From contig CAVXXK010000006.1 of the NCBI GenBank assembly GCA_963765675.1, positions 96,001 through 160,000 of the forward strand: a DNA stretch of 64,000 bases, given 5' to 3'. The notes beneath the pieces were generated by a model, which saw only the letters and a list, made by a program, of their open reading frames with translations, was not told where the DNA came from and searched no databases. Shown here piece by piece: positions 1-64,000 of this stretch (its first letter is position 1; each line of letters opens with the position of its first letter). The stretch comes from an uncultured delta proteobacterium. Lineage in GTDB: Bacteria > Desulfobacterota > Binatia > Binatales > Binataceae. A program made the position numbers and the translations under genes.

Positions 1-734
1 CGGCGGCCGGCGGTTGGATCAGGCGCTGGAATCTCGAGCTTGGTCAGCAGATTGTTGACCTCGGCTTCAAACTCGGCGCGCATCTGTTCGTTGCTGCGGC
101 GCCTGAGTCCCATTTTCACGTAGTCGAACTGCCGCTTCGAGCCCGACTTGCCGAACATGTCGAGCCCGGCCGGATACCATTTGGCGAGATGCTTGATCAG
201 CAACGCGCGGCCGCGCTCGCCTTCCCGCTCGAGGTATCTGCGCATCAGCCGATAACCGAAAGCCGCGTGGCCGAGCTCTTCGCGGTAAACTCGCTCAGCG
301 ATTTTGGCGAGCGGATGATAGGAGCATCCTACCCATTCGTAGCCCATGTAGGCGCCCTGGCGGTCGGCGAAAAAGCTGAACAGCCCGTATTCGATCCAAT
401 CCTCGGCGCGGTCGCGCATCTCGAAGATATAGATCGGCATCGGCGTTGACATGAACGCGTCATCGACGACGACGCCGAGCTCGCCGAGCAGGCGCATCCA
501 GTAGCTCGCGTGGCGGACCTCGTCGGACCAGAACGCGGCGTACTCGGCTTTGTCCTCGGCGGTCGGCGCGAGCGCGAGCGGCTTGATGAGCGTGCGCTCA
601 GGCATCAGCATGTACTCGGATTCGATTCGCGACTGAATCGAGAGCATCCGGACGAGCAAGTCTTTGTAGTCGGGCGGCAGCGCGTCGGGGCCGTTGAATT
701 TCACGGGTTCGCCGGTTTCGGTCTGGTGTTCCAA
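1..734 (-). CDS. Ferritin-like diiron protein, PaaA/PaaC (phenylacetyl-CoA epoxidase-like) family; runs off the window edge
   Basis: Translated by hand because it is absent from the ORF track. TTG start at 734 after GAGGA; MEHQTETGEPVKFNGPDALPPDYKDLLVRML...; two ExxH motifs (DEVRH, EELGH); PaaA-like C-terminal KWYPAGLDMFGKSGS...GLRRRSNEQMR. Confidence 0.8.
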   Translation of the reverse strand, partial: MEHQTETGEPVKFNGPDALPPDYKDLLVRMLSIQSRIESEYMLMPERTLIKPLALAPTAEDKAEYAAFWSDEVRHASYWMRLLGELGVVVDDAFMSTPMPIYIFEMRDRAEDWIEYGLFSFFADRQGAYMGYEWVGCSYHPLAKIAERVYREELGHAAFGYRLMRRYLEREGERGRALLIKHLAKWYPAGLDMFGKSGSKRQFDYVKMGLRRRSNEQMRAEFEAEVNNLLTKLEIPAPDPTAGR

Positions 735-818
735 CGTCTATCCTCGCGGCTTTGGCCTAACGATCTGTTCTGAACGCTAGTTCAGTAAAGCATCGGAAGA
801 CGAAACTGACAAGCGCGT

Positions 819-1583
819 CTATCCCGCCATCGTGAGGCCGCCGCTGATGCTGATCACTTGGCCGGTCGCGTAGTCCGAATCGGACGAGGCGAAGAACGCG
901 ACCGCGCCGGCGAGGTCTTCCGGCTTGCCGAGGCGGCGAAACGGGATTCCGCGCGCCATCGCTTCGAGCACGCCCTCGCGCCCCGCCATCGCGTCGCGCA
1001 ACAGCGCGGTTTCGGTCGGTCCGGGGCACACGACGTTGACGTTGATATGGTAGCGCGCGAGCTCGCGCGCAATGGTTTTCGAGAATCCGATAATCGCCGC
1101 CTTGCATCCGGCGTAGACCGCCTCGCCGGTCGAGCCGACACGTCCGGCGTCGGACGAGATCGAAACGATCTTGCCGGAGCCGCGCGCCTTCATCCGTGGC
1201 GCGATCGCGCGGCAGCAATTCAGCGCGCCGCGATAGTTGATCGCGATAATCTTGTCCCAGGTCTCGGGCACGCTTTCGATAAACGGCTCGAGCTTGTCCC
1301 ATCCGGCGTTGTTCACGAGGATGTCGATCGGCCCGAGTTCGCGCTCGACGCGCGTGGCGGCGGCCTCCGCGTCTTCGAACTTCGTCACGTCGAGCTTGAC
1401 CGCGATCGCCTTCGCGCCGAGGGCGCGCAATTCCGCGGCGGTGCGTTCTGCCGCTTCGGTCTGGATATCGGCAATCGCGACGGCGGCGCCTTCATCAGCA
1501 AGACGCGTGGCGATTGCGCGGCCGATCCCCTGCGCCGCTCCGGTGACAATCGCGATTTTTCCCGCGAGCCGTTGTGATGCCAT
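819..1583 (-). CDS. SDR oxidoreductase, BadH (2-hydroxycyclohexanecarboxyl-CoA dehydrogenase)-like
   Basis: TGAAQGIG, NNAGWD, SSDAGRVGSTGEAVYAGCK (YxxxK), GQVISISGGLTM. Confidence 0.85.
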   Translation of the reverse strand: MASQRLAGKIAIVTGAAQGIGRAIATRLADEGAAVAIADIQTEAAERTAAELRALGAKAIAVKLDVTKFEDAEAAATRVERELGPIDILVNNAGWDKLEPFIESVPETWDKIIAINYRGALNCCRAIAPRMKARGSGKIVSISSDAGRVGSTGEAVYAGCKAAIIGFSKTIARELARYHINVNVVCPGPTETALLRDAMAGREGVLEAMARGIPFRRLGKPEDLAGAVAFFASSDSDYATGQVISISGGLTMAG

Positions 1584-1598
1584 CGCGAACCTCCCGCG

Positions 1599-2355
1599 CT
1601 AGCGCGCGACCCATCCGCCGTCGATTATGAACGGCGCGCCGGTTGCGAAAGTCGCGTCGTCGCTGGCGAGGAACAGCGCGGTGCGCGCGATTTCGTCGGG
1701 CGATCCGATTCTGCCCGAGCAGCGAGAGGCGGTTATTGTCCTGCGCGGTCACACCGCCTTCCGCGGACACCCGCTTAACCATCGGCGTGTCGATCACGCC
1801 CGGGCAGATGCAGTTGGCGCGGATATTGTAGCGTGCGTATTCGAGCGCGGCGACGCGAGTCAGCGAGATGACGCCGGCTTTGGCCGCACAGTACGCCGCC
1901 GCGCCTTTGATCGCGACGATTCCCGCGACCGATGCGGTGTTGATGATCGATCCTCCGCCGCGCTTAATCAGATGCGGCAGCGCGTACTTCATCCCGAGCC
2001 ACACGCCGCGCAGGTTGATCGCGATCACGCGGTCGAAACCCTCTTCGCTGAGCTGGGCCATGAAGCCGCCTTCGCCCTCGATACCCGCGTTGTTGTAGTT
2101 GATGTCCAGCCCGCCGAAGTGGCGCACAGTCTCGTCGGCCATCGCGCGCGCGTCTTCGGAATTCGACACGTCGGCGCGCATCGCGAATGCCTGGCCTCCG
2201 GCGCTGGTGATCGCGGCCACGGTCTCTTTTGCCGCGGCTTCGTTGACGTCGATAACTGCGACTTTGGCGCCCTCGCGCGCGAACAGCGTTGCGGCCGCGC
2301 GGCCCATGCCTGATCCAGCGCCGGTTATCAGCGCAACTTTGCCTGCAAGTCTCAT
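1599..2355 (-). CDS. SDR oxidoreductase with an apparent +1 frameshift near 1714-1716
   Basis: TGAGSGMG, NNAG, YCAAK. Removing one base restores [40 protein letters not shown] (TAG at 1599-1601). Confidence 0.85.
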
Positions 2356-2483
2356 CGTAATTCTCCCGCGTGATTCGATCCGTTATCACGGCGAACCATA
2401 CCGCATTCGGCGCCGCGCGCGTTAGCGCGATTTACAAACCGCCGCCGGTGATGCTACCCGACGAAGCGAAGGAGCATCATCTG

Positions 2484-3300
2484 ATGAATTTCGCTATGAA
2501 CTTCGAGGGCAAGGTCGGAATCGTAACCGGAGCGGGCTCGGGCATCGGACGCGCGACCGCGCTCGGATTCGCGGCGCGCGGCGGAACCATCGTAGTCGCC
2601 GACATCAACACGGAAAACGCAACTCACGTTGCCGAAGCGATCGCGGCGCAAAGCGGCAAGGCGCTCGCGATGACGGTCGATGTCACCAAACCCGCGGATA
2701 TCGATCGCATGGTCGCGGAGACCAAAGCGGCTTTCGGGCGAATCGATTTCCTGCACAACAACGCGTTCGGGCTGCCTGCCTCCGCGAGCACCAGCACCGA
2801 GGCGTCGGGAAGGCTCGCCGACGTGGAAGAGGGCGTGTGGAGCTACATGATCGACGTTGGGCTGACAGCGGTGTGGCGCGCGATGAAGCGCGTGCTGCCG
2901 ATCATGCGCGCGCAAGGCTCTGGCGCGATCGTCAACACGGCGTCAATCTCGGGACAGCGCGCCGACTACGGAATCGCGGCGTACAACGCGGCCAAGGCGG
3001 GCGTCATCAATCTCACGCGGGTCGGCGCGATCGAGTACGCGCGCGACGGCGTGCGCGTCAATTGCATCTGCCCCGGCGCGATTCACACGCCGCTGTTGCA
3101 GCCGGCGCTCGAAATGCCGGGATTCGCCGATCGTTTCCGCGAGGCGATTCCGATGGGCCGGCTCGGCAAGCCCGAGGAGATGGCGAACGTGGTGCTGTTC
3201 CTCGCGTCGGATCTGGCGTCGTTCGTGACCGGAGCGGCAGTAGTTGCCGACGGCGGCCAGACCGCCAAGACCGGAAGTCCCGTCGTTCATGCCGGAGTAG
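2484..3300 (+). CDS. SDR oxidoreductase with an apparent +1 frameshift near 3279-3281
   Basis: AAGGAG RBS before ATG 2484; TGAGSGIG, YNAAK, DGG. Removing one C gives ...KTGSPSFMPE* and removes a 190-nt overlap with the convergent gene. Confidence 0.85.
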
Positions 3301-4144
3301 CGCGATGCCGCGTCATCAGCGCGTTGGCGTCGGGATGCGAAATCACGCCTTCGACGAAGGAATTGTATGTTCCATGCTCGAAGAGTTCTTTGGCGACCTT
3401 GCGCGTGGTCGTGATCGCGGCGCGAGCCGGTCCACCGCCGACGCTCACGCGGGCGACGCCGAGCTTTTCAAGCTCCTGAACTGGTGGCGAGCCGGGCCCG
3501 GCGAGAATATTCATCGGTCCTGTCAGTGCCGCGGCGAGTTTGCCGATAACTGCAGTGTCGCGGACGCCTGGCACGAACAGGGAATCCGCACCGGCCGCGC
3601 GATAGGCGTTGGCGCGGCGTACGGCGTCGTTGAAGCGCGCGTCGCGGTCGCCGATACCGTGCAGGTAGACGTCGGTGCGAGCGTTGATCACGATCGGCAC
3701 GCCGGCGGCCTGCGCGGCCTCGCGCGCGGCGCGAACTCGCGCCACCGAGGTCTCGAGATCGAGGATCGGCGCGCCGCGATTGATCATCGAGTCTTCCAGG
3801 TTGATCCCGATCGCCCCCGCCTCAATCACCAGCCTGATCGTCTCCTTGAGCGTCGTGAGGTCGTCCGCGTAGCCGGACTCGATATCCGCGGTGACTGGAA
3901 CTTGCACGCTGCGTGCGACTACGCCGATCATGAAGAGCATCTCGCTGCGCGGGATCATCTGGCCGTCGGGATAGCCGAGAGAGTTGGCGACGCCGGAGCT
4001 GGTAGTGGCGATCGCTTTGAATCCCGCCTCCTCGAAGACCAGCGCGCTGGCGGCGTCCCACGCGTTGGGCAACACGAGGATGCGCGAGCGATCGTGCATC
4101 GCGCGAAATGCTTCGGCTTTGGCGGCTTGTTCGGTGCGGTTCAT
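3287..4144 (-). CDS. Isocitrate lyase/PEP mutase family protein
   Basis: LPNAWDAASA, ATTSSGVA, ADIESGY, GINLED, INARTDVYL, AGADSLFVPG. Confidence 0.9.
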   Translation of the reverse strand: MNRTEQAAKAEAFRAMHDRSRILVLPNAWDAASALVFEEAGFKAIATTSSGVANSLGYPDGQMIPRSEMLFMIGVVARSVQVPVTADIESGYADDLTTLKETIRLVIEAGAIGINLEDSMINRGAPILDLETSVARVRAAREAAQAAGVPIVINARTDVYLHGIGDRDARFNDAVRRANAYRAAGADSLFVPGVRDTAVIGKLAAALTGPMNILAGPGSPPVQELEKLGVARVSVGGGPARAAITTTRKVAKELFEHGTYNSFVEGVISHPDANALMTRHRATPA

Positions 4145-4221
4145 TGATTTTCTCCCTGACCATTTTCCTGTTTCGGCTGCGATGGATTAAACCCCGTTGC
4201 GCCGAATATGTGAAACGGCGG

Positions 4222-7200
4222 TCAGTGGAAATCGTGCGATGGCGGCGTCGCGCCGGAGAGTTTGATCTCGGCGAATTTGTGCGCGCGGATCGCGGTCACG
4301 CCGTCGACTCTCTGCAAGACACCTTCAGCTTGCAGGATTTGTGCGCTGATAAGCAAAAGCCGATTAGCCTGAAACAGGTTGGGAGTGACGATCAGATTGG
4401 AGATTCCGGTTTCGTCCTCCAGCGTGATGAACAGAAATCCCTTCGCAGTGCCGGGACGCTGGCGCACGATCACAACGCCCGCCGTTTTTACGATCGAGCC
4501 GTGCCGCAGATGCTGCAACTTCGCTGCGCTGAGCACGCGCTGCGCGTCCAGGTCCTCACGCAGATAGCTCATCGGATGCGGTCCGGTCGTGAGGCTGGTC
4601 GCGGCATAGTCGGCGAGGGTCTGCTCGATCGGCGCCATTTCCGGGAGCGGCGCTTTGACCGCCTTGGGCCTCGCGCGTGAGAGCAGGCTCGAGGGATCGC
4701 GCTCGACCGCGGCGGCGTTCCATATCGCGTCGCGCCGCGTCATCTCGAAGGCGGCAAACGCGCCCGCGTATGCGAGCGCGTCGAGCTCGCGGCGATTAGG
4801 GCCGACGCGCGCGGTGAAATCGGCAATCGAATCGAACGGACGGCGGCTGCGTTCGTGCTCGATGCGCGATCCGGTCTCCTCGCGCAGCCCCGTCACATAC
4901 CGCAACCCCATCCGCAGGCAGAGTTCCGATCCCTCTTCCTGTAAGGGAGGTGCCACTGGCACGCGGCCAGGTGAGGGTCCTTCCAGTGCGCAGCGCACCG
5001 CCGTGCCCGATCCCTCGCCCTGAAAGGGAGAGGTTAGGTGAGGGTCCTTATTCAGCGCGGAGCGTAGCGGAGCGCGATTAAAATTCTGGTCAGAGTTTTT
5101 TCTTATTCCCTCCCCGATGCGGGGAGGGTGGCAGGCATCGCCCGTCGGGAGAGGTCGCTCTGGATGACTGGTGATTGTGGTCGTATCGGATCGACCTAAC
5201 CCCTGACCCCTTCCCGCACGGGAAGGGGAATTATCTAGCGATGTGATCGGTGGTTCGCCCTCACCCACGCGGCGTATCGTCGCGTTGCCCTCTCCCGGGG
5301 GGAGAGGGAATACATGTGCCGCCGCGTCGCCTTTTCCAGGAGGGAGAGGAATTACATGCGGCGGTATGCGCCGCGTGCGCTCGATTGTGCATTTCCAGTT
5401 CGAGCGGGTTACATCGATCGGCAGGACGGTCATGCCGCCCCGCTGCGCATCCTTTACCAGCACCGACGGATGGTAAAAGCCCATCGGCCAGCAATTGAGT
5501 ATCGCGGCGAAGAATGCTGCCGGATGATAATACTTCAAATAGGCCGACGCGTAGGCGATCAGCGCGAAGCTCGCGGCGTGCGACTCCGGAAAGCCGTAGA
5601 GCGCGAATGACGAAATCGAAAGCGCGATTTCGTCGGCAACCCTGCCCGTGATTCCATTGCGCGCCATCCCGCTGCGCAGCCGCGCCTCGATTTTCTCCAT
5701 CCTCTCGGCCGAGCGCTTGAACCCCATCGCGCGGCGCAGCTCCTCGGCCTCGCCGCCGGTGAAGCCGCCGACCGTCATCGCGATCCGCAGCAGTTGCTCC
5801 TGGAACAGCGGGACGCCGAGCGTCCGCTTCAGGATCGGCTCAAGGGAAGGATGCGCGTAGATTACCGGCGCGCGTTTGTTGCGCCGATCGAGATACGGAT
5901 TCATCATCTTGCCGACGATCGGGCCCGGCCGGATGATCGCGACCTCGACCACCAGATCGTAGAATTCCTTCGGCTTCATCCGCGGCAGCGTCGCCATCTG
6001 CGCGCGGCTCTCGACCTGGAACACGCCGACGGTGTCGGCCCGCCGCAGCATCGCATAGACGCCGGGATCGTCGGGCGGCAGATGCGCGAGGTCGATCTCG
6101 ACGCCCTCGTGCTCGCGAACCATCGGGATAGTCTCTTCGAGCACCGCGAGCATCCCGAGCCCGAGCAGATCGATCTTGATAATTCCCAGATCGGCGCAAT
6201 CGTCCTTGTCCCACTGCACCACCACGCGCCCCGGCATCGCGGCCGGCTCGAGCGGGACGATCTCGTCGAGCGGCGTCGCGCCGATCACCATGCCGCCGCT
6301 ATGCTGTCCAAGATGGCGCGGGATGCTCTTAATCCGCCGCACCAGATCGACCAGCATCTTGATCCGCGGCGATTCCGCATCGATGCCGCCGCGTTTGAAC
6401 AGAGCGACGAGATCATCGTAATGGTCGCGGAACTCGTAGACCTGGTTGAGCTTGGCCAGCCGATCGACTTGTTCCGGAGAAAATCCCAGCGCCTTGCTGA
6501 CCTCGCGCACCGCGCTCTTGGTGCGATAGGTGATCACGTTCGCGGTCATCGCGGCGCCGTGTTCGCCGTAACGGCGATAGACGTACTGGATGACTTTTTC
6601 GCGCTGATCGCCGCTGGGCAGATCGAGATCGATATCCGGCCATTCGCCGCGCTCTTCGGATAGAAAGCGCTCGAACAGCAGCTTCATCTTGACCGCATCG
6701 ATAGCCGTGATTCCCAGCGCGTAGCACACGGCGCTGTTCGCCGCCGAGCCGCGTCCCTGCGCCATGATCGCGTTCTCGCGGCAGAACTGGACGATATCCC
6801 AGACGATAAGGAAATAGCCGGCGAGCTTCAGCCTTTCGATCATCCCGAGCTCGTGCTCGAGCTGGTGGCGCGTGCGCTCATCGAGGCTCGCGCCCCATCG
6901 GTCGCGCGCGCCTTTGTAGGTGAGTATCCGCAAATAGCTGTCGGAGGTCTCGCCCGGCGGAACCGGATAGCTGGGAAAACGATAGCCCATGTCGGACAGC
7001 GTGAAGGCGCATCGCTCCGCGATCGTGCGGGTGGCGGCGACCGCGTCCGGCAGGTCGCGGAACATCGCGGCCATCTCCGCGGGCGGCTTCAGATGGCGCT
7101 GATTGTTGACCCACAGCGCGCGGCCCGCTTCTTCGAGCGTGGTCTTGAGCCGGATACAGGTGAGGACATCGAGCAGCCGGCGATCGGCGCCGCCGTGGCA

Positions 7201-7788
7201 TACGTCGTTGGTCGCGACGATCGGAAGATGCGCGGCGTCGGCGAGCGCGGCTAGCTTGCGGTTCAGCCGCTCTTCATCGGGGTCGAGATGGCGCTGCAGA
7301 TCGACATAAAAATTTTTCCCGCCGAAGATCCCTTCCAGCCGATCGCAAAGCGGACGCGGGTCTTCTCCTCGAATGAGCATTCGCGAGAGTGGGCTCATCG
7401 TGCCGCCGCCCAGGCAGATCATCCCGCGCCCGTGGCGTTCCAGATCATCCAGCGTGATTCGTCCGGCGCCCTTTGCGGCGCGCAGCTTCGAGCCGGTGAT
7501 CATCCGGCAGAGATTTTTGTAGCGCTCGCGATCCGGAATCAATACGTAGAGACGCGAATCGTCATCGAGGGTCAGTTCAGCGCCGACTATCGGTTTGATT
7601 CGGGCGTCCTTGGCCGCCTGATGGAATCGCGGCGCGCCGTAGAGTCCGTCGCGATCGCCCAGCGCGATCGCGCGGTAGCCAAGCTCAGCCGCCTGCGTGG
7701 CGAGATCCTCGGGCGTCGACGCGCCTTCGAGAAAGCTGAAAGCACTGCGCGCGCGCAATTCGATATAGTCAGTTGAATAGTCAGTCAT
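4222..7788 (-). CDS. dnaE2: Error-prone DNA polymerase DnaE2 (ImuC) with an in-frame palindromic-repeat insertion of about 150 aa
   Basis: Degenerate PHP (ELRARSAFSFLEGAS), GRGSAANS, PDIDLD, RHLGQHSGG, YGFPESHAASFA, RQRPGTAKG OB fold, C-terminal SHDFH. ATG 7788 overlaps the imuB stop (ATGACTGA). Confidence 0.95.
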   Translation of the reverse strand: MTDYSTDYIELRARSAFSFLEGASTPEDLATQAAELGYRAIALGDRDGLYGAPRFHQAAKDARIKPIVGAELTLDDDSRLYVLIPDRERYKNLCRMITGSKLRAAKGAGRITLDDLERHGRGMICLGGGTMSPLSRMLIRGEDPRPLCDRLEGIFGGKNFYVDLQRHLDPDEERLNRKLAALADAAHLPIVATNDVCHGGADRRLLDVLTCIRLKTTLEEAGRALWVNNQRHLKPPAEMAAMFRDLPDAVAATRTIAERCAFTLSDMGYRFPSYPVPPGETSDSYLRILTYKGARDRWGASLDERTRHQLEHELGMIERLKLAGYFLIVWDIVQFCRENAIMAQGRGSAANSAVCYALGITAIDAVKMKLLFERFLSEERGEWPDIDLDLPSGDQREKVIQYVYRRYGEHGAAMTANVITYRTKSAVREVSKALGFSPEQVDRLAKLNQVYEFRDHYDDLVALFKRGGIDAESPRIKMLVDLVRRIKSIPRHLGQHSGGMVIGATPLDEIVPLEPAAMPGRVVVQWDKDDCADLGIIKIDLLGLGMLAVLEETIPMVREHEGVEIDLAHLPPDDPGVYAMLRRADTVGVFQVESRAQMATLPRMKPKEFYDLVVEVAIIRPGPIVGKMMNPYLDRRNKRAPVIYAHPSLEPILKRTLGVPLFQEQLLRIAMTVGGFTGGEAEELRRAMGFKRSAERMEKIEARLRSGMARNGITGRVADEIALSISSFALYGFPESHAASFALIAYASAYLKYYHPAAFFAAILNCWPMGFYHPSVLVKDAQRGGMTVLPIDVTRSNWKCTIERTRRIPPHVIPLPPGKGDAAAHVFPLPPGEGNATIRRVGEGEPPITSLDNSPSRAGRGQGLGRSDTTTITSHPERPLPTGDACHPPRIGEGIRKNSDQNFNRAPLRSALNKDPHLTSPFQGEGSGTAVRCALEGPSPGRVPVAPPLQEEGSELCLRMGLRYVTGLREETGSRIEHERSRRPFDSIADFTARVGPNRRELDALAYAGAFAAFEMTRRDAIWNAAAVERDPSSLLSRARPKAVKAPLPEMAPIEQTLADYAATSLTTGPHPMSYLREDLDAQRVLSAAKLQHLRHGSIVKTAGVVIVRQRPGTAKGFLFITLEDETGISNLIVTPNLFQANRLLLISAQILQAEGVLQRVDGVTAIRAHKFAEIKLSGATPPSHDFH
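4924..5379. repeat. Composite palindromic REP-like element, copy 1, in frame inside dnaE2
   Basis: Hairpin modules CCCTCGCCCTGAAAGGGAGAGG, CCCTCCCCGATGCGGGGAGGG, CCCCTTCCCGCACGGGAAGGGG and CCCTCTCCCGGGGGGAGAGGG, lying between the host motifs WKCTIE and LRMGLRYV. Confidence 0.9.
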
Positions 7789-9689
7789 AAACGCCATCGA
7801 GAAACCATCGCTCCGAGTCAAGATCCCGGAACACGCGGTAAACGCCGCCATCGTCAAGTGCCAGCTCATAGTAATCGCGCAGAAACCCATGCGATCCCTC
7901 TCCCGATTCTGATCCCTCTCCCTGTAAGGGAGAGGCCAGGTGAGGGACCTTATTCAGCGCGGAGCAAAGCGGAGCGCGACTAAAATTCTGATCGGTGTTT
8001 TTTCTGATTCCCTCCCCGATGCGGGGAGGGTGGCGGGCATCGCCCGCCAGGAGAGGTCGTTCTGGACGACTGGTTATGGTGGTCGTATCGGATCGACTTA
8101 ACCCCTGACCCCTCAGAGCAGCACCCTCACCCACGCGCTGCGCGCGTATCCCTCTCCCGGCGGGAGAGGGTTGTTCGGTACGCGCTACGCGCGACTCTGG
8201 GGAAGGGGAACTGTGATTGGACACAATCGGCGGTTCGCCCTCACCCACGCGGCGTACCGCCGCGTTGCCCCCTCCCGGGGGGAGAGGGTATTTCAATGGC
8301 TGCGCGTTACTTGAATTCGTCTTCCACCATTCGCCGTCGCGGCGCCATGGGCCGGCAATCGAGACTACGCGCGCGCCCAGGTTGGGGCCGCGCACGAACT
8401 CGGGCCCTCCGCGCGATTGCATCACCTCGATTTCGAGCGCGGGCCTGAGCGCGCGGATCACAAGCTGCGCGACCGGTTTGCCGCATGCGCCGTTCTCGTC
8501 TGGATGCGGTGGCGGCGGATCGAACGGCTCGATGCGCATGGCCTCCGGACGATACGAATTCTCCGCGCTTAGCGCGCCCACGTTGCCGGGGCCGCATAAT
8601 GCCGCGAGCCGCGCGATCGTGGCCGCGAGCTTATCCGGCGCCGGCGCGGGCGGCAGGAACATGTCGGATTGTGCGGGACGCGGCGCGCGCGGCGTGACTT
8701 CCAGCCGAACGGTCTCGACGGCGGCCTCGGGCGGTGCGGCTTCGAGCGCAAGGTTGATGAGCGTCAGGATCGCACGCACGTCGCAGGTGGGCGCGGTGAT
8801 CGCCACGCGGCGGCTCGCTATTCGATGGTCCTCGAGTCCGAGCACGAGCATCGCATCGCCCGCGGCAAATCCGCGCAGATGAAGGCGCGCGACGATCCGT
8901 TCGAGGACTCCGCGGATCACGAAGCCCAGCGGCTCGAGATTGTCGATCGCGTAGTCGAGTTCGGCGGCCTCGGCAAAAATTTCCGCGCGCCGCCGCGCCA
9001 CGATCGGCCGCGAGCTCCCGCCCCGCGCAAGGCGCACCAGCTCGACGCCGCGGCGTCCGAGCCTGCTGCCAATCGCGTCCGGGTCCAGGCGCGCCAAATC
9101 GCCGAGCCGGCGCATCCCCCAGCGCGAAAACGTGGCCTCGAGCTCCGCGCCGGGATCGAGCATCTCGAGCGGCAGCCAATCGACGAACTCGCGCTCGCGT
9201 CCGGCATCGATCACCCGAACGCCGCCGCATCGCGCCGCCATCGCGGCAATCTCGCGGCTTGCGCCGACTCCGACCGCGGCTTCCATCCCGAGCTTGCGCA
9301 CGCGCCGCTGAAGCTCGATCGCGAGTTCGTCTTCGCTGGTGAAAATCCGCCCCAGGCCCGCGAGGTCGAGCCATACGCATCCGGGATGCGCCCGGCTCGA
9401 CGATCGGCGAGATCGATTCCGCGGCGTCGGCGAGCGCCTGATGCGCTGAATTCTCGGCGGCGGGCGCAGGCGCATTTACGATCAGCCTGGAGCAGATGGC
9501 GCGCGCCTGTGCCAGCGTCATCCCGGCGCGGATTCCCAGCGCGCGCGCGTCAGCGGAGACGGCATCAATCTCGGCGTGAGCGGCGGAGTTTGCGGCGATC
9601 GCGAGAGCGGCGCCTTCGAGAGCGGGATTAGCGCGCACGATCGCGGCGATCGGAAAATCGGGAACCAGGATGCATGCGATACGCGCCAT
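7781..9689 (-). CDS. imuB: ImuB, inactive Y-family polymerase, with an apparent +1 frameshift near 9383-9385 and an in-frame repeat insertion of about 145 aa
   Basis: N-terminal MARIACILVPDFPI...GIRAGMTLAQARA lacking catalytic acids (ORF 8631..9689), continuing in ORF 7781..9475 (WGMRRLGDLARL, GPWRRDGEWW...RDYY...WFLDGVYD); located between imuA and dnaE2. Confidence 0.9.
7886..8323. repeat. Composite palindromic REP-like element, copy 2, in frame inside imuB
   Basis: Same modules as 4924-5379; separates EWW from FLRDYY. Confidence 0.9.
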
Positions 9690-9701
9690 GATACATCCCC
9701 G

Positions 9702-10916
9702 TCATCGCACCGCCGCCGATTCTGATCCCTCGCCCGGCAAGGGAGATGCCACTGGCACGCGGTCAGGTGAGGATCCTTTAGATGTGGAGGGATGCGGAGC
9801 GCGACTAAAATTCTTCTGTCCGGAGCTTTTTCTGATTCCCTCCCCGATGCGGGCAGGGTGGCGGGCATCGCCCGTCGGGAGAGGTCGCTCTGGATGATTA
9901 GACGCGACAGCATGATCAAATTTCAGAGCAGCACCCTCACCCACGCGCTGCGCGCGTTTCCCTCTCCCGGTGGGAGAGGGTATTTCGGTACGCGCTTCGC
10001 GCGGCTCTGGAGAAGGGGAACTATGGGCCAAAGCTATCGGCCATTCGCCCTCACCCACACGGCTTGACGCCGCGTTGCCCTCTCCCAAAGGGAGAGGGGG
10101 ATTACGAGGGAAATTCTGTACGCGCTGCGCGCAATACTGAGGGTCAATCGCCGCGACGATTCGCGTGAGCGCGCCCGAGCCGCCGAGCTTGTTGCGCGTA
10201 ATGACGGGTTCGAGCCGCAGCCCGTCGAAGAGCGTGGGTGCGCCGGGACGGATGCGGCTGAACGACGCGCCGGCGCGATTCATCGTGAGGCTCAGTGCCG
10301 CGAAGGTTCCGCAAATCCTGCGCGGCGCGATCGCGATCACGGCCGCTCCGCTGCGCTCGGCCGCACGCGCGATACGCAGCACGGCGCTGTCGGGGATCGC
10401 GCGAAAAATATCGCCGAAATCGATTACAACCAGGCCGAAGCCTCCCGCCTCGAGCACCATCTCGGCAGCCTTGAGGACTCGTCCCTCGCGCGAAGTGGCA
10501 GGGCGCATGCGGCTAGCCTCCCGCGGAATCGAAGCCCACAGCACGCGCGCGAGTTCGACTCCGGCCGCGGCGATACTGGCGGGATCGAAAGTGCCTGCAG
10601 CGTCGATCCAGGCAATAACCTCGCCGCTCCCGGTTGCATTGGCAGCGAACGCCGTCGCGAGCGAGGTCCTGCCGGTGCCAGCGCGTCCGATAATTTCGCT
10701 GACCCGTCCGCGCGCGATTCCGCCATCGAGCAGGTCATCGAGCGCATCGATACCCGAAGCGAGCCGCCACGCCTTGCGAGTAAGCTCCCGCCCTCGAAAA
10801 ACTCCTGCAAAATCAGCTAGTTGAGACCTGTTTACTGGGACAGGCGAGGGTATATGGAGAGGCGAAATTGCAGGGGATTGGAAAGAAATCCATGGAGCTT
10901 TAATCGCCGCTGCCAT
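9702..10916 (-). CDS. imuA: ImuA / RecA-like protein with a repeat-derived C-terminal tail of about 130 aa
   Basis: SGIDALDDLLDGGIARGRVSEIIGRAGTGRTS (Walker A with K to R), WIDAAGTFDP, GFGLVVID; first gene of the imuA-imuB-dnaE2 order. Confidence 0.85.
   Translation of the reverse strand: MAAAIKAPWISFQSPAISPLHIPSPVPVNRSQLADFAGVFRGRELTRKAWRLASGIDALDDLLDGGIARGRVSEIIGRAGTGRTSLATAFAANATGSGEVIAWIDAAGTFDPASIAAAGVELARVLWASIPREASRMRPATSREGRVLKAAEMVLEAGGFGLVVIDFGDIFRAIPDSAVLRIARAAERSGAAVIAIAPRRICGTFAALSLTMNRAGASFSRIRPGAPTLFDGLRLEPVITRNKLGGSGALTRIVAAIDPQYCAQRVQNFPRNPPLPLGEGNAASSRVGEGEWPIALAHSSPSPEPREARTEIPSPTGRGKRAQRVGEGAALKFDHAVASNHPERPLPTGDARHPARIGEGIRKSSGQKNFSRAPHPSTSKGSSPDRVPVASPLPGEGSESAAVR
9718..10105. 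repeat. Composite palindromic REP-like element, copy 3, in frame in the 3' end of imuA
   Basis: Shares TTCCCTCCCCGATGCGGGxAGGGTGGCxGGCATCGCCCG with copies 1 and 2, and CAGAGCAGCACCCTCACCCACGCGCTGCGCGCG with copy 2. Confidence 0.9.
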
Positions 10917-10922
10917 GGAATG

Positions 10923-10952
10923 ATTTTCGCTTTTCTTTCGCTGCTAAGTCAA
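10923..10952 (-). promoter_or_regulatory. Putative imuA promoter with a TTCGC-N6-TTCGC direct repeat (candidate LexA-type operator)
   Basis: Minus strand: TTGACT-tagcaGCGAAagaaaaGCGAAaat-cattcc-ATG. The 11-bp-period repeat at 10926-10941 overlaps the spacer and the -10 position. Confidence 0.45.
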
Positions 10953-11068
10953 ACCGAATATTGCGATGAGCTTTTGCATAGATGAGGCTTGATATTCACG
11001 ATCACTTTTTTTGTCAGTGGATGCCGACGGCTCGTCGGCAACGTGAAACGTCTATAGAGGTAAGGTGC

Positions 11069-11452
11069 CTAGCCCGTGTATGTAGCGAGCCACCAGGTGT
11101 TGCCGTAGGAGTCTTTCACGCCGGCGGCGCGTTCCTGATAGGGCTTGTCCGCGGGCTCCGCGATTGACGATGCGCCGGCTTCGAGCGCGCGGCGATAGGC
11201 AGCGTCCACGTCTTCGACATAGACATAGATCGAGGCGCGTGTGCCGCCGGGATGAGGCGGGTCGCCGGCCTCGATCACGATCATCGAGTCGCCAATTTTG
11301 GCTTCGATATGAAAACCGTTACCCACCGGCAGGCGTTCGAGCTCCTGGGCGCCGAAAGCATGCTTCACCAATTCAGGCACCTTAAGATCGCCGTACAGAT
11401 ACGGACGGACGCTGCCGATTCCGTGGCGGATATGTTTGTGTGCGGCGCTCAT
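11069..11452 (-). CDS. VOC/glyoxalase (PhnB-like) protein
   Basis: KIGDSMIVI, YVYVEDVDAAYRRALEAGA, DKPYQERAAGVKDSYGNTWW. Confidence 0.85.
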   Translation of the reverse strand: MSAAHKHIRHGIGSVRPYLYGDLKVPELVKHAFGAQELERLPVGNGFHIEAKIGDSMIVIEAGDPPHPGGTRASIYVYVEDVDAAYRRALEAGASSIAEPADKPYQERAAGVKDSYGNTWWLATYTG

Positions 11453-11569
11453 CGAGATTCCTCCACGCCCGAGTTGATCACAATTGGATGCTTACTACAG
11501 ATCAACCGTTGAGGCGCACGTTGGTTACGCCGTCCGCATCAGATCCATGCGGCGTATGATAATGCGGTT

Positions 11570-12604
11570 TCAGACTTCGCGGTCGATCTGTTCGTCGATA
11601 ATCGCGGCCAGGCTGTCGCGATAGGGCGACGGGCGGAGCTCGCGCAGGATATCGCGCGCGATCTTGACTTCGGCTGCGGCCATCGCGCGCGCCTCGGCGA
11701 TCAAGGCGGGTTCGCGCAGGATCGCGAGTGCGCGCTCGAATGCGGCGCCCGACATCTCGACCCCGTCTTGCAGCATCTGCTTGAGCTCGGGATTGCGCGC
11801 GGCCGCGAGCACCACCGGCAGGGAAGGAATCCCCTCGCGCAGGTCGGAGCCGACCGGTTTACCGATTTTTTCTTCCGGTCCGAGGACGTCGAGCAGGTCG
11901 TCGATCATCTGGAAGGCGAGTCCCATCGCAAGGCCCAGGCGCGCCATCGCGTCGATTCCGGCGGGGCGCATCCCGGCCAGATCGGCGGCGACTTTTCCGC
12001 CCGCGTAGAACAGCGACGCGGTCTTGCGCGCGATCACCTGCCGATAATCGGCGACGCTGGCCGACGCGCTATGCCGCAGGCGCCCCTCCATCACTTCGCC
12101 TTCCGTCAGCTCGATACAGGCCTGCGCGGCGGTGCGGACCAGGTGCTCTTCGAAGCGGCCGCAGATCTCAAAGGCGCGGCAGAACAGGTAGTCGCCGGCG
12201 ATCAGCGTCGGCGCGAAACCATAGCGCGCGAGTGCCGACGGTTTGCCGCGGCGCAGGCGGCCGCCGTCGATAATGTCGTCGTGCAGGAGCGTCGCCGAAT
12301 GAATCAGCTCGAGGGCGATCGCGGCGTCGATTGCGTCTTCGATCTTTTCCTCGGAGCCGCCGCATGCGCGATATACCAGCAGGATGAAAGTAGGGCGCAG
12401 CCGCTTGCCGCCGCCATCGACGAGGTAATGGCAAATCTCCGCGATCAGCGATTCGTTGGAATCGAGCAGGCGGGTGAGCTTGGCCTCGGCGGCAATGAGA
12501 TCAGCTTCGACGATTGATCCAGGACTGACTCCGGCGCGGCGGGCGGAATTGGACGCGGCCGCGTCGCGGCGGCTGGCGAGGTCGATGGCCTTGGCTTTTT
12601 TCAC
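11570..12604 (-). CDS. Polyprenyl diphosphate synthase
   Basis: GGKRLRP, LHDDIID (FARM), RRG, KTA, FQMIDDLLD (SARM), GKPVGSDLREG. Confidence 0.92.
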   Translation of the reverse strand: MKKAKAIDLASRRDAAASNSARRAGVSPGSIVEADLIAAEAKLTRLLDSNESLIAEICHYLVDGGGKRLRPTFILLVYRACGGSEEKIEDAIDAAIALELIHSATLLHDDIIDGGRLRRGKPSALARYGFAPTLIAGDYLFCRAFEICGRFEEHLVRTAAQACIELTEGEVMEGRLRHSASASVADYRQVIARKTASLFYAGGKVAADLAGMRPAGIDAMARLGLAMGLAFQMIDDLLDVLGPEEKIGKPVGSDLREGIPSLPVVLAAARNPELKQMLQDGVEMSGAAFERALAILREPALIAEARAMAAAEVKIARDILRELRPSPYRDSLAAIIDEQIDREV

Positions 12605-12607
12605 GGG

Positions 12608-13384
12608 TTAGCGGAAGAGATCGGCTTCGGCTGGTCGAATGAGTATTTTCGCACTGCCGTCGAAGGGTTGATAGGGGTAACCGCGCACCAGCACGGCCGG
12701 AATCGCTCCAGCCTTTTCCATCAGCAAGCCCGCGGCGCAAGCCAGCTCGTCAGCGATCGCGACGACCGTATGATGCAGCTCGCGGCCGGCGAGGTCGTTA
12801 GTGCCGCGCAGATCGAGCATCGCGTTCATCCCTGCGATTCCGAGGCATATCTCGGTCAGTCCGTCGCGCCACGGACGGCCGAAGGTGTCGGTTACGAGCA
12901 CCGCGAGGTCGACGCCGTAGCGCGCGCGGATACCGGCGCGGATTTTTCGCGCCGAGGCGTCGGGATCGACCGGCAGCAGGATCGCGCTGTCGGTTTCGAG
13001 GCTGTTGGATTCGTCGACGCCCGCGTTCGCGCAGACCCATCCGGGGCCGGTCTCGACGATAATCACGCCGCGATCGTTGCGCACGATCCGGTTCGTCTGG
13101 CGCAGGACCAGCTCGACGGCGCGCGGGTCTTTTTCCCATCTTGCGGCGACGGATTTGGCGAACTCCGAGGGTTCGATGTCGTTCAGATGAACCGTGCGGC
13201 CCTCTGACTTCGAAACGATCTTCTGGCACACGACGATAATGTCGCCGGCGGCGGGCGCCAGTCCGGTATGCTTGAGTCCCTCTCCGATCAGCGCGGCGAG
13301 ATCGTCGCCGGCGTTGATCATCGGGATTCCTTCGATCGCGGTGAGTGTAATCGAACGCATCGGCGAATCCTTCGGCAAAGCCAT
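12608..13384 (-). CDS. cofE: Coenzyme F420-0:gamma-glutamyl ligase
   Basis: KIVSKSEGR, CANAGVDESN, DTFGRPWR, ADELACAA. Confidence 0.92.
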   Translation of the reverse strand: MALPKDSPMRSITLTAIEGIPMINAGDDLAALIGEGLKHTGLAPAAGDIIVVCQKIVSKSEGRTVHLNDIEPSEFAKSVAARWEKDPRAVELVLRQTNRIVRNDRGVIIVETGPGWVCANAGVDESNSLETDSAILLPVDPDASARKIRAGIRARYGVDLAVLVTDTFGRPWRDGLTEICLGIAGMNAMLDLRGTNDLAGRELHHTVVAIADELACAAGLLMEKAGAIPAVLVRGYPYQPFDGSAKILIRPAEADLFR

Positions 13385-13396
13385 CGAATCGATAAC

Positions 13397-14362
13397 CTAC
13401 ACGGGAAGCGCGCGCAGGACTATATCGGCCAGCCGCGCAGCCTTTGCGGGAGTGGTCATTATCGTATCGGTCACGACCGCGCGCATCCCCAGCTTTTCGA
13501 TCTCGGGCGCGAGCGCGCGATCAACGTTATCGATCACGAAAATTCCGGCGATATCCTTATAAAGCCGCGCGACTCCGAGCGCCGAGGCCTCGCTGCCGAG
13601 CCCGCGCAGCATCTTGTCTGCAGGTCCTTTGATCGTTTTGCCGCCGACGATCGGGCTGATCGCGGCGACGCGCGAACGAACGCGCCGCAGCGCTTCGCGC
13701 ACGCCGCGCAGAGCGAAGATTGGGCCGAGCGAGACAAAAGGATTCGACGGCGCCAGGATCACGGCCGCGGATTCACGAATCGCCCGAATCGCGGCTGGCA
13801 GGGGACGCGCGGTGCTCGCGCCGCGCAGCTCGATCTTCTCGACGATTCCGCGCGCGCGTCCGCGCACGAAGTACTGCTGGAACGCGAGCGGCGCGCGTCC
13901 GCGCAGTTTCACGAACGTGCGCACCGGGTCGTCGCTCATCGGCAGAACTTGCGCGCGAACGCCCAGCGCTCGCGCGATTTCCGCCGTCACCTGCGACAGA
14001 CGCGCACCGGCGCGCATCCTGTCGGTGCGGTAGATGTGCGTAGCGAAGTCGCGATCGCCGAGGGTGAACCAATGCGGTCCGTACAGGCGATCGAGTGCCT
14101 CGAGCGTCGTGAAAGATTCATCCTCGCGGCCCCATCCCTGCGCGCGATTGACCACGCCAGCGAGCGTATAGGTCACCGTGTCGATATCGGGCGAGACGTG
14201 GAGGCCATAGAAAAGATCGTCGTCGCCAGTATTGACGACGACGACCAAATTCTCGGGCGCGATCCGTCGTGCCAGACCGCGGATAAACTTAGCAGCACCC
14301 ACTCCCCCCGCAAGCGTGACTATCCGCGAGCGACGGGGAAGGGGAGATCGGGCGCGCGCCAT
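13397..14362 (-). CDS. cofD: 2-phospho-L-lactate transferase
   Basis: LAGGVGAAKF, VNTGDD, SPDIDTVTYTLAG, LGDRD, PMSDD, PSNPFVS, KGPADK. Confidence 0.95.
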   Translation of the reverse strand: MARARSPLPRRSRIVTLAGGVGAAKFIRGLARRIAPENLVVVVNTGDDDLFYGLHVSPDIDTVTYTLAGVVNRAQGWGREDESFTTLEALDRLYGPHWFTLGDRDFATHIYRTDRMRAGARLSQVTAEIARALGVRAQVLPMSDDPVRTFVKLRGRAPLAFQQYFVRGRARGIVEKIELRGASTARPLPAAIRAIRESAAVILAPSNPFVSLGPIFALRGVREALRRVRSRVAAISPIVGGKTIKGPADKMLRGLGSEASALGVARLYKDIAGIFVIDNVDRALAPEIEKLGMRAVVTDTIMTTPAKAARLADIVLRALPV

Positions 14363-15542
14363 TGGGAGCCTTTTTTCCGTAGAGCTTCTTGTAGAGCGTG
14401 TTGCGTTCGACGGCGGTCCGGCCCATCGCGCGCGCTTTTTCTTCGATCAGATCGACCGGCACGAACTCACCCGCCTCGCCTCCGGCCTGCGCCGTGATAC
14501 TTTCCTCCATCAACGTGCCCGAGAAATCGTTGCATCCGGCCTTGAGCGTCAGTGCGGCAAGCTCGACCCCGAGCTTCACCCAGGAGGTCTGCAGATTGTC
14601 GATAGAGCTGCGCAGGAACAGGCGCGAGAACGCGTACATCTGGAAGTCGAGCACGCCGCTCGGAATTTCCTTCACCAGTCCCTTGCGGAACATCACCGTG
14701 TTCTGATGGATAAAGCGCAGCGGCACGAATTCGGTGAAGCCGTGGGTTTGTTTCTGGATCGTGCGCAGCAGATTCAGGTGATTCACGACCTGGCGCGGCG
14801 TCTCGATATGCCCATACATCACGGTCGAGGTAGTGGGCACTCCGGCCGCATGCGCGCTGGTGATAATATCGACCCACGCGGCGACATCGACCTTTTTGTG
14901 CGACAGGATCTCGCGCACCGAGTCGTCGAGGATCTCGGCCGCGGTTCCCGGAATCGAACCCAAACCGTGATCGCGCAGCATCGCGATATAGTCGGGATAT
15001 TCCATCCGCGTGCGCTTGGCGCCGTACATGATCTCCATCGGCGAGAACGCGTGAACGTGAATCGCGGGGAACGCGCCTTTGATCGCGTCGAGCAGGTCGC
15101 GGTACTTGAACGTCGGCATCTCGGGATTTATCCCGCCCTGCATGCAGACTTCGGTGGCGCCGCGCGCGACTGCGTCGGCGACTTTGGCCACGATCGTCGC
15201 GTCGGAATGATCGTAGGCGTCCGACTCCCAGCGCTGGCGCTTGAAGCCGCAGAACTGGCATCCGACGAAGCAGATATTGGTGAAGTTGAGGTTGCGATTT
15301 ACGACGTAGGTGACTTCATCGCCGACGTCTTCCGCCCGCGCGAGGTCCGCGCACTTGACCATCGCGCGCAGATCGTCGCCAACGGCGGTGTAGAGCACGA
15401 GTCCTTCATCCGGCGTGATTTCGATCTTCGCGCGGCTCTTCTCGAGCGCAGCGCGGACCGGCGGAGATGATTTCGCGAGCAGGGCTTCGACCGGAGTCGC
15501 CTCGATTTCATCGACCCAGTTTCGCCATTCGGCAAGATTCAT
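14289..15542 (-). CDS. cofH: FO synthase subunit CofH (radical SAM)
   Basis: NRNLNFTNICFVGCQFC, PGTAAEILDD, MYGHIE, SWVKLG, GTLMEESI; ATGA overlap with the cofG stop. Confidence 0.93.
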   Translation of the reverse strand: MNLAEWRNWVDEIEATPVEALLAKSSPPVRAALEKSRAKIEITPDEGLVLYTAVGDDLRAMVKCADLARAEDVGDEVTYVVNRNLNFTNICFVGCQFCGFKRQRWESDAYDHSDATIVAKVADAVARGATEVCMQGGINPEMPTFKYRDLLDAIKGAFPAIHVHAFSPMEIMYGAKRTRMEYPDYIAMLRDHGLGSIPGTAAEILDDSVREILSHKKVDVAAWVDIITSAHAAGVPTTSTVMYGHIETPRQVVNHLNLLRTIQKQTHGFTEFVPLRFIHQNTVMFRKGLVKEIPSGVLDFQMYAFSRLFLRSSIDNLQTSWVKLGVELAALTLKAGCNDFSGTLMEESITAQAGGEAGEFVPVDLIEEKARAMGRTAVERNTLYKKLYGKKAPNGARPISPSPSLADSHACGGSGCC

Positions 15543-16738
15543 GGTGATGCTCTCCGGGTTCGTTCCCAAATCGCGCGCACATTGGTCGCGACCGCCGGGT
15601 CGAGCCATTCGTCATTTATATATTCTTGGTAAACGGCCAGGCGCTCGCCGAGCTCAAACCCCGCGCGTGCGCACCTTTCGCCGAGCCGCTCGATATGCGG
15701 CCACGGCGCCTCGGGATTCACATAATCTTTCGACAGCGGCGAAATTCCACCCCAGTCGTTGATTCCAGCGCGTAAGAAAAGTTCGATTTCGCCGGGCGAC
15801 AGATTCGGCGGCGCCTGCACGTTCATCGCCGGACCGAGCACCAGCCGCGCAGTCGCGATCGCGCGCGCCATCTCGTACGCCTCGGGCTCGGGCGCGTCGG
15901 CCATCGCGATCTCCGGCTTGGCGCGGAAATTCTGGATGATCACTTCCTGAATATGCCCGTGGCGCTCGTGCGAGTCGCGCAGCGCGACGATACTCTGCGC
16001 GCGCTCGGCGACAGTCTCGCCGATTCCGAGCAGGATTCCGCTGGTGAACGGGATTCGCAGCTCTCCGGCCTCGTCGATCATCTTCATCCTGAGCGCAGGA
16101 TCCTTGTCGGGCGCAGCCTGATGCACTCCGCCGCGCGCGCGCAGCCGCGGCGAGATCGATTCGAGCATCAAACCCATCGAGGCGTTGAGCGGCCTAAGCA
16201 TCGCCATCTCATCGCGGGTCATCAGGCCCGCATTGGTATGCGGCAGCAGCCCTTCGGCCAGGGCGATCTCGCACGCGCGGCCGACGTACTCGATCGTCGA
16301 GCGCACGCCGAGCGTGTCGAGCGTCGCGCGATATTCCTTGAACGCGACCTCGGGCTTGTCGCCCAGGCACATCAGCGCTTCCTTGCATCCGAGCTCGTGC
16401 CCGCGGCGCGACCACTCGGCGATCTCGTCGGGCATCATCGTCCATGCGCCGGGGTCGCCGGGATCTTTGCGAAATGTGCAGTAGGTGCACCGGTCGCGGC
16501 ACAGGTTTGTGATCGGCAGAAAAACTTTGCGCGAGTAGGAGATTGCGCGGCCCTTGCCGCGGTCGCGCAGCTCGCCGGCGGCGGCGAGAAGATCGTCAAG
16601 CTCGCGCGCGGGGCAGTCGATCAAAGCGATCGCGTCGGCCTCTGACAGGCGTGCGCCGCCGAGCGCGCGATCCAGCACCGGGCGAATCGATGCGGCCGAG
16701 CGAGCGGAAGATATAGCGGCAAGCTCTGCGAAGGCCAT
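15539..16738 (-). CDS. cofG: FO synthase subunit CofG (radical SAM)
   Basis: SYSRKVFLPITNLCRDRCTYCTF, PDKDP, QEVIIQNFRAKP, QAPPNL, NDWGGISP, NPEAPWP. Confidence 0.93.
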   Translation of the reverse strand: MAFAELAAISSARSAASIRPVLDRALGGARLSEADAIALIDCPARELDDLLAAAGELRDRGKGRAISYSRKVFLPITNLCRDRCTYCTFRKDPGDPGAWTMMPDEIAEWSRRGHELGCKEALMCLGDKPEVAFKEYRATLDTLGVRSTIEYVGRACEIALAEGLLPHTNAGLMTRDEMAMLRPLNASMGLMLESISPRLRARGGVHQAAPDKDPALRMKMIDEAGELRIPFTSGILLGIGETVAERAQSIVALRDSHERHGHIQEVIIQNFRAKPEIAMADAPEPEAYEMARAIATARLVLGPAMNVQAPPNLSPGEIELFLRAGINDWGGISPLSKDYVNPEAPWPHIERLGERCARAGFELGERLAVYQEYINDEWLDPAVATNVRAIWERTRRASP

Positions 16739-16872
16739 CCTTCGGTCCTTATAAGCCATCGCCCAGATGCAGGCAACCGACAAGTTTCAGTTTGCTACTG
16801 AAGCGGTGTGAGGGCGCCACCGATTTCTGAATTGATAAACCACGCGAGGCTCGCGAGTCTCCCTGGGAGGGC

Positions 16873-17124
16873 TTGCATAACTGCTCGGGAGTGCGTGCCG
16901 GGGCGTGAGGGCGAGATTCCTCGCGATCTCCGCCGCTCCCGGTGATGCGCACGTCCCCTTCTGCATTGCCGAGGCGCGCTCGGAATGACAATTTCTCCTG
17001 GCTTGGTGTCATTCCGAGCGCGATCAGAAAATATATATCGCTTCGTATGCTTCATGCCGCGCGGCAGAGGTCGCGAGGAATCTCGCCCTTACGCACCGGC
17101 GCACGCCCTCGATTGGTTATGCAA
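16873..17124. repeat. 252-bp imperfect palindrome (GAGATTCCTCG/GCTCGGAATGAC REP family), copy A
   Basis: Nested arms TTGCATAAC/GTTATGCAA, GGGCGAGATTCCTCGCGA/TCGCGAGGAATCTCGCCC and CGCGCTCGGAATGACA/TGTCATTCCGAGCGCG. Confidence 0.9.
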
Positions 17125-17148
17125 ACGGATGGCCGCCCGGTCCATGCG

Positions 17149-18102
17149 CTACTTTCCCCGCACCGCGGGAATCACTTCCTCGGCGAAGCGCTGGACCTCG
17201 TCCACCTGGTACGGCGCCATCTGCAGGAAGATGAAATGCGTCACGCCCGCCTTGCGATAACGCTCGATCGTGTCGAGGCATTCCTGCTTGTCGCCGATCA
17301 TGATTTGCGCGCGCGCCTCTTCGGGCTTGATCCCGCTCATCATCCCGACCAGTTGCGTCACCAACTGCTCGCGATCTTTCGACGCCCGGTAGCATTGCCA
17401 CATCATCACGGTCTTCTCGATCTCGTCGGTATCGCGTCCCTCGGTGTCGCCGTGGCGCTCGATCACGTTTACCAGATGCGCCATCCGCTCCGCGCTGCCC
17501 GACGCGTTCCACATGTCGGCATGACGCGCGACCAGCTTGAGCAAGGTCTTCTCGCCCTGTCCGCCGACCATGATCGGCGGATGCGGTTTCGTGATCGGCT
17601 TCGGATTGCAGACCGCGTCCTTCACCTTGTAATGCCGTCCGTCGAGGCTGGTCTTCTCCTGCGTGAACATCCCCTTGATGATCTTGATCGATTCATCCAG
17701 CGCGCCAAGCCGGCCGGGGATAGTTTTGAAATCGATTCCGAAGCTCTGATGCTCCAGCTCGTACCATCCCGCGCCGATTCCGAGATTCAGCCGTCCCTCC
17801 GAAACCGCGTCGAGCGTCGCCGCCATCTTCGCCAGCACGCACGGGTTGCGATAGGTGTTGCCGTTGACCAGCGCGCCGATTCGCGCGCGCTTGGTATGCT
17901 GGCTGAGCGCGGACAGCAGCGTCCATCCTTCCATGCACGGCCCGGTCGGGTCCGGCACGAAGATCGGATAGAAATGATCGAACACCCAAAGCGAGTCGTA
18001 GCCCCATCCGTCGGCTTTGCTCCAAAGGTCGCGGATCTCTTCGTAAGACACGTTTTGCTGCCCGGTCTGAATTCCAAATCGAATCGGATGAGTCGTCGGC
18101 AT
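17149..18102 (-). CDS. LLM-class (probably F420-dependent) oxidoreductase
   Basis: MPTTHPIRFGIQTGQQ, GYDSLWVFDHF, YRNPCVLAKMAATLD, GRLNLGIGAGW, PPIMVGGQGEK. The upstream part of the track ORF is a shadow of the opposite-strand gene. Confidence 0.9.
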   Translation of the reverse strand: MPTTHPIRFGIQTGQQNVSYEEIRDLWSKADGWGYDSLWVFDHFYPIFVPDPTGPCMEGWTLLSALSQHTKRARIGALVNGNTYRNPCVLAKMAATLDAVSEGRLNLGIGAGWYELEHQSFGIDFKTIPGRLGALDESIKIIKGMFTQEKTSLDGRHYKVKDAVCNPKPITKPHPPIMVGGQGEKTLLKLVARHADMWNASGSAERMAHLVNVIERHGDTEGRDTDEIEKTVMMWQCYRASKDREQLVTQLVGMMSGIKPEEARAQIMIGDKQECLDTIERYRKAGVTHFIFLQMAPYQVDEVQRFAEEVIPAVRGK

Positions 18103-18195
18103 CGGCGTTCCTCCTGAAGAACGTTCCAAAGCTACCATCTGCTTCGTGCAATTACTGTGGATGCTGTCTAATCTCGACGCGTGAGGAAAGTGTTT

Positions 18196-19125
18196 ATGTT
18201 TTCGCTCCGGACCGATGCCCCGCTGATTCACACCTACTCGATCGTCGCGCGCGACCCTGCAACCGGCCAGATGGGGGTCGCGGTGCAGTCGCACTACTTC
18301 TCCGTCGGCACCGTTGTGACGTGGGCCGAGGCCGGTGTCGGCGCGGTCGCGACGCAATCTATCGGAGAGCCGTCGTATGGCGCGCTCGGCCTCGAGCTGA
18401 TGCGCACCGGCAAGAGCGCGCCCGACGCACTGCGCGGACTGCTCGCCGCCGACGATCTGCGCGAGCTTCGGCAAGTCGCGATGGTCGATGCGCACGGCGG
18501 AGTTGCGGCGCATACCGGCGCGCTCGCGATTAAGCCTGCCGGCCATATCGTCGGCGAGCAATTCTCGGTGCAGGCCAATCTGATGCTGCGCGAGACCGTG
18601 TGGCCCGCGATGGCGCGCGTGTTCGCCGATACTCGCGGCGAGCTGGTCGATCGGATGCTCGCGGCGCTGGACGCCGCCGAGGCCGAAGGCGGCGATATCC
18701 GCGGGATGCAGTCCTCGGCGCTCCTGATCGTCGGCGCGCAATCGACCGGCAGGCCGTGGATGGACAGGATCTTCGATCTGCGCGTCGATGACCATCGCGA
18801 GCCGCTGAAAGAGCTCCGCCGCCTGGTCGCGGTGCGCCGCGCGTATCTGCACAAGAGCGCGGCAGACAGGGCGTTTGCTCGCGGCGAGATCGCGCAGGGG
18901 AACTTCGAGTACGAAGCCGCCGAGCGCCTGATCGGAGACAATCCCGAGATGCGCTACTGGCACGCGATTGCGCTCGCGTCAGTGGGGCAGCTCGACGCCG
19001 CCGCGCCGATCCTGCGCGAGCTCTTCGCGCGCGATCCGAATTGGCGCACGCTCACGACGCGCCTTCCGCGCACGATGTTCGCGCTCGACGAGGCCGTGCT
19101 CGCGCGGATTTGCGCGCTCGAATAG
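18196..19125 (+). CDS. DUF1028 (Ntn-hydrolase-like) protein with a C-terminal TPR-like region
   Basis: TYSIVARDPATGQMGVAVQS, GVGAVATQ, GGDIRGMQS, DLRVDDH. Confidence 0.85.
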   Translation: MFSLRTDAPLIHTYSIVARDPATGQMGVAVQSHYFSVGTVVTWAEAGVGAVATQSIGEPSYGALGLELMRTGKSAPDALRGLLAADDLRELRQVAMVDAHGGVAAHTGALAIKPAGHIVGEQFSVQANLMLRETVWPAMARVFADTRGELVDRMLAALDAAEAEGGDIRGMQSSALLIVGAQSTGRPWMDRIFDLRVDDHREPLKELRRLVAVRRAYLHKSAADRAFARGEIAQGNFEYEAAERLIGDNPEMRYWHAIALASVGQLDAAAPILRELFARDPNWRTLTTRLPRTMFALDEAVLARICALE

Positions 19126-19193
19126 CCGCTTGGCCCGCTGCGTGTTCGGCGATACTCTTTGACTGATCGACGTAGCGAGGAGAATCGTCACTT

Positions 19194-20219
19194 ATGCCTC
19201 AAGCCGAGGGTGCGCGCGCGCAGCCTGAAACCGGCGCGCGAGTCGAATACGAACTCCAGCTCTACTACTGGATGAAGCTCATCCGAGCGTTCGAGGAGCG
19301 CGTCTCGCGGCTCCATCGCCAGAACAAAATCATGGGCGGCGTCTATTCGGGCGCGGGTCAGGAGGCGATCTGCACCGGAATCTGCGCGCCGCTCAAGGAC
19401 GGCGATTTCGTCGCGCCGCTGCATCGCGACCTCGGCGTCTTTTTGGTCCGCGGATGCGACCCCGGCCGCCTGATGGCGCAGCTCATGGGCAGGGAGACCG
19501 GGCTCTCGCGCGGCAAGGATTCGTTTCTCCACGGCGGCGACATGGAGCACTGGATTTTCGGATCGACCTCGATGCTGGGATCGTCGCTGCCGGTCGCGGT
19601 CGGCGCGGCGCTCAAGTTCCGGATGAAACACGACAAGAATATCGCGGTCGCGTTTTTCGGCGAAGGCGCATCCTCGCGCGGCGACGTGCACGAGGCGATG
19701 AACTTCGCCGGCGTGCAAAAGCTGCCGGTCCTGTTCGTGTGCGAGAATAATCGCTACGCCTATTCGACCCCGCTCGAAAAGCAGATGGCGATCGAAGACG
19801 TCGCCGATCGCGCGGAAGCCTACGGCTTCAAGGGCCACGTCGTCTCCGGCAACGATCTGCTCGCGGTGCTCGAAGTCAGCGAGCGCGTAATAGGCCAGGT
19901 CCGCGCCGGCGGCGGTCCCGCACTGATCGAGTGCAAGACTTACCGCTATCGCGGCCACAGCGAACACGACGCCGCGCTCTATCGCGATCAGGAAGAGCTG
20001 CTCGAATGGCAGACTCGCGACCCGATTCCGCAGTACGAGCTGTTCCTGGAAAAGAAGGGCCACGACCTAAAGCACATCCGCGAGCAGATGGACGAGCGGA
20101 CGCATCGCGTGGTCCAGGAAGCGGTCGATTTTGCCGAGCAGAGCGCGTTTCCAAAACCTGAAGAAGTACTTGAAGATTTATACGCGCCCAACAACGGCTC
20201 GGCGCCCAAGGGCAAATAG
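19194..20219 (+). CDS. 2-oxoacid dehydrogenase E1 alpha subunit
   Basis: GQEA, TPP motif GEGASSRGDVHEAMN...CENNRYAYST, TYRYRGHS. Confidence 0.92.
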   Translation: MPQAEGARAQPETGARVEYELQLYYWMKLIRAFEERVSRLHRQNKIMGGVYSGAGQEAICTGICAPLKDGDFVAPLHRDLGVFLVRGCDPGRLMAQLMGRETGLSRGKDSFLHGGDMEHWIFGSTSMLGSSLPVAVGAALKFRMKHDKNIAVAFFGEGASSRGDVHEAMNFAGVQKLPVLFVCENNRYAYSTPLEKQMAIEDVADRAEAYGFKGHVVSGNDLLAVLEVSERVIGQVRAGGGPALIECKTYRYRGHSEHDAALYRDQEELLEWQTRDPIPQYELFLEKKGHDLKHIREQMDERTHRVVQEAVDFAEQSAFPKPEEVLEDLYAPNNGSAPKGK

Positions 20220-20221
20220 CC

Positions 20222-21202
20222 ATGGAAATGACCTATATCAAGGCGATCAATTCCGCCCTGATGGAAGAAATGCGCCGCGACGAAAACGTCTTCATGATGG
20301 GCGAGGACGTGGGCGAGCTCGGCGGCGCATTCAAGGCCACCGAAGGATTGCTCGAAGCGTTCGGCGAAGAGCGCGTGATCGACACCCCGATCTCCGAGGC
20401 GCTGATCGTCGGCGCGGGAATCGGCGCCGCGGTGCTCGGGATGCGCCCGGTGCTCGAGATGCAGTTCGCCGATTTCATCTCCTGCGCGTTCGATCAGATC
20501 GTCAACATGGCGGCGACCACACGCTATCGCCATGGCGGCCTGGCGCAGTGCCCGCTCGTGGTGCGGGCGCCCTCGGGCGCCGGAATCCACGGCGCGCTGT
20601 TCCATTCGCAGAATCCCGAAGCGTGGTTCACCCGCGTGCCCGGCTTGAAGGTGGTCGCACCCGCGACGGTGTATGACGCCAAGGGCCTCCTGAAGGCCGC
20701 GATTCGCGACAACAACCCCGTCATCTATTTCGAGCACAAGCGGCTCTACCGCAGTATCAAGGAAGACCTGCCCGACGCGGACTTCACCGTGCCGATCGGT
20801 GTCGCCGAGATTCGCAAGCCCGGCGACGACCTTTCGCTGATCACATACGGCGGCACGCTCGGGCAATCGATTGACGCGGCGAAAATCGTCGAGAAGGAAG
20901 ACGGCCTCGCGGTCGAGGTGCTCGACCTGCGCACTCTCCTGCCGCTCGACCGCGACGCGATCCTCGCGACCGCGCGCAAGACCGGCAAGGTGCTGATCGT
21001 CCATGAGGATCGGCTGACCGGCGGAATCGGCGGAGAAGTCGCCGCGATTATCGGCGAGCATGCGTTCGAGTCGCTCGACGGTCCCGTGCGCCGCCTGGCC
21101 GCGATGGACACGCACGTCGCGTTCAGTCCTCCGCTCGAAGAGGCAATCCTGCCCAATACCAACAAGATCGTCGACGCGATCCGGAGCCTCGCGGCCTACT
21201 GA
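20222..21202 (+). CDS. 2-oxoacid dehydrogenase E1 beta subunit
   Basis: GEDVG, DTPISE, EMQFADF, HSQNPE, DLRTLLPLD. Confidence 0.93.
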   Translation: MEMTYIKAINSALMEEMRRDENVFMMGEDVGELGGAFKATEGLLEAFGEERVIDTPISEALIVGAGIGAAVLGMRPVLEMQFADFISCAFDQIVNMAATTRYRHGGLAQCPLVVRAPSGAGIHGALFHSQNPEAWFTRVPGLKVVAPATVYDAKGLLKAAIRDNNPVIYFEHKRLYRSIKEDLPDADFTVPIGVAEIRKPGDDLSLITYGGTLGQSIDAAKIVEKEDGLAVEVLDLRTLLPLDRDAILATARKTGKVLIVHEDRLTGGIGGEVAAIIGEHAFESLDGPVRRLAAMDTHVAFSPPLEEAILPNTNKIVDAIRSLAAY

Positions 21203-21203
21203 A

Positions 21204-22596
21204 ATGAGTATTGAAGTTACGATGCCCCAGATGGGCGAGAGTATCGTCGAAGGAACGATCCTGAAGTGGCTGGTCAAGGAAGGCGACGTCGTCACCGAAG
21301 ACCAACCGCTATGCGAGATCTCGACCGACAAAGTTGATACTGAAATTCCGTCTCCCGGCGCGGGACGGATCGCGAAAATCGTCGCGCAGGAAGGGCAGAC
21401 GCTTCCCGTCGGCGCGGCGCTCGCGATGATCGACGCTGCCGGCGCGTCCGCTCCAGAAGCCAAAGCGACGGCGGCTCTATCGGCGCCAAAGGCGGTATCG
21501 AAACCCGCGCCCGCGCTGGTTCGTGAGATTCGTCCGACGCCGCCGCCACCGCCTCGTGCGGAACCTGCCGCGCCGGCGTCGAGTGCCGCGGCTCCTTCCG
21601 ATGACGACGGTGAGCATCGCCGCTACTCGCCCGTGGTGATGAAGATGGCGGCGGAGCATCGCATCGACCTCGCGCGCGTGAGCGGCACCGGAATCGGCGG
21701 ACGGGTCAGCAAACGCGACGTGACCCGCTACCTGGATTCCCTGCGCTCCGAGCGGCGCGCAATCGAGCGCCGCCAACGGCGCGGCAACTCCGGCTGCCGC
21801 CCAGACCTCGCCGGCGCAGAAGCCTGTGGTCTCGCAACCGCCCGCGGCGGCGCCCTCGGGTGCCGCGTTTCATCCTCCTGTGTATCAGCCGCGCGAGGGC
21901 GATATCGTCGAGCCGTTCACGCGCCGCCGCAAGCTGATCGCCGAGCACATGGTCTTCTCGAAGACCCATTCTCCGCACGTGCCGACCGTCGCCGAAGTCG
22001 ATATGACGCGAATCTCGCGCTTGCGCGACCAGCACAAGGCCGCGTTCGCCGCGCGCGAGGGTTTCGCGCTCACGATGCTGCCGCTGGTGGCCGCGGCGAC
22101 GGTCCGCGCGCTCAAGGAATTTCCGCGCATCAACGCCTCGGTGGTTGGCGATTCAGTCGTGATCCGGCGCGAGATCAATCTGGGCATCGCGATGGATTCC
22201 GACGAGGGCCTGCTGGTTCCTGTGCTCAAGCGCGCGGAGGGAATGTCGGTGGTAGGAATCGCGCGCGAGATCGCGGCGCTCCAGCGCAAAGTCGCCGACA
22301 AGAAAATCACCCCCGACGATCTCGCCGGCGGCAGCTTCACGCTCTCGAATCCGGGCCGCGAGGGAAATCTCTACGGCTTCGCGATTATCAATCAGCCGCA
22401 AGTAGGAATCCTGCGGATGGGCGAAGTCAAGAAGCGTCCGGTAGTGATCGAAGTGGACGGCGAAGACGCGATCGCGATTCGCGTCATGATGTATCTAGCG
22501 CTCTCCTACGACCACCGCGTAATCGACGGCGTCCTCGGCAACCGCTTCCTCTACCGCACCGCCCGAATAATCGAAGAAGCCGACTTCGAGCTATAA
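21204..22596 (+). CDS. Dihydrolipoamide acyltransferase E2 with an apparent +1 frameshift near 21748
   Basis: Lipoyl domain MPQMGES...STDKVDTE and E3-binding GTGIGGRV in the first frame; catalytic SYDHRVIDG in the next frame. Confidence 0.9.
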
Positions 22597-22661
22597 ATTT
22601 CTCCGCCTGACGCCTCCGGCGCCGGTCTGAAACCCTCTCCCGGCGGGCCGGCGGGAGAGCT

Positions 22662-22913
22662 TTGCATAACCAATCGGAAAAGTGTGCCGATCTGTGAGGG
22701 CGAGATTCCTCGCGAAATCTGCCGCGCCAGTTGATACGTACGCCCCCATCTGCACTGCCTACGCGCGCTCGGAATGACAATTTCTCCTGGCTTTGTGTCA
22801 TTCCGAGCGCGATCAGGCGCCCTGTATGGTTTCGTATGCTTCATGTTGCGCGGCAGAGGTCGCGAGGAATCTCGCCCTTGCGCACCGGTGCACCCGTCCG
22901 ATTGGTTACGCAA
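22662..22913. repeat. 252-bp imperfect palindrome, copy B
   Basis: Colinear with 16873-17124 and the same length; central GCTCGGAATGACAATTTCTCCTGGCTTxGTGTCATTCCGAGC. Confidence 0.9.
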
Positions 22914-22994
22914 CCCTCTCCCTCCGGGAGAGGGCGACGCGGCGCGGCGATTGCTCTTTTCAGCAATCGCCGTGACGCGTGGGTGAGGGCGGCC
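22914..22994. repeat. CCCTCTCCC/GGGAGAGGG...GGGTGAGGG REP unit of the same family as the imu insertions
   Basis: Its reverse complement aligns with 28523-28603 and with the modules at 5257-5308 and 8237-8288. Confidence 0.85.
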
Positions 22995-23067
22995 TAGCTG
23001 GGTCACCCATCTTTTTTTAACCGCGCGTCGCGGACCGCGCCGAGCTAATCTGGATAGGGTGAACACC

Positions 23068-24064
23068 ATGCGCGCGATGGCGGTAGAACGGCCCGGTCCA
23101 ATCGAATCGACGCCCCTGATCCAGATCGATGCGCCGATCCCCGAACCCGCCGAGCGGCGAGATCCGCGTGCGCGTCCGCGCCTGCGGCGTGTGCCGCACC
23201 GATCTCCACGTCGCCGAGGGCGACCTCGCGCGCAAGCATCCGCGAATCATCCCCGGACACGAAATCGTCGGCGTGGTCGATAAAAACGGCGCGGGAGCAC
23301 ATCGCTTCGCGATCGGCGATCGCGTCGGAATCGCGTGGCTGCGCCAGACCTGCGGCGCATGCGCCTATTGCCTGCGCGGACGCGAGAATCTTTGCCCGAA
23401 CGCTCTCTTCACCGGATGGGACCGCGACGGCGGATACGCCGAGTACGCGGTCGTGCGCGAGGCGTTCGCCTACGCGATTCCCGCCGCGATCGCCGACCAG
23501 GATGCCGCTCCGCTGCTATGCGCGGGAATAATCGGCTACCGCGCAATCAAGCGCGCCGAGGTCAAGCCCGGCGCGACGGTCGGCCTCTACGGCTTCGGCG
23601 GCTCGGCGCATCTCGCGCTTCAGGTGCTGAGGCATTGGAAGTGCCGCGTGTTCGTGATGTCGCGCGGCGGAGTGCATCGCGATCTCGCCAAGTCGCTCGG
23701 CGCGGAATGGATCGGCGGCGCCGACGAACGTCCGCCCGCGCCGCTCGACGCCGCGATCCTCTTCGCTCCGGCAGGAAACCTCGTTGCGCCTGCGCTCGCG
23801 GCGCTCGACCGCGGCGGCATCCTCGCAATCGCGGGAATCTACCTGAGTCCGATTCCCGAGCTCGATTACAACCTGCTGTTTCAGGAGCGCGAGCTTCGCA
23901 GCGTCACCGCGAACACCCGCGCCGACGGCGAAGAGTTCCTGAAAATCGCCGGCGAGATTCCGATTCGCACCAGCACAATTCCCTTCGACCTCACCGAAGC
24001 AACCCGCGCCCTGACGATGCTCAAGCACGACCAGATCAAAGGTGCCGCCGTCCTGAAGATGTGA
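23068..24064 (+). CDS. Zinc-dependent alcohol dehydrogenase with an apparent +1 frameshift near 23140-23148
   Basis: [23 protein letters not shown]...[22 protein letters not shown]; the N-terminal [10 protein letters not shown] is in the preceding frame. Confidence 0.9.
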
Positions 24065-24105
24065 CGCTGCGCGCCTCTGCGCCGAGCCTGCATTGAGGCA
24101 GGCCC

Positions 24106-24170
24106 GGGAACGCCAATCTCCCGAATGGCGTGTGCAGGCACAAACCGCCAATCAGGAGATTGGCGTTCCC
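24106..24170. repeat. Inverted REP-like doublet downstream of the ADH gene
   Basis: GGGAACGCCAATCTCCCGAATGGCG ... CGCCAATCAGGAGATTGGCGTTCCC. Confidence 0.8.
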
Positions 24171-24430
24171 AGGGGGCACAAAATCCGAAAAATTCTGCAC
24201 GGGGTTTTTGACGAGTCGTGCCCTAAATCGGGCCTCTGGCACGCCTAGAAATGCGCATGAAACCCCTGCGGCAGAAGGGGTTGCGCGTTTTCGTCTTGCG
24301 CGGATGCCAGCCTAACACTCGTTCGGGTTTTTGCCAGATTTGTTCATGGCTGAACTGTTCAGCCTTATGCCCAATTCCAGTCCGTGCAAAACTGATCCCA
24401 TGGAAGCATCAGGCGCAGTCAGCAATCCAA

Positions 24431-24536
24431 CCACCAAGACACCAAGACACAAAGACCTGATTCATTTCCGCGCGCCGCGCGCGGAAATGAATCTTCTTCG
24501 TGTTTTAGTGTCTTCCTCTTCCTTGGTGTCTTCGTG
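24431..24536. repeat. Palindrome with CACCAAGACAC / GTGTCTTCGTG arms and a perfect 17-bp central inverted repeat
   Basis: GATTCATTTCCGCGCGC-c-GCGCGCGGAAATGAATC at 24459-24493, flanked by short AAGACAC / GTGTCTT repeats. Confidence 0.8.
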
Positions 24537-24792
24537 TTTAGCCTTTTCTGGCCGCGTAGCACCGTCCGAAAATCGATGACCAAAAAAGCGCATAAAACGA
24601 ACCCAGCGAGCGGAATCCGCCAGTATCCTCAAGGAGAATAATTTTTCGGCGGCGTCAAAAGATACCAAACGAACCCACCGAAATTCGACGGCCGTCGCCG
24701 TTTCAAGGCGCCTCCATGCCCATTTTCAGATTCCGTCCGCAAGATTTGCTTCATCGACGAGCGCCGGAGCATTAGCAATTTTTGAGGTTTTG

Positions 24793-24822
24793 TTGACCCG
24801 CGCGAGCCGCGCTTGCTACGCT
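24793..24822 (+). promoter_or_regulatory. Putative sigma70 promoter of nuoB
   Basis: TTGACC-18 nt-TACGCT with an extended -10 TG, 35 nt upstream of the ATG. Confidence 0.4.
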
Positions 24823-24857
24823 TTGAACGTAGCTTCGAGACAACCGAAGAGGGATAA

Positions 24858-25394
24858 ATGGCGGACATTAAGGCATCGGACCAGAGAAGCCAGGGCGACG
24901 AGATCCTGCTCGCCGATGCGGCGGTCCTGACGCGGCTCGACAAGGCGATCGCGTGGGCGCGCAAGTTTTCGATCTTTCCGTATCCCTTCGCGACCGCGTG
25001 CTGCGCGATGGAGTACATGTCGCTGTCGCTGACCCCCTACGATATCGATCGCTTCGGCGCGTTGCTGCCGCGCTTCACTCCGCGCCAGGCCGACCTGCTG
25101 ATGGTGATCGGCACGGTCACCGTGCGCCAGGGACCGATCCTGCGCCGCGTCTACGACCAGATGGCCGAGCCGAAATGGGTGATGGCGTTCGGCGCGTGCG
25201 CGTCGTCGGGCGGCTTCTATGACAACTACGCGACGATTCCCGGTATCGACAAGATCGTGCCGGTTGACGTCTATGTTCCCGGATGCCCTCCGCGACCCGA
25301 AAGCGTGCTCGACGGCCTGATGGCGTTGCAGCGCAAGATCCAGGGCGAGAAGCAGAAACTGCTCGGCCTGAGCACCAAGCATCAAGCGGCCTGA
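24858..25394 (+). CDS. nuoB: NADH-quinone oxidoreductase subunit B
   Basis: TACCAME, RFTPRQAD, QMAEPKWV, GACASSGG, VDVYVPGCPPRPE. Confidence 0.93.
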   Translation: MADIKASDQRSQGDEILLADAAVLTRLDKAIAWARKFSIFPYPFATACCAMEYMSLSLTPYDIDRFGALLPRFTPRQADLLMVIGTVTVRQGPILRRVYDQMAEPKWVMAFGACASSGGFYDNYATIPGIDKIVPVDVYVPGCPPRPESVLDGLMALQRKIQGEKQKLLGLSTKHQAA

Positions 25395-25421
25395 CCCGCG
25401 CCGCATCCGCGACTTACTCGA

Positions 25422-26792
<1,371 letters not shown>

Positions 26793-26799
26793 CGCGCCG

Positions 26800-28389
26800 A
26801 TGCCGAAGCTCACCATCGATGGCAAGGAAATCGAAGTCGCCGACGGCCTGAATCTGATCAAGGCCGCCGATCAGGCGGGCATCGAGATCCCGCACTACTG
26901 TTATCATCCGGGCTTGAGCGTGCCGGGCAATTGCAGGATGTGCCTGGTCGAAGTCGAAAAAGCTCCCAAGCTCCAGATCGCGTGCAACACCAAGGTCGCT
27001 GACGGGATGGTGGTGCACACCAAGAGCGAGCGCACCAAGACCGCGCAGAAAGCGGTGCTCGAATTCCTGCTGATCAATCATCCGATCGATTGCCCGGTGT
27101 GCGATCAGTCCGGCGAGTGCAAGCTGCAAGACTACTACATGGATTACGACCAGCAGCCGTCGCGCTTTCCGCTCGGCAAGAAGAACAAAAAGGGCAAGGC
27201 GATCGACATCGGCTCCGGCGTGATGCTCGATCAGGAGCGCTGCATCTTATGCTCGCGCTGCACGCGCTTCTTCGACGAGATCACCAAGACGAGCGAACTC
27301 GCGATTTTCCAGCGCGGCGATCAGTGCCAGATAAATCACTGGCCCGACCGCCCGATCAACAACAAGTACGCGACCAACGTGGTCGATATCTGCCCGGTCG
27401 GCGCGCTCACCGAAAAAGAATTCCGCTTCCGCATGCGCGTCTGGTACCTGCATCGCACGCCGAGTGTGTGCGGCGGATGCGAGCGCGGATGCTCGATCGA
27501 CATCTTTCAGAATCGCGGCCGTATCTACCGCTTCAAGCCGCGCCAGAATCCCGACGTCAACAGCTACTGGATGTGCGACGAGGGCCGGCACTCATTTCCC
27601 TCGCTCCAGAGCGAAAGCCGTCTCACCACGCCGCTCTATCAGGACAAGGACCGGCTGGTCGCCGAAACCTGGAGTGAGGCGATGCGCCGCGCTGCGGCGC
27701 GAATCACGGAGATCGGAAAGCAATACGGCGCGAACGCGATCTGCGCGGTGATCGGAGCGCAGGCGACCAATGAAGAGGCCTTCGCGCTGAAGCAACTGAT
27801 CAAGGACACGATCGGATCCGATCGGCTCGCGACACTTAGTTGGTCGCCTCCGGGAGCAAGCGGCGACGACGATCTGCTGATCCGAGCCAACAAGAATCCG
27901 AACACGCGTGGCCTCGCCGCGCTCGGTCTGCCGAGCGACGGACTCGACGCACTCTCGAACGCGGTTGCGTCCGGCGAGCTCAAGATGCTGATCGCGATGC
28001 GCGCGGACCTGGTGAAGCCGCTCGGCGAGGCCGAGTTCATCCGGCGTTTCGGCGCGCTCGACTACCTGCTGGTGCTGGATACCGACGCCAACGAGATCGG
28101 GCAGATGGCGAATCAGCTATGGCCGATCGGCGCGTATCCGGAAATCGACGGCAGCTTCACCAACTTCAAGGGCCGGGTCCAGAAAATCACTTCCGCGTTT
28201 CCGCCGCCCGGACAAGCGCTCTCGGCAATCGAGGCGATCGCGCGCCTGGGCCACGCGCTCGACGGCGTCGAGCGTCCGAAGACCGCCGATGCAGTCTTCG
28301 CCGCGATGGCGCAGCAAGAGCCCGCATTCGCCACAATGGCTCTGGAAGCCCTCGGCCCCCACGGCAAAGACCTCACGCCGCTCACTTAA
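26800..28389 (+). CDS. nuoG: NADH-quinone oxidoreductase subunit G (short form)
   Basis: IPHYCYHP...CRMCLVE...ACNT, NHPIDCPVCDQSGECKLQ, RCILCSRC, DICPVGAL, CGGCERGC. Confidence 0.9.
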   Translation: MPKLTIDGKEIEVADGLNLIKAADQAGIEIPHYCYHPGLSVPGNCRMCLVEVEKAPKLQIACNTKVADGMVVHTKSERTKTAQKAVLEFLLINHPIDCPVCDQSGECKLQDYYMDYDQQPSRFPLGKKNKKGKAIDIGSGVMLDQERCILCSRCTRFFDEITKTSELAIFQRGDQCQINHWPDRPINNKYATNVVDICPVGALTEKEFRFRMRVWYLHRTPSVCGGCERGCSIDIFQNRGRIYRFKPRQNPDVNSYWMCDEGRHSFPSLQSESRLTTPLYQDKDRLVAETWSEAMRRAAARITEIGKQYGANAICAVIGAQATNEEAFALKQLIKDTIGSDRLATLSWSPPGASGDDDLLIRANKNPNTRGLAALGLPSDGLDALSNAVASGELKMLIAMRADLVKPLGEAEFIRRFGALDYLLVLDTDANEIGQMANQLWPIGAYPEIDGSFTNFKGRVQKITSAFPPPGQALSAIEAIARLGHALDGVERPKTADAVFAAMAQQEPAFATMALEALGPHGKDLTPLT

Positions 28390-28413
28390 TTCCTTCGCCT
28401 GCTTTCTGATTCC

Positions 28414-28802
28414 TCGCCCTGAAAGGGAGAGGCCAGGTGAGGGACCTTATTCAGCGCGGCGCACGGCGCCACGCGATTACAAAGAGGAACCTAAGTATCG
28501 CGCAGGATCCGCGATCAAGCACGGCCGCCCTCACCCGCGCGTCACGATGCTTGCGAAAAGAGCGCAAGCATCGCGCCGCGTCGCCCTCTCCCGGAGGGAG
28601 AGGGAATCTCGGGGGACCGGTCATTGCGCCTCTCCCGCCGGGAGAGGTCGCGCGAGGCTTCGCTATGCGAAGCCTCGCGCGGGTGAGGGCGGCCTTGCTC
28701 GATCGGGGATGCTTGCTGAATACGCAATTTCCTTTTTTATCGCGCGACGCTGCGCGCCGCGCTGAATAAGGTCCCTCATCTAACCTCTCCCTTTCAGGGC
28801 GA
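28414..28802. mobile_element. MITE-like nested palindromic element with terminal inverted repeats of about 49 bp; intergenic relative of the imu insertions
   Basis: TCGCCCTGAAAGGGAGAGGCCAGGTGAGGGACCTTATTCAGCGCGGCGC matches the reverse complement of 28754-28802 with 3 mismatches; inner inverted pair GGCCGCCCTCACCCGCGCG / CGCGCGGGTGAGGGCGGCC. Mobility is inferred. Confidence 0.7.
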
Positions 28803-28817
28803 AAGACCGGAGGCGCG

Positions 28818-29573
28818 CTAGCCGTGGCATTGGAAGCGGATATGCGAACTGCCCGACTTGATTCTATCGACGCGGGCGCGGACCTTCGTTGTCAGCGGCA
28901 GATCGGGAAATGCTTTCGCGAATGCTTCGAGGCCGTCGGCAACCTGCTGCTGAGTTCCGCATGCGCAGGTGCCCGCGGATAATTCCGCATCCATGCTGTC
29001 CAGTTCGCCCTGCGCTTCGGTCGCGTAGTCGCCCGGATACTGCGTGCGAAAGACCAACCATCCCCGGTAAAGACCAACGATCAACGGTCCGTCGAATTTC
29101 GTGCATCGTGCGGAGGCGCCTTGCACCGACACGTAGCTTGGAAAATCCGGACTCGAGTCGGGTTCGGTGCGGGCGTAGATGTCAAAAAATGCGCGGTCGG
29201 CTTTGGTGCCTTTGCGCCGTGCGAGATTTTTGAAGAAGTCGGCGCTCGGACGAACGACGTCGGTCTCGCCCCGGACGATCTGCATTCCGGGCATCTTCTT
29301 TTTCAGCGCCGCGAGCTCGTCGGCGCTGAGCGTATCGAGAATCGCCTGGACCTCGGGCGAGGATTTGATCCCGATTTCGAACACCGGCTGCAGGCTTTGC
29401 CGCGAATGCGATTTCATGACCGCATCGAGTGCGCTGGTGTACTGGTCAACCGCCGCCGGAGCTTCCGCGGCGCGCACGCATATCGCGGACATCGCGGATG
29501 CTCCAATCACGATCGCGATGGCGATAGCCAGCGCCGCTCGCCGCGTATGAGAATCAATGGATGAAATGCGCAT
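28818..29573 (-). CDS. Hypothetical exported protein
   Basis: Basic then hydrophobic N-terminus (RRAALAIAIAIVIG...VRA), several Cys residues (CAC); start uncertain. Confidence 0.65.
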   Translation of the reverse strand: MRISSIDSHTRRAALAIAIAIVIGASAMSAICVRAAEAPAAVDQYTSALDAVMKSHSRQSLQPVFEIGIKSSPEVQAILDTLSADELAALKKKMPGMQIVRGETDVVRPSADFFKNLARRKGTKADRAFFDIYARTEPDSSPDFPSYVSVQGASARCTKFDGPLIVGLYRGWLVFRTQYPGDYATEAQGELDSMDAELSAGTCACGTQQQVADGLEAFAKAFPDLPLTTKVRARVDRIKSGSSHIRFQCHG

Positions 29574-29709
29574 CGCTATTCTGGCGCGATTGGTAGCATC
29601 GCGGGCGAGGTACGCGCAACGTCTGGGGAGCGGGCGGCGCGCTCCCGCGAACCGATTCGATCTCGTTTCCGCAGGCCGCGCCGCCACGCTTGGGGAAGGC
29701 TTGAGTCTC

Positions 29710-32700
29710 TCAGGCCGCCCGCTTGCCGTCGGGGTCCGAGACGGCGCGATGTATCGCTTCGAGCAGTGTGGCCTTGCGCACCGGCTTGGTGATGTGCGCG
29801 TCGCATCCGGCTTCCTGCGTGCGATGCAGATTCTCGTCGAGGGCGGAAGCGGTCAGCGCCAGAATCGGAGTGCGCGCCTGATTGTGGTCGCGCTCCCAAT
29901 CGCGAATCGCACGCGTGGCCGTGTATCCATCGACCTCCGGCATCTGCATGTCCATCAACACCACGTCGTAAGGGCGCGAGACAAACTTGTCGATCGCGAC
30001 ACGGCCATTCTCGGCCTCGTCGAGATGGTACGGAGTGTTCTTGAGATAGGCGCGCACCAGGATCCGGTTGTCGGCGGAGTCGTCGGCCAGCATGATTCGC
30101 AGCGGGCGGTTGATGATAAGTGCAGACGGCGCGATCGGGATCACGCCGGCGATCGCCAGTTGCGAGGCAATCGGCGCGCGCGCGATCGCCGGATTGTCGT
30201 CAAAGAGAATCGCGGCGCGAAGATCGGCCATCGCCACCGGCTTGACGATCCACGAGCCCAGCGCCAGAGACCTGATCTGCGCGATTTCGTCCGACGCGAG
30301 CATCAGCGAGATGGTCCGCGCCGGCGCTCCGAGCGCGCGCATCCGCTCGGCGGTTTCGATTCCGCTAAGCGGGCGCATCCGGTTGTCAATCACGATCGCG
30401 TCGATCAGGCGGCCTTGCGCGCGCTCATGCTCGAACGCGGCGACCGCGCCGGGGCCGTTTTCTGCCATCACGCACTGCGCGCCCATCAACTCGAGCATCT
30501 CGAGCATGATCGTGCGGCGTGTTGCATTCTCGGCGGCGACCAGGACTCGCTTTCCTGCAAGGCTGCGGTCTGCGCTTCCTGCGGCGCCCGGCTGCAACTC
30601 GATCACGGCTGAGAAATGGAACACGCTGCCGTGTTCCAGCTCGCTTTCGGCCCACACGGTTGCGTTCATCAGGGCGGCCAGACGCCTGACGATCGCAAGG
30701 CCCAATCCGCTGCCTCCATAGCGCCGCGTGGTCGAGGAGTCGGCCTGGGTAAACGGCATAAAGATACTTTCGAGTTGGTCGGCTGCGATTCCCACTCCGG
30801 TATCACGCACGGCGAACAACAGCGCGCCGGGCTCGGCGCAAGAGTGGTCGGGCTCAACGCTGACCAGAATCTCGCCGCAGCGGGTGAATTTGATCGCGTT
30901 GCCGATGAGGTTGATCAGAATCTGGCGCAGGCGCAGCGAATCGCCGACGCGCGCGGTGACGGTCTCGGGCGCGATCCGCACCAGCAGCTCGAGGCCTTTT
31001 TCGTGCGCGCGGATCGCCACCGCCTCCGCGGATTTTTCGATCACCTCGCGCAGATCGAACGGCGCTTTCTCGAGCGTCATGTGGCCGCTCTCGACTTTCG
31101 CGAGATCCAGGATGTCGCTCAAAAGCGCCAGCAGCGCGTGTCCGTTGCTGACCAGGTTCTGCACGTAGTGCCGCTGCTCGGCGGTCATCTGGGTCTCGGC
31201 GAGCAGGTCGGCCATGCCCAGGATCGAGTTCATCGGGGTGCGGATCTCGTGCGACATGCTCGAAAGGAATTCGCTCTTCGCGCGCGAGGCCTGCAGCGCC
31301 GACTCGCTCGCCGCCACCAGCGCTTTCTCCGTCCGTTTGAGCGCGGTGATGTCGCGGGTGATCGACAGGCAACATTGCTTGCCGGCCAACTCGAGCACGA
31401 CTCCGGAGATAAGGCAGTTCATGACCAGGCCGTTTTGAATCCGGAAATCCGCCTCCATATCGCGCACGTAGCCATTCACCTCAATTTCCCGGGCGAAGGC
31501 CGCGCGCCTGCCCTTATCCACCCACAAGCCGGTGCGCGCGAAGCCCTTTCCGATAACGGTATCGCGCGAGATGCCGGTGTTGCGCTCGAACGCGGCGTTT
31601 ACGTCTATATAGTTGCCATCGGCCATATCGGTGATCGTGATCGAATCGAAATTCGCGTCGAACACCTTGCGCAGAGTATCTTCGCTCTGGCGCAAGCTTT
31701 CTTGCGCGGCGCGGAAATCCGAGATGTCGCGCGCGATCGTGAGAATCGCCTTGTTTCCGCCAAGCTCGATAATCACGCCCGTGACCAGATGCGGCACGAT
31801 CTGGCCGGACACCCACAGATCGGCCGGCAAATTGCGCACCTCGCCCTTGGTGCCCAGCTGATCCATGAACGAGGCGAGCTGCGCGTCGTCGGTCCAGAAA
31901 CCGAGCTCGCGTGTGAAGTGTCCGATTATCTGATCGCGCGTGAGGCCGCTGCCGCGAATGAACTCGTCGTTGACGTCGATATACTCGCCCTTGGGAAATC
32001 CGTTGATCGCTATATAGTCGCGGTTGGAATCGAAGATCGTCCGCAGCTTCGCCTCGTTCTCCGCCAGCAGCGTTTCGCTGGCGCGCAAGGCTTCGAGCTG
32101 GCGCGCCAGCTCGGCGCGCGCGGCCTCGAGGTCGCGTTCCTTCTGCTTGAGCAGCGTGATCTCGCGGGTGAAGGAGACCACGCACGGCTCGCCGTCGATC
32201 TCGGTCCGGACGCTCGAGATCAGCGCGGGGACCAGAGATCCGTCGGAGTGCCGGAATTCCGCTTCCATGTTCAGGACGGAGCCGTCAGCCTCAAGCCGAC
32301 GATCGTACTCGCGCGTCGTTTCCGGATCCGCCCAGATATTCAACTCGCTGAATGAACGGCCCAGCACCTGGCTTGGTTCGAGCCCCAGGGCTTTGTACAT
32401 CCCGTGATTGGCATAGGTGAATTTCCGCTGACGCTCGCTGTATATCGAAATCGCGTCCAGGCTCGCGTCCAGGATCGCGCGCAATCGAACTTGAGTCTGC
32501 TCCAGACTCGCACGAGCGTGGCTCATCGAGGTGATGTCGCGAATTATCGCGACTCCGCACAGACGCCCGTCGAGCTCGAGCGGCACGCCCGAAACCAGTG
32601 CGGTGATAATCCTGCCGTCGGCGAGGCGAAACTCGGCTTCAAGATCGCGAACCATGCGCCCGGCTTCCAATTTGGCGACGAAGCTTTCGCGCTGATGCGC

Positions 32701-33540
32701 GTGCACCCAGAAATCAACGTCCTTGATGGGGCGTCCGAGGATCTCCGCGCGCGGACGCCCGAATGCGGTCTCGAACGCGTGGTTGACCATCGCGAAGGTA
32801 TGATCGGTGAGGGTTCCGATGATCGCTATATCATTGAGGTTCTCGAATACGGAGCGCGTCATCGCCGCCGAAAGCTCTCCGCGGCGCTCGGCTTTCGCGC
32901 GCTCAGCGATCTCGATTCGCAGGCGCCGATCACTCTCGCTCAGAACCACCACTTGCGCCTCGAGCTCGCGGCGATAGCCGGCGATCATCATCACGATCAC
33001 TTGCGCCAGAACCACCGCGATCGAGACGCGCAGCCACAAGATGTCGGCGAAGGGCTCGCGCGTAACCAGCGCCAACAGCCCGACCGACCCGAATGCGCAA
33101 GCGCCCAGAGCGGCCTGCCATCGTCCGCTCCACGGCAGCAACGCGCCTGCGGCAACCAGGATCGCAAGGATTGTGACGATCAGCCGCCCCGGGTCGCCGG
33201 ATAAATATGCGATACCGGCGGCGGCCAAAATCTCAACCAGGCAGGTCGCGAATGCCGCAATCCGCCACTGGCGCATCCCCCATTCCACGAAGGTCAGCGC
33301 AAACAGCACGGCACCGGCACTGACTCCCGCTACGTGAAATGCGATCAGCGCTGGGGTCAGATCCCGAAGACTGAGTCCAAGCGCGAGCAGAAGCGCGGTC
33401 TCAAACGCAAACACCAAGAGGCCGGCCCCGCGTACCATTCGCGCGGGCGATCGCGCGAAGCTGAGCGCTCCGGCGCGTACGCCGCCGCGCTGCTCGCATA
33501 CCTCGTCGATCGCAGGATTCAGAGGAGAAGCCACAGTCAC
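29710..33540 (-). CDS. Membrane-bound multi-PAS hybrid histidine kinase
   Basis: About 5 TM helices, four PAS repeats, H-box SHEIRTPMN, NLIGNAIKFT, DTGVG, GGSGLGL, one degenerate and one canonical receiver (LMDMQMP...KP). Confidence 0.93.
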   Translation of the reverse strand: MTVASPLNPAIDEVCEQRGGVRAGALSFARSPARMVRGAGLLVFAFETALLLALGLSLRDLTPALIAFHVAGVSAGAVLFALTFVEWGMRQWRIAAFATCLVEILAAAGIAYLSGDPGRLIVTILAILVAAGALLPWSGRWQAALGACAFGSVGLLALVTREPFADILWLRVSIAVVLAQVIVMMIAGYRRELEAQVVVLSESDRRLRIEIAERAKAERRGELSAAMTRSVFENLNDIAIIGTLTDHTFAMVNHAFETAFGRPRAEILGRPIKDVDFWVHAHQRESFVAKLEAGRMVRDLEAEFRLADGRIITALVSGVPLELDGRLCGVAIIRDITSMSHARASLEQTQVRLRAILDASLDAISIYSERQRKFTYANHGMYKALGLEPSQVLGRSFSELNIWADPETTREYDRRLEADGSVLNMEAEFRHSDGSLVPALISSVRTEIDGEPCVVSFTREITLLKQKERDLEAARAELARQLEALRASETLLAENEAKLRTIFDSNRDYIAINGFPKGEYIDVNDEFIRGSGLTRDQIIGHFTRELGFWTDDAQLASFMDQLGTKGEVRNLPADLWVSGQIVPHLVTGVIIELGGNKAILTIARDISDFRAAQESLRQSEDTLRKVFDANFDSITITDMADGNYIDVNAAFERNTGISRDTVIGKGFARTGLWVDKGRRAAFAREIEVNGYVRDMEADFRIQNGLVMNCLISGVVLELAGKQCCLSITRDITALKRTEKALVAASESALQASRAKSEFLSSMSHEIRTPMNSILGMADLLAETQMTAEQRHYVQNLVSNGHALLALLSDILDLAKVESGHMTLEKAPFDLREVIEKSAEAVAIRAHEKGLELLVRIAPETVTARVGDSLRLRQILINLIGNAIKFTRCGEILVSVEPDHSCAEPGALLFAVRDTGVGIAADQLESIFMPFTQADSSTTRRYGGSGLGLAIVRRLAALMNATVWAESELEHGSVFHFSAVIELQPGAAGSADRSLAGKRVLVAAENATRRTIMLEMLELMGAQCVMAENGPGAVAAFEHERAQGRLIDAIVIDNRMRPLSGIETAERMRALGAPARTISLMLASDEIAQIRSLALGSWIVKPVAMADLRAAILFDDNPAIARAPIASQLAIAGVIPIAPSALIINRPLRIMLADDSADNRILVRAYLKNTPYHLDEAENGRVAIDKFVSRPYDVVLMDMQMPEVDGYTATRAIRDWERDHNQARTPILALTASALDENLHRTQEAGCDAHITKPVRKATLLEAIHRAVSDPDGKRAA

Positions 33541-33761
33541 AAAGCAAGCGCGATGCCGCCGGAAGCCGCGCCGCCAAGTGGATTACGGGCAATTGCGCGT
33601 GGCTACGGCGAGCCTCAACGGGCGGCGCTTTCGCGGCGGTCCCGAATTGAGACATCGCAAAACACGCCGGACGCGCGCAGGGCTGGAAGATGAGACCGGC
33701 GATTGCGCGGGCACGCAATCGCCGGTGTGTGAGAGATCGCTGTCAGGCGCGGATCAGGTCG

Positions 33762-35069
33762 TCACGGTGCGGCCTTCACCATCGCCTGAGTGGTAAAGAA
33801 ATCGCGTGTGACCGCGCCCATGTTGATGTACCAGCATTCGCGTTCCGGCGTATGCTGACCCGGCAGATAACACATCGTGGCTTGTCCGGATTGCACGTCG
33901 GTCGCAGCCGCGCCAACCACGAACGCGCGCTTGAACGGATAAATCGCGACGCGAGCGTCAGGCACCGGCCGATCGCGATACGTCAGCCAGTAGATATGAT
34001 TCTGCCACAGCTCTCCCTTGGCGTCGTATTCATCGACGTACGGCTCGAACCACATTTCACTGTCGATATACAGAATCGATTTCGCGTGTAGCGCCTGGCC
34101 ATTATTGGATGAGCGCGGTGCCGTCTGCACTACATACAATTGGCGCATCTCCCAGTCTTCCGGGCATGCGCTGCCACCGCCGTCGGTTTGACAGGTGATC
34201 TCGGGCGAATGCACCGCGTTGACCGACGCGAGCATCGACTTCTGTCCGAGGAATTTGTAGTTGTACTCCTCTATCTTCGCGTTGAAGCCCGAATAGTGAT
34301 CCGGATCGAAGTTGGTCGGATTGCCGCCGCTGTTGACGGCGTCGCTCATCAGGCCCTCGTTGAGACGCCGCACACGCCGCACGCCCGGATTCCAATCCCA
34401 GATGTCGTCGGCTTTCTTCGGGTTCTCATAACGATAGCGGATAAAGCCGCCGCCGCGATCATTCTCGGGCGCGAGGATTGGGTATAGGGCGAATAGCCAA
34501 TAACGATTGGTCGTCTTGAAGTCAGGATCGATCGGCAGAGGCTCTACCTCCGTGCGTCCGACCTCGTCATAACCGGCGTAGTGTCCGATCTGATAATAGT
34601 CAATTACGCTTACTGCACGGTTGCGTCCGGTGTTGACTACGTCGCAATCGTAATAGCGCAGATCGTAGTCGTCGGTCGTGATTGGACGGAACGCGTTGTT
34701 CCACATGATCTTGGTCGCGACACTCGGATCGTTCGGATCAAGAAACGGGAACGGTTGTCCGGCTACATAATTGACGACGGTTCGTCCGTCGGGCGAAAGC
34801 CGCACCTGGTCGGCGTATTTCTCGGTCGCATCGCGGTAGGGCGGCGGCCAATCGATCCGCTCCGTCGGAACGATTTTCATCGTCATTCCGTTGACGACCT
34901 TGTAGTAAACCCCGGGCGAGACCAGGTTCTTCACCTGATACGAGTTCGTATAGGTGATCATCTCACCGGGTTTGACTTGGGCATTGGCGGGGGGCGCCGC
35001 GATGACTAATCCCACTACTAACAAGAGAGCGGCCGCGCGCCACGTCCATGCGTGGACTTCCTTGAGCAT
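33762..35069 (-). CDS. DUF1329 domain exported protein
   Basis: AAGGAGG RBS, signal peptide, ATEKY, YVAGQPFP, RRVRR, YDAKGELW; paralog of 54830 and 56357. Confidence 0.8.
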   Translation of the reverse strand: MLKEVHAWTWRAAALLLVVGLVIAAPPANAQVKPGEMITYTNSYQVKNLVSPGVYYKVVNGMTMKIVPTERIDWPPPYRDATEKYADQVRLSPDGRTVVNYVAGQPFPFLDPNDPSVATKIMWNNAFRPITTDDYDLRYYDCDVVNTGRNRAVSVIDYYQIGHYAGYDEVGRTEVEPLPIDPDFKTTNRYWLFALYPILAPENDRGGGFIRYRYENPKKADDIWDWNPGVRRVRRLNEGLMSDAVNSGGNPTNFDPDHYSGFNAKIEEYNYKFLGQKSMLASVNAVHSPEITCQTDGGGSACPEDWEMRQLYVVQTAPRSSNNGQALHAKSILYIDSEMWFEPYVDEYDAKGELWQNHIYWLTYRDRPVPDARVAIYPFKRAFVVGAAATDVQSGQATMCYLPGQHTPERECWYINMGAVTRDFFTTQAMVKAAP

Positions 35070-35270
35070 GACATACCTCCTTCTACTGACTGCGTTAATC
35101 AGCCGAGACAGAAGATGCCACGGGCGAGCCGCCACGGGTCGCCTCATCAACGGGGACAGGGTACTAGGACTGCGACTGGTCGCAGCTCCTGCGGGGGCAC
35201 CATAATATTCGGACGAAGCGCGCCGCTATTTAATTCATCGCGGAGAAAAATATTTTCGCGTATACTCAGA

Positions 35271-36434
35271 TCAGCAAACAGAACGCAGCGCTTGCGTAAT
35301 ATCTTCGATCAGATCATCGCTCGACTCGAGCCCAACGGACAGCCGCACCAGCGCGTCGCCGATCCCGGCTTGCGCGCGATGCTCAGGTGACATTCCGGAG
35401 TGCGAAGTGGCGGCGGGACGGGTTATCAAGGTTTCGACTCCACCGAGGCTTGGCGCGCTGATGGGAATCGACGCGAGCGCTATAAATCTCTCGGCCGCGG
35501 CTACTCCGCCTTCGATCTCAAAGCTCAGCACGCCGCCGAACCCGTCGAACAACTCGCACGCGCGCAAATGATTCGGATGGCTCTCGAGTCCGGGATAGTT
35601 GACGCGCGCGATCTTCGGATGCTGCTCCAGGAAGCGCGCGAGTTTGAGCGCGCTCTCATTCTGGTGCCGCACACGCACGGCGAGGGTCTTGATCCCGCGG
35701 TTCAGCAGGAAGCACGCGTGCGGATCGAGCACGCCGCCGAGATGGTCCAGCTTGTGCTTGATCTCCTCGACCAGCTCCGCGCGCCCGATCACCGCGCCGG
35801 CGACGATATCGGTATGTCCGTTCAGGTATTTGGTCGCGCTGTGCAGCGAGAGATCGAAGCCGATCTCGGCCGGCCGGAAATTCATCGGACTCGCGAACGT
35901 GTTGTCGATGATCGAGATCAATCCGTTGGCGCTCGCGAACTCCACGACCGCCGCGAGATCGCTCACCCGTAGGAGCGGATTCGAAATCGACTCGACGTAG
36001 ATCGCCTTGGTATTCGGGCGAATCATCTCCCGCCACGAGGCCGGGTCGTCGCCGTCGATAAAATCGACCTCCATGCCCATCCCGGGAAAATCCTGCGTCA
36101 TCAGGTCGTGCGTGCCGCCGTAGAGGCAGTCCTGCGCGAGCAGATGACCGCGGCCGGAGAGCGTCGTCATCAGAGTCGCCGAGATCGCGGCCATCCCGCT
36201 GCCCGCGACCAGTGCTGCTTCGGCGCCCTCGAGGCTCGCGAGCTTCGCGTGCAGCGCGGTGTGATTGGGAGTGTTGGAGAGCCGGATGTAGCGAAGGTCG
36301 TGATAGTTAGTCGCGCCCGCCGACTCGAACGTCGAGGACTGGAAAATCGGCATCGTGACCGCGCCACCGATTGGCGGATCAGGCTCGCCCGCATGAATCA
36401 GCCGCGTCTCGATTCCCCTCATCAGCCTTGCCAT
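35271..36434 (-). CDS. Cys/Met metabolism PLP-dependent enzyme (cystathionine gamma-synthase/lyase family)
   Basis: PIFQSSTF, SGMAAI, LYGGT, DNTFASP, HSATKYLNGHTD, SLGGVETL, VRLSVGLE. Confidence 0.92.
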   Translation of the reverse strand: MARLMRGIETRLIHAGEPDPPIGGAVTMPIFQSSTFESAGATNYHDLRYIRLSNTPNHTALHAKLASLEGAEAALVAGSGMAAISATLMTTLSGRGHLLAQDCLYGGTHDLMTQDFPGMGMEVDFIDGDDPASWREMIRPNTKAIYVESISNPLLRVSDLAAVVEFASANGLISIIDNTFASPMNFRPAEIGFDLSLHSATKYLNGHTDIVAGAVIGRAELVEEIKHKLDHLGGVLDPHACFLLNRGIKTLAVRVRHQNESALKLARFLEQHPKIARVNYPGLESHPNHLRACELFDGFGGVLSFEIEGGVAAAERFIALASIPISAPSLGGVETLITRPAATSHSGMSPEHRAQAGIGDALVRLSVGLESSDDLIEDITQALRSVC

Positions 36435-36550
36435 TGGCGACCTCCTGCGTGCCGGATGCGATCCTTCTATCATCGAATCGCTCGCACGTCCGCATCGCCT
36501 TAAGAGGCCGCGGCTGTTCACCGGGCAGAGGGGCGTCGGTATGCTGAGCC

Positions 36551-36904
36551 ATGGGCAGCAAGATCGCGCTGGGATTGGTGAAGGATCTTTTCTTCCGCTC
36601 GAAGCTGGACGCGGTTGCGGCATTGCTCGGCGTCGAGATCGTGTACGCCTCAACGCTCGACGCCGCCGCGCGCCAGTGCTCGAGCCGTCATCCTGCGCTG
36701 GTGTTCGCCGATCTTTCGGACGCGGAGTTTCCCGCCGCGGCGACGGCCGCACGTATCCGCGCCGATGCGCCCGAGGCGCGAATTGTCGGCTTCGCGTCGC
36801 ATGTGGATTTGAAATCGCTCAAGGCCGCGCGCGAAGCGGGATTCGACCTGACCCTCTCCCGCAGCGAGTTCACCGCGCGCCTCGCGGAGCTGCTGAGCTT
36901 CTGA
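36551..36904 (+). CDS. Small receiver-like protein
   Basis: DLFFRSKL...VFADL...IVGFASHVD...AREAGFD; atypical CheY-like pattern. Confidence 0.65.
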   Translation: MGSKIALGLVKDLFFRSKLDAVAALLGVEIVYASTLDAAARQCSSRHPALVFADLSDAEFPAAATAARIRADAPEARIVGFASHVDLKSLKAAREAGFDLTLSRSEFTARLAELLSF

Positions 36905-36916
36905 TGCCAGGTCTGC

Positions 36917-37105
36917 GTCATTCCCGCGCGTGGCTGCCGCGCGAGGAATCTCGATCGGAGGGCGGATGTATGAAGCGTCGGCTCGGCGCATGGCCGCCTC
37001 GGGATTTCTCCTTTCGGTCGAAATGACGAATGAGGGTTATGCAGAAGCTATGAAGTTATGCGGTGAGCCCCCGATCGTCATTTCGAGCCATAGGCGAGAA
37101 ATCCC
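36917..37105. repeat. Divergent GTCATT(C/T)CGAGC...GAG(G/A)AATC REP cluster
   Basis: GTCATTCCCGCG...GCGAGGAATCTC; inverted pair GGGATTTCTC...TCGAAATGAC / GTCATTTCGA...GAGAAATCCC. Confidence 0.7.
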
Positions 37106-37192
37106 GGCCGAATCGACTACCGAGCGCGGAGCATCCTGCGATTTCTTACGTCCCGCTGCCGTCCCGCGGACGGGGGTGTTATAAAGATCGCG

Positions 37193-40100
37193 ATGCATCC
37201 GGTGCTCGCAGATTTCCATCCCGCGGTGCGCGAGTGGTTCTCGCGGCGCTTCGGCAGTCCCTCGCGCGCGCAGGAACTCGGATGGCCTGTAATTGGCGCC
37301 GCGAGCGCGAGCCCTCGCCACGACGTGCTCTTGTGCGCGGCCACGGGCAGCGGCAAGACGCTCGCGGCTTTCATGTGGGCGATCGACAGTCTTGTGCGCG
37401 AGGCCGAACGCGGCGCTCTTACCGACGCGGTCTCCGTCCTCTACGTCTCGCCACTCAAAGCTCTTGCTAACGATATTCGACTGAACCTCGATGAGCCGCT
37501 CGACGGCGTTCGCGAGATCGGCGCTGCCGCCGGAATCGATCTCGGCGTGATTCGCGCCGGCCTGCGCACCGGCGATACTCCGGCGAGCGAGCGCGGCGCG
37601 ATGCTCAAGCGGCCGCCGCAGATCCTTGTTACCACACCCGAGTCGCTGTTCCTGCTGCTCACCTCGCCGCGGTTTCGCGCCAAGCTCGCGTCGGTGCGAC
37701 ACGTTATTGTCGATGAGCTGCACGCGCTTGCGGGGAACAAGCGCGGAGCGCATCTCGCGGTGACGCTCGAGCGGCTGGAGCGCTTCGTGCGCGCGTCGGG
37801 TGGCGAGCGTCCTACGCGGATTGGGCTTTCGGCGACGCTCAACCCGATCGAGAAGCTCGCAGAATTTCTGGCCGGATTCGATACCGCCGCCGACGGCTCG
37901 CGCACTCCGCGTCCAGTGAAAATCGTTCGGGCCGACGATCGCGCGCGCACGATGGACTTGCAGGTTATTGCGCCGGGCCCGGAGCTCGGGCCGCTCGCGA
38001 CGCATCAGCATTGGGACGCGATGTACGATCAGATCGCCGAGTTGATTTTGGCGCATCGCACGACGCTAATCTTCACGCTCTCGCGCAGGTGGGCCGAACG
38101 CGTTGCGGTCAACTTGCAAAAACGAGTCGGCGCCGACGCCGTGATGGCGCATCACGGCAGCCTTGCGCGCAAGGAACGCATGCTGGCCGAGCAACGGCTC
38201 AAGCGCGGCGAGCTGCGCGCGATCGTCGCGACCGCGTCGCTTGAACTTGGTATCGATGTCGGCGCGGTCGAGCTGGTGTGCCAGATCGATTCGCCGAAAT
38301 CGATCTCGGCCGCGATTCAGCGCATCGGGCGCTCGGGCCATAGCCTCGGCGCGACGCCGAAGGGCAGATTTTTCGCGATGACCACCGACGATCTGCTCGA
38401 ATGCGCGGCCGCGGTGCGCGCGATTCGCAGTGGGCATCTGGATGAGGTCGTGATTCCCGGCGGATGCCTGGATATCGCGGCGCAGCAGATTATCGCGATC
38501 GCGGCCGAAGAAGACGAAATCACCGAGGCCGAGCTGCTGCGGATTCTGCGCGGCGCGTACAACCTGGGCGGCCTCGACGCAGGCGGCCTCACGCAACTGG
38601 TCGAGCAGATGGCGACGGAGCTGCCGGAGCGAATCAGCGGCGCGGCGCCAAAAATCTTTTTCGATCGCACTAATCATCGCATCCGTCCGCGGCGCGGCGC
38701 GCGTCTGGCCGCGATCATGTCGGGCGGAACGATTCCCGAGAGCGGCAACTACGACGTCGTGATCGAGTCCGAGGGGCGCAAGATCGGCGACGTCGAGGAA
38801 GACTTTGCGCAGGAATCCGCGCGCGGCGACGTGTTCTCGCTCGGCTCGATGCCGTGGCAGATTCAGCGAACGTCGCGAGGACGCCTGATGGTCGAGGCCG
38901 CGCCCGGGATGGCGCCGACGCTGCCGTTCTGGCTGACCGAGGCGGGTGGCAGGTCGTACGCGCTCTCGACCGAAATCGCGGAGCTGCGGCATGATATCGC
39001 AACGCAGATCGAACGCGGCGGCGACGCCGGTGCCGCGCGATGGCTCGCGCAAGAGTGCGCGCTCGACCGAGTCGGCGGCGGCTCAGGCGGTCGATTACGT
39101 GCGGCGCGGGTTGCAGGCGCTCGGCGCGATTCCGGATTCGAAAACGATCGTGGTCGAGCGATTTTTCGACGGGCTGGGCGGCACGCAGATCGTCATTCAT
39201 GCTCCGTTCGGAATTCGCTTCAATCGGGGGCTCGGACTCGCGCTGCGCAAGCGCCTGTGCCAATCGTTCGATTTCGAGATTCAGGCTTCGGCAATCGACG
39301 ACGGCGTATTGATCGCGCTCAATTCCCGCCACAGTTTCCCGCTGGAAGAAACGCTTACGATGCTGCCGGCGCGCAGTGCGCGCGGCGTGCTCGAGCAGGC
39401 GATGATCGCGGCGCCGATGTTCGAGGTCCGTTTCCGACACGTCGCCTCGCGCGCGCTGACGGTTATCCGCGCGGCGCGCGGCGCCAGAATTCCCGCGTGG
39501 ATTCAGCGCCTGCGCTCGCAGGAGGCGCTCGCCGCGCTCTTCCCGCAACAGCAGGCGTGCTTCGAGAATCGTCCGCCCGCGATCGAGATTCCGCAGCACT
39601 TCATCGTCGCCGAGACGATGCGCGAGTGTCTGACCGAATCGGCCGACGCCGGCCGAATGGAGCGCGTGCTCGCCGGAGTCGCCGACGGCTCCGTGCGCGC
39701 GGTCTATGTCGATTCGGTCTCGCCCTCGGTGTTTGCGCATCGCCTGCTGCTCGCGTGGGACTACTCCTTCCTTGACGGCGGCGAGCGCGCGAATCGCCGC
39801 AGCCGCACCGTCTCGATGAATCGCGGGATGGCCGAGGACGTGTTCCGCAGCGAGGATTTGTCGGAGATGCTGGCCGAGGATGCGGTGCGCGCGGTAGCAG
39901 CCGAAGTGACCGGAATGGCGCTCGGCTATCGCCCGCGAAATCGCGACGAGCTTTACGAATTGATTCGCGCCCACGGCGCGCTGAGCATCCGCGAGCTCGA
40001 GGATCGCGCAGGCGAAGGCGCTCGCGCGATGCTCGAAGAACTCGCGCGCGAAAAGCGCATCGCGCGGATTTTTCGCTCTGGCGCTGAGGCTTTTCTTACC

Positions 40101-41699
40101 TCGGAGGATACCGCGATATTCGCGGCGGCGTATCCCGGCTCGGAGATTATCGACGGACCGGAATTTGCCCCAGCCGATCCCGACGCCGCGCAACAGGAGA
40201 TCGTCCGGCGCGCGCTCAAGACCTCTGGTCCGACAACTCCCGATGAACTCGCGCTGCGGCTCGGTCTCGATGAGCAAGTGATCGCGCGCGTATTGCCCGC
40301 GCTCGAGGCGAGCGGCGCCGTGTTTCGCGGCCATTTCACGTCATCGACGGCGACGCAGTGGTGCGAGCGCTACAACCTCGAGCGAATTCATCGGATGACG
40401 CTGGCGCGTGTGCGGGCCGAGATCGAGCCGTGCGCCGATCATGAATTCGCGGCATTCCGCCTGCGATGGATGTATGTCGGCGGCGGCGAGATCTCCGCCG
40501 ACGCTACGGGAGTGACTGCCGTCCTCGAACAGCTCTCCGGCCTCGCGTATGCGCCAGGGTTCTGGGAGCGCGCGATTCTGCCCGCGCGAATTCGCGGCTA
40601 TCGTCCGGAAATGCTTGACGTCGTATGCCTTGGTGGACAGATGCGATGGGCTGCGGTCGCGCAGCCAGACGAAAGCCGCACGAGCCCGGACCTGATCACA
40701 TTTATTGCGCGGAGAGCCGCGGTGCCGGGTGGCGCCGTGCTCGCGGAGATAGACGATCCGCGCGAGCAGAACATTATCGCAGCGCTGCGCGCGGGCGGTG
40801 CTCAGTACCTCGACCAGATTTCCGAGCGCGCGAATCTCTCCGAACGGGATACGCTCGCCGCGCTGTGGCGACTGGCCGCGCGCGGCCTTGCGAGCAACGA
40901 CAGCTTCGCGCCATTGCGGATGCTCGCGGCGGATTCGTCCACTGCCGATGCGATCGAGGGCACGTCACCGCGCGGATTTACTCGGCATGACGCCGCAATT
41001 CGCGCGCGGCTCAAGTCGAGCGTCTCGGGACGCTGGAGCGTGATCGAAGCGGCGGCCGAAGTATCGCCGAGGGAATCTGAAGATGCGGACCCGGCGCGCG
41101 ACTTCGCGATGCGTCTCTTGGCGCGCAACGGAATTCTCTCGCGCGAGATGCTTGCGCTCGAGCCGTCGGCGATGAGCTGGCATGACGTATCGTTCGCGCT
41201 GCGCCGGCTCGAATACGGCGGCACGATTCGGCGCGGATGGTTCGTGCGCACGCTTTCGGCCGAGCAATACGCGCTGCCCGAGGCGGTCGAGCTGCTGCGC
41301 GAGGCGCGCGCGCTCAATCCCGCGCGCGAGAAGCCGATCGCGATCAGCGCCGCCGATCCGGCTAATCCCTACGGCGCGATGCTGCCCGGATGCGGCGTCG
41401 CTCGCGATGCGGCGAATATCGTCGTCCTGCGCGCGGGCAGGGCCGTGCTCGGGCTCGCGAGCCGCGCGCTGGTGACAATTGGCGCACTCGATGACGACGC
41501 GTTCAGCGCGGCGCTCGCGGCGCTGCTCGAAGCGCGTGCGAAGATCGTGCTCGATACCATCGACGGCGAGCCGGCGCTCGCGTCGGCGCGCGTCGGGATG
41601 CTGGCGGCGATGCGGTTTCATTCCGACGGCCGCGCGCTCGTCTTCGACGGACTGCCGGGTCCCGCTCCGGCCCGCGCCGCGCGCGCCAGACGCGGTTGA
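37193..41699 (+). CDS. lhr: Lhr-family DEAD/DEAH helicase (long form) with an apparent +1 frameshift near 39067
   Basis: ATGSGKT, SPLKAL, TTPESL, VDELH, GLSAT, HHGSL, SLELGID, QRIGRSGH; C-terminal part in ORF 38946..41699 (RRGWFV, AADPANPYG). Confidence 0.9.
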
Positions 41700-41729
41700 T
41701 CCGCGGCCCGCGCGCGCTATTCTGATCGC

Positions 41730-44492
41730 ATGGCGACCAACAGTTTCGGCGCGCGTGCGACGCTCAAATCCGGCGGCAAATCCTGGACCATCCACAAGCT
41801 CGAAGCGCTCGAGCGCCGCGGCTTTGCCTTGTCGAAGATTCCTTTCTCGATCAGAGTGATGCTCGAAAACGTTCTGCGACGCGAAGACGGCGTCAACGTG
41901 ACCGCTGAGCAGGTCGAGACGCTGGCGAAGTGGGATGGCAAGCCCTCGCAACGCGAGATTTCATTTCGCCCCGCGCGCGTACTATTGCAGGATTTCACCG
42001 GCGTGCCGGTGGTTGCCGATCTGGCGGTCATGCGCGACGCGATCAAGCGCCTGGGCGGCGACCCGGCGAAGATAAATCCGCTCCAGCCGGTCGATCTCGT
42101 GATCGATCATTCGGTGCAGGTCGACGCGTACGGCAGCGCCGACGCGTTCGCGATCAACGCGCGCATGGAGTTCGAGCGCAACCGCGAGCGCTACTTGTTC
42201 CTGCGCTGGGGGCAGGGCGCGTTCGACGATTTTCGCGTCGTGCCGCCCGATACGGGAATCGTGCATCAGGTGAATCTCGAATATCTCGCGCCGGTGGTGT
42301 TCGGCTCGCGCGACGGCTCCGCCTATCCCGATACCGTTCTTGGCACCGACTCGCATACGACGATGATCAACGGTCTCGGCGTGGTCGGATGGGGCGTCGG
42401 CGGAATCGAGGCTGAGGCGGCGATGCTCGGGCGGTCGATTCCGATGCTGATCCCCGAGGTGATCGGGTTTCGCCTGCATGGCAGCATGCGTCCAGGCTCG
42501 ACCGCGACCGACCTGGTACTGACCGTCACTCAGATGCTGCGCAAGAAGGGCGTGGTCGGAAAGTTCGTCGAGTATTTTGGTCCTGGGCTTGGCACGCTTC
42601 CGGTCGCTGATCGCGCGACGCTCGGCAACATGTCGCCCGAGTACGGCGCCACGATCGGATTTTTCCCGGTCGACGATCAGACGCTCAAATATCTGCGCAT
42701 GAGCGGCCGCTCCGAGGAGCAGGTCGCGCTGGTCGAGGCTTACTGCAAGGAGCAGGGGCTGTTCCGCACCGAGGCGACACTGGAGCCGCATTTCTCCGAC
42801 GTGCTCGATCTCGATCTCGGGGAGGTCGAGCCGAGCCTCGCGGGTCCGCGGCGTCCGCAGGATCGCGTGCCGCTGCACGACTCCAAGATTACGTTCCGCC
42901 GCGACCTCGCCAAAGAAGTTGCGCATCATGTCACCGCGGATCCGAAGCTCGTCGAGCGCTGGGTTTCCGAGGGTGGGAATCCGGGCCTCGCTCCGCACGA
43001 ACGCGTGAATACCGCCGACCTTGGCCATCTGGCGCATAGCGTCGGCACGACTCACGGCGAGCACAAGTTCTCGCTAACGCACGGCTCGGTGATTATCGCG
43101 GCGATCACGAGCTGCACCAACACCTCGAATCCTTCAGTGATGGTCGCCGCCGGGTTGCTCGCGAAGAAAGCCGTTGCGCGCGGTCTCACCGTGCGGCCGT
43201 GGGTGAAGACCAGCCTCGCGCCCGGCTCGAAGGTCGTCACGCAATATCTGAAGCGGGCCGGGCTGCTCGAACCGCTGCAGAAGCTCAAGTTCAACCTGGT
43301 CGGCTATGGGTGCACGACCTGTATCGGCAACAGCGGCCCGATCGCTGAGGGCATCGCCGCCGCGGTCAAAAGCGGGAACCTGGTCGCCGCGGCGGTGCTG
43401 AGCGGAAATCGCAACTTCGAGGGGCGAATCAATCCGTCGGTGCGATTCAACTACCTCGCGTCGCCGCCGCTGGTGGTCGCCTACGCGATCGCCGGAACGA
43501 TGAATATCGATTTGAATCACGAGGCGCTCGGAACCGATTCGCAGGGCAAGCCGGTCTATCTGCGCGAGATTTGGCCGTCGGCCGAAGAGATCGCGAGCAC
43601 GGTCGCGAGCTCGCTCGACTCCGCGATGTTCCGCGGCGAGTACGGACAGGTGTTCGAGGGTGACGAAAGCTGGCGCAGCCTGGCGGTCCCCAAGGGCAAC
43701 CTTTTTCAATGGGAAAAGGATTCGGAGTACGTAAAGGCGCCGCCATTCTTTGACGGTATCACCGCGGAGCCGGGCAAATTCACCGATATTACGGGCGCGC
43801 GCGCGCTCGCGGTTCTGGGCGACAGCGTGACTACCGATCACATTTCGCCCGCCGGATCGATCGCATCAGACGGGCCCGCGGGAAAATATCTGATCGCGCA
43901 CGGCGTCAAGCCCGCCGACTTCAACTCCTACGGAGCGCGGCGCGGAAATCATGAAGTGATGATGCGCGGCACGTTCGCCAATATCCGGCTACGCAACCAG
44001 ATGGTCCCCGGCGTCGAGGGCGGCTTTACGACGCATCTGCCCGACGGCGAACAGATGACGATCTTCGATGCGTCAGAGCGCTATCGTAAAGAAGGCGTTG
44101 CGCTGATCGTGATCGCGGGCAAGGAATACGGCACCGGCTCGTCGCGCGATTGGGCGGCCAAGGGAACGTTGCTGCTCGGAGTGAAGGCGGTGATCGCGGA
44201 AAATTTCGAGCGGATTCATCGCAGCAATCTGATCGGGATGGGCGTGCTCGCGCTCGAGTTCCTGCCCGGCGAGAACCGCGAATCGCTGGGACTCACCGGG
44301 CGCGAGGTTTACTCGATTAGCGGGACCAGCGGCGGTATCAAGCAGCGCCAGCGCCTGACCGTGCGCGCGGAAGAAGCGGGCAAGACCAAACAGTTCGAGG
44401 TCATCTCGCGAGTCGATACTCCCGAGGAGATCGAGTACATCCGGCACGGCGGAATTCTGCCATTCGTGTTGCGCGAGCTGCTGCGCGCCTGA
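41730..44492 (+). CDS. acnA: Aconitate hydratase A
   Basis: LQDFTGVP, IDHSVQVD, GTDSHT, ITSCTNTSNP, GCTTCIGNSG, GSSRDWAAKG. Confidence 0.97.
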   Translation: MATNSFGARATLKSGGKSWTIHKLEALERRGFALSKIPFSIRVMLENVLRREDGVNVTAEQVETLAKWDGKPSQREISFRPARVLLQDFTGVPVVADLAVMRDAIKRLGGDPAKINPLQPVDLVIDHSVQVDAYGSADAFAINARMEFERNRERYLFLRWGQGAFDDFRVVPPDTGIVHQVNLEYLAPVVFGSRDGSAYPDTVLGTDSHTTMINGLGVVGWGVGGIEAEAAMLGRSIPMLIPEVIGFRLHGSMRPGSTATDLVLTVTQMLRKKGVVGKFVEYFGPGLGTLPVADRATLGNMSPEYGATIGFFPVDDQTLKYLRMSGRSEEQVALVEAYCKEQGLFRTEATLEPHFSDVLDLDLGEVEPSLAGPRRPQDRVPLHDSKITFRRDLAKEVAHHVTADPKLVERWVSEGGNPGLAPHERVNTADLGHLAHSVGTTHGEHKFSLTHGSVIIAAITSCTNTSNPSVMVAAGLLAKKAVARGLTVRPWVKTSLAPGSKVVTQYLKRAGLLEPLQKLKFNLVGYGCTTCIGNSGPIAEGIAAAVKSGNLVAAAVLSGNRNFEGRINPSVRFNYLASPPLVVAYAIAGTMNIDLNHEALGTDSQGKPVYLREIWPSAEEIASTVASSLDSAMFRGEYGQVFEGDESWRSLAVPKGNLFQWEKDSEYVKAPPFFDGITAEPGKFTDITGARALAVLGDSVTTDHISPAGSIASDGPAGKYLIAHGVKPADFNSYGARRGNHEVMMRGTFANIRLRNQMVPGVEGGFTTHLPDGEQMTIFDASERYRKEGVALIVIAGKEYGTGSSRDWAAKGTLLLGVKAVIAENFERIHRSNLIGMGVLALEFLPGENRESLGLTGREVYSISGTSGGIKQRQRLTVRAEEAGKTKQFEVISRVDTPEEIEYIRHGGILPFVLRELLRA

Positions 44493-45572
44493 TCACGCCG
44501 GCTGCGCAGCCATCTCGAGGCGTACGCGCTCTCCGCTCTTTCGCTCGGCGAAGCGCGATAGTAAACGAATCACGCCGGGAGTCACTTCGGACATCGCCTC
44601 GGGCCTGTAGCCCTGCGATTCGGCGCCGCGCGCCTGCATCATCCCCATCATCGAAAGCCGCAGCATCGCGGCCACCGCCTGGCAGTAGCGGAAGCGCTCG
44701 AAATCGAGCCGGTTCATCGCGTGATACAGCGGCACATAAAGTCCGGCGAACGACGTCCGCAGCGTGTTGCCGACAGCGTTGTCGCGGATCCATCGTGGAT
44801 GATCGAATGCCGACGAAGAGAGAATCGCCGCTGTCATCCCGGCGTCGAGATGGCGGTCGCCCACGTCGGTATTGACCCAATCGATGACGCCGGAAAGATG
44901 CGTCGCGCGCACGACGACGTTTCTCGGATGGTAATCCATGTGGATCAGCGAGGGTTCAGCAACCCGATATGCGCCGGCGCGGGCGCTGAGCCGTCCGAGC
45001 GCATCGCGCAGCCCGGGCAGCGGACCTTTCTCGACGCGGTCCGCGATAATCGCAAGCGCGCGATCGAGCATCGGCGTTCCCGGCGTGGTCAGCCCGGTTT
45101 CGTAGGCGCGCGGGATATCGCGCAGCCGGGAGTCCTGCGGATTCATCCGATGCAGCTTCACCTGCGCGCGCACGAAGCCGAAAAACCCCAGCGAGAAAGT
45201 TTTGAACGCCTCGGGAAAGCTGCGGGTCGTGAACAGCGGACCGCCGTCGAGGCGCTGCATCACCAGGAACGGCGCTCCGAGCGCGGAATGATCCAGCTCG
45301 AAGGCGTAAGGATGCGGAACGGGAAAGCCCGCCGCGGAGAGGCGCTCGATAGTCATGCTCTCACGCGTGCCTTTATCGTCCGCCTGCGCTCCCTGGTAGA
45401 AGCGCAGGACGAGAAGCGCTCCTACTGGAATCTCGCGAAAGCGAGGCGACGCGCTGCCGAGCGTGAACTCAAACACGGTGGTCTCCCATCCACTTGCGAG
45501 CACACGCAGGCTTGCGAGACGGGTGTCGAGATAGGCGGCCAGTCGGACGCCAATGTCGTGGAGATCGATCAT
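44493..45572 (-). CDS. Aminoglycoside phosphotransferase-family kinase
   Basis: LASGWET, GAPFLVM, HMDYHPRN, VIDW. Confidence 0.8.
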   Translation of the reverse strand: MIDLHDIGVRLAAYLDTRLASLRVLASGWETTVFEFTLGSASPRFREIPVGALLVLRFYQGAQADDKGTRESMTIERLSAAGFPVPHPYAFELDHSALGAPFLVMQRLDGGPLFTTRSFPEAFKTFSLGFFGFVRAQVKLHRMNPQDSRLRDIPRAYETGLTTPGTPMLDRALAIIADRVEKGPLPGLRDALGRLSARAGAYRVAEPSLIHMDYHPRNVVVRATHLSGVIDWVNTDVGDRHLDAGMTAAILSSSAFDHPRWIRDNAVGNTLRTSFAGLYVPLYHAMNRLDFERFRYCQAVAAMLRLSMMGMMQARGAESQGYRPEAMSEVTPGVIRLLSRFAERKSGERVRLEMAAQPA

Positions 45573-45670
45573 TGAGAAGCGGCGCGCATCGTATGCGCAG
45601 TCATCGAAGGCTAATACATCGGACCGGTCGAAGGCAATTCACCTGACACGCGTGTCAGGCCGGAAGCGTC

Positions 45671-46870
45671 CTATTGGTCGTGATGAAACAAGCCGTGCAG
45701 GAATTGGCGATGCTGCCCAGCGGGAGGTTGTTGCCGACCCTGCGGGTCGGGCGACGGCATCGGCTGCTCTTTGAGCGATTCGTTCGGTGAAGTGGTGCCG
45801 TTGTGCTCGAAGTGTCCCTGGACCAGCGAGGACAGGAGCGAGCCGCGCGTGTTGCCGATGTTGATCGAGACCTCGACCGACAATCCCAGGCGCAGCGGCT
45901 TGTCGGTGGGAATATCCTGGTCGAAAACAATCTTGACCGGCACGCGCTGCACCACCTTGACCCAGTTGCCAGTCGCGTTTTCGGGCGGCAGCAGCGAGAA
46001 CGCGGCGCCGGTGCCCATGCTGATCGAATCGACGTGTCCGTGGTAAATGTAGCCGGGGTAGATATCAGCCTCGACGGTTGCCTGCTGGCCGACACGCACG
46101 TCGGTTAGCTGCGTCTCCTTGAAGTTGGCGGTGACGTACAGATGCTTCAGCGGCACCACCGCCATCAGCGGTTCGCCGACCTGCACGCGATGGCCGATAT
46201 GGACGGTCTTGTGGGTTACGATTCCCGCGAACGGCGCGTAGATTTTCGTATAGGCAAGATCGAGCTTGGCCGCTTCCAGAGCCGCCTCGGCCTGCTTCAC
46301 GATCGGTCGGTCGTAGCGCGAGTGATCGGCCTCGTCCACTTCGGCGCCAAGTGCGGCCTGTGACTGGGTGAGCTGATGCTCCGCCAGCGCGGAATTGGCG
46401 CTTGCCACTTTGAGCGCGGTCTCGGCCTGATCGTAATACTCGGCGGAAACGATACCTTGCGCCTTAAGCGCCTTGGCCCGGGCCCAATCTATTTTCGCCT
46501 GGTTGAGCTGGCTTGCCGCCAGACGCACGCCCGATTGGGCTGCGTCGACGCCGGCGTACATCTCGTCCACCGATTGGTGGGCGCGCGCAAGCTGCGCGCG
46601 GGCCTGCTCGACCCGGACCTCGTAGTCGCGCGGATCCAGAGTGAGCAGCAATTCGCCCTCGGTAACCGTCCAGTTATCTTCGACGTAGAGATTGGTCACG
46701 GTTCCGGAGATGCGCGAGGAAACCAGCGCGACGGTTCCATCGACGTAGGCGTCGTCGGTCGAGACGTGGCTTTCGAAGTAGTGATAGTAGTGGACTGCGG
46801 GCACGACTGCCGCGGCAATCGCGATAATTACTATCACCAGCAGAACGCGGCGAAATAGAGAGGATCTCAT
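45671..46870 (-). CDS. EmrA/HlyD-family membrane fusion protein
   Basis: STDDAYV, ANFKETQL, GTGAAFSLLPPENATGNWVKVVQRVPV. Confidence 0.92.
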   Translation of the reverse strand: MRSSLFRRVLLVIVIIAIAAAVVPAVHYYHYFESHVSTDDAYVDGTVALVSSRISGTVTNLYVEDNWTVTEGELLLTLDPRDYEVRVEQARAQLARAHQSVDEMYAGVDAAQSGVRLAASQLNQAKIDWARAKALKAQGIVSAEYYDQAETALKVASANSALAEHQLTQSQAALGAEVDEADHSRYDRPIVKQAEAALEAAKLDLAYTKIYAPFAGIVTHKTVHIGHRVQVGEPLMAVVPLKHLYVTANFKETQLTDVRVGQQATVEADIYPGYIYHGHVDSISMGTGAAFSLLPPENATGNWVKVVQRVPVKIVFDQDIPTDKPLRLGLSVEVSINIGNTRGSLLSSLVQGHFEHNGTTSPNESLKEQPMPSPDPQGRQQPPAGQHRQFLHGLFHHDQ

Positions 46871-47036
46871 ACAGATTCGGAAACTAAAAAAGAGCCAAGC
46901 CTGCGGCTACTTACCGTCCGCGTTGGTGCATTGAACGGCTAAGTATTCCGAAAAAGCCGGTCTGTCAATTGGATTCGATATACGCGCGAGGCGCACTGGG
47001 TCAGTGCTACGGCGATGCGCGACAAAGTCTCGGTCA

Positions 47037-47741
47037 TCATGGCTGGCGAATTATCACGTTAGGAAAGCCCTGTGCGGTCGCGACGATCACGCCATTGAAG
47101 CTCATATTGATCGCAAACGGCCCGAAGCTCTGAACCTGGGTAAAGTTTCCATCGATCTTTCCGTTGGGTGAATCGAACAGGAACAGCGCGGGCACCCGCT
47201 GGTTGATGGCAAAACCGACCTTCGAGTCCTCGATTAATCCTGTGAACCGTTCGCCCAATGGGCCGTACACGAAAATCCGCAGGTCGGGCGACGCCTTCGG
47301 CGCGATTGCCGTCAGCGACGCGCCGGTTTGAATCGTGACCGTGCCGTACGGCGCGGTGGTGGATGAGGCGGAGACTACATGAAACCCGTTGGCAGCCTGC
47401 AGGCTCAGCAGGCTCGCGTCATTCGAGAGCTTGGTGGCGACCAGCCGCGCCGGCGTGAGCCCATTGGTAGTGAGCGGATTATTGATGATCGTGACATTGA
47501 GCGGAATGTTGCCCTGGACCTGCCACGACGACCGCGAATTCGAAATCAGCAGCGTAAACGGCGTTCCCACCGTTCCGAGGACCTTGAAGATGGTCTCGGG
47601 CGCCGTGGGTGGCGTATTGCCGACAAAGCCGGAGACTCCGGTAGAACTGGCGTTGCACGCCGGCAGCGTGACGATCCACGCCAGCACCAGCGCCAGCCGG
47701 ATTCGGCCCCGGACATTTGCTGTCAGCCGATTCACAAGCAT
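47037..47741 (-). CDS. Hypothetical lipoprotein
   Basis: Signal peptide with lipobox-like TLPAC; beta-rich; starts 2 nt after the stop of the upstream gene. Confidence 0.6.
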   Translation of the reverse strand: MLVNRLTANVRGRIRLALVLAWIVTLPACNASSTGVSGFVGNTPPTAPETIFKVLGTVGTPFTLLISNSRSSWQVQGNIPLNVTIINNPLTTNGLTPARLVATKLSNDASLLSLQAANGFHVVSASSTTAPYGTVTIQTGASLTAIAPKASPDLRIFVYGPLGERFTGLIEDSKVGFAINQRVPALFLFDSPNGKIDGNFTQVQSFGPFAINMSFNGVIVATAQGFPNVIIRQP

Positions 47742-47743
47742 GC

Positions 47744-49894
47744 TCAGAACGGCGTCGCCGAGGTGTTACTGCAGATGCCCGGGCAGGTCGAACTGCCGGC
47801 ATCCTGGCAAGTCGTCGGACACGGAGTCGGCGAGCTCGACGGCACTGGCAGGGGAGGCGGGACCACCGTGATCGACTGCGTTGCAACCGCCGTAGGACTC
47901 TCGACCGGTGTGGCGCCTTCGTACCTGGTCAGCGTGTAGGTATCGGGAGGAACACAGAACGTGTAGCCGTTGCCGACCAGAGGGTTAGGATTGCCAGAGC
48001 CGGGATTGAGCAGAGAGACCGGCGCCGCCGAATAGAGCTGCACATCTCCGGTATCATTATAGTTCTTGGAGATCTCGACGAAGGTGTTGATATCCGGGTT
48101 GTTCAGGATTCCGCTGATACTGCCGTGGCCGATGCAGTCCATGGTCTCGGCGCTCGGGAACAGCGTATCGTCCGGTGGAGGAACCGTCGTACAGTAAACA
48201 GTCGGCGCCGCGATATTCGCAGCCGTGATGATGTTGTGCCCCGGGTACGGATCGCTCGCGCCCGCGTAGAGATCGATCGCCTGCGCGAACAGGTCGAGGT
48301 TCGCCGCCCCCTGGATATTCGACGGCGGCGCGCCCGCCTGGTTGGCCGGAACGTTGATCGTGAACGTTGCGCTGTCGTTTCCGGGCCGGATGATCAGCGG
48401 ACTGGTCAGAGCGCTGACCAGGTTGTTGGTTCCTTGGTTCTCGGCGAACACCTGGACCATCGTGTAGGTACCGGCGGCGGGCGCCGCAGCTAAATTGAGC
48501 GAGCCGGTAAGATAGGAAGTAGGCAGCGCATAGTCGCATGAGGGTGGCGAGGTACTGTCGGCGCATTTGCCGCCGGTTTTCTTGGTGGTGGCGAAGACGT
48601 CGTTATCGACGATCGAATTATATCCAGGCGCTGAGATCTCCATCGTGTAGGGCGAGGAAGATGGGTTGACCGGAACGTCGGAAAATGGCGCCGGCGTGGT
48701 GACGGTTCCGGGCAAAGGGTAGGTGCCCGAATTGCCGGTGTTCGCCGTGGCGACGCTGACGCAGTCCGTCGGAGCCGTCTGGCAATCCGCAGTCAGATTT
48801 GAGTCAGGAGGCACCAGCAGTTGCAGCGTTGCGCCAACCAGTGGCGCTTTGGAACACATGTCGGTGATCGTACCTGCGAGGTTGCCCTGGGTGCTCATGA
48901 CCTTGGTGGGAGTGAAGTTCACCGTGGGCGAGGCGCCCGCAAAAAGACCATTGATCCGGGTCCCTTCGTAGGAAACTCCGCCGCCGGAGATGTACATGTC
49001 GTACGACGCGCCTGCGCCGCTGCCAGGAGGAGGAGCGGGCACCGCGATCGAATACTTGCTGTTGATCACATTGGCGAAAGCGATCACGTTGTTGGTGCCT
49101 TGCTGCTCGACGCTCAGTGTGAGCCTGCGAACTTTCTTCTTCTGAACCCCCGAGCCCGCTCCCGTGACCGTCCCGGAGATGGTCGCCTCGTAGGCCTGGG
49201 GTGACACCTGAGCAATCGTCACCGTGCCGACGTAGGGTTGACCCTGGATGGTGGGCAGGTTGTTGATCTGGAAATTGAGCTGCAACGCGAGCGTCGTCAC
49301 GGCCTGTTTCTGCACCACGATAGGGTTGGTGGCGATAAACGATATCTGGTTGGACGGATTATTGAGCACCAGCGGAGTCGCGGCGCAGCCCTCGAGAGTG
49401 GTTCCGGTGACCGACGAGCAGACCGGAACCACGTAGCCGGGGTTGGTCGTGTCGAGCGACAACTCGACGCTGTGATAGGTTTCGGTCCGGGCTTTACCGG
49501 TGTTGAAAAGCTGCAGTTGAGTTCGGCCGGCCAGCAGATCGATCTGCAAGTCGCCGGGGCGCCCGGCGTTCCCAACCCCGGTGCCCGACGGGATTGTGAT
49601 CGTCACCCATTTGGGATTGTCTTCGGGCGGGAACTTGGTGCTGCTGCCGGTTGGTTTAGGATTCAGCCGCACCGCAACCACGTTTACGAAGATATGCTGG
49701 AGGTTCGGGGTCGGCTCGCTGGCCGGAAACTGGAGATTGGCGACGAACCCCACTTGCACCAGTCCATTGTTGCCGATGGCATTGGAGAGCTGCGCACGCG
49801 CGCGGCCGTCCATCGAGCCAACGAGCACCAGGCAGATAAGCAGGACCGGCGCGATCAGCGCCGCCACAGCCGAGCAGGTACGTAACTTCTTCAC
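47744..49894 (-). CDS. Large exported Thr/Pro/Cys-rich beta-sandwich protein (DUF4382-like N-terminus, carboxypeptidase-regulatory-like repeats)
   Basis: Signal peptide; HIFVNVVAVRLN...WVTI...IDLL; ISGTVTG, LAGTITD...GATLQL, YTMEISAPGY; many Cys. Confidence 0.6.
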   Translation of the reverse strand: MKKLRTCSAVAALIAPVLLICLVLVGSMDGRARAQLSNAIGNNGLVQVGFVANLQFPASEPTPNLQHIFVNVVAVRLNPKPTGSSTKFPPEDNPKWVTITIPSGTGVGNAGRPGDLQIDLLAGRTQLQLFNTGKARTETYHSVELSLDTTNPGYVVPVCSSVTGTTLEGCAATPLVLNNPSNQISFIATNPIVVQKQAVTTLALQLNFQINNLPTIQGQPYVGTVTIAQVSPQAYEATISGTVTGAGSGVQKKKVRRLTLSVEQQGTNNVIAFANVINSKYSIAVPAPPPGSGAGASYDMYISGGGVSYEGTRINGLFAGASPTVNFTPTKVMSTQGNLAGTITDMCSKAPLVGATLQLLVPPDSNLTADCQTAPTDCVSVATANTGNSGTYPLPGTVTTPAPFSDVPVNPSSSPYTMEISAPGYNSIVDNDVFATTKKTGGKCADSTSPPSCDYALPTSYLTGSLNLAAAPAAGTYTMVQVFAENQGTNNLVSALTSPLIIRPGNDSATFTINVPANQAGAPPSNIQGAANLDLFAQAIDLYAGASDPYPGHNIITAANIAAPTVYCTTVPPPDDTLFPSAETMDCIGHGSISGILNNPDINTFVEISKNYNDTGDVQLYSAAPVSLLNPGSGNPNPLVGNGYTFCVPPDTYTLTRYEGATPVESPTAVATQSITVVPPPLPVPSSSPTPCPTTCQDAGSSTCPGICSNTSATPF

Positions 49895-50052
49895 TCGATA
49901 ACCGTATGCAAAGAGAATTGGTAAAAGATTTCGGATAACCTAGCGTATCCACGAAGGCAATGAAACACAATTTCAAGACGTGTGTGGCGGCCATTCGGTT
50001 CGTTCGCGGTATTGACTGACCGCGGGGTCGATCCGGAGAATCATTCCCAAGC

Positions 50053-51702
50053 ATGACCTCGATTCAAAATCGCCTCGTCGTCCGCCTGCTGGCCATCTGC
50101 GCGTTCGGCTGCGCGATGATGATCGCACCCGCGGCGCGCGCGACGCTGCAGCTCTCGATCGGCAACCCGGGCCTCGAGCACTTCGACAGCGACGGCGGCG
50201 TGCAGATCGATTTCGGCCTGACCGATTCCAACGGGCAGCCGGTCGGAAATCTCCAGCCCGACAACGTGAAAGTCTTCGAGGACGGCAAGCAGGCCAAGAT
50301 TGTCGATTTCCGCGGAGTAGGGCAGGGGCGACCGGTCGATATCGTGTTCGTGCTCGACGTCACCGAATCGATGCAGCCGTATATCGACGCGGTCAAGCAG
50401 AACATCATCACCTTCGCGCAGGATTTGCAGTCCAATAGCCGCGACTATCGCCTTGGCCTCGTGACCTTCGAAGATTACGTGGTCTCGCAATATCCCGATT
50501 GCAACTGCCCGTATCGCAACAAGATGACCTCGAACGTGCATGAGTTCACCGACTGGGTGAGCGGCCTGCATGCGGGCGGCGGCGGCGATATCCCCGAAGA
50601 TCAGCTCGACGCTCTCGCCTATGCCGCGTCGTTTCCGTTCCGTCCGGAAGCCGAGGGCATCATCATTATCGTGACCGACGCGCCGCCGCATCATGATGGC
50701 GACGGGTCCGAGAACACACAGCACGACCAGGCTTTCTGGGATCATCACAAACGCGGCGAGCAAGTCACCTCCGAGACCGGCACCAAGGTTGCCGCATTGC
50801 TCAAGAAAAATGGACTCACCCTTTACGCGGTCGTGCCGCCGCCGTTCATCGCGCCCGAGTATCAGGAGATCGTCGATGCGACCCACGGCAAGTCCTACAA
50901 CATCATCACCGAGGAAGGACGCTTCGCGTCGCTGGTGCGGGAGATCGGTCATTCGATTGCGACGGAATATTCGCTGACCTATGAAACCCCGCGGCCGATC
51001 GAAGACGGCACCAATCGCGCCGTTGAGTTGCAAGTGACCTTCAACGGCGAGACCGCGACCACCAACACCAGCTACCAGGTGCGCGGAATCGGCGGCGCCG
51101 CGATCAATGAGCCCGAGGGCAGCACCGGCGCCGCAGGCGCCAACACTACGGGAACGGGCCTGAACCAGCTTTCGTTCAGATGGTGGAATGGCGCGGTGCC
51201 GCTGATCGCGATCCTTGGATTGTTCGGGCTGTCGCGAATCCGTTTCGGCGTCTCGACGGAAGAGCTCAAGGCTATCGTCGAGGCGCAGTCGCGTCCGATA
51301 CCTCCTGCCGCCGCTCAACGCACCGTTGCGCGACCCTCTTCGGCGCCGATATCGCCGCGGACCGCGCCACCCTCGCCGCCCACGGCGTCCTCGGGCGCGG
51401 GAGGATCGAGCGGTGCAAGACTCCAGACGATGAACGCAGCGGGTCCGGTTGCTTCCGAGTACGCGCTGCTCAAGGACGAGGTCACGCTCGGGCGCGGCGA
51501 GGATAACGATATTGTGATCCCGCACGCCAGCATCTCGCGCGCGCACGCGCGTCTGCTAAGGCGCAACGGCGGATTCGAGCTGATGGATTTGAACTCGACC
51601 AACGGCACCTTCGTTGACGATCGCCAGATTCACGGCTCCGCCTTTTTGAGCAGCGGCAGCCAGGTGCGGCTGGGCGATATCAAGTTCGTCCTGCGCTACT
51701 GA
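50053..51702 (+). CDS. Membrane protein with extracytoplasmic VWA and cytoplasmic FHA domains
   Basis: Signal peptide, DIVFVLDVTESM (MIDAS), GGGGDIPE, VTDAPPH, TM helix, Pro-rich linker, LGRGEDND...SISRAHA...DLNSTNGTFV. Confidence 0.88.
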   Translation: MTSIQNRLVVRLLAICAFGCAMMIAPAARATLQLSIGNPGLEHFDSDGGVQIDFGLTDSNGQPVGNLQPDNVKVFEDGKQAKIVDFRGVGQGRPVDIVFVLDVTESMQPYIDAVKQNIITFAQDLQSNSRDYRLGLVTFEDYVVSQYPDCNCPYRNKMTSNVHEFTDWVSGLHAGGGGDIPEDQLDALAYAASFPFRPEAEGIIIIVTDAPPHHDGDGSENTQHDQAFWDHHKRGEQVTSETGTKVAALLKKNGLTLYAVVPPPFIAPEYQEIVDATHGKSYNIITEEGRFASLVREIGHSIATEYSLTYETPRPIEDGTNRAVELQVTFNGETATTNTSYQVRGIGGAAINEPEGSTGAAGANTTGTGLNQLSFRWWNGAVPLIAILGLFGLSRIRFGVSTEELKAIVEAQSRPIPPAAAQRTVARPSSAPISPRTAPPSPPTASSGAGGSSGARLQTMNAAGPVASEYALLKDEVTLGRGEDNDIVIPHASISRAHARLLRRNGGFELMDLNSTNGTFVDDRQIHGSAFLSSGSQVRLGDIKFVLRY

Positions 51703-51734
51703 GCGCTCGCGCAATCTGTCCGTCGCGCACCCGC

Positions 51735-54047
51735 ATGCCCAGTCTGCGATACACCGTAACGATTTTCATCGGTGCGTTTCTGCTGTTTCAGATCGAGCCG
51801 ATGATCGCCAAGTACATCCTGCCGTGGTTCGGCGGCTCGACGACGGTGTGGACGACCTGCCTCCTGTTTTTTCAAGTAGCGTTGCTGGCGGGATATACGT
51901 ACGCGCATTTCGTCGGCACGCGGATGCGCCCGAGACAGCAACTGATCGTCCATCTTGGGCTCATCGCGATCTGCGTCCTCGCGATGACGACCCTCGCGAT
52001 ATGGTCGAAGTCGCCGATCCTGCCCGGCGCCGGATGGAAAGCGGCACGGGTCCATTTTCCGATCGTGCGCATCCTGATGGTGCTGTCCGCGAGTATCGGG
52101 CTGCCGTACTTCGCGTTATCCGCGACCGCTCCGCTGGTGCAGTCATGGTTCGCGCTGAGTTTTCCCGAGAAGTCTCCGTACCGGCTCTATGCCGTCTCGA
52201 ATTTCGGTTCGTTGCTCGGCCTGCTGACCTACCCATTCGCGGTCGAGCCGAATCTAGGTCTGAGAGCGCAAGCAAATCTGTGGTTCATTTTGTATCTGGT
52301 TTTTGCGGTTAGCATCACCTACTGTGCGCTCCCGCTTCGCAGCGCCGTGCCTGGCAAGTTGCAGGACGAAGACGCGTCGGATGCGGACTCGAGCCGCGGC
52401 GTATGGGCGTTGTGGATCGCGCTGCCCGCGTGCGCGTCGCTTCTGCTCTACGGGGCGACCGGCCAGATGACGCAGGACGTCGCCCCGATTCCTTTCATGT
52501 GGATCTTGCCGCTCGGGCTCTACCTGTTCTCGTTCATCATCTGCTTCGACAGCAACAGGTGGTACCGGCGCGAGATTTTTCAGCCGCTTTTCGGAGCCGC
52601 AATTTTCTCGAACCTGGTGCTCGTAATTTTTCTCGATCGAATTTCAGCGTTCATTGCGGGCGCTTCGCTTTCCGTCACGACCGTCAGGATGCTGCTGGAG
52701 ATCGTAAACGTGCTGGTGCTGATGTTCGCCGGATGCATGGTGTGCCACGGCGAGCTCGTCCGCCTGAAACCGCATAAACGCGATCTGACGGCCTTCTACC
52801 TGATGCTGTCGGCGGGCGGTGCGTTGGGCGGAATCTTTTCCGTTGTGTTTGCTCCGCTGTTGTTCCGCGAGTTCGTTGATTTTCGTTTCGCGGCCTGGAC
52901 CTGCCTGGTGTTGATTACAATCTCGCTGACGCGAGATCGCGAATCGTGGCTCTATCGGCGGACGCCGTGGGCCGGTCCTGCCATCCTGTTCGCGGCAGCG
53001 ATACTACCCTCGATGGCTGGGACCGTTGCGCAGCCGGGGACATACGCGGTTATCGCGATCGCGGTGGTCGCGGTCTTCGTGCTCTTCACGAGGCGGAAGA
53101 ATCCGCCGCGATGGATGGCGCGGCCCGGAATCATCGCGCAGGGCTCGATGCTGGCGGCCGCCGTGATGCTGGCAATCGTCTATGTGCAAACCATCGCGAT
53201 CGCGACGCGTCACGCGCTCTGGATATCGCGCAACTTCTACGGTGTGCTCCGCGTGATCGAGGAAGACGCGCCGGACAATACCTGGGTTTCGCACAAGCTG
53301 ATGAACGGGCAGATCGAGCATGGCAAGCAGTTCTTTTCCTCGCGCTATCCGCAGCTTCATTACTATCCGACCGGCTATTACGGCACCGACAGCGGAATAG
53401 GGCTGGTAATGATGAACGATCCGCAGCGCGCGCTGCCCGGAAATTCCGCGATGCGCGTGGGGGTGGTGGGTCTTGGCGTCGGAGCGATGGCGGCGTGGGG
53501 AAGGCCGGGCGACTCGTTTCGTTTCTATGAAATAAACCCGGCGGACATCGATGTCGCCACCAGCTCCGAGGGGTATTTCACTTTTCTTCACGATTCGAGC
53601 GCGAAGGTGACAATAGTCCCGGGCGACGCGCGCCTGTCGATGGAACGTGAACTGGCCGCGGGCCACTCGCAGCAGTTCGACGTGCTGGTGATCGACGCCT
53701 TTAACGGCGACACGATCCCGACTCATCTTCTGACCCTCGAAGCGATGCGGATTTATTTGCGCGAGCTAAAGCCGGAGGGAGTCCTGGCCGTCCATATTTC
53801 CAATCTCAATTTCGATCTGCGGCCGGTGCTGGCCGAGCACAGCCGGACGCTCAACCTGCGTTACGGCTTCGTGCATGTTGATGAGAAAGACATGGTGAAC
53901 TGGTCGAGCGATTGGGTATTGCTCGCACGCGATGACAAGGTGCTCGGCAAAAGCGAAATCGCCCCTCACCTCGAATCGCGCGAGCATCTCCGCCGCATCC
54001 GTCCGTGGACCGACGACTACAGCAATCTGTTTCAACTTCTGAAGTGA
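51735..54047 (+). CDS. Fused membrane / spermidine-synthase-like methyltransferase
   Basis: FLLFQIEPMIAKYILPWFGGS, CHGEL, VVGLGVG, FYEINP, GDARL, DAFNGD, WTDDYSNL. Confidence 0.85.
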   Translation: MPSLRYTVTIFIGAFLLFQIEPMIAKYILPWFGGSTTVWTTCLLFFQVALLAGYTYAHFVGTRMRPRQQLIVHLGLIAICVLAMTTLAIWSKSPILPGAGWKAARVHFPIVRILMVLSASIGLPYFALSATAPLVQSWFALSFPEKSPYRLYAVSNFGSLLGLLTYPFAVEPNLGLRAQANLWFILYLVFAVSITYCALPLRSAVPGKLQDEDASDADSSRGVWALWIALPACASLLLYGATGQMTQDVAPIPFMWILPLGLYLFSFIICFDSNRWYRREIFQPLFGAAIFSNLVLVIFLDRISAFIAGASLSVTTVRMLLEIVNVLVLMFAGCMVCHGELVRLKPHKRDLTAFYLMLSAGGALGGIFSVVFAPLLFREFVDFRFAAWTCLVLITISLTRDRESWLYRRTPWAGPAILFAAAILPSMAGTVAQPGTYAVIAIAVVAVFVLFTRRKNPPRWMARPGIIAQGSMLAAAVMLAIVYVQTIAIATRHALWISRNFYGVLRVIEEDAPDNTWVSHKLMNGQIEHGKQFFSSRYPQLHYYPTGYYGTDSGIGLVMMNDPQRALPGNSAMRVGVVGLGVGAMAAWGRPGDSFRFYEINPADIDVATSSEGYFTFLHDSSAKVTIVPGDARLSMERELAAGHSQQFDVLVIDAFNGDTIPTHLLTLEAMRIYLRELKPEGVLAVHISNLNFDLRPVLAEHSRTLNLRYGFVHVDEKDMVNWSSDWVLLARDDKVLGKSEIAPHLESREHLRRIRPWTDDYSNLFQLLK

Positions 54048-54155
54048 AGAACCCGACCGCTGCGATGGATTATCTGCTATGGCCGCTGGCGTGGCAGATC
54101 GGTTATGGTCACGCGTCGAGTTGTTCGAGATCTCTGTGATGACGGTCGCGTGCCG

Positions 54156-54716
54156 ATGACAACCTATCCGAAATTGCGCTTCAAACTCGCGTTCGCCTTC
54201 GCGGCGCTGATATTCACGACCGCTTCCGTGTTCGCCGCACCATCAATAGTTCCCAAACCACTGCCCGCGCCCGTACAGTCACAGGCGCCCGGAATCCGTC
54301 CGCTAGGGCGCGGTCGTCATACGATTTGGGGAATCCGCGTTTACGACGCGACCTTGTGGGTCGTCGGCGACAGGTTCATTCCTGCCGAGCCGCACGCGCT
54401 TGACGTCGAGGCCAACAAGAGCGTCAGCGCCGACACTCTCGTCAAGACTTCTACGGACGAAATGCGCAGGCTCAAGCTGGGCGACGCGGCACAACTAGAG
54501 GCCTGGCGCCAGGAACTCAAGCGCCTGATGCCGAGCGTGCGGTCCGGCGACCAGGTCGTGGTTTTCTGTCCGAAAGAATCGAAGACGCTGGTGTACTACA
54601 ATGGACGCCGCCAGGGTGAGGTCGATGACGCAACCCTATGCGCCGCGATTATGGATGTGTGGCTTCATCCATCGAGCCAGAGCCCGGAAATGCGAAAGTC
54701 ACTGCTCGCGCACTGA
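54156..54716 (+). CDS. Chalcone isomerase-like exported protein
   Basis: Signal peptide, WGIRVYDATLW, PSVRSGD, IMDVWL...PEMRKSLL. Confidence 0.75.
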   Translation: MTTYPKLRFKLAFAFAALIFTTASVFAAPSIVPKPLPAPVQSQAPGIRPLGRGRHTIWGIRVYDATLWVVGDRFIPAEPHALDVEANKSVSADTLVKTSTDEMRRLKLGDAAQLEAWRQELKRLMPSVRSGDQVVVFCPKESKTLVYYNGRRQGEVDDATLCAAIMDVWLHPSSQSPEMRKSLLAH

Positions 54717-54772
54717 TTGCCGCTCGCAGCCGAAGCGTTCGTTACTTCGCTCGTTCCCATCAAGACATCAAC

Positions 54773-54808
54773 AAAAAAAGTGCGCTCCCGTTTCCGGAAG
54801 CGCACTTT
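54773..54808 (-). terminator. Rho-independent terminator of the DUF1329 pair, possibly bidirectional
   Basis: AAAGTGCGCT-CCG...CGG-AGCGCACTTT hairpin with an A7 run (U-tract on the minus strand) between convergent genes. Confidence 0.75.
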
Positions 54809-54829
54809 GCTTCTCAGTTCCTTATTGTC

Positions 54830-56206
54830 TCAGTGGCCGGCGTTTTTGAGCGCCTCTGGGGTGAAGAAGGAGTTGTTGACGACGCCCATGTCGATATACC
54901 AGCACTCGCGGTCGGGCGCGGTGGGACCGGGCATGAACACGATCGAGCTGTTGGAGTTGGTCAGGTCGTAGTCGACCAGCGCAAGCTGGAACATCCGCTT
55001 GTATGGATAGATCGCGATCCGGGCGTCGGGCACCGGACGGTCGCGATAGGTGTTGAACGCAGCCAGCGTCTTCCACAGCTTGCCCTCGCGGTCGTACTGG
55101 TCCGACGCGGTGATAAACCAACCCTCGGAATCGACATAGAGGATACGCTTGGAGATGGAGAAGTTGTTGCCCGGCTTGGCATCCGCTTCGACGACATACA
55201 GATGGCGCATCTCCCAGTTCTCGGGGCATACGGTGTGGTTGCCGTCGGAGGGGCATCCGGTCTCGGGCGAGGTCTTGGCGTTGACTACCGCGAGCATGTT
55301 CTTGTCGCCCAGGAATTTGTAGGTGTAGTCCTCGACCTTGGCGGCAAAGCCGAAGTAGGAATCGGGATCGATCGAAGAGGCCAGCGACCCGCCTCCAGCC
55401 GCACTCATCCCTCCGCCGCCGCCGCGGCCACCGCTTCCGCCACCGCCGCCGCCGCTGGCCGAGAATCCGGGCAGCATCCCGATCGCGTCGGTCAGCACGT
55501 CGACTGATTCGCGCCGCAGCCGTCGATTCTCCGGATTGAAAACCCAGGTGTTGTCTTCGACCTTGGGGTCGATATGTCGGTACCGGACCATCCCGAAGCC
55601 GCGTAGCAACGACGGTTCGAGGAACGGGTAGAAGCCGAAGCGGTAGCGCACGCCGCTTTCGGCGGCGTCAGGATCAGTCGGGACCGGAGGAACCTCGATC
55701 CGGCCGATATTGTTGTAGAAGGCAAAATGTCCGACGGTGAAGAAGCTCAGCGGATCGCCGCCGGTCTCGGAATAGCTGGCGATCTCGGGAAAGCGCAGGT
55801 CGGCGTCGTCGCTGTAGAGCGGCCGGAAGCTGAAATTCCACATCAGCTTGGTCGCCATCTCGGGGTCGTTGGCGTCGAGCAGCGGAAACGGCAATCCGGC
55901 GACGTAGTTGTGCAGGGTGCCGTCGGGCGCGAGCGTCACCTGCGCGTGATATTTCTCGGTCGCCGAGGTGTACGGCGGAGGCCATTCGAGCTTCTCGGAC
56001 GGCACAATATCCATCACCATCCCGCGCTGCACCAACGTGTAATTGCCCGGACTCACGAGATTCTGCACCTGGGCGGCGTTGGCCTTGGTGATCACATCAC
56101 CCGGCTTCACCTGCGCATACGCCGGAAGCGCGACTGCTGCCGCCAGCGCGACTATCGCGGCTATTCCCAATCGTCTGGTTGTCCGCTCCGCTCGATTAGA
56201 CCGCAT
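54830..56206 (-). CDS. DUF1329 domain exported protein
   Basis: AQVKPGD, ATEKY, YVAGLPFP, RRLRR, YDREGKLWK; Gly-rich loop. Confidence 0.8.
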   Translation of the reverse strand: MRSNRAERTTRRLGIAAIVALAAAVALPAYAQVKPGDVITKANAAQVQNLVSPGNYTLVQRGMVMDIVPSEKLEWPPPYTSATEKYHAQVTLAPDGTLHNYVAGLPFPLLDANDPEMATKLMWNFSFRPLYSDDADLRFPEIASYSETGGDPLSFFTVGHFAFYNNIGRIEVPPVPTDPDAAESGVRYRFGFYPFLEPSLLRGFGMVRYRHIDPKVEDNTWVFNPENRRLRRESVDVLTDAIGMLPGFSASGGGGGGSGGRGGGGGMSAAGGGSLASSIDPDSYFGFAAKVEDYTYKFLGDKNMLAVVNAKTSPETGCPSDGNHTVCPENWEMRHLYVVEADAKPGNNFSISKRILYVDSEGWFITASDQYDREGKLWKTLAAFNTYRDRPVPDARIAIYPYKRMFQLALVDYDLTNSNSSIVFMPGPTAPDRECWYIDMGVVNNSFFTPEALKNAGH

Positions 56207-56356
56207 GAGTGTCTCCTTCGTTGGGCCGGGAGCCGCGACGGTCCCGGAAATGACGCCCTATCTTACATAAGTTAGGTTGCCGGAAGAATGGTGGGCTGCC
56301 GGGACGGCGGCCCTAACTGAAGAGAGATTCATACCGCGCACTTGTGGGCATCGGCT

Positions 56357-57691
56357 CTAATGGCCGGCATTCTCGAGCGCTTCGGGCGAAAGAAAAGAGT
56401 TATTAACGACGCCCATGTCGATATACCAGCACTCGCGCTCGGGCGCGGTCGGTCCGGGCATGTAGATGACAGAGCTGGCGTTCTGCTCGATATCTTCGTC
56501 GGCAAGTCCGAGCTGGAACATCCGCTTATACGGATAGATTGCGACTCTGGCGTCGGGGACCGGGCGGTCGCGGTAGGTGTTGAAGGTCACCAGCGTCTTC
56601 CACAGTTTGCCCTCGCGATCGTACTGGTCCGACGCGGTGATAAACCATCCCTCGGAATCGATGTAGAAAATGCGTTTGGGGATGGCGGCATTCGAGCCGT
56701 TCTTCGCGGTCGCCTCGATTACGTAGAGATGACGCATCTCCCAGTCCTCGGGACATATCGTGTGGCCGCCGTCGGTTGAGCAGGAGGGTTCGGGCGAGCT
56801 TTTCGCATGCACGCATGCGAGCATGTCCTTCTCGCCCAGCAGGCGGTAGTTGAAATCCTCGATCTTGGCGGAGAATCCGAAATAGGAATCAGGATCGATC
56901 GTCGAGACATAAGGCTGCGCCGCGCCGGTGCCGAAGCCTGGAATCGCGCCGATCGCGTCGGACATCAGCGAAGCCTGCTCGCGGCGCAGGCGGCGCGAAC
57001 GCGAGCTATAGACCCAGATGTTGTCCTCGATATTCGGATCGAGATGCCGGAAGCGCAGGAACCCAAGTCCGCGCAATGTGGCCGGCTCCAGGAATGGATA
57101 GAACGCGAAGCGATAGCGGATTCCGCTGGCCTGCGCGTCGGGATCGGTCGGGACCGGAGGAACCTCGATCCGGCCGACATTGTTGTAGAAGGCAAAGTGC
57201 CCGACGGTGAAGTATCCGGTCGGCGAACCCGGAGCCGACGTTGGCGTGTAGCTCGCGATCTCCGGGTAGCGCAGGTCGGCGTCATCGGTGTAGAGCGGGC
57301 GGAAGCTGAAGTTCCACATCACTTTTTGCGCGACCTGCGGATCGTTCGGATCCAGCAGCGGGAAGGGCAATCCCGCCGTGTAATGCTGCAGCGTGCCGTC
57401 GGACGCGAGTGCCACCTGCGCGTGATATTTCTCAGTCGCCGATTTGTATGGCGGTGGCCAATCGGTGCTGGAGGTCGGCACGATATTGAGCTGCATCCCG
57501 CGCTGCACCAGGACGTAGTTGCCGGGACTCAGCAGACTCTGCACCTGCTGGGCATTCGCAGGAGTGATCACGTCGCCGGGCTTGACCTGTGCAGCGGCCG
57601 GGCTGGGCGACGCCGTCAGTAGCGCCGCCACAAAGGCTATCGCGCATAGTCCGGCCCTCCTGTGTTGCCTGCTCTCTGGGTTCACGCGCAT
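56357..57691 (-). CDS. DUF1329 domain exported protein (tandem paralog)
   Basis: Highly similar to 54830..56206, with a nearly identical C-terminus. Confidence 0.8.
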   Translation of the reverse strand: MRVNPESRQHRRAGLCAIAFVAALLTASPSPAAAQVKPGDVITPANAQQVQSLLSPGNYVLVQRGMQLNIVPTSSTDWPPPYKSATEKYHAQVALASDGTLQHYTAGLPFPLLDPNDPQVAQKVMWNFSFRPLYTDDADLRYPEIASYTPTSAPGSPTGYFTVGHFAFYNNVGRIEVPPVPTDPDAQASGIRYRFAFYPFLEPATLRGLGFLRFRHLDPNIEDNIWVYSSRSRRLRREQASLMSDAIGAIPGFGTGAAQPYVSTIDPDSYFGFSAKIEDFNYRLLGEKDMLACVHAKSSPEPSCSTDGGHTICPEDWEMRHLYVIEATAKNGSNAAIPKRIFYIDSEGWFITASDQYDREGKLWKTLVTFNTYRDRPVPDARVAIYPYKRMFQLGLADEDIEQNASSVIYMPGPTAPERECWYIDMGVVNNSFLSPEALENAGH

Positions 57692-57912
57692 GAGCGTATG
57701 CTCCTTTGATTGACCAGCAGCGGCCCCAACCTACAGAGTCGCTGGATTAGGAAAGCGGGGCAACAAATATCCGCCGATCGGTCAACCAACAACCCCAATC
57801 GGCCCGAAACTGGCGGCGGTCGGCGACGTATCGGCGGTTGATCGTGCGCGCGGGAAGGTCCTAAGATCCCCGATAATTCGACCACCCAGCCGACCATAAG
57901 GACAAGACCGGG

Positions 57913-58371
57913 ATGAAATCATACCTATCGCGCCTCGCGCTCAGCGCCATGACGATCGTTGCCGCATTTTGCCTGGTCGCCGTCTCCGCGCCAGCGTCGC
58001 GCGCGCAAATGAGAGCGATGGGGATGCCGATTCCGACGACGATCGTGATCACCAAGCCCGCGCCGGGCGAGATTTTCGGCAATCAGCGAGTCGTCACACT
58101 GGGTGTCGGCACCAAGAAGTACAAGTTCGTGCTCAACGACGGCTACGTCAACACCATGAGCGATCGGGTGCGGTTTCCCGATATCTGGCAGTATGTGCAA
58201 ACGCATGATCCCAACTTCGTGGTTCAGGGCGTCGGCGCGGACACGTTCGAGAAGATCGAGCCGGGCCAGCAGATGACGATCACCGGGATGTTCGCGCCGC
58301 TGGATCGGACCTTCGAGGTCGAGAATGCGCAGCTAGGCAAAGGCGCGCTGAACCCGCAGAAGCATTATTGA
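57913..58371 (+). CDS. Hypothetical exported protein
   Basis: Signal peptide ending ASRA; typical codon usage. Confidence 0.65.
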   Translation: MKSYLSRLALSAMTIVAAFCLVAVSAPASRAQMRAMGMPIPTTIVITKPAPGEIFGNQRVVTLGVGTKKYKFVLNDGYVNTMSDRVRFPDIWQYVQTHDPNFVVQGVGADTFEKIEPGQQMTITGMFAPLDRTFEVENAQLGKGALNPQKHY

Positions 58372-58428
58372 GAAAGCGCCTACTGGCGAGTCTTGCGCAG
58401 CTCATTCCACGGGACTGCCTCCGCGGCT

Positions 58429-58605
58429 GGCGAGATTCCTCGCGATTTCCGCAGCGCGAAACCAGACGCACGACATGAAACAGGCAGTCGATCGTGCTCG
58501 GAATGACAATTCTCGCGTACCTCGTGTCATTCCGAGCGCGCGCAACCGCCGCTTATTGTTTCGTGCGAGTTAGGTCGCGTGGCACAGATCGCGAGGAATC
58601 TCGCC
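58429..58605. repeat. GAGATTCCTCG/GCTCGGAATGAC palindrome, copy C (divergent)
   Basis: GGCGAGATTCCTCGCGAT...GCTCGGAATGACA-loop-TGTCATTCCGAGC...ATCGCGAGGAATCTCGCC. Confidence 0.85.
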
Positions 58606-58730
58606 CTCGGCGTTTGCATACTTTCGCGATGGCGACGCGGAGCTTCGCGCCGGGCGTAAGTTGTACCCTTCGCCAACGTGATGTAGCTTGATTTGCTCGG
58701 AGGCGTTTGTTCAAAAATGACGGCTGATCG

Positions 58731-60438
58731 ATGAAAAAACTGACCGGCGCGCAAATCGTTATCGAAACCCTGATCGCTGAAGGCGCGGACGTGATCTTCG
58801 GCTACCCCGGCGGCGCGATTCTTCCGACCTATGACGCGCTCCTCGACTCCAAAATCAAGCACGTCCTCGTCCGCCATGAGCAGGGCGCGACCCACATGGC
58901 GGAAGGCTTCGCCCGCGTGAGCGGCAAGCCGGGCGTCGTCCTGGTTACCTCGGGTCCGGGCGCGACCAACACCATCACCGGGATCGCCGACGCATACATG
59001 GATTCGACCCCGATGGTCGTGATCACGGGACAGGTCTCGACTTCGCTTATCGGCAACGACGCGTTCCAGGAAGCCGATATCGTCGGCATCACGCGCCCCT
59101 GCACCAAGCACAATTACCTGATTAAAGACGTCAAAGACGTAGCGCGGATTATCAAGGAAGCATTTTATATCGCGGGCAGTGGACGCCCCGGCCCGGTGGT
59201 GGTCGATCTTCCCGAAGGATGTGCAGACCGCGGAGCACGTCTTCAAGCTTCCCGACAAGATCGAGCTGCGCGGTTACAAGCCGACGATTCGTGGTAATCC
59301 GCGCCAGATCGAGCGCGCGGTCGAGGCGATCGAGAACAGCTCGCGTCCTCTCTTCTATGTCGGCGGCGGCGTGCAATGGTCCGGCGCGGCGGCGGAGCTG
59401 CGCGAGCTCTCGCGCGGGCTCGGAATCCCGGTCACCGAAACGCTGATGGCGCTCGGCTCGATGCCGGCGTCGGATTCGCTGCGCCTCGGGATGCTCGGGA
59501 TGCATGGCTCGTACGGCACCAACACAGCGGTGACCAACACCGACTGCCTGATCGCGGTGGGCGCGCGCTTCGACGATCGCGTGACGGGCCGTATCGCGGA
59601 TTTCGCGCCGAAGGCCGAGTCGATCATTCATATCGATATCGACCCGTCGTCGATCTCGAAGAACGTCAAGGTCGATATTCCGATCGTCGGAGATATCAAG
59701 TCGGTGCTGGTCGATATTCTCGCCGCCGTGAAGGGACGCGAGAGTATCGCGAAGAAGCGCACCGAGTGGCAGAAATGGCATCAGCAGATTCTCCAATGGA
59801 AAAAAGACAAGCCGCTCTATGAAGGCGGCAAGGACGGCCGCAAGGACGGCCTCATCTCGCCGTTCCAGGTCATCAACGAGCTGTACGGAATCACCAAGGG
59901 CGACGTGATCGTCGCGACCGACGTCGGGCAGCATCAGATGTGGATGGCGCAGATGTTCCCGTTCGAGAATCCGCGCTCGTGGCTGACCTCCGGCGGTCTC
60001 GGCACGATGGGTTATGGGCTGCCTGCGGGAATCGGCGCAAAATTCGCCGCGCCCGAGAAGAAAGTCGTCGTGATTTCCGGCGACGGCTCGATCCAGATGA
60101 ATATCCAGGAGCTCGGCACCGCGGTGCAGTACGGCGTCGATATCAAGGTGATCATCCTGAACAACTATTTTCTCGGGATGGTGCGCCAATGGCAGGAGAA
60201 GTTCTACCAGGAGCGATATTCGTACTCCGCGATGTCGGTGCCGAACTTCGTCAAGCTGGCCGACGCCTACGGCGCGCACGGCTTCCGCGTCGAGCACGCG
60301 AAGGACCTCGCCAAGACGATGAAGGACGCCTTCGCGACGCCGGGCCCGGTGTTGATAGACGTAGTAATCCCGAAGGACGAAGTCGTGATGCCGATGATCC
60401 CGCCGGGCGGCGCGATGTCGGAGATGCTGTTCGCGTAA
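58731..60438 (+). CDS. ilvB: Acetolactate synthase large subunit with an apparent +1 frameshift at 59211-59213
   Basis: [52 protein letters not shown]; removing one C restores [12 protein letters not shown]. Confidence 0.93.
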
Positions 60439-60456
60439 GTATCAGGAGGATTCATC

Positions 60457-61002
60457 ATGGCCGCGCGTGTCCCATATCTGAATCGGGAGGATCTGCCCGA
60501 AGCCGACCGTGAGATTTACGACAACCTGATCCGCGAGCGCGGGCAGCCTGTCGGCAATATCTTTCGCACTCTCGCGAACACGCCGAAGCTCCTGCGCCGC
60601 TTCCTCGCGCTGGGCGGAGAGCTGCGCAACGGCACCGCGATCGATCCGAAGCTCCGCGAGCTTGCGATTCTGACCGTAGGACGCCTCGCCGACGCGCAGT
60701 ACGAATTCACGCATCACTGGAACTTGGGGCTGCGCGCGGGTCTCTCGCACGACCAACTAAACGCGCTCGCCGCGTGGGAGAAATCGCCGGCATTTTCTGA
60801 TCAGGAACGTGCCGTGATCCGCTACGCCGTCGAAGCGACCGAAAAGGTCCGGGTGACGGACGCGACGTGGGCTGCCTGCACGAAATTCCTCGACACGCGC
60901 AAGATGATGGAGCTGGTCCAGAACGTCGCCTTCTACAACATGGTAGTCCGCGTGCTCGAGCCCTGCCGCGTCGAGCTCGAGCCGGGCGCGAAAAAGAATT
61001 AG
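60457..61002 (+). CDS. Carboxymuconolactone decarboxylase/AhpD family protein
   Basis: NIFRTLAN, LRELAILTVG...YEFTHH, FSDQERA, FYNMV. Confidence 0.85.
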   Translation: MAARVPYLNREDLPEADREIYDNLIRERGQPVGNIFRTLANTPKLLRRFLALGGELRNGTAIDPKLRELAILTVGRLADAQYEFTHHWNLGLRAGLSHDQLNALAAWEKSPAFSDQERAVIRYAVEATEKVRVTDATWAACTKFLDTRKMMELVQNVAFYNMVVRVLEPCRVELEPGAKKN

Positions 61003-61019
61003 GCGGACCGGCGGCGACG

Positions 61020-61385
61020 ATGCCGCGCAAACAGGATAGCGAATGGTTCGAGGAGGGGATCGCGCTGTTCAACGCGGGGCGGTTCTTTGAATGCCATGAG
61101 GCGTGGGAAGAAATCTGGAAGCACGCGCACGGCGAGGATAAGCGCTTCTACCAGGGACTGATCCAGGCCGCCGTCGCGATCCTGCACGCGCAACGCCGAA
61201 ATCGCGAGGGCGCGTCGAAGTTGTATGCTAAAGCCTCCGAGAAGCTCGATAGCTTTCCCGATTCGCACATGGGTTTGGCGATAGCCGAGTTCAGACGCGC
61301 GATCGAGGATTTCTTCGCGATTGCGCTGAGCACCTCCGATGCGCCCGTTCCCGCGCCGCCGCGCCTTCGGCGCATCCATTGGTAG
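61020..61385 (+). CDS. DUF309 domain protein
   Basis: GIALFNAGRFFECHEAWEEIW, YQGLIQAAVAILH. Confidence 0.88.
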   Translation: MPRKQDSEWFEEGIALFNAGRFFECHEAWEEIWKHAHGEDKRFYQGLIQAAVAILHAQRRNREGASKLYAKASEKLDSFPDSHMGLAIAEFRRAIEDFFAIALSTSDAPVPAPPRLRRIHW

Positions 61386-61410
61386 GGCGTCCCGCTGGGC
61401 CGCCGTCGAT

Positions 61411-61614
61411 CACGGGCGAGACGCCCGCGCCACTATATCTTTTCGCCTGGTAGCTAGTTGGTCGCAGGTCCGGCTAGTAAGCAGATAACTGGCTCAGACC
61501 GTATCCGAGGAACCATTTCCGCGAGCGCTGCCGCGTGGAGAGTACCGTGCTCCGCTCAAGCGCCATATCTCAGTAAAAACCAAAATCTATAGTGGCGCGG
61601 GCGTCTCGCCCGTG
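61411..61614. repeat. REPIN-like element: perfect 27-bp inverted repeats around a 150-bp spacer
   Basis: CACGGGCGAGACGCCCGCGCCACTATA (61411-61437) and its exact reverse complement (61588-61614); each arm is itself a hairpin. Confidence 0.85.
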
Positions 61615-61671
61615 GGCGACGGGTGCGCCGCAGGCGCGCCCTCCCAATGATTTCTCACCGCGAGCAGCGCT

Positions 61672-62109
61672 CTAGAAAGGGATGTCCTCGTCTTCCATCG
61701 GGGCTATGTCGTCGACCCCGCGCGAGGCTCCTGCGCTTGCCGCTGGGCCGCGCGCCTCTCCGGCGTCGTCGCCGCCTGGACGTCCGCCGAGGAACTGCAC
61801 CGTCTGTGCGACGATCTCCGTCACGTAGCGCTTGCCGCTGCCGTCCTTGGCTTCATAGTTGCGCGTCTGCAGGCGCCCTTCGAGATACACCTCGCGCCCC
61901 TTCTTCAGGTACTGGCCGCATAGCTCCGCCGTCTTTCCCCATACGACGATATTGTGCCATTCGGTGCGTTCCTGCTTGGAGCCGCCGCGGTCGGTAAAGC
62001 GTTCGGAGGTTGCGATCGAGAAGTTGCCGACCGCCTGCTGCGAGGCGGTGTAGCGAATCTCGGGATCCTTCCCGAGCCTGCCAATCAATATCACCTTGTT
62101 CACCGACAT
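61672..62109 (-). CDS. ssb: Single-stranded DNA-binding protein
   Basis: [29 protein letters not shown]-terminal EDEDIPF; GGAGG RBS. Confidence 0.96.
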
Positions 62110-62289
62110 CGAATTCCACCTCCGCAAGCGAAACCTAACGCCCGCATGGCGCTGACGCAAGCGAGCGCCGGATTGGCTGTGAACAGCCATCGCTCCTGCG
62201 CTGAGAAATCGCGCCGGAAACGACCTTTCGGCCCTATTTTCAACCCTATATACTGGACTCTGGTGCAGTGGGATGGGCGGAATAGGGTG

Positions 62290-63960
62290 ATGGCGGAAAG
62301 CACTTCCACAGCCACTCCGGTTAGAATCGCAGCGCTCGGCGGGTTGGGCGAGATTGGTCTCAACCTGATGGTGATCGAGTGCGCGGGCCGCGGATTGATC
62401 ATCGATTGCGGCGTGATGTTTCCCGAGGAGCCGCTCCTGGGCTCCGGCGTGTATATCCCGGAGCTTGCGTGGCTCGAATCGAGCCGGATCAAGTTCGACG
62501 CAATCGTTCTGACTCACGCGCATGAGGATCATATCGGCGCGCTGCCGCATCTGCTGCGGCGCATCAAGGCGCCAGTCTATGGCACCGGCGTTACGCTCGC
62601 GTTCGTACGGCGCAGGATCGCCGAGGCCGAGTTCACGTGCGAGGCCGAGCTGCGCGCGATCTTTCCGCGCCGTGCGTTCGATCTGGGACCGTTCAATATC
62701 GAACCGATCCGCGTGACGCATTCGACGCCCGACTCGATCGCGCTCGCAATTCGCACGCCCGCCGGAATAATCATCCACACCGGTGATTTCAAGATCGACG
62801 AAACTCCGGTTGACGGCCAGCACTTCGACCGCGAGCGCTTTGCGGAGCTTGGGCAAGAGGGCGTAGCGCTTCTGCTCTCGGACTCGACCAACGTCGAGCG
62901 CATCGGGCGTTCGGGTTCGGAGAGCTCGCTCAAGCCGATTCTGCGCGAGATCGTTTCGCGCACGCGGCGGCGCTTTTTTCTGTCGTCCTTCTCGTCGCAT
63001 CTGCATCGGATTCGCCAGGTCGCCGAGGTCTCGCGCGAATTCGGCCGCCGCGTTGTTCCGCTCGGACGCCGGATGGCCGAGAGCGTTCGCCTTGGCGCGG
63101 AGACCGGCCAGCTCGGCTTCGCACCCGGGATGTTTATCGATCCGGGCGAGGCCGAGTTCCTCGACGCCAACCGCCTCGCCTATCTGGCCAGCGGAAGCCA
63201 GGGCGAGGCGATGTCCGCGCTCGCGCGAATCGCGGCGGGAACGCATCCGAAGGTCGCGCTCGAACCCGGCGACGTCGTGGTGCTTTCGTCGCGCTTCATT
63301 CCGGGCAACGAGCGCACGATCGGCACGCTGATAAATCGCCTGTACAAACTGGGCGCCGAAGTGATGTACGAATCGGTCGCGCCGGTTCATGTCTCCGGCC
63401 ACGCGAGCCGCGATGAGCTGTCCGAGATGATCGCGCTCACGCGGCCCAAAAATTTTGTTCCGATTCACGGCGAGTATCGCCATCTGAGCCGCCACGCCGC
63501 GCTCGCGATCGAAGCTGGAGTGCCCGAGCGCAACTGTTTCGTGCTCGAAGACGGCGAAACGCTGATTCTCGACGGCGCAGGCGCGCATCGCGGCCGCGCG
63601 GTCGAGGCCGGGCGCGTCGTGATCGAAGGCGGAGAGCCCGGCGATCCCGCGCTTCTCGGCGAGCGGAGAATTCTCGCGCGCGACGGCACCGTCACGGCCG
63701 TGCTCGTGGTGTCGGCGAAGACCGGCAAAGTCGTCGCGGGTCCGAACCTGGTCTCGCGCGGTCTCGTCAGCGGCGACGGAACCTCGGAGCACATGCGCCG
63801 CGCGCGCGAGGAGCTTGCCGCGCGCCTGGCGCTCTATCGCGGGCCGATGAGCGCGGGCGAGATCACGCTCAAAGACGAAGTCACCCGCGCCGTGCGCCGC
63901 TACTTCAGCGACGAGCTGGATAAGCGTCCGCTGGTGATTCCGCTGATCGTGGAGGTCTGA
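62290..63960 (+). CDS. rnj: Ribonuclease J
   Basis: [45 protein letters not shown]. Confidence 0.95.
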
Positions 63961-64000
63961 GGCCAATCGCCAGCAAGAGCATCAAGGGTACGCCCGAAAC

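What the first reader, a model, noticed from the sequence alone, without database searches (positions are those of the whole stretch)
4222..10916. All three mutasome genes (imuA, imuB, dnaE2) carry the same palindromic DNA element, translated in frame as a shared peptide of about 140 aa
Seen: homologous composite hairpin elements of about 400-450 bp lie at 4924-5379 (dnaE2), 7886-8323 (imuB) and about 9718-10105 (imuA). All three have the same orientation and reading frame and no stop codon. They encode related peptides: PLPxGxGNAxxxRVGEGExPI...(H/R)PERPLxxGDAxHPxRIGEGIRK...NFxRAP...PLxxEGSE. I saw this element in no other CDS in the window; its other relatives are intergenic. Known: imuA-imuB-dnaE2 encodes the SOS mutasome, whose subunits interact, and coding palindromic insertions have a precedent in the Rickettsia RPEs. 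Inference: one copy in each subunit of a single complex, in a single frame, looks non-random. The element may be a domesticated module, such as a disordered interaction or degradation tag, a structured-mRNA control on error-prone polymerase expression, or a DNA hairpin that can be excised or converted. The neutral alternative is repeat spread within a rarely expressed operon.
Basis: partly seen in the sequence, partly recalled or inferred. Interest (0 to 1): 0.9.

Follow-up and report, generated by a model that had tools for sequence, protein, structure and literature searches.

The report
Repeat-derived loops in mutasome genes
All three genes of an error-prone DNA repair complex in an uncultured soil bacterium carry the same stack of small palindromic genome repeats, read in frame as floppy protein loops; the pattern is real, gene-specific and old, but the loops look like tolerated passengers rather than a new working part.

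Summary
Mosaics of GC-rich palindromic repeats, 435-459 bp long, lie in frame and without stops in dnaE2 (4921-5379), imuB (7883-8323) and as the C-terminal tail of imuA (9705-10139). The modules belong to a genome-wide, mostly intergenic repeat pool of 410 clusters. Only one of six frames is open, and that frame is also open in intergenic copies, so the shared frame and orientation need no special cause.

The insertion sites are short turns or variable tails in insert-free relatives. AlphaFold2 gives pLDDT 30-42 for the inserts and about 90 or more for the flanks. The inserts are present in every genus genome examined, with varying module content, and none breaks the frame. Copies within one genome resemble each other more than orthologues do, which indicates gene conversion. 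Amino-acid change is close to neutral: synonymous to non-synonymous codon differences are 143:357 in the insert and 1750:629 in the core.

The gene specificity is striking. In a search of 5.8 billion proteins, 15 of 15 longer proteins carrying the peptide are ImuA, ImuB or DnaE2 of Binataceae. In this genome the only other internal repeat insert found is in mutS.

Best reading: tolerated passengers in permissive loops, spread and homogenised within the operon. A domesticated function is not excluded. In this assembly imuB also carries a +1 frameshift.

The parts
4222..7890 (-). dnaE2 (error-prone polymerase), 1222-aa ORF. The likely true start is the ATG near 7800 (MAFMTDY...), overlapping the end of imuB.
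   Evidence: Pfam PHP, DNA_pol3_alpha, finger, HHH_6 and OB domains. NF004225 scores 1273 bits against a cut-off of 939.
4921..5379 (-). In-frame palindromic repeat mosaic in dnaE2 (aa 838-990). It replaces a 2-4-residue beta-hairpin turn just before the helix-hairpin-helix domain.
   Evidence: Repeats. 0 stops in the gene's frame, 3-6 in the others. Empty site CTIENGALRLGLRYV in relatives. pLDDT 30-35 against 91-97 in the flanks. GC at codon positions 1/2/3 is 0.70/0.60/0.57, unlike coding sequence.
7781..9385 (-). imuB, the part downstream of the frameshift (little-finger region and ImuB-C domain), with the stop at 7781-7783.
   Evidence: Collinear with intact ImuB of relatives.
9387..9689 (-). 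imuB N-terminal 101 codons (IMS domain), in a different frame from the rest of the gene.
   Evidence: Pfam PF00817, E 1.7e-11. In relatives the two parts are contiguous in one frame.
9386..9387 (-). +1 frameshift in imuB: GCGCATCCCGG here, GCGCG-CCCGG in relatives.
   Evidence: Alignment with G004, G005, G007 and G009. One base is 'left out' here in contigs of three metagenome runs, X2, X6 and X7 (table 4). No run holding this exact strain covers the site, so whether it is a real mutation or an assembly error is not resolved.
7883..8323 (-). In-frame palindromic repeat mosaic in imuB (aa 385-531). It sits inside the ImuB-C domain between the GEWW and RDYY motifs.
   Evidence: Empty site GEWW-x3-8-F(A/V)RDYY. 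RNA MFE -216 kcal/mol, z -6.9. pLDDT 31-42 against about 90 in the flanks.
9702..10916 (-). imuA (RecA-like mutasome subunit), 404-aa ORF.
   Evidence: Pfam RecA E 2.9e-9. The best NCBIfam match is ImuA, but below its cut-off. The gene sits first in the imuA-imuB-dnaE2 order.
9705..10139 (-). Repeat mosaic read through as the C-terminal tail of ImuA (aa 260-404). It ends 12 nt before the imuB start.
   Evidence: Insert-free relatives have a 15-35-aa variable tail after RNKLG...IDP.
10923..10952 (-). Promoter-like site just upstream of imuA (TTGACT-18-GAAAAT).
   Evidence: Consensus scan only: 1 site found against 1.4 expected. Weak.
11008..11052 (.). Intergenic palindromic repeat copy (GCCGACG..CGTCGGCATCCACTGACA) upstream of imuA, of a different abundant family.
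   Evidence: Repeat locus C6:107008-107052. Sequence read. The same motif appears in a block with about 100 genome hits.

Best explanation
The inserts are mosaics of the genome's own REP/BIME-like palindromic repeats. In an ancestor of this Binataceae genus they landed in three structurally permissive places in the mutasome operon: a beta-hairpin turn of DnaE2, a loop of the ImuB-C domain, and the variable C-terminal tail of ImuA.

The modules carry one intrinsically stop-free frame, so only copies in that frame and orientation leave the genes intact. That explains the shared frame. The composite was copied between the three genes, which lie 2-5 kb apart, and is still being homogenised and reshuffled by gene conversion and module gain or loss. 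Selection acts only on keeping the frame open.

The translated product is a disordered Pro/Gly/Arg/Glu-rich loop that the proteins tolerate. For imuA, in-frame read-through probably also keeps ribosomes running up to the imuB start.

Shown: repeat origin, intrinsic open frame, empty sites, persistence across the genus, concerted evolution, near-neutral peptide change, predicted disorder. Inferred: the single ancestral origin, the copying mechanism, tolerance through low expression, and the coupling argument.
For: Repeat pool. There are 554 repeat loci (71 kb) forming 410 clusters, and 86 of the 410 are at least 300 bp, so the imu clusters (386-392 bp) are ordinary in size. The imu inserts are detected even when imu-derived queries are left out.

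Intrinsic frame. One of six frames is open in each insert. Among intergenic copies, 48 of 51 alignments whose net gap keeps the frame are open in that frame, against 22 and 17 for the other two.

Permissive sites.
- Insert-free relatives have 2-8 residues at the DnaE2 and ImuB sites.
- Other genera carry unrelated inserts of 12-185 aa at the same sites.
- In other phyla the DnaE2 loop measured 5-192 aa in the 49 of 80 loci that could be parsed.
- AlphaFold2 gives no secondary structure in the inserts, with pLDDT 30-42 between flanks of about 90 or more.

Neutral peptide.
- Core dnaE2 differences by codon position 1:2:3 are 464:312:1901, with 1750 synonymous and 629 non-synonymous codon differences.
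- In the insert the figures are 250:214:348, and 143:357.
- GC3 in the insert is 0.57, against 0.74 genome-wide.

Concerted evolution.
- Over 198 nt the three G009 copies are 89-93% alike.
- The G009 dnaE2 and imuB copies are 83-87% identical to their G000 and G005 orthologues.
- A 20-nt variant segment is shared by species, not by gene.
- The dnaE2 core is 93% identical between these species.

Decay. Hairpin excess is near zero in some copies, for example the G007 imuB insert. There were 0 compensatory pairs among 30 consensus pairs.

Other genes also read into repeat clusters at their 3' ends: 21 candidate frames among 286 clusters.
Against: - Specificity is stronger than simple tolerance predicts. 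All 15 of 15 longer database proteins with the peptide are ImuA, ImuB or DnaE2.
- In this genome the only other internal repeat insert found among 3268 long coding-like ORFs is in mutS, another mutation-rate gene.
- No genus genome examined has lost an insert: DnaE2 8 of 8, ImuB 6 of 6 whole genes plus one partial, ImuA 5 of 5. This holds despite length turnover of 68-189 aa.
- Stem columns vary less than unpaired ones, 13 of 60 against 55 of 138, so some constraint or homogenisation at the nucleic-acid level exists.
- Concerted evolution would also fit a need for the three copies to stay alike.
- Low expression as the reason for tolerance is assumed, not measured.
Confidence: 0.6

Rival explanations
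1. Domesticated protein module. The shared disordered peptide acts in the mutasome, for example as a homotypic or multivalent interaction segment that helps ImuA, ImuB and DnaE2 co-assemble, or as a common degradation or regulation tag. Gene conversion keeps the three copies alike because likeness matters.
For: - The peptide is exclusive to the three subunits: 15 of 15, and all copies in long open frames in five genomes.
- It is retained in every genus genome examined.
- Copies within a genome are more alike than orthologues are.
- The ImuB insert lies inside ImuB-C. According to passages I read in PMC6511836, the ImuB C-terminal region binds ImuA and DnaE2, and ImuB-C is proposed there as the DnaE2-binding part.
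Against: - Change is near neutral, 143 synonymous to 357 non-synonymous.
- Module content and length differ between close species: 110-146 aa in DnaE2 and 112-189 aa in ImuB among genomes whose dnaE2 core is about 93% identical.
- Some species carry extra copies at a second DnaE2 site.
- No structure is predicted.
- Codon composition is not coding-like.
- Sister genera work with an empty site.
Confidence: 0.13
2. Nucleic-acid-level control. The stable hairpin stacks in the mRNA (or DNA) of all three cistrons throttle or time expression of the error-prone polymerase. Possible routes are slowed ribosomes, RNase sites, mRNA stabilisation, or binding of REP-recognising proteins.
For: - Strong excess structure: the imuB insert folds at -216 kcal/mol, z -6.9.
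- Rough z of -4 to -15 for most genus inserts, against +1 to -3.4 for core segments.
- Stems are more conserved than spacers, and 97% of pair cells are canonical.
- No terminator-like site lies inside the inserts on the coding strand, so they are compatible with read-through.
Against: - There were 0 compensatory changes in 30 pairs.
- Structure has eroded to z about 0 in some species' inserts, G007 imuB and the second G007 dnaE2 site.
- The same hairpins are ordinary intergenic repeats, so their structure is inherited rather than evidence of selection here.
- No expression data exist; no RNA run holding the locus was listed.
Confidence: 0.1
3. Second-order selection or a switch on mutation-rate genes. 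Repeat insertions in mutasome genes and mutS were fixed because they alter mutation supply and hitch-hiked with beneficial mutations. The in-frame direct repeats may also allow recombinational deletion or fusion of mutasome genes as an on/off switch.
For: - Every internal repeat insert found in this genome is in dnaE2, imuB or mutS.
- The mutS insert is also genus-wide and variable, and is absent in other genera.
- The three operon copies are direct repeats in one frame.
- imuB is frameshifted in this assembly.
Against: - The functional category was defined after seeing the data, and there are only two independent loci (the operon and mutS).
- No deletion or fusion form was seen.
- The contig joints between inserts come from 90-95%-alike relatives and are explained by differing mosaics.
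- The mutS insert is a different single module.
- All sites are variable loops, which by itself explains survival.
Confidence: 0.07
4. Assembly artefact: the repeats were mis-assembled into the genes.
For: The genome is a 16-contig metagenome-type assembly with other oddities. These include a poly-G/poly-A block, a contig that appears to duplicate part of another, and a frameshift in imuB.
Against: - Independent assemblies of at least seven other species have inserts at the same junctions, all in frame.
- Public protein records carry them too.
- Short-read contigs of related populations run from core sequence into insert modules at 7888, 8318 and 9716. One contig of run X1 bridges the 8323 junction.
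Confidence: 0.01

Closest known systems
Rickettsia palindromic elements (RPE; Ogata et al. 2000, as cited in the review PMC3184786, of which I read passages)
   Same: Palindromic repeats are inserted in frame inside protein-coding genes, translated as extra peptide segments, and compatible with an intact host ORF.
   Different: - The elements here are stacks of several short REP-like hairpin modules (435-459 bp), not single elements of about 105-146 bp.
- In this genome they are confined to one operon plus mutS, rather than spread over many unrelated genes.
- The three copies evolve in concert.
- The phylum is different (Binatia-type MAG). No sequence relation to RPE was tested.
REP / BIME repeats with RAYT transposases (Enterobacteria, Pseudomonas)
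   Same: Short GC-rich imperfect palindromes in hundreds of copies, mostly intergenic and clustered in mosaics. The genome encodes four Y1-transposase (RAYT-like) genes, three of which are flanked by repeat clusters.
   Different: The repeat families that flank those RAYT-like genes do not match the imu modules, so no mobilising enzyme is identified for this family. Classical REPs are extragenic, whereas these copies are coding.
Betaproteobacterial repeat element (BRE; Hot et al. 2011) and other repeat-ORF fusions reviewed by Delihas 2011 (PMC3184786, passages read)
   Same: The review reports internal in-frame repeat inserts (about 9 genes for BRE) and 3'-terminal ORF extensions by repeats. 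The imuA tail and several other genes here are of the second kind.
   Different: I found no reported case in which every subunit of one complex carries the same composite, nor any case involving imuA, imuB or dnaE2.
Inteins in DNA polymerase genes
   Same: Large in-frame insertions in polymerase genes that leave the flanking domains intact.
   Different: Pfam finds no intein or Hint domain in the three proteins. The peptide is low-complexity and predicted disordered. The DNA is palindromic repeat found across the genome.

Membership tests
REP/BIME-type repetitive palindromes | Short GC-rich imperfect palindromes that form stable hairpins | tested here: met
   Stems of 8-9 bp with 3-nt loops, such as CCCTCTCCC-N3-GGGAGAGGG. 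Fold z -6.9.
REP/BIME-type repetitive palindromes | High copy number, predominantly intergenic, clustered in mosaics | tested here: met
   158 loci similar to the three inserts. 554 repeat loci forming 410 clusters, 86 of them at least 300 bp. Only dnaE2, imuB and mutS are internal to coding ORFs.
REP/BIME-type repetitive palindromes | A RAYT (Y1 transposase) gene flanked by the same repeat family | tested here: not met
   Four PF01797 matches. Three are flanked by repeat clusters, but those flanks give no blastn hit to the imu inserts.
REP/BIME-type repetitive palindromes | GTAG or CGTC tetranucleotide tag at one end (known to me only from the abstract of PMC3733652, listed) | not tested
   Not examined.
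RPE-like coding palindromic elements | In-frame, stop-free insertion that leaves the host ORF intact | tested here: met
   0 stops in the gene's frame. ORFs are intact in relatives.
RPE-like coding palindromic elements | Insertions scattered over many unrelated genes | tested here: not met
   Only the mutasome genes and mutS in this genome. 15 of 15 database proteins with the peptide are mutasome subunits.
MITE | Terminal inverted repeats and target-site duplications | not tested
   Junctions were compared at the protein level only. No search for target-site duplications was made.
ImuA-ImuB-DnaE2 mutasome operon | DnaE2-type error-prone C-family polymerase | tested here: met
   NF004225 scores 1273 bits against a cut-off of 939. 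Pfam domain set.
ImuA-ImuB-DnaE2 mutasome operon | ImuB: Y-family fold plus a conserved ImuB-C domain, intact | tested here: inconclusive
   IMS and IMS_C domains. The conserved C-terminal GEWW...RDYY...WF.DG.YD motifs align with relatives. However, the gene is frameshifted at 9386-9387 in this assembly.
ImuA-ImuB-DnaE2 mutasome operon | ImuA: RecA-like protein encoded first in the operon | tested here: inconclusive
   RecA Pfam domain, E 2.9e-9. The best NCBIfam match is NF033429 ImuA, but at 39 bits against a 150-bit cut-off. Gene order is imuA-imuB-dnaE2.
ImuA-ImuB-DnaE2 mutasome operon | LexA/SOS control | not tested
   No LexA box is known to me for this lineage. The upstream region was read and only a weak promoter-like site was found.
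Intein | Hint/intein splicing domain | tested here: not met
   No such Pfam family in P0001-P0003 at E up to 0.01.

The most novel reading that the evidence does not exclude
The composite is a domesticated module specific to the mutasome. On this reading a repeat-derived disordered segment is present in all three subunits and is kept alike within each genome by gene conversion because likeness matters for co-assembly, co-localisation or co-degradation of the error-prone polymerase complex. Repeat inserts reach fixation preferentially in mutation-rate genes (the mutasome and mutS) through second-order selection.
Probability: 0.12. Interest if true: 0.8.

Novelty: new variant of a known kind. 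Interest (0 to 1): 0.5.

Why it matters
In-frame palindromic repeats in genes are known. What is unusual here is a multi-module composite that occupies every subunit of one complex, occurs in no other long protein in a 5.8-billion-protein database search, persists across a genus and evolves in concert.

If it is neutral, it is a clean natural example of how selfish repeats create long disordered loops in essential-fold proteins. It also shows how gene conversion links such loops across neighbouring genes.

If it is functional, it would be a new way of tying together or controlling the subunits of an error-prone polymerase.

It also flags three structurally permissive sites (a DnaE2 beta-hairpin turn, a loop of ImuB-C and the ImuA tail) that could be useful for tagging these proteins.

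Tried and rejected
- A 13-mer repeat census was too noisy in this GC-rich genome (813 kb 'repeat'). I replaced it with 16-mers plus blastn.
- A first coding-flank filter with GC3 of at least 0.75 returned nothing, because genome GC3 is only about 0.74. I loosened it.
- Spanning-ORF candidates C1:874234 (35 bp, not repeat-like) and C1:1942926 (non-coding-looking frame) were rejected on inspection.
- Ten ORFs with internal peptide-level hits were Gly/Pro/Ser-rich low-complexity regions or stop-to-stop N-terminal extensions, not repeat inserts.
- Repeats flanking the RAYT-like genes were compared with the imu modules. There was no match.
- Intein: no domain found.
- Terminator scan: none inside the inserts on the coding strand.
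- Sequencing runs: no RNA holder was listed, and no run held more than 0.17 of the sampled words. The four runs laid are 90-99%-alike relatives kept as contigs. They neither confirm nor refute the frameshift for this strain. No precise-excision joint was listed among those shown; 24 more joints were not shown.
- The dinucleotide-shuffle fold script timed out. The z values use only 8 mononucleotide shuffles each and are rough.
- Literature: searches found no paper on repeats in Binatia or in imuA, imuB or dnaE2. Supplements were not opened.
- G002, G006 and G008 (fragmented assemblies) were not analysed gene by gene.
- Counts that include G010 rest on an unpublished genome: DnaE2 8 of 8 and ImuB 6 of 6.

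Full report
**What is there.** The window is G000:C6:96001-160000. On the minus strand lie imuA (9702-10916), imuB (7781-9475, plus an N-terminal piece in another frame, 9387-9689) and dnaE2 (4222-7890).
- DnaE2 has the full domain set and passes the NCBIfam 'error-prone DNA polymerase' cut-off, 1273 against 939 bits.
- ImuB has Y-family domains.
- ImuA is RecA-like, and its best NCBIfam match is the ImuA model, though below the cut-off.
- The closest named DnaE2 relatives are MAGs labelled Candidatus Binataceae or Binatia.

- 5009-5211 and 7911-8113 are 90% identical over 203 nt.
- 8113-8288 and 9923-10098 are 85% identical over 176 nt.
- An 84-nt block is shared by all three genes at 89-92%.
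- The imuB and imuA inserts align over 406 nt at 76%.
- Aligned in coding orientation, the three show the same order of modules, with module-sized gaps.
- The in-frame limits are 4921-5379, 7883-8323 and 9705-10139. Each has 0 stops in the gene's frame and 2-9 stops in each of the other five frames.

**Two corrections.** The imuA copy is a C-terminal tail that runs to the stop, 12 nt before the imuB start. It is not an internal insert. Second, imuB in this assembly has one extra base near 9386-9387. Four genus relatives and contigs of three metagenome runs (table 4) lack that base. In the relatives the two parts of imuB are one frame. I cannot tell whether this is a mutation or an assembly error, because no run holding this strain covers the site.

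**Origin of the inserts.**
- The modules are the genome's own palindromic repeats. blastn with the three inserts finds 158 loci, nearly all 200 bp or shorter.
- An unbiased census (16-mers occurring at least 5 times, extended by blastn) gives 554 loci (71 kb) in 410 clusters. Of these, 86 are at least 300 bp, so stacks of this size are common between genes.
- The imu inserts are still picked up when all imu-derived queries are removed.
- The genome has four Y1-transposase (RAYT-like) genes. Three are flanked by repeat clusters, but these belong to other families that do not match the imu modules.
- I therefore call the elements REP/BIME-like by anatomy. Membership of a RAYT-mobilised family is not shown.

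**Why one frame.** The frame used in the genes is open in the intergenic copies too. Of 91 alignments of at least 45 nt outside the operon, 71 are open in that frame, against 41 and 26 in the other two. Among the 51 alignments whose net gap keeps the frame, the counts are 48, 22 and 17. With five of six frames closed in the composites, any copy that leaves a gene intact must have this frame and orientation. The shared frame is therefore a survivorship effect, not a sign of design.

**Where they sit.** Alignments with insert-free relatives define empty sites.
- In DnaE2, ...W.CTIE-(2-4 residues)-ALRLGLRYV.
- In ImuB, GEWW-(3-8 residues)-F(A/V)RDYY, inside the conserved ImuB-C domain.
- In ImuA, a 15-35-aa variable tail.
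- AlphaFold2 with alignments of relatives gives no secondary structure in the inserts. For ImuB-C, the insert has pLDDT 31-42 and the flanking strands about 90. For the DnaE2 C-terminal part, the insert has pLDDT 30-35 and the flanks 91-97.
- Other genera of the family carry unrelated or differently repeat-like inserts of 12-185 aa at the same sites.
- In other phyla the DnaE2 loop measured 5-192 aa in the 49 of 80 loci that my motif parser could read.
- These are generally permissive loops.

**History.**
- DnaE2 carries a related mosaic of 68-184 aa at the same site in 8 of 8 genus genomes with the region assembled.
- ImuB carries one in 6 of 6 whole genes plus one partial gene (78-189 aa).
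- ImuA carries one in 5 of 5. One of these genomes, G010, is unpublished.
- G004 and G007 have a further mosaic at a second DnaE2 site, after reference residue 107.
- Module content differs even between species whose dnaE2 core is about 93% identical.
- No insert breaks a frame in any of these genes.
- Short-read contigs of related populations run from core sequence into insert modules at the same junctions, so the inserts are not an artefact of this assembly.

**Concerted evolution.**
- Over a 198-nt block present in most copies, the three G009 copies are 89-93% identical to each other.
- The G009 dnaE2 and imuB copies are 83-87% identical to their G000 and G005 orthologues.
- A 20-nt variant segment is shared by all three genes in G009, and by dnaE2 and imuB in G000 and G005.
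- The dnaE2 core is 93% identical between these species.
- The copies therefore exchange sequence within a genome, and they diverge faster between species than the surrounding gene does.

**Selection.**
- In the dnaE2 core of five species, differences fall 464:312:1901 on codon positions 1:2:3, with 1750 synonymous and 629 non-synonymous codon differences.
- In the insert the figures are 250:214:348, and 143:357. That is about what unconstrained change gives.
- The insert's GC by codon position is 0.70/0.60/0.57, against about 0.67/0.47/0.74 for long ORFs.
- The RNA of the imuB insert folds at -216 kcal/mol, z -6.9, and most genus inserts keep excess structure. Some have lost it: rough z is about 0 for G007 imuB and for the second G007 dnaE2 site.
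- In the 198-nt alignment, 97% of pair cells are canonical and stem columns vary less than others (13 of 60 against 55 of 138). None of the 30 pairs shows a compensatory change.
- Overall there is no protein-level constraint beyond an open frame. There is some conservation of stems, which homogenisation against other copies could explain as well as function could.

**Specificity.** This is the part that simple tolerance does not fully explain.
- In G000, of 410 clusters, only those in dnaE2, imuB and mutS lie inside an ORF with coding-like flanks on both sides.
- A peptide-level screen of 3268 long coding-like ORFs added none.
- The mutS insert (G000:C3:452134-452224, about 31 aa, PRRPLPEGEG...) sits in a loop that is expanded by 20-75 aa across the genus and is short in other genera.
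- Read-through of repeat clusters at gene 3' ends, as in imuA, has other candidates: 21 frames among 286 clusters.
- In five genus genomes, all 21 matches to the imuB insert peptide that lie in open frames of at least 300 aa are in the imu operon. The other 24 listed matches are in frames of 224 aa or less.
- Among 5.8 billion public proteins, the 15 longer proteins that match at E up to 1e-5 are five ImuA, five ImuB and five DnaE2, and the records that carry a source name are labelled Binataceae. That search sees only candidates sharing 5-residue words with the query.

**Reading.** The best-supported account has four steps.
1. Repeat modules with an intrinsically open frame were inserted into permissive loops of a rarely needed operon.
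2. The composite was copied between the three neighbouring genes.
3. Gene conversion and module turnover have continued since then.
4. Selection has acted only to keep the frame open.

For imuA, in-frame read-through would also bring ribosomes to the imuB start instead of leaving a 430-nt structured spacer. That last point is inference.

I put this reading at about 0.6. A domesticated shared disordered module (0.13), mRNA- or DNA-level control (0.10), and a link to selection on mutation rate or a recombinational switch (0.07) are not excluded. The exclusivity to mutasome subunits, the retention in every genus genome and the second case in mutS keep them alive.

**Against what is known.** In-frame repeat inserts and 3' ORF extensions are described for RPE, BRE, ERIC-like and other elements (passages of PMC3184786 read). 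ImuB-C is proposed as the DnaE2-binding part of ImuB, and the ImuB C-terminal region binds ImuA and DnaE2 (passages of PMC6511836 read). Four searches found nothing on such inserts in imuA, imuB or dnaE2, or on repeats in Binatia. This is a new variant of a known kind: multi-module, operon-specific, concertedly evolving, and in an uncultured lineage.

Noticed in passing
G000:C3:451717-454422 (outside the window); insert at C3:452134-452224: mutS (NF003810, 937 bits) carries an in-frame repeat-derived segment of about 31 aa in a loop of its N-terminal region. The loop is expanded by 20-75 aa, with varying modules, across the genus and is short in other genera.
   Followed up: partly
window 9386-9387: imuB has one extra base relative to four genus relatives and three metagenome populations, which splits the gene into two frames. 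Whether it is a real pseudogenisation or an assembly error is undecided.
   Followed up: partly
G000:C1:98142-99349: A block of more than 1 kb of poly-G followed by poly-A sits inside a long ORF. It looks like an assembly artefact.
   Followed up: no
G000:C10 versus G000:C1:909000-917000: Contig C10 (19 kb) appears to duplicate a stretch of C1, including a RAYT-like gene and its flanking repeats. The matches and ORFs are identical. This suggests redundancy in the assembly.
   Followed up: no
G000:C1:652526-652771, C1:912829-913074, C7:68913-69143: Three distinct Y1-transposase (RAYT-like) genes. Two are flanked by their own palindromic repeat families, with about 13-16 and about 45 genome hits respectively. 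These families are unrelated to the imu modules.
   Followed up: partly
L017 (G004) and L015 (G007), DnaE2 after reference residue 107: A second in-frame repeat mosaic of 98 and 67 aa in the PHP-domain region of DnaE2 in two genus species. One search suggests several tandem module copies at this site in G006 as well.
   Followed up: partly
L028 (G022, another genus), dnaE2 C-terminal part: The region downstream of the hotspot matches only at 36-44% and contains several stops (4 TGA, 1 TAG). The 3' part of the gene looks degraded in that genome.
   Followed up: no
G000, at least 10 loci, e.g. C1:396850-398127, C1:894190-895779 and window 34497-35225 (C6:129765-131225): A large paralogous gene family sharing the motif WNNVFRPI..DDYDLRFYD turned up as 'repeats' in the census. 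It was not characterised.
   Followed up: no
window about 22652-23046, 24311-24685 and 28395-28812: Other large palindromic repeat clusters (375-418 bp) in the window. None lies in a coding-like ORF.
   Followed up: no
L037 (Candidatus Acidiferrales MAG), L038 and L073: DnaE2 of some Acidobacteriota has 40-192 extra residues in the same beta-hairpin loop. The short ones share a peptide (VSSF.FQVS...LVIPSE) that may itself be repeat-derived.
   Followed up: no
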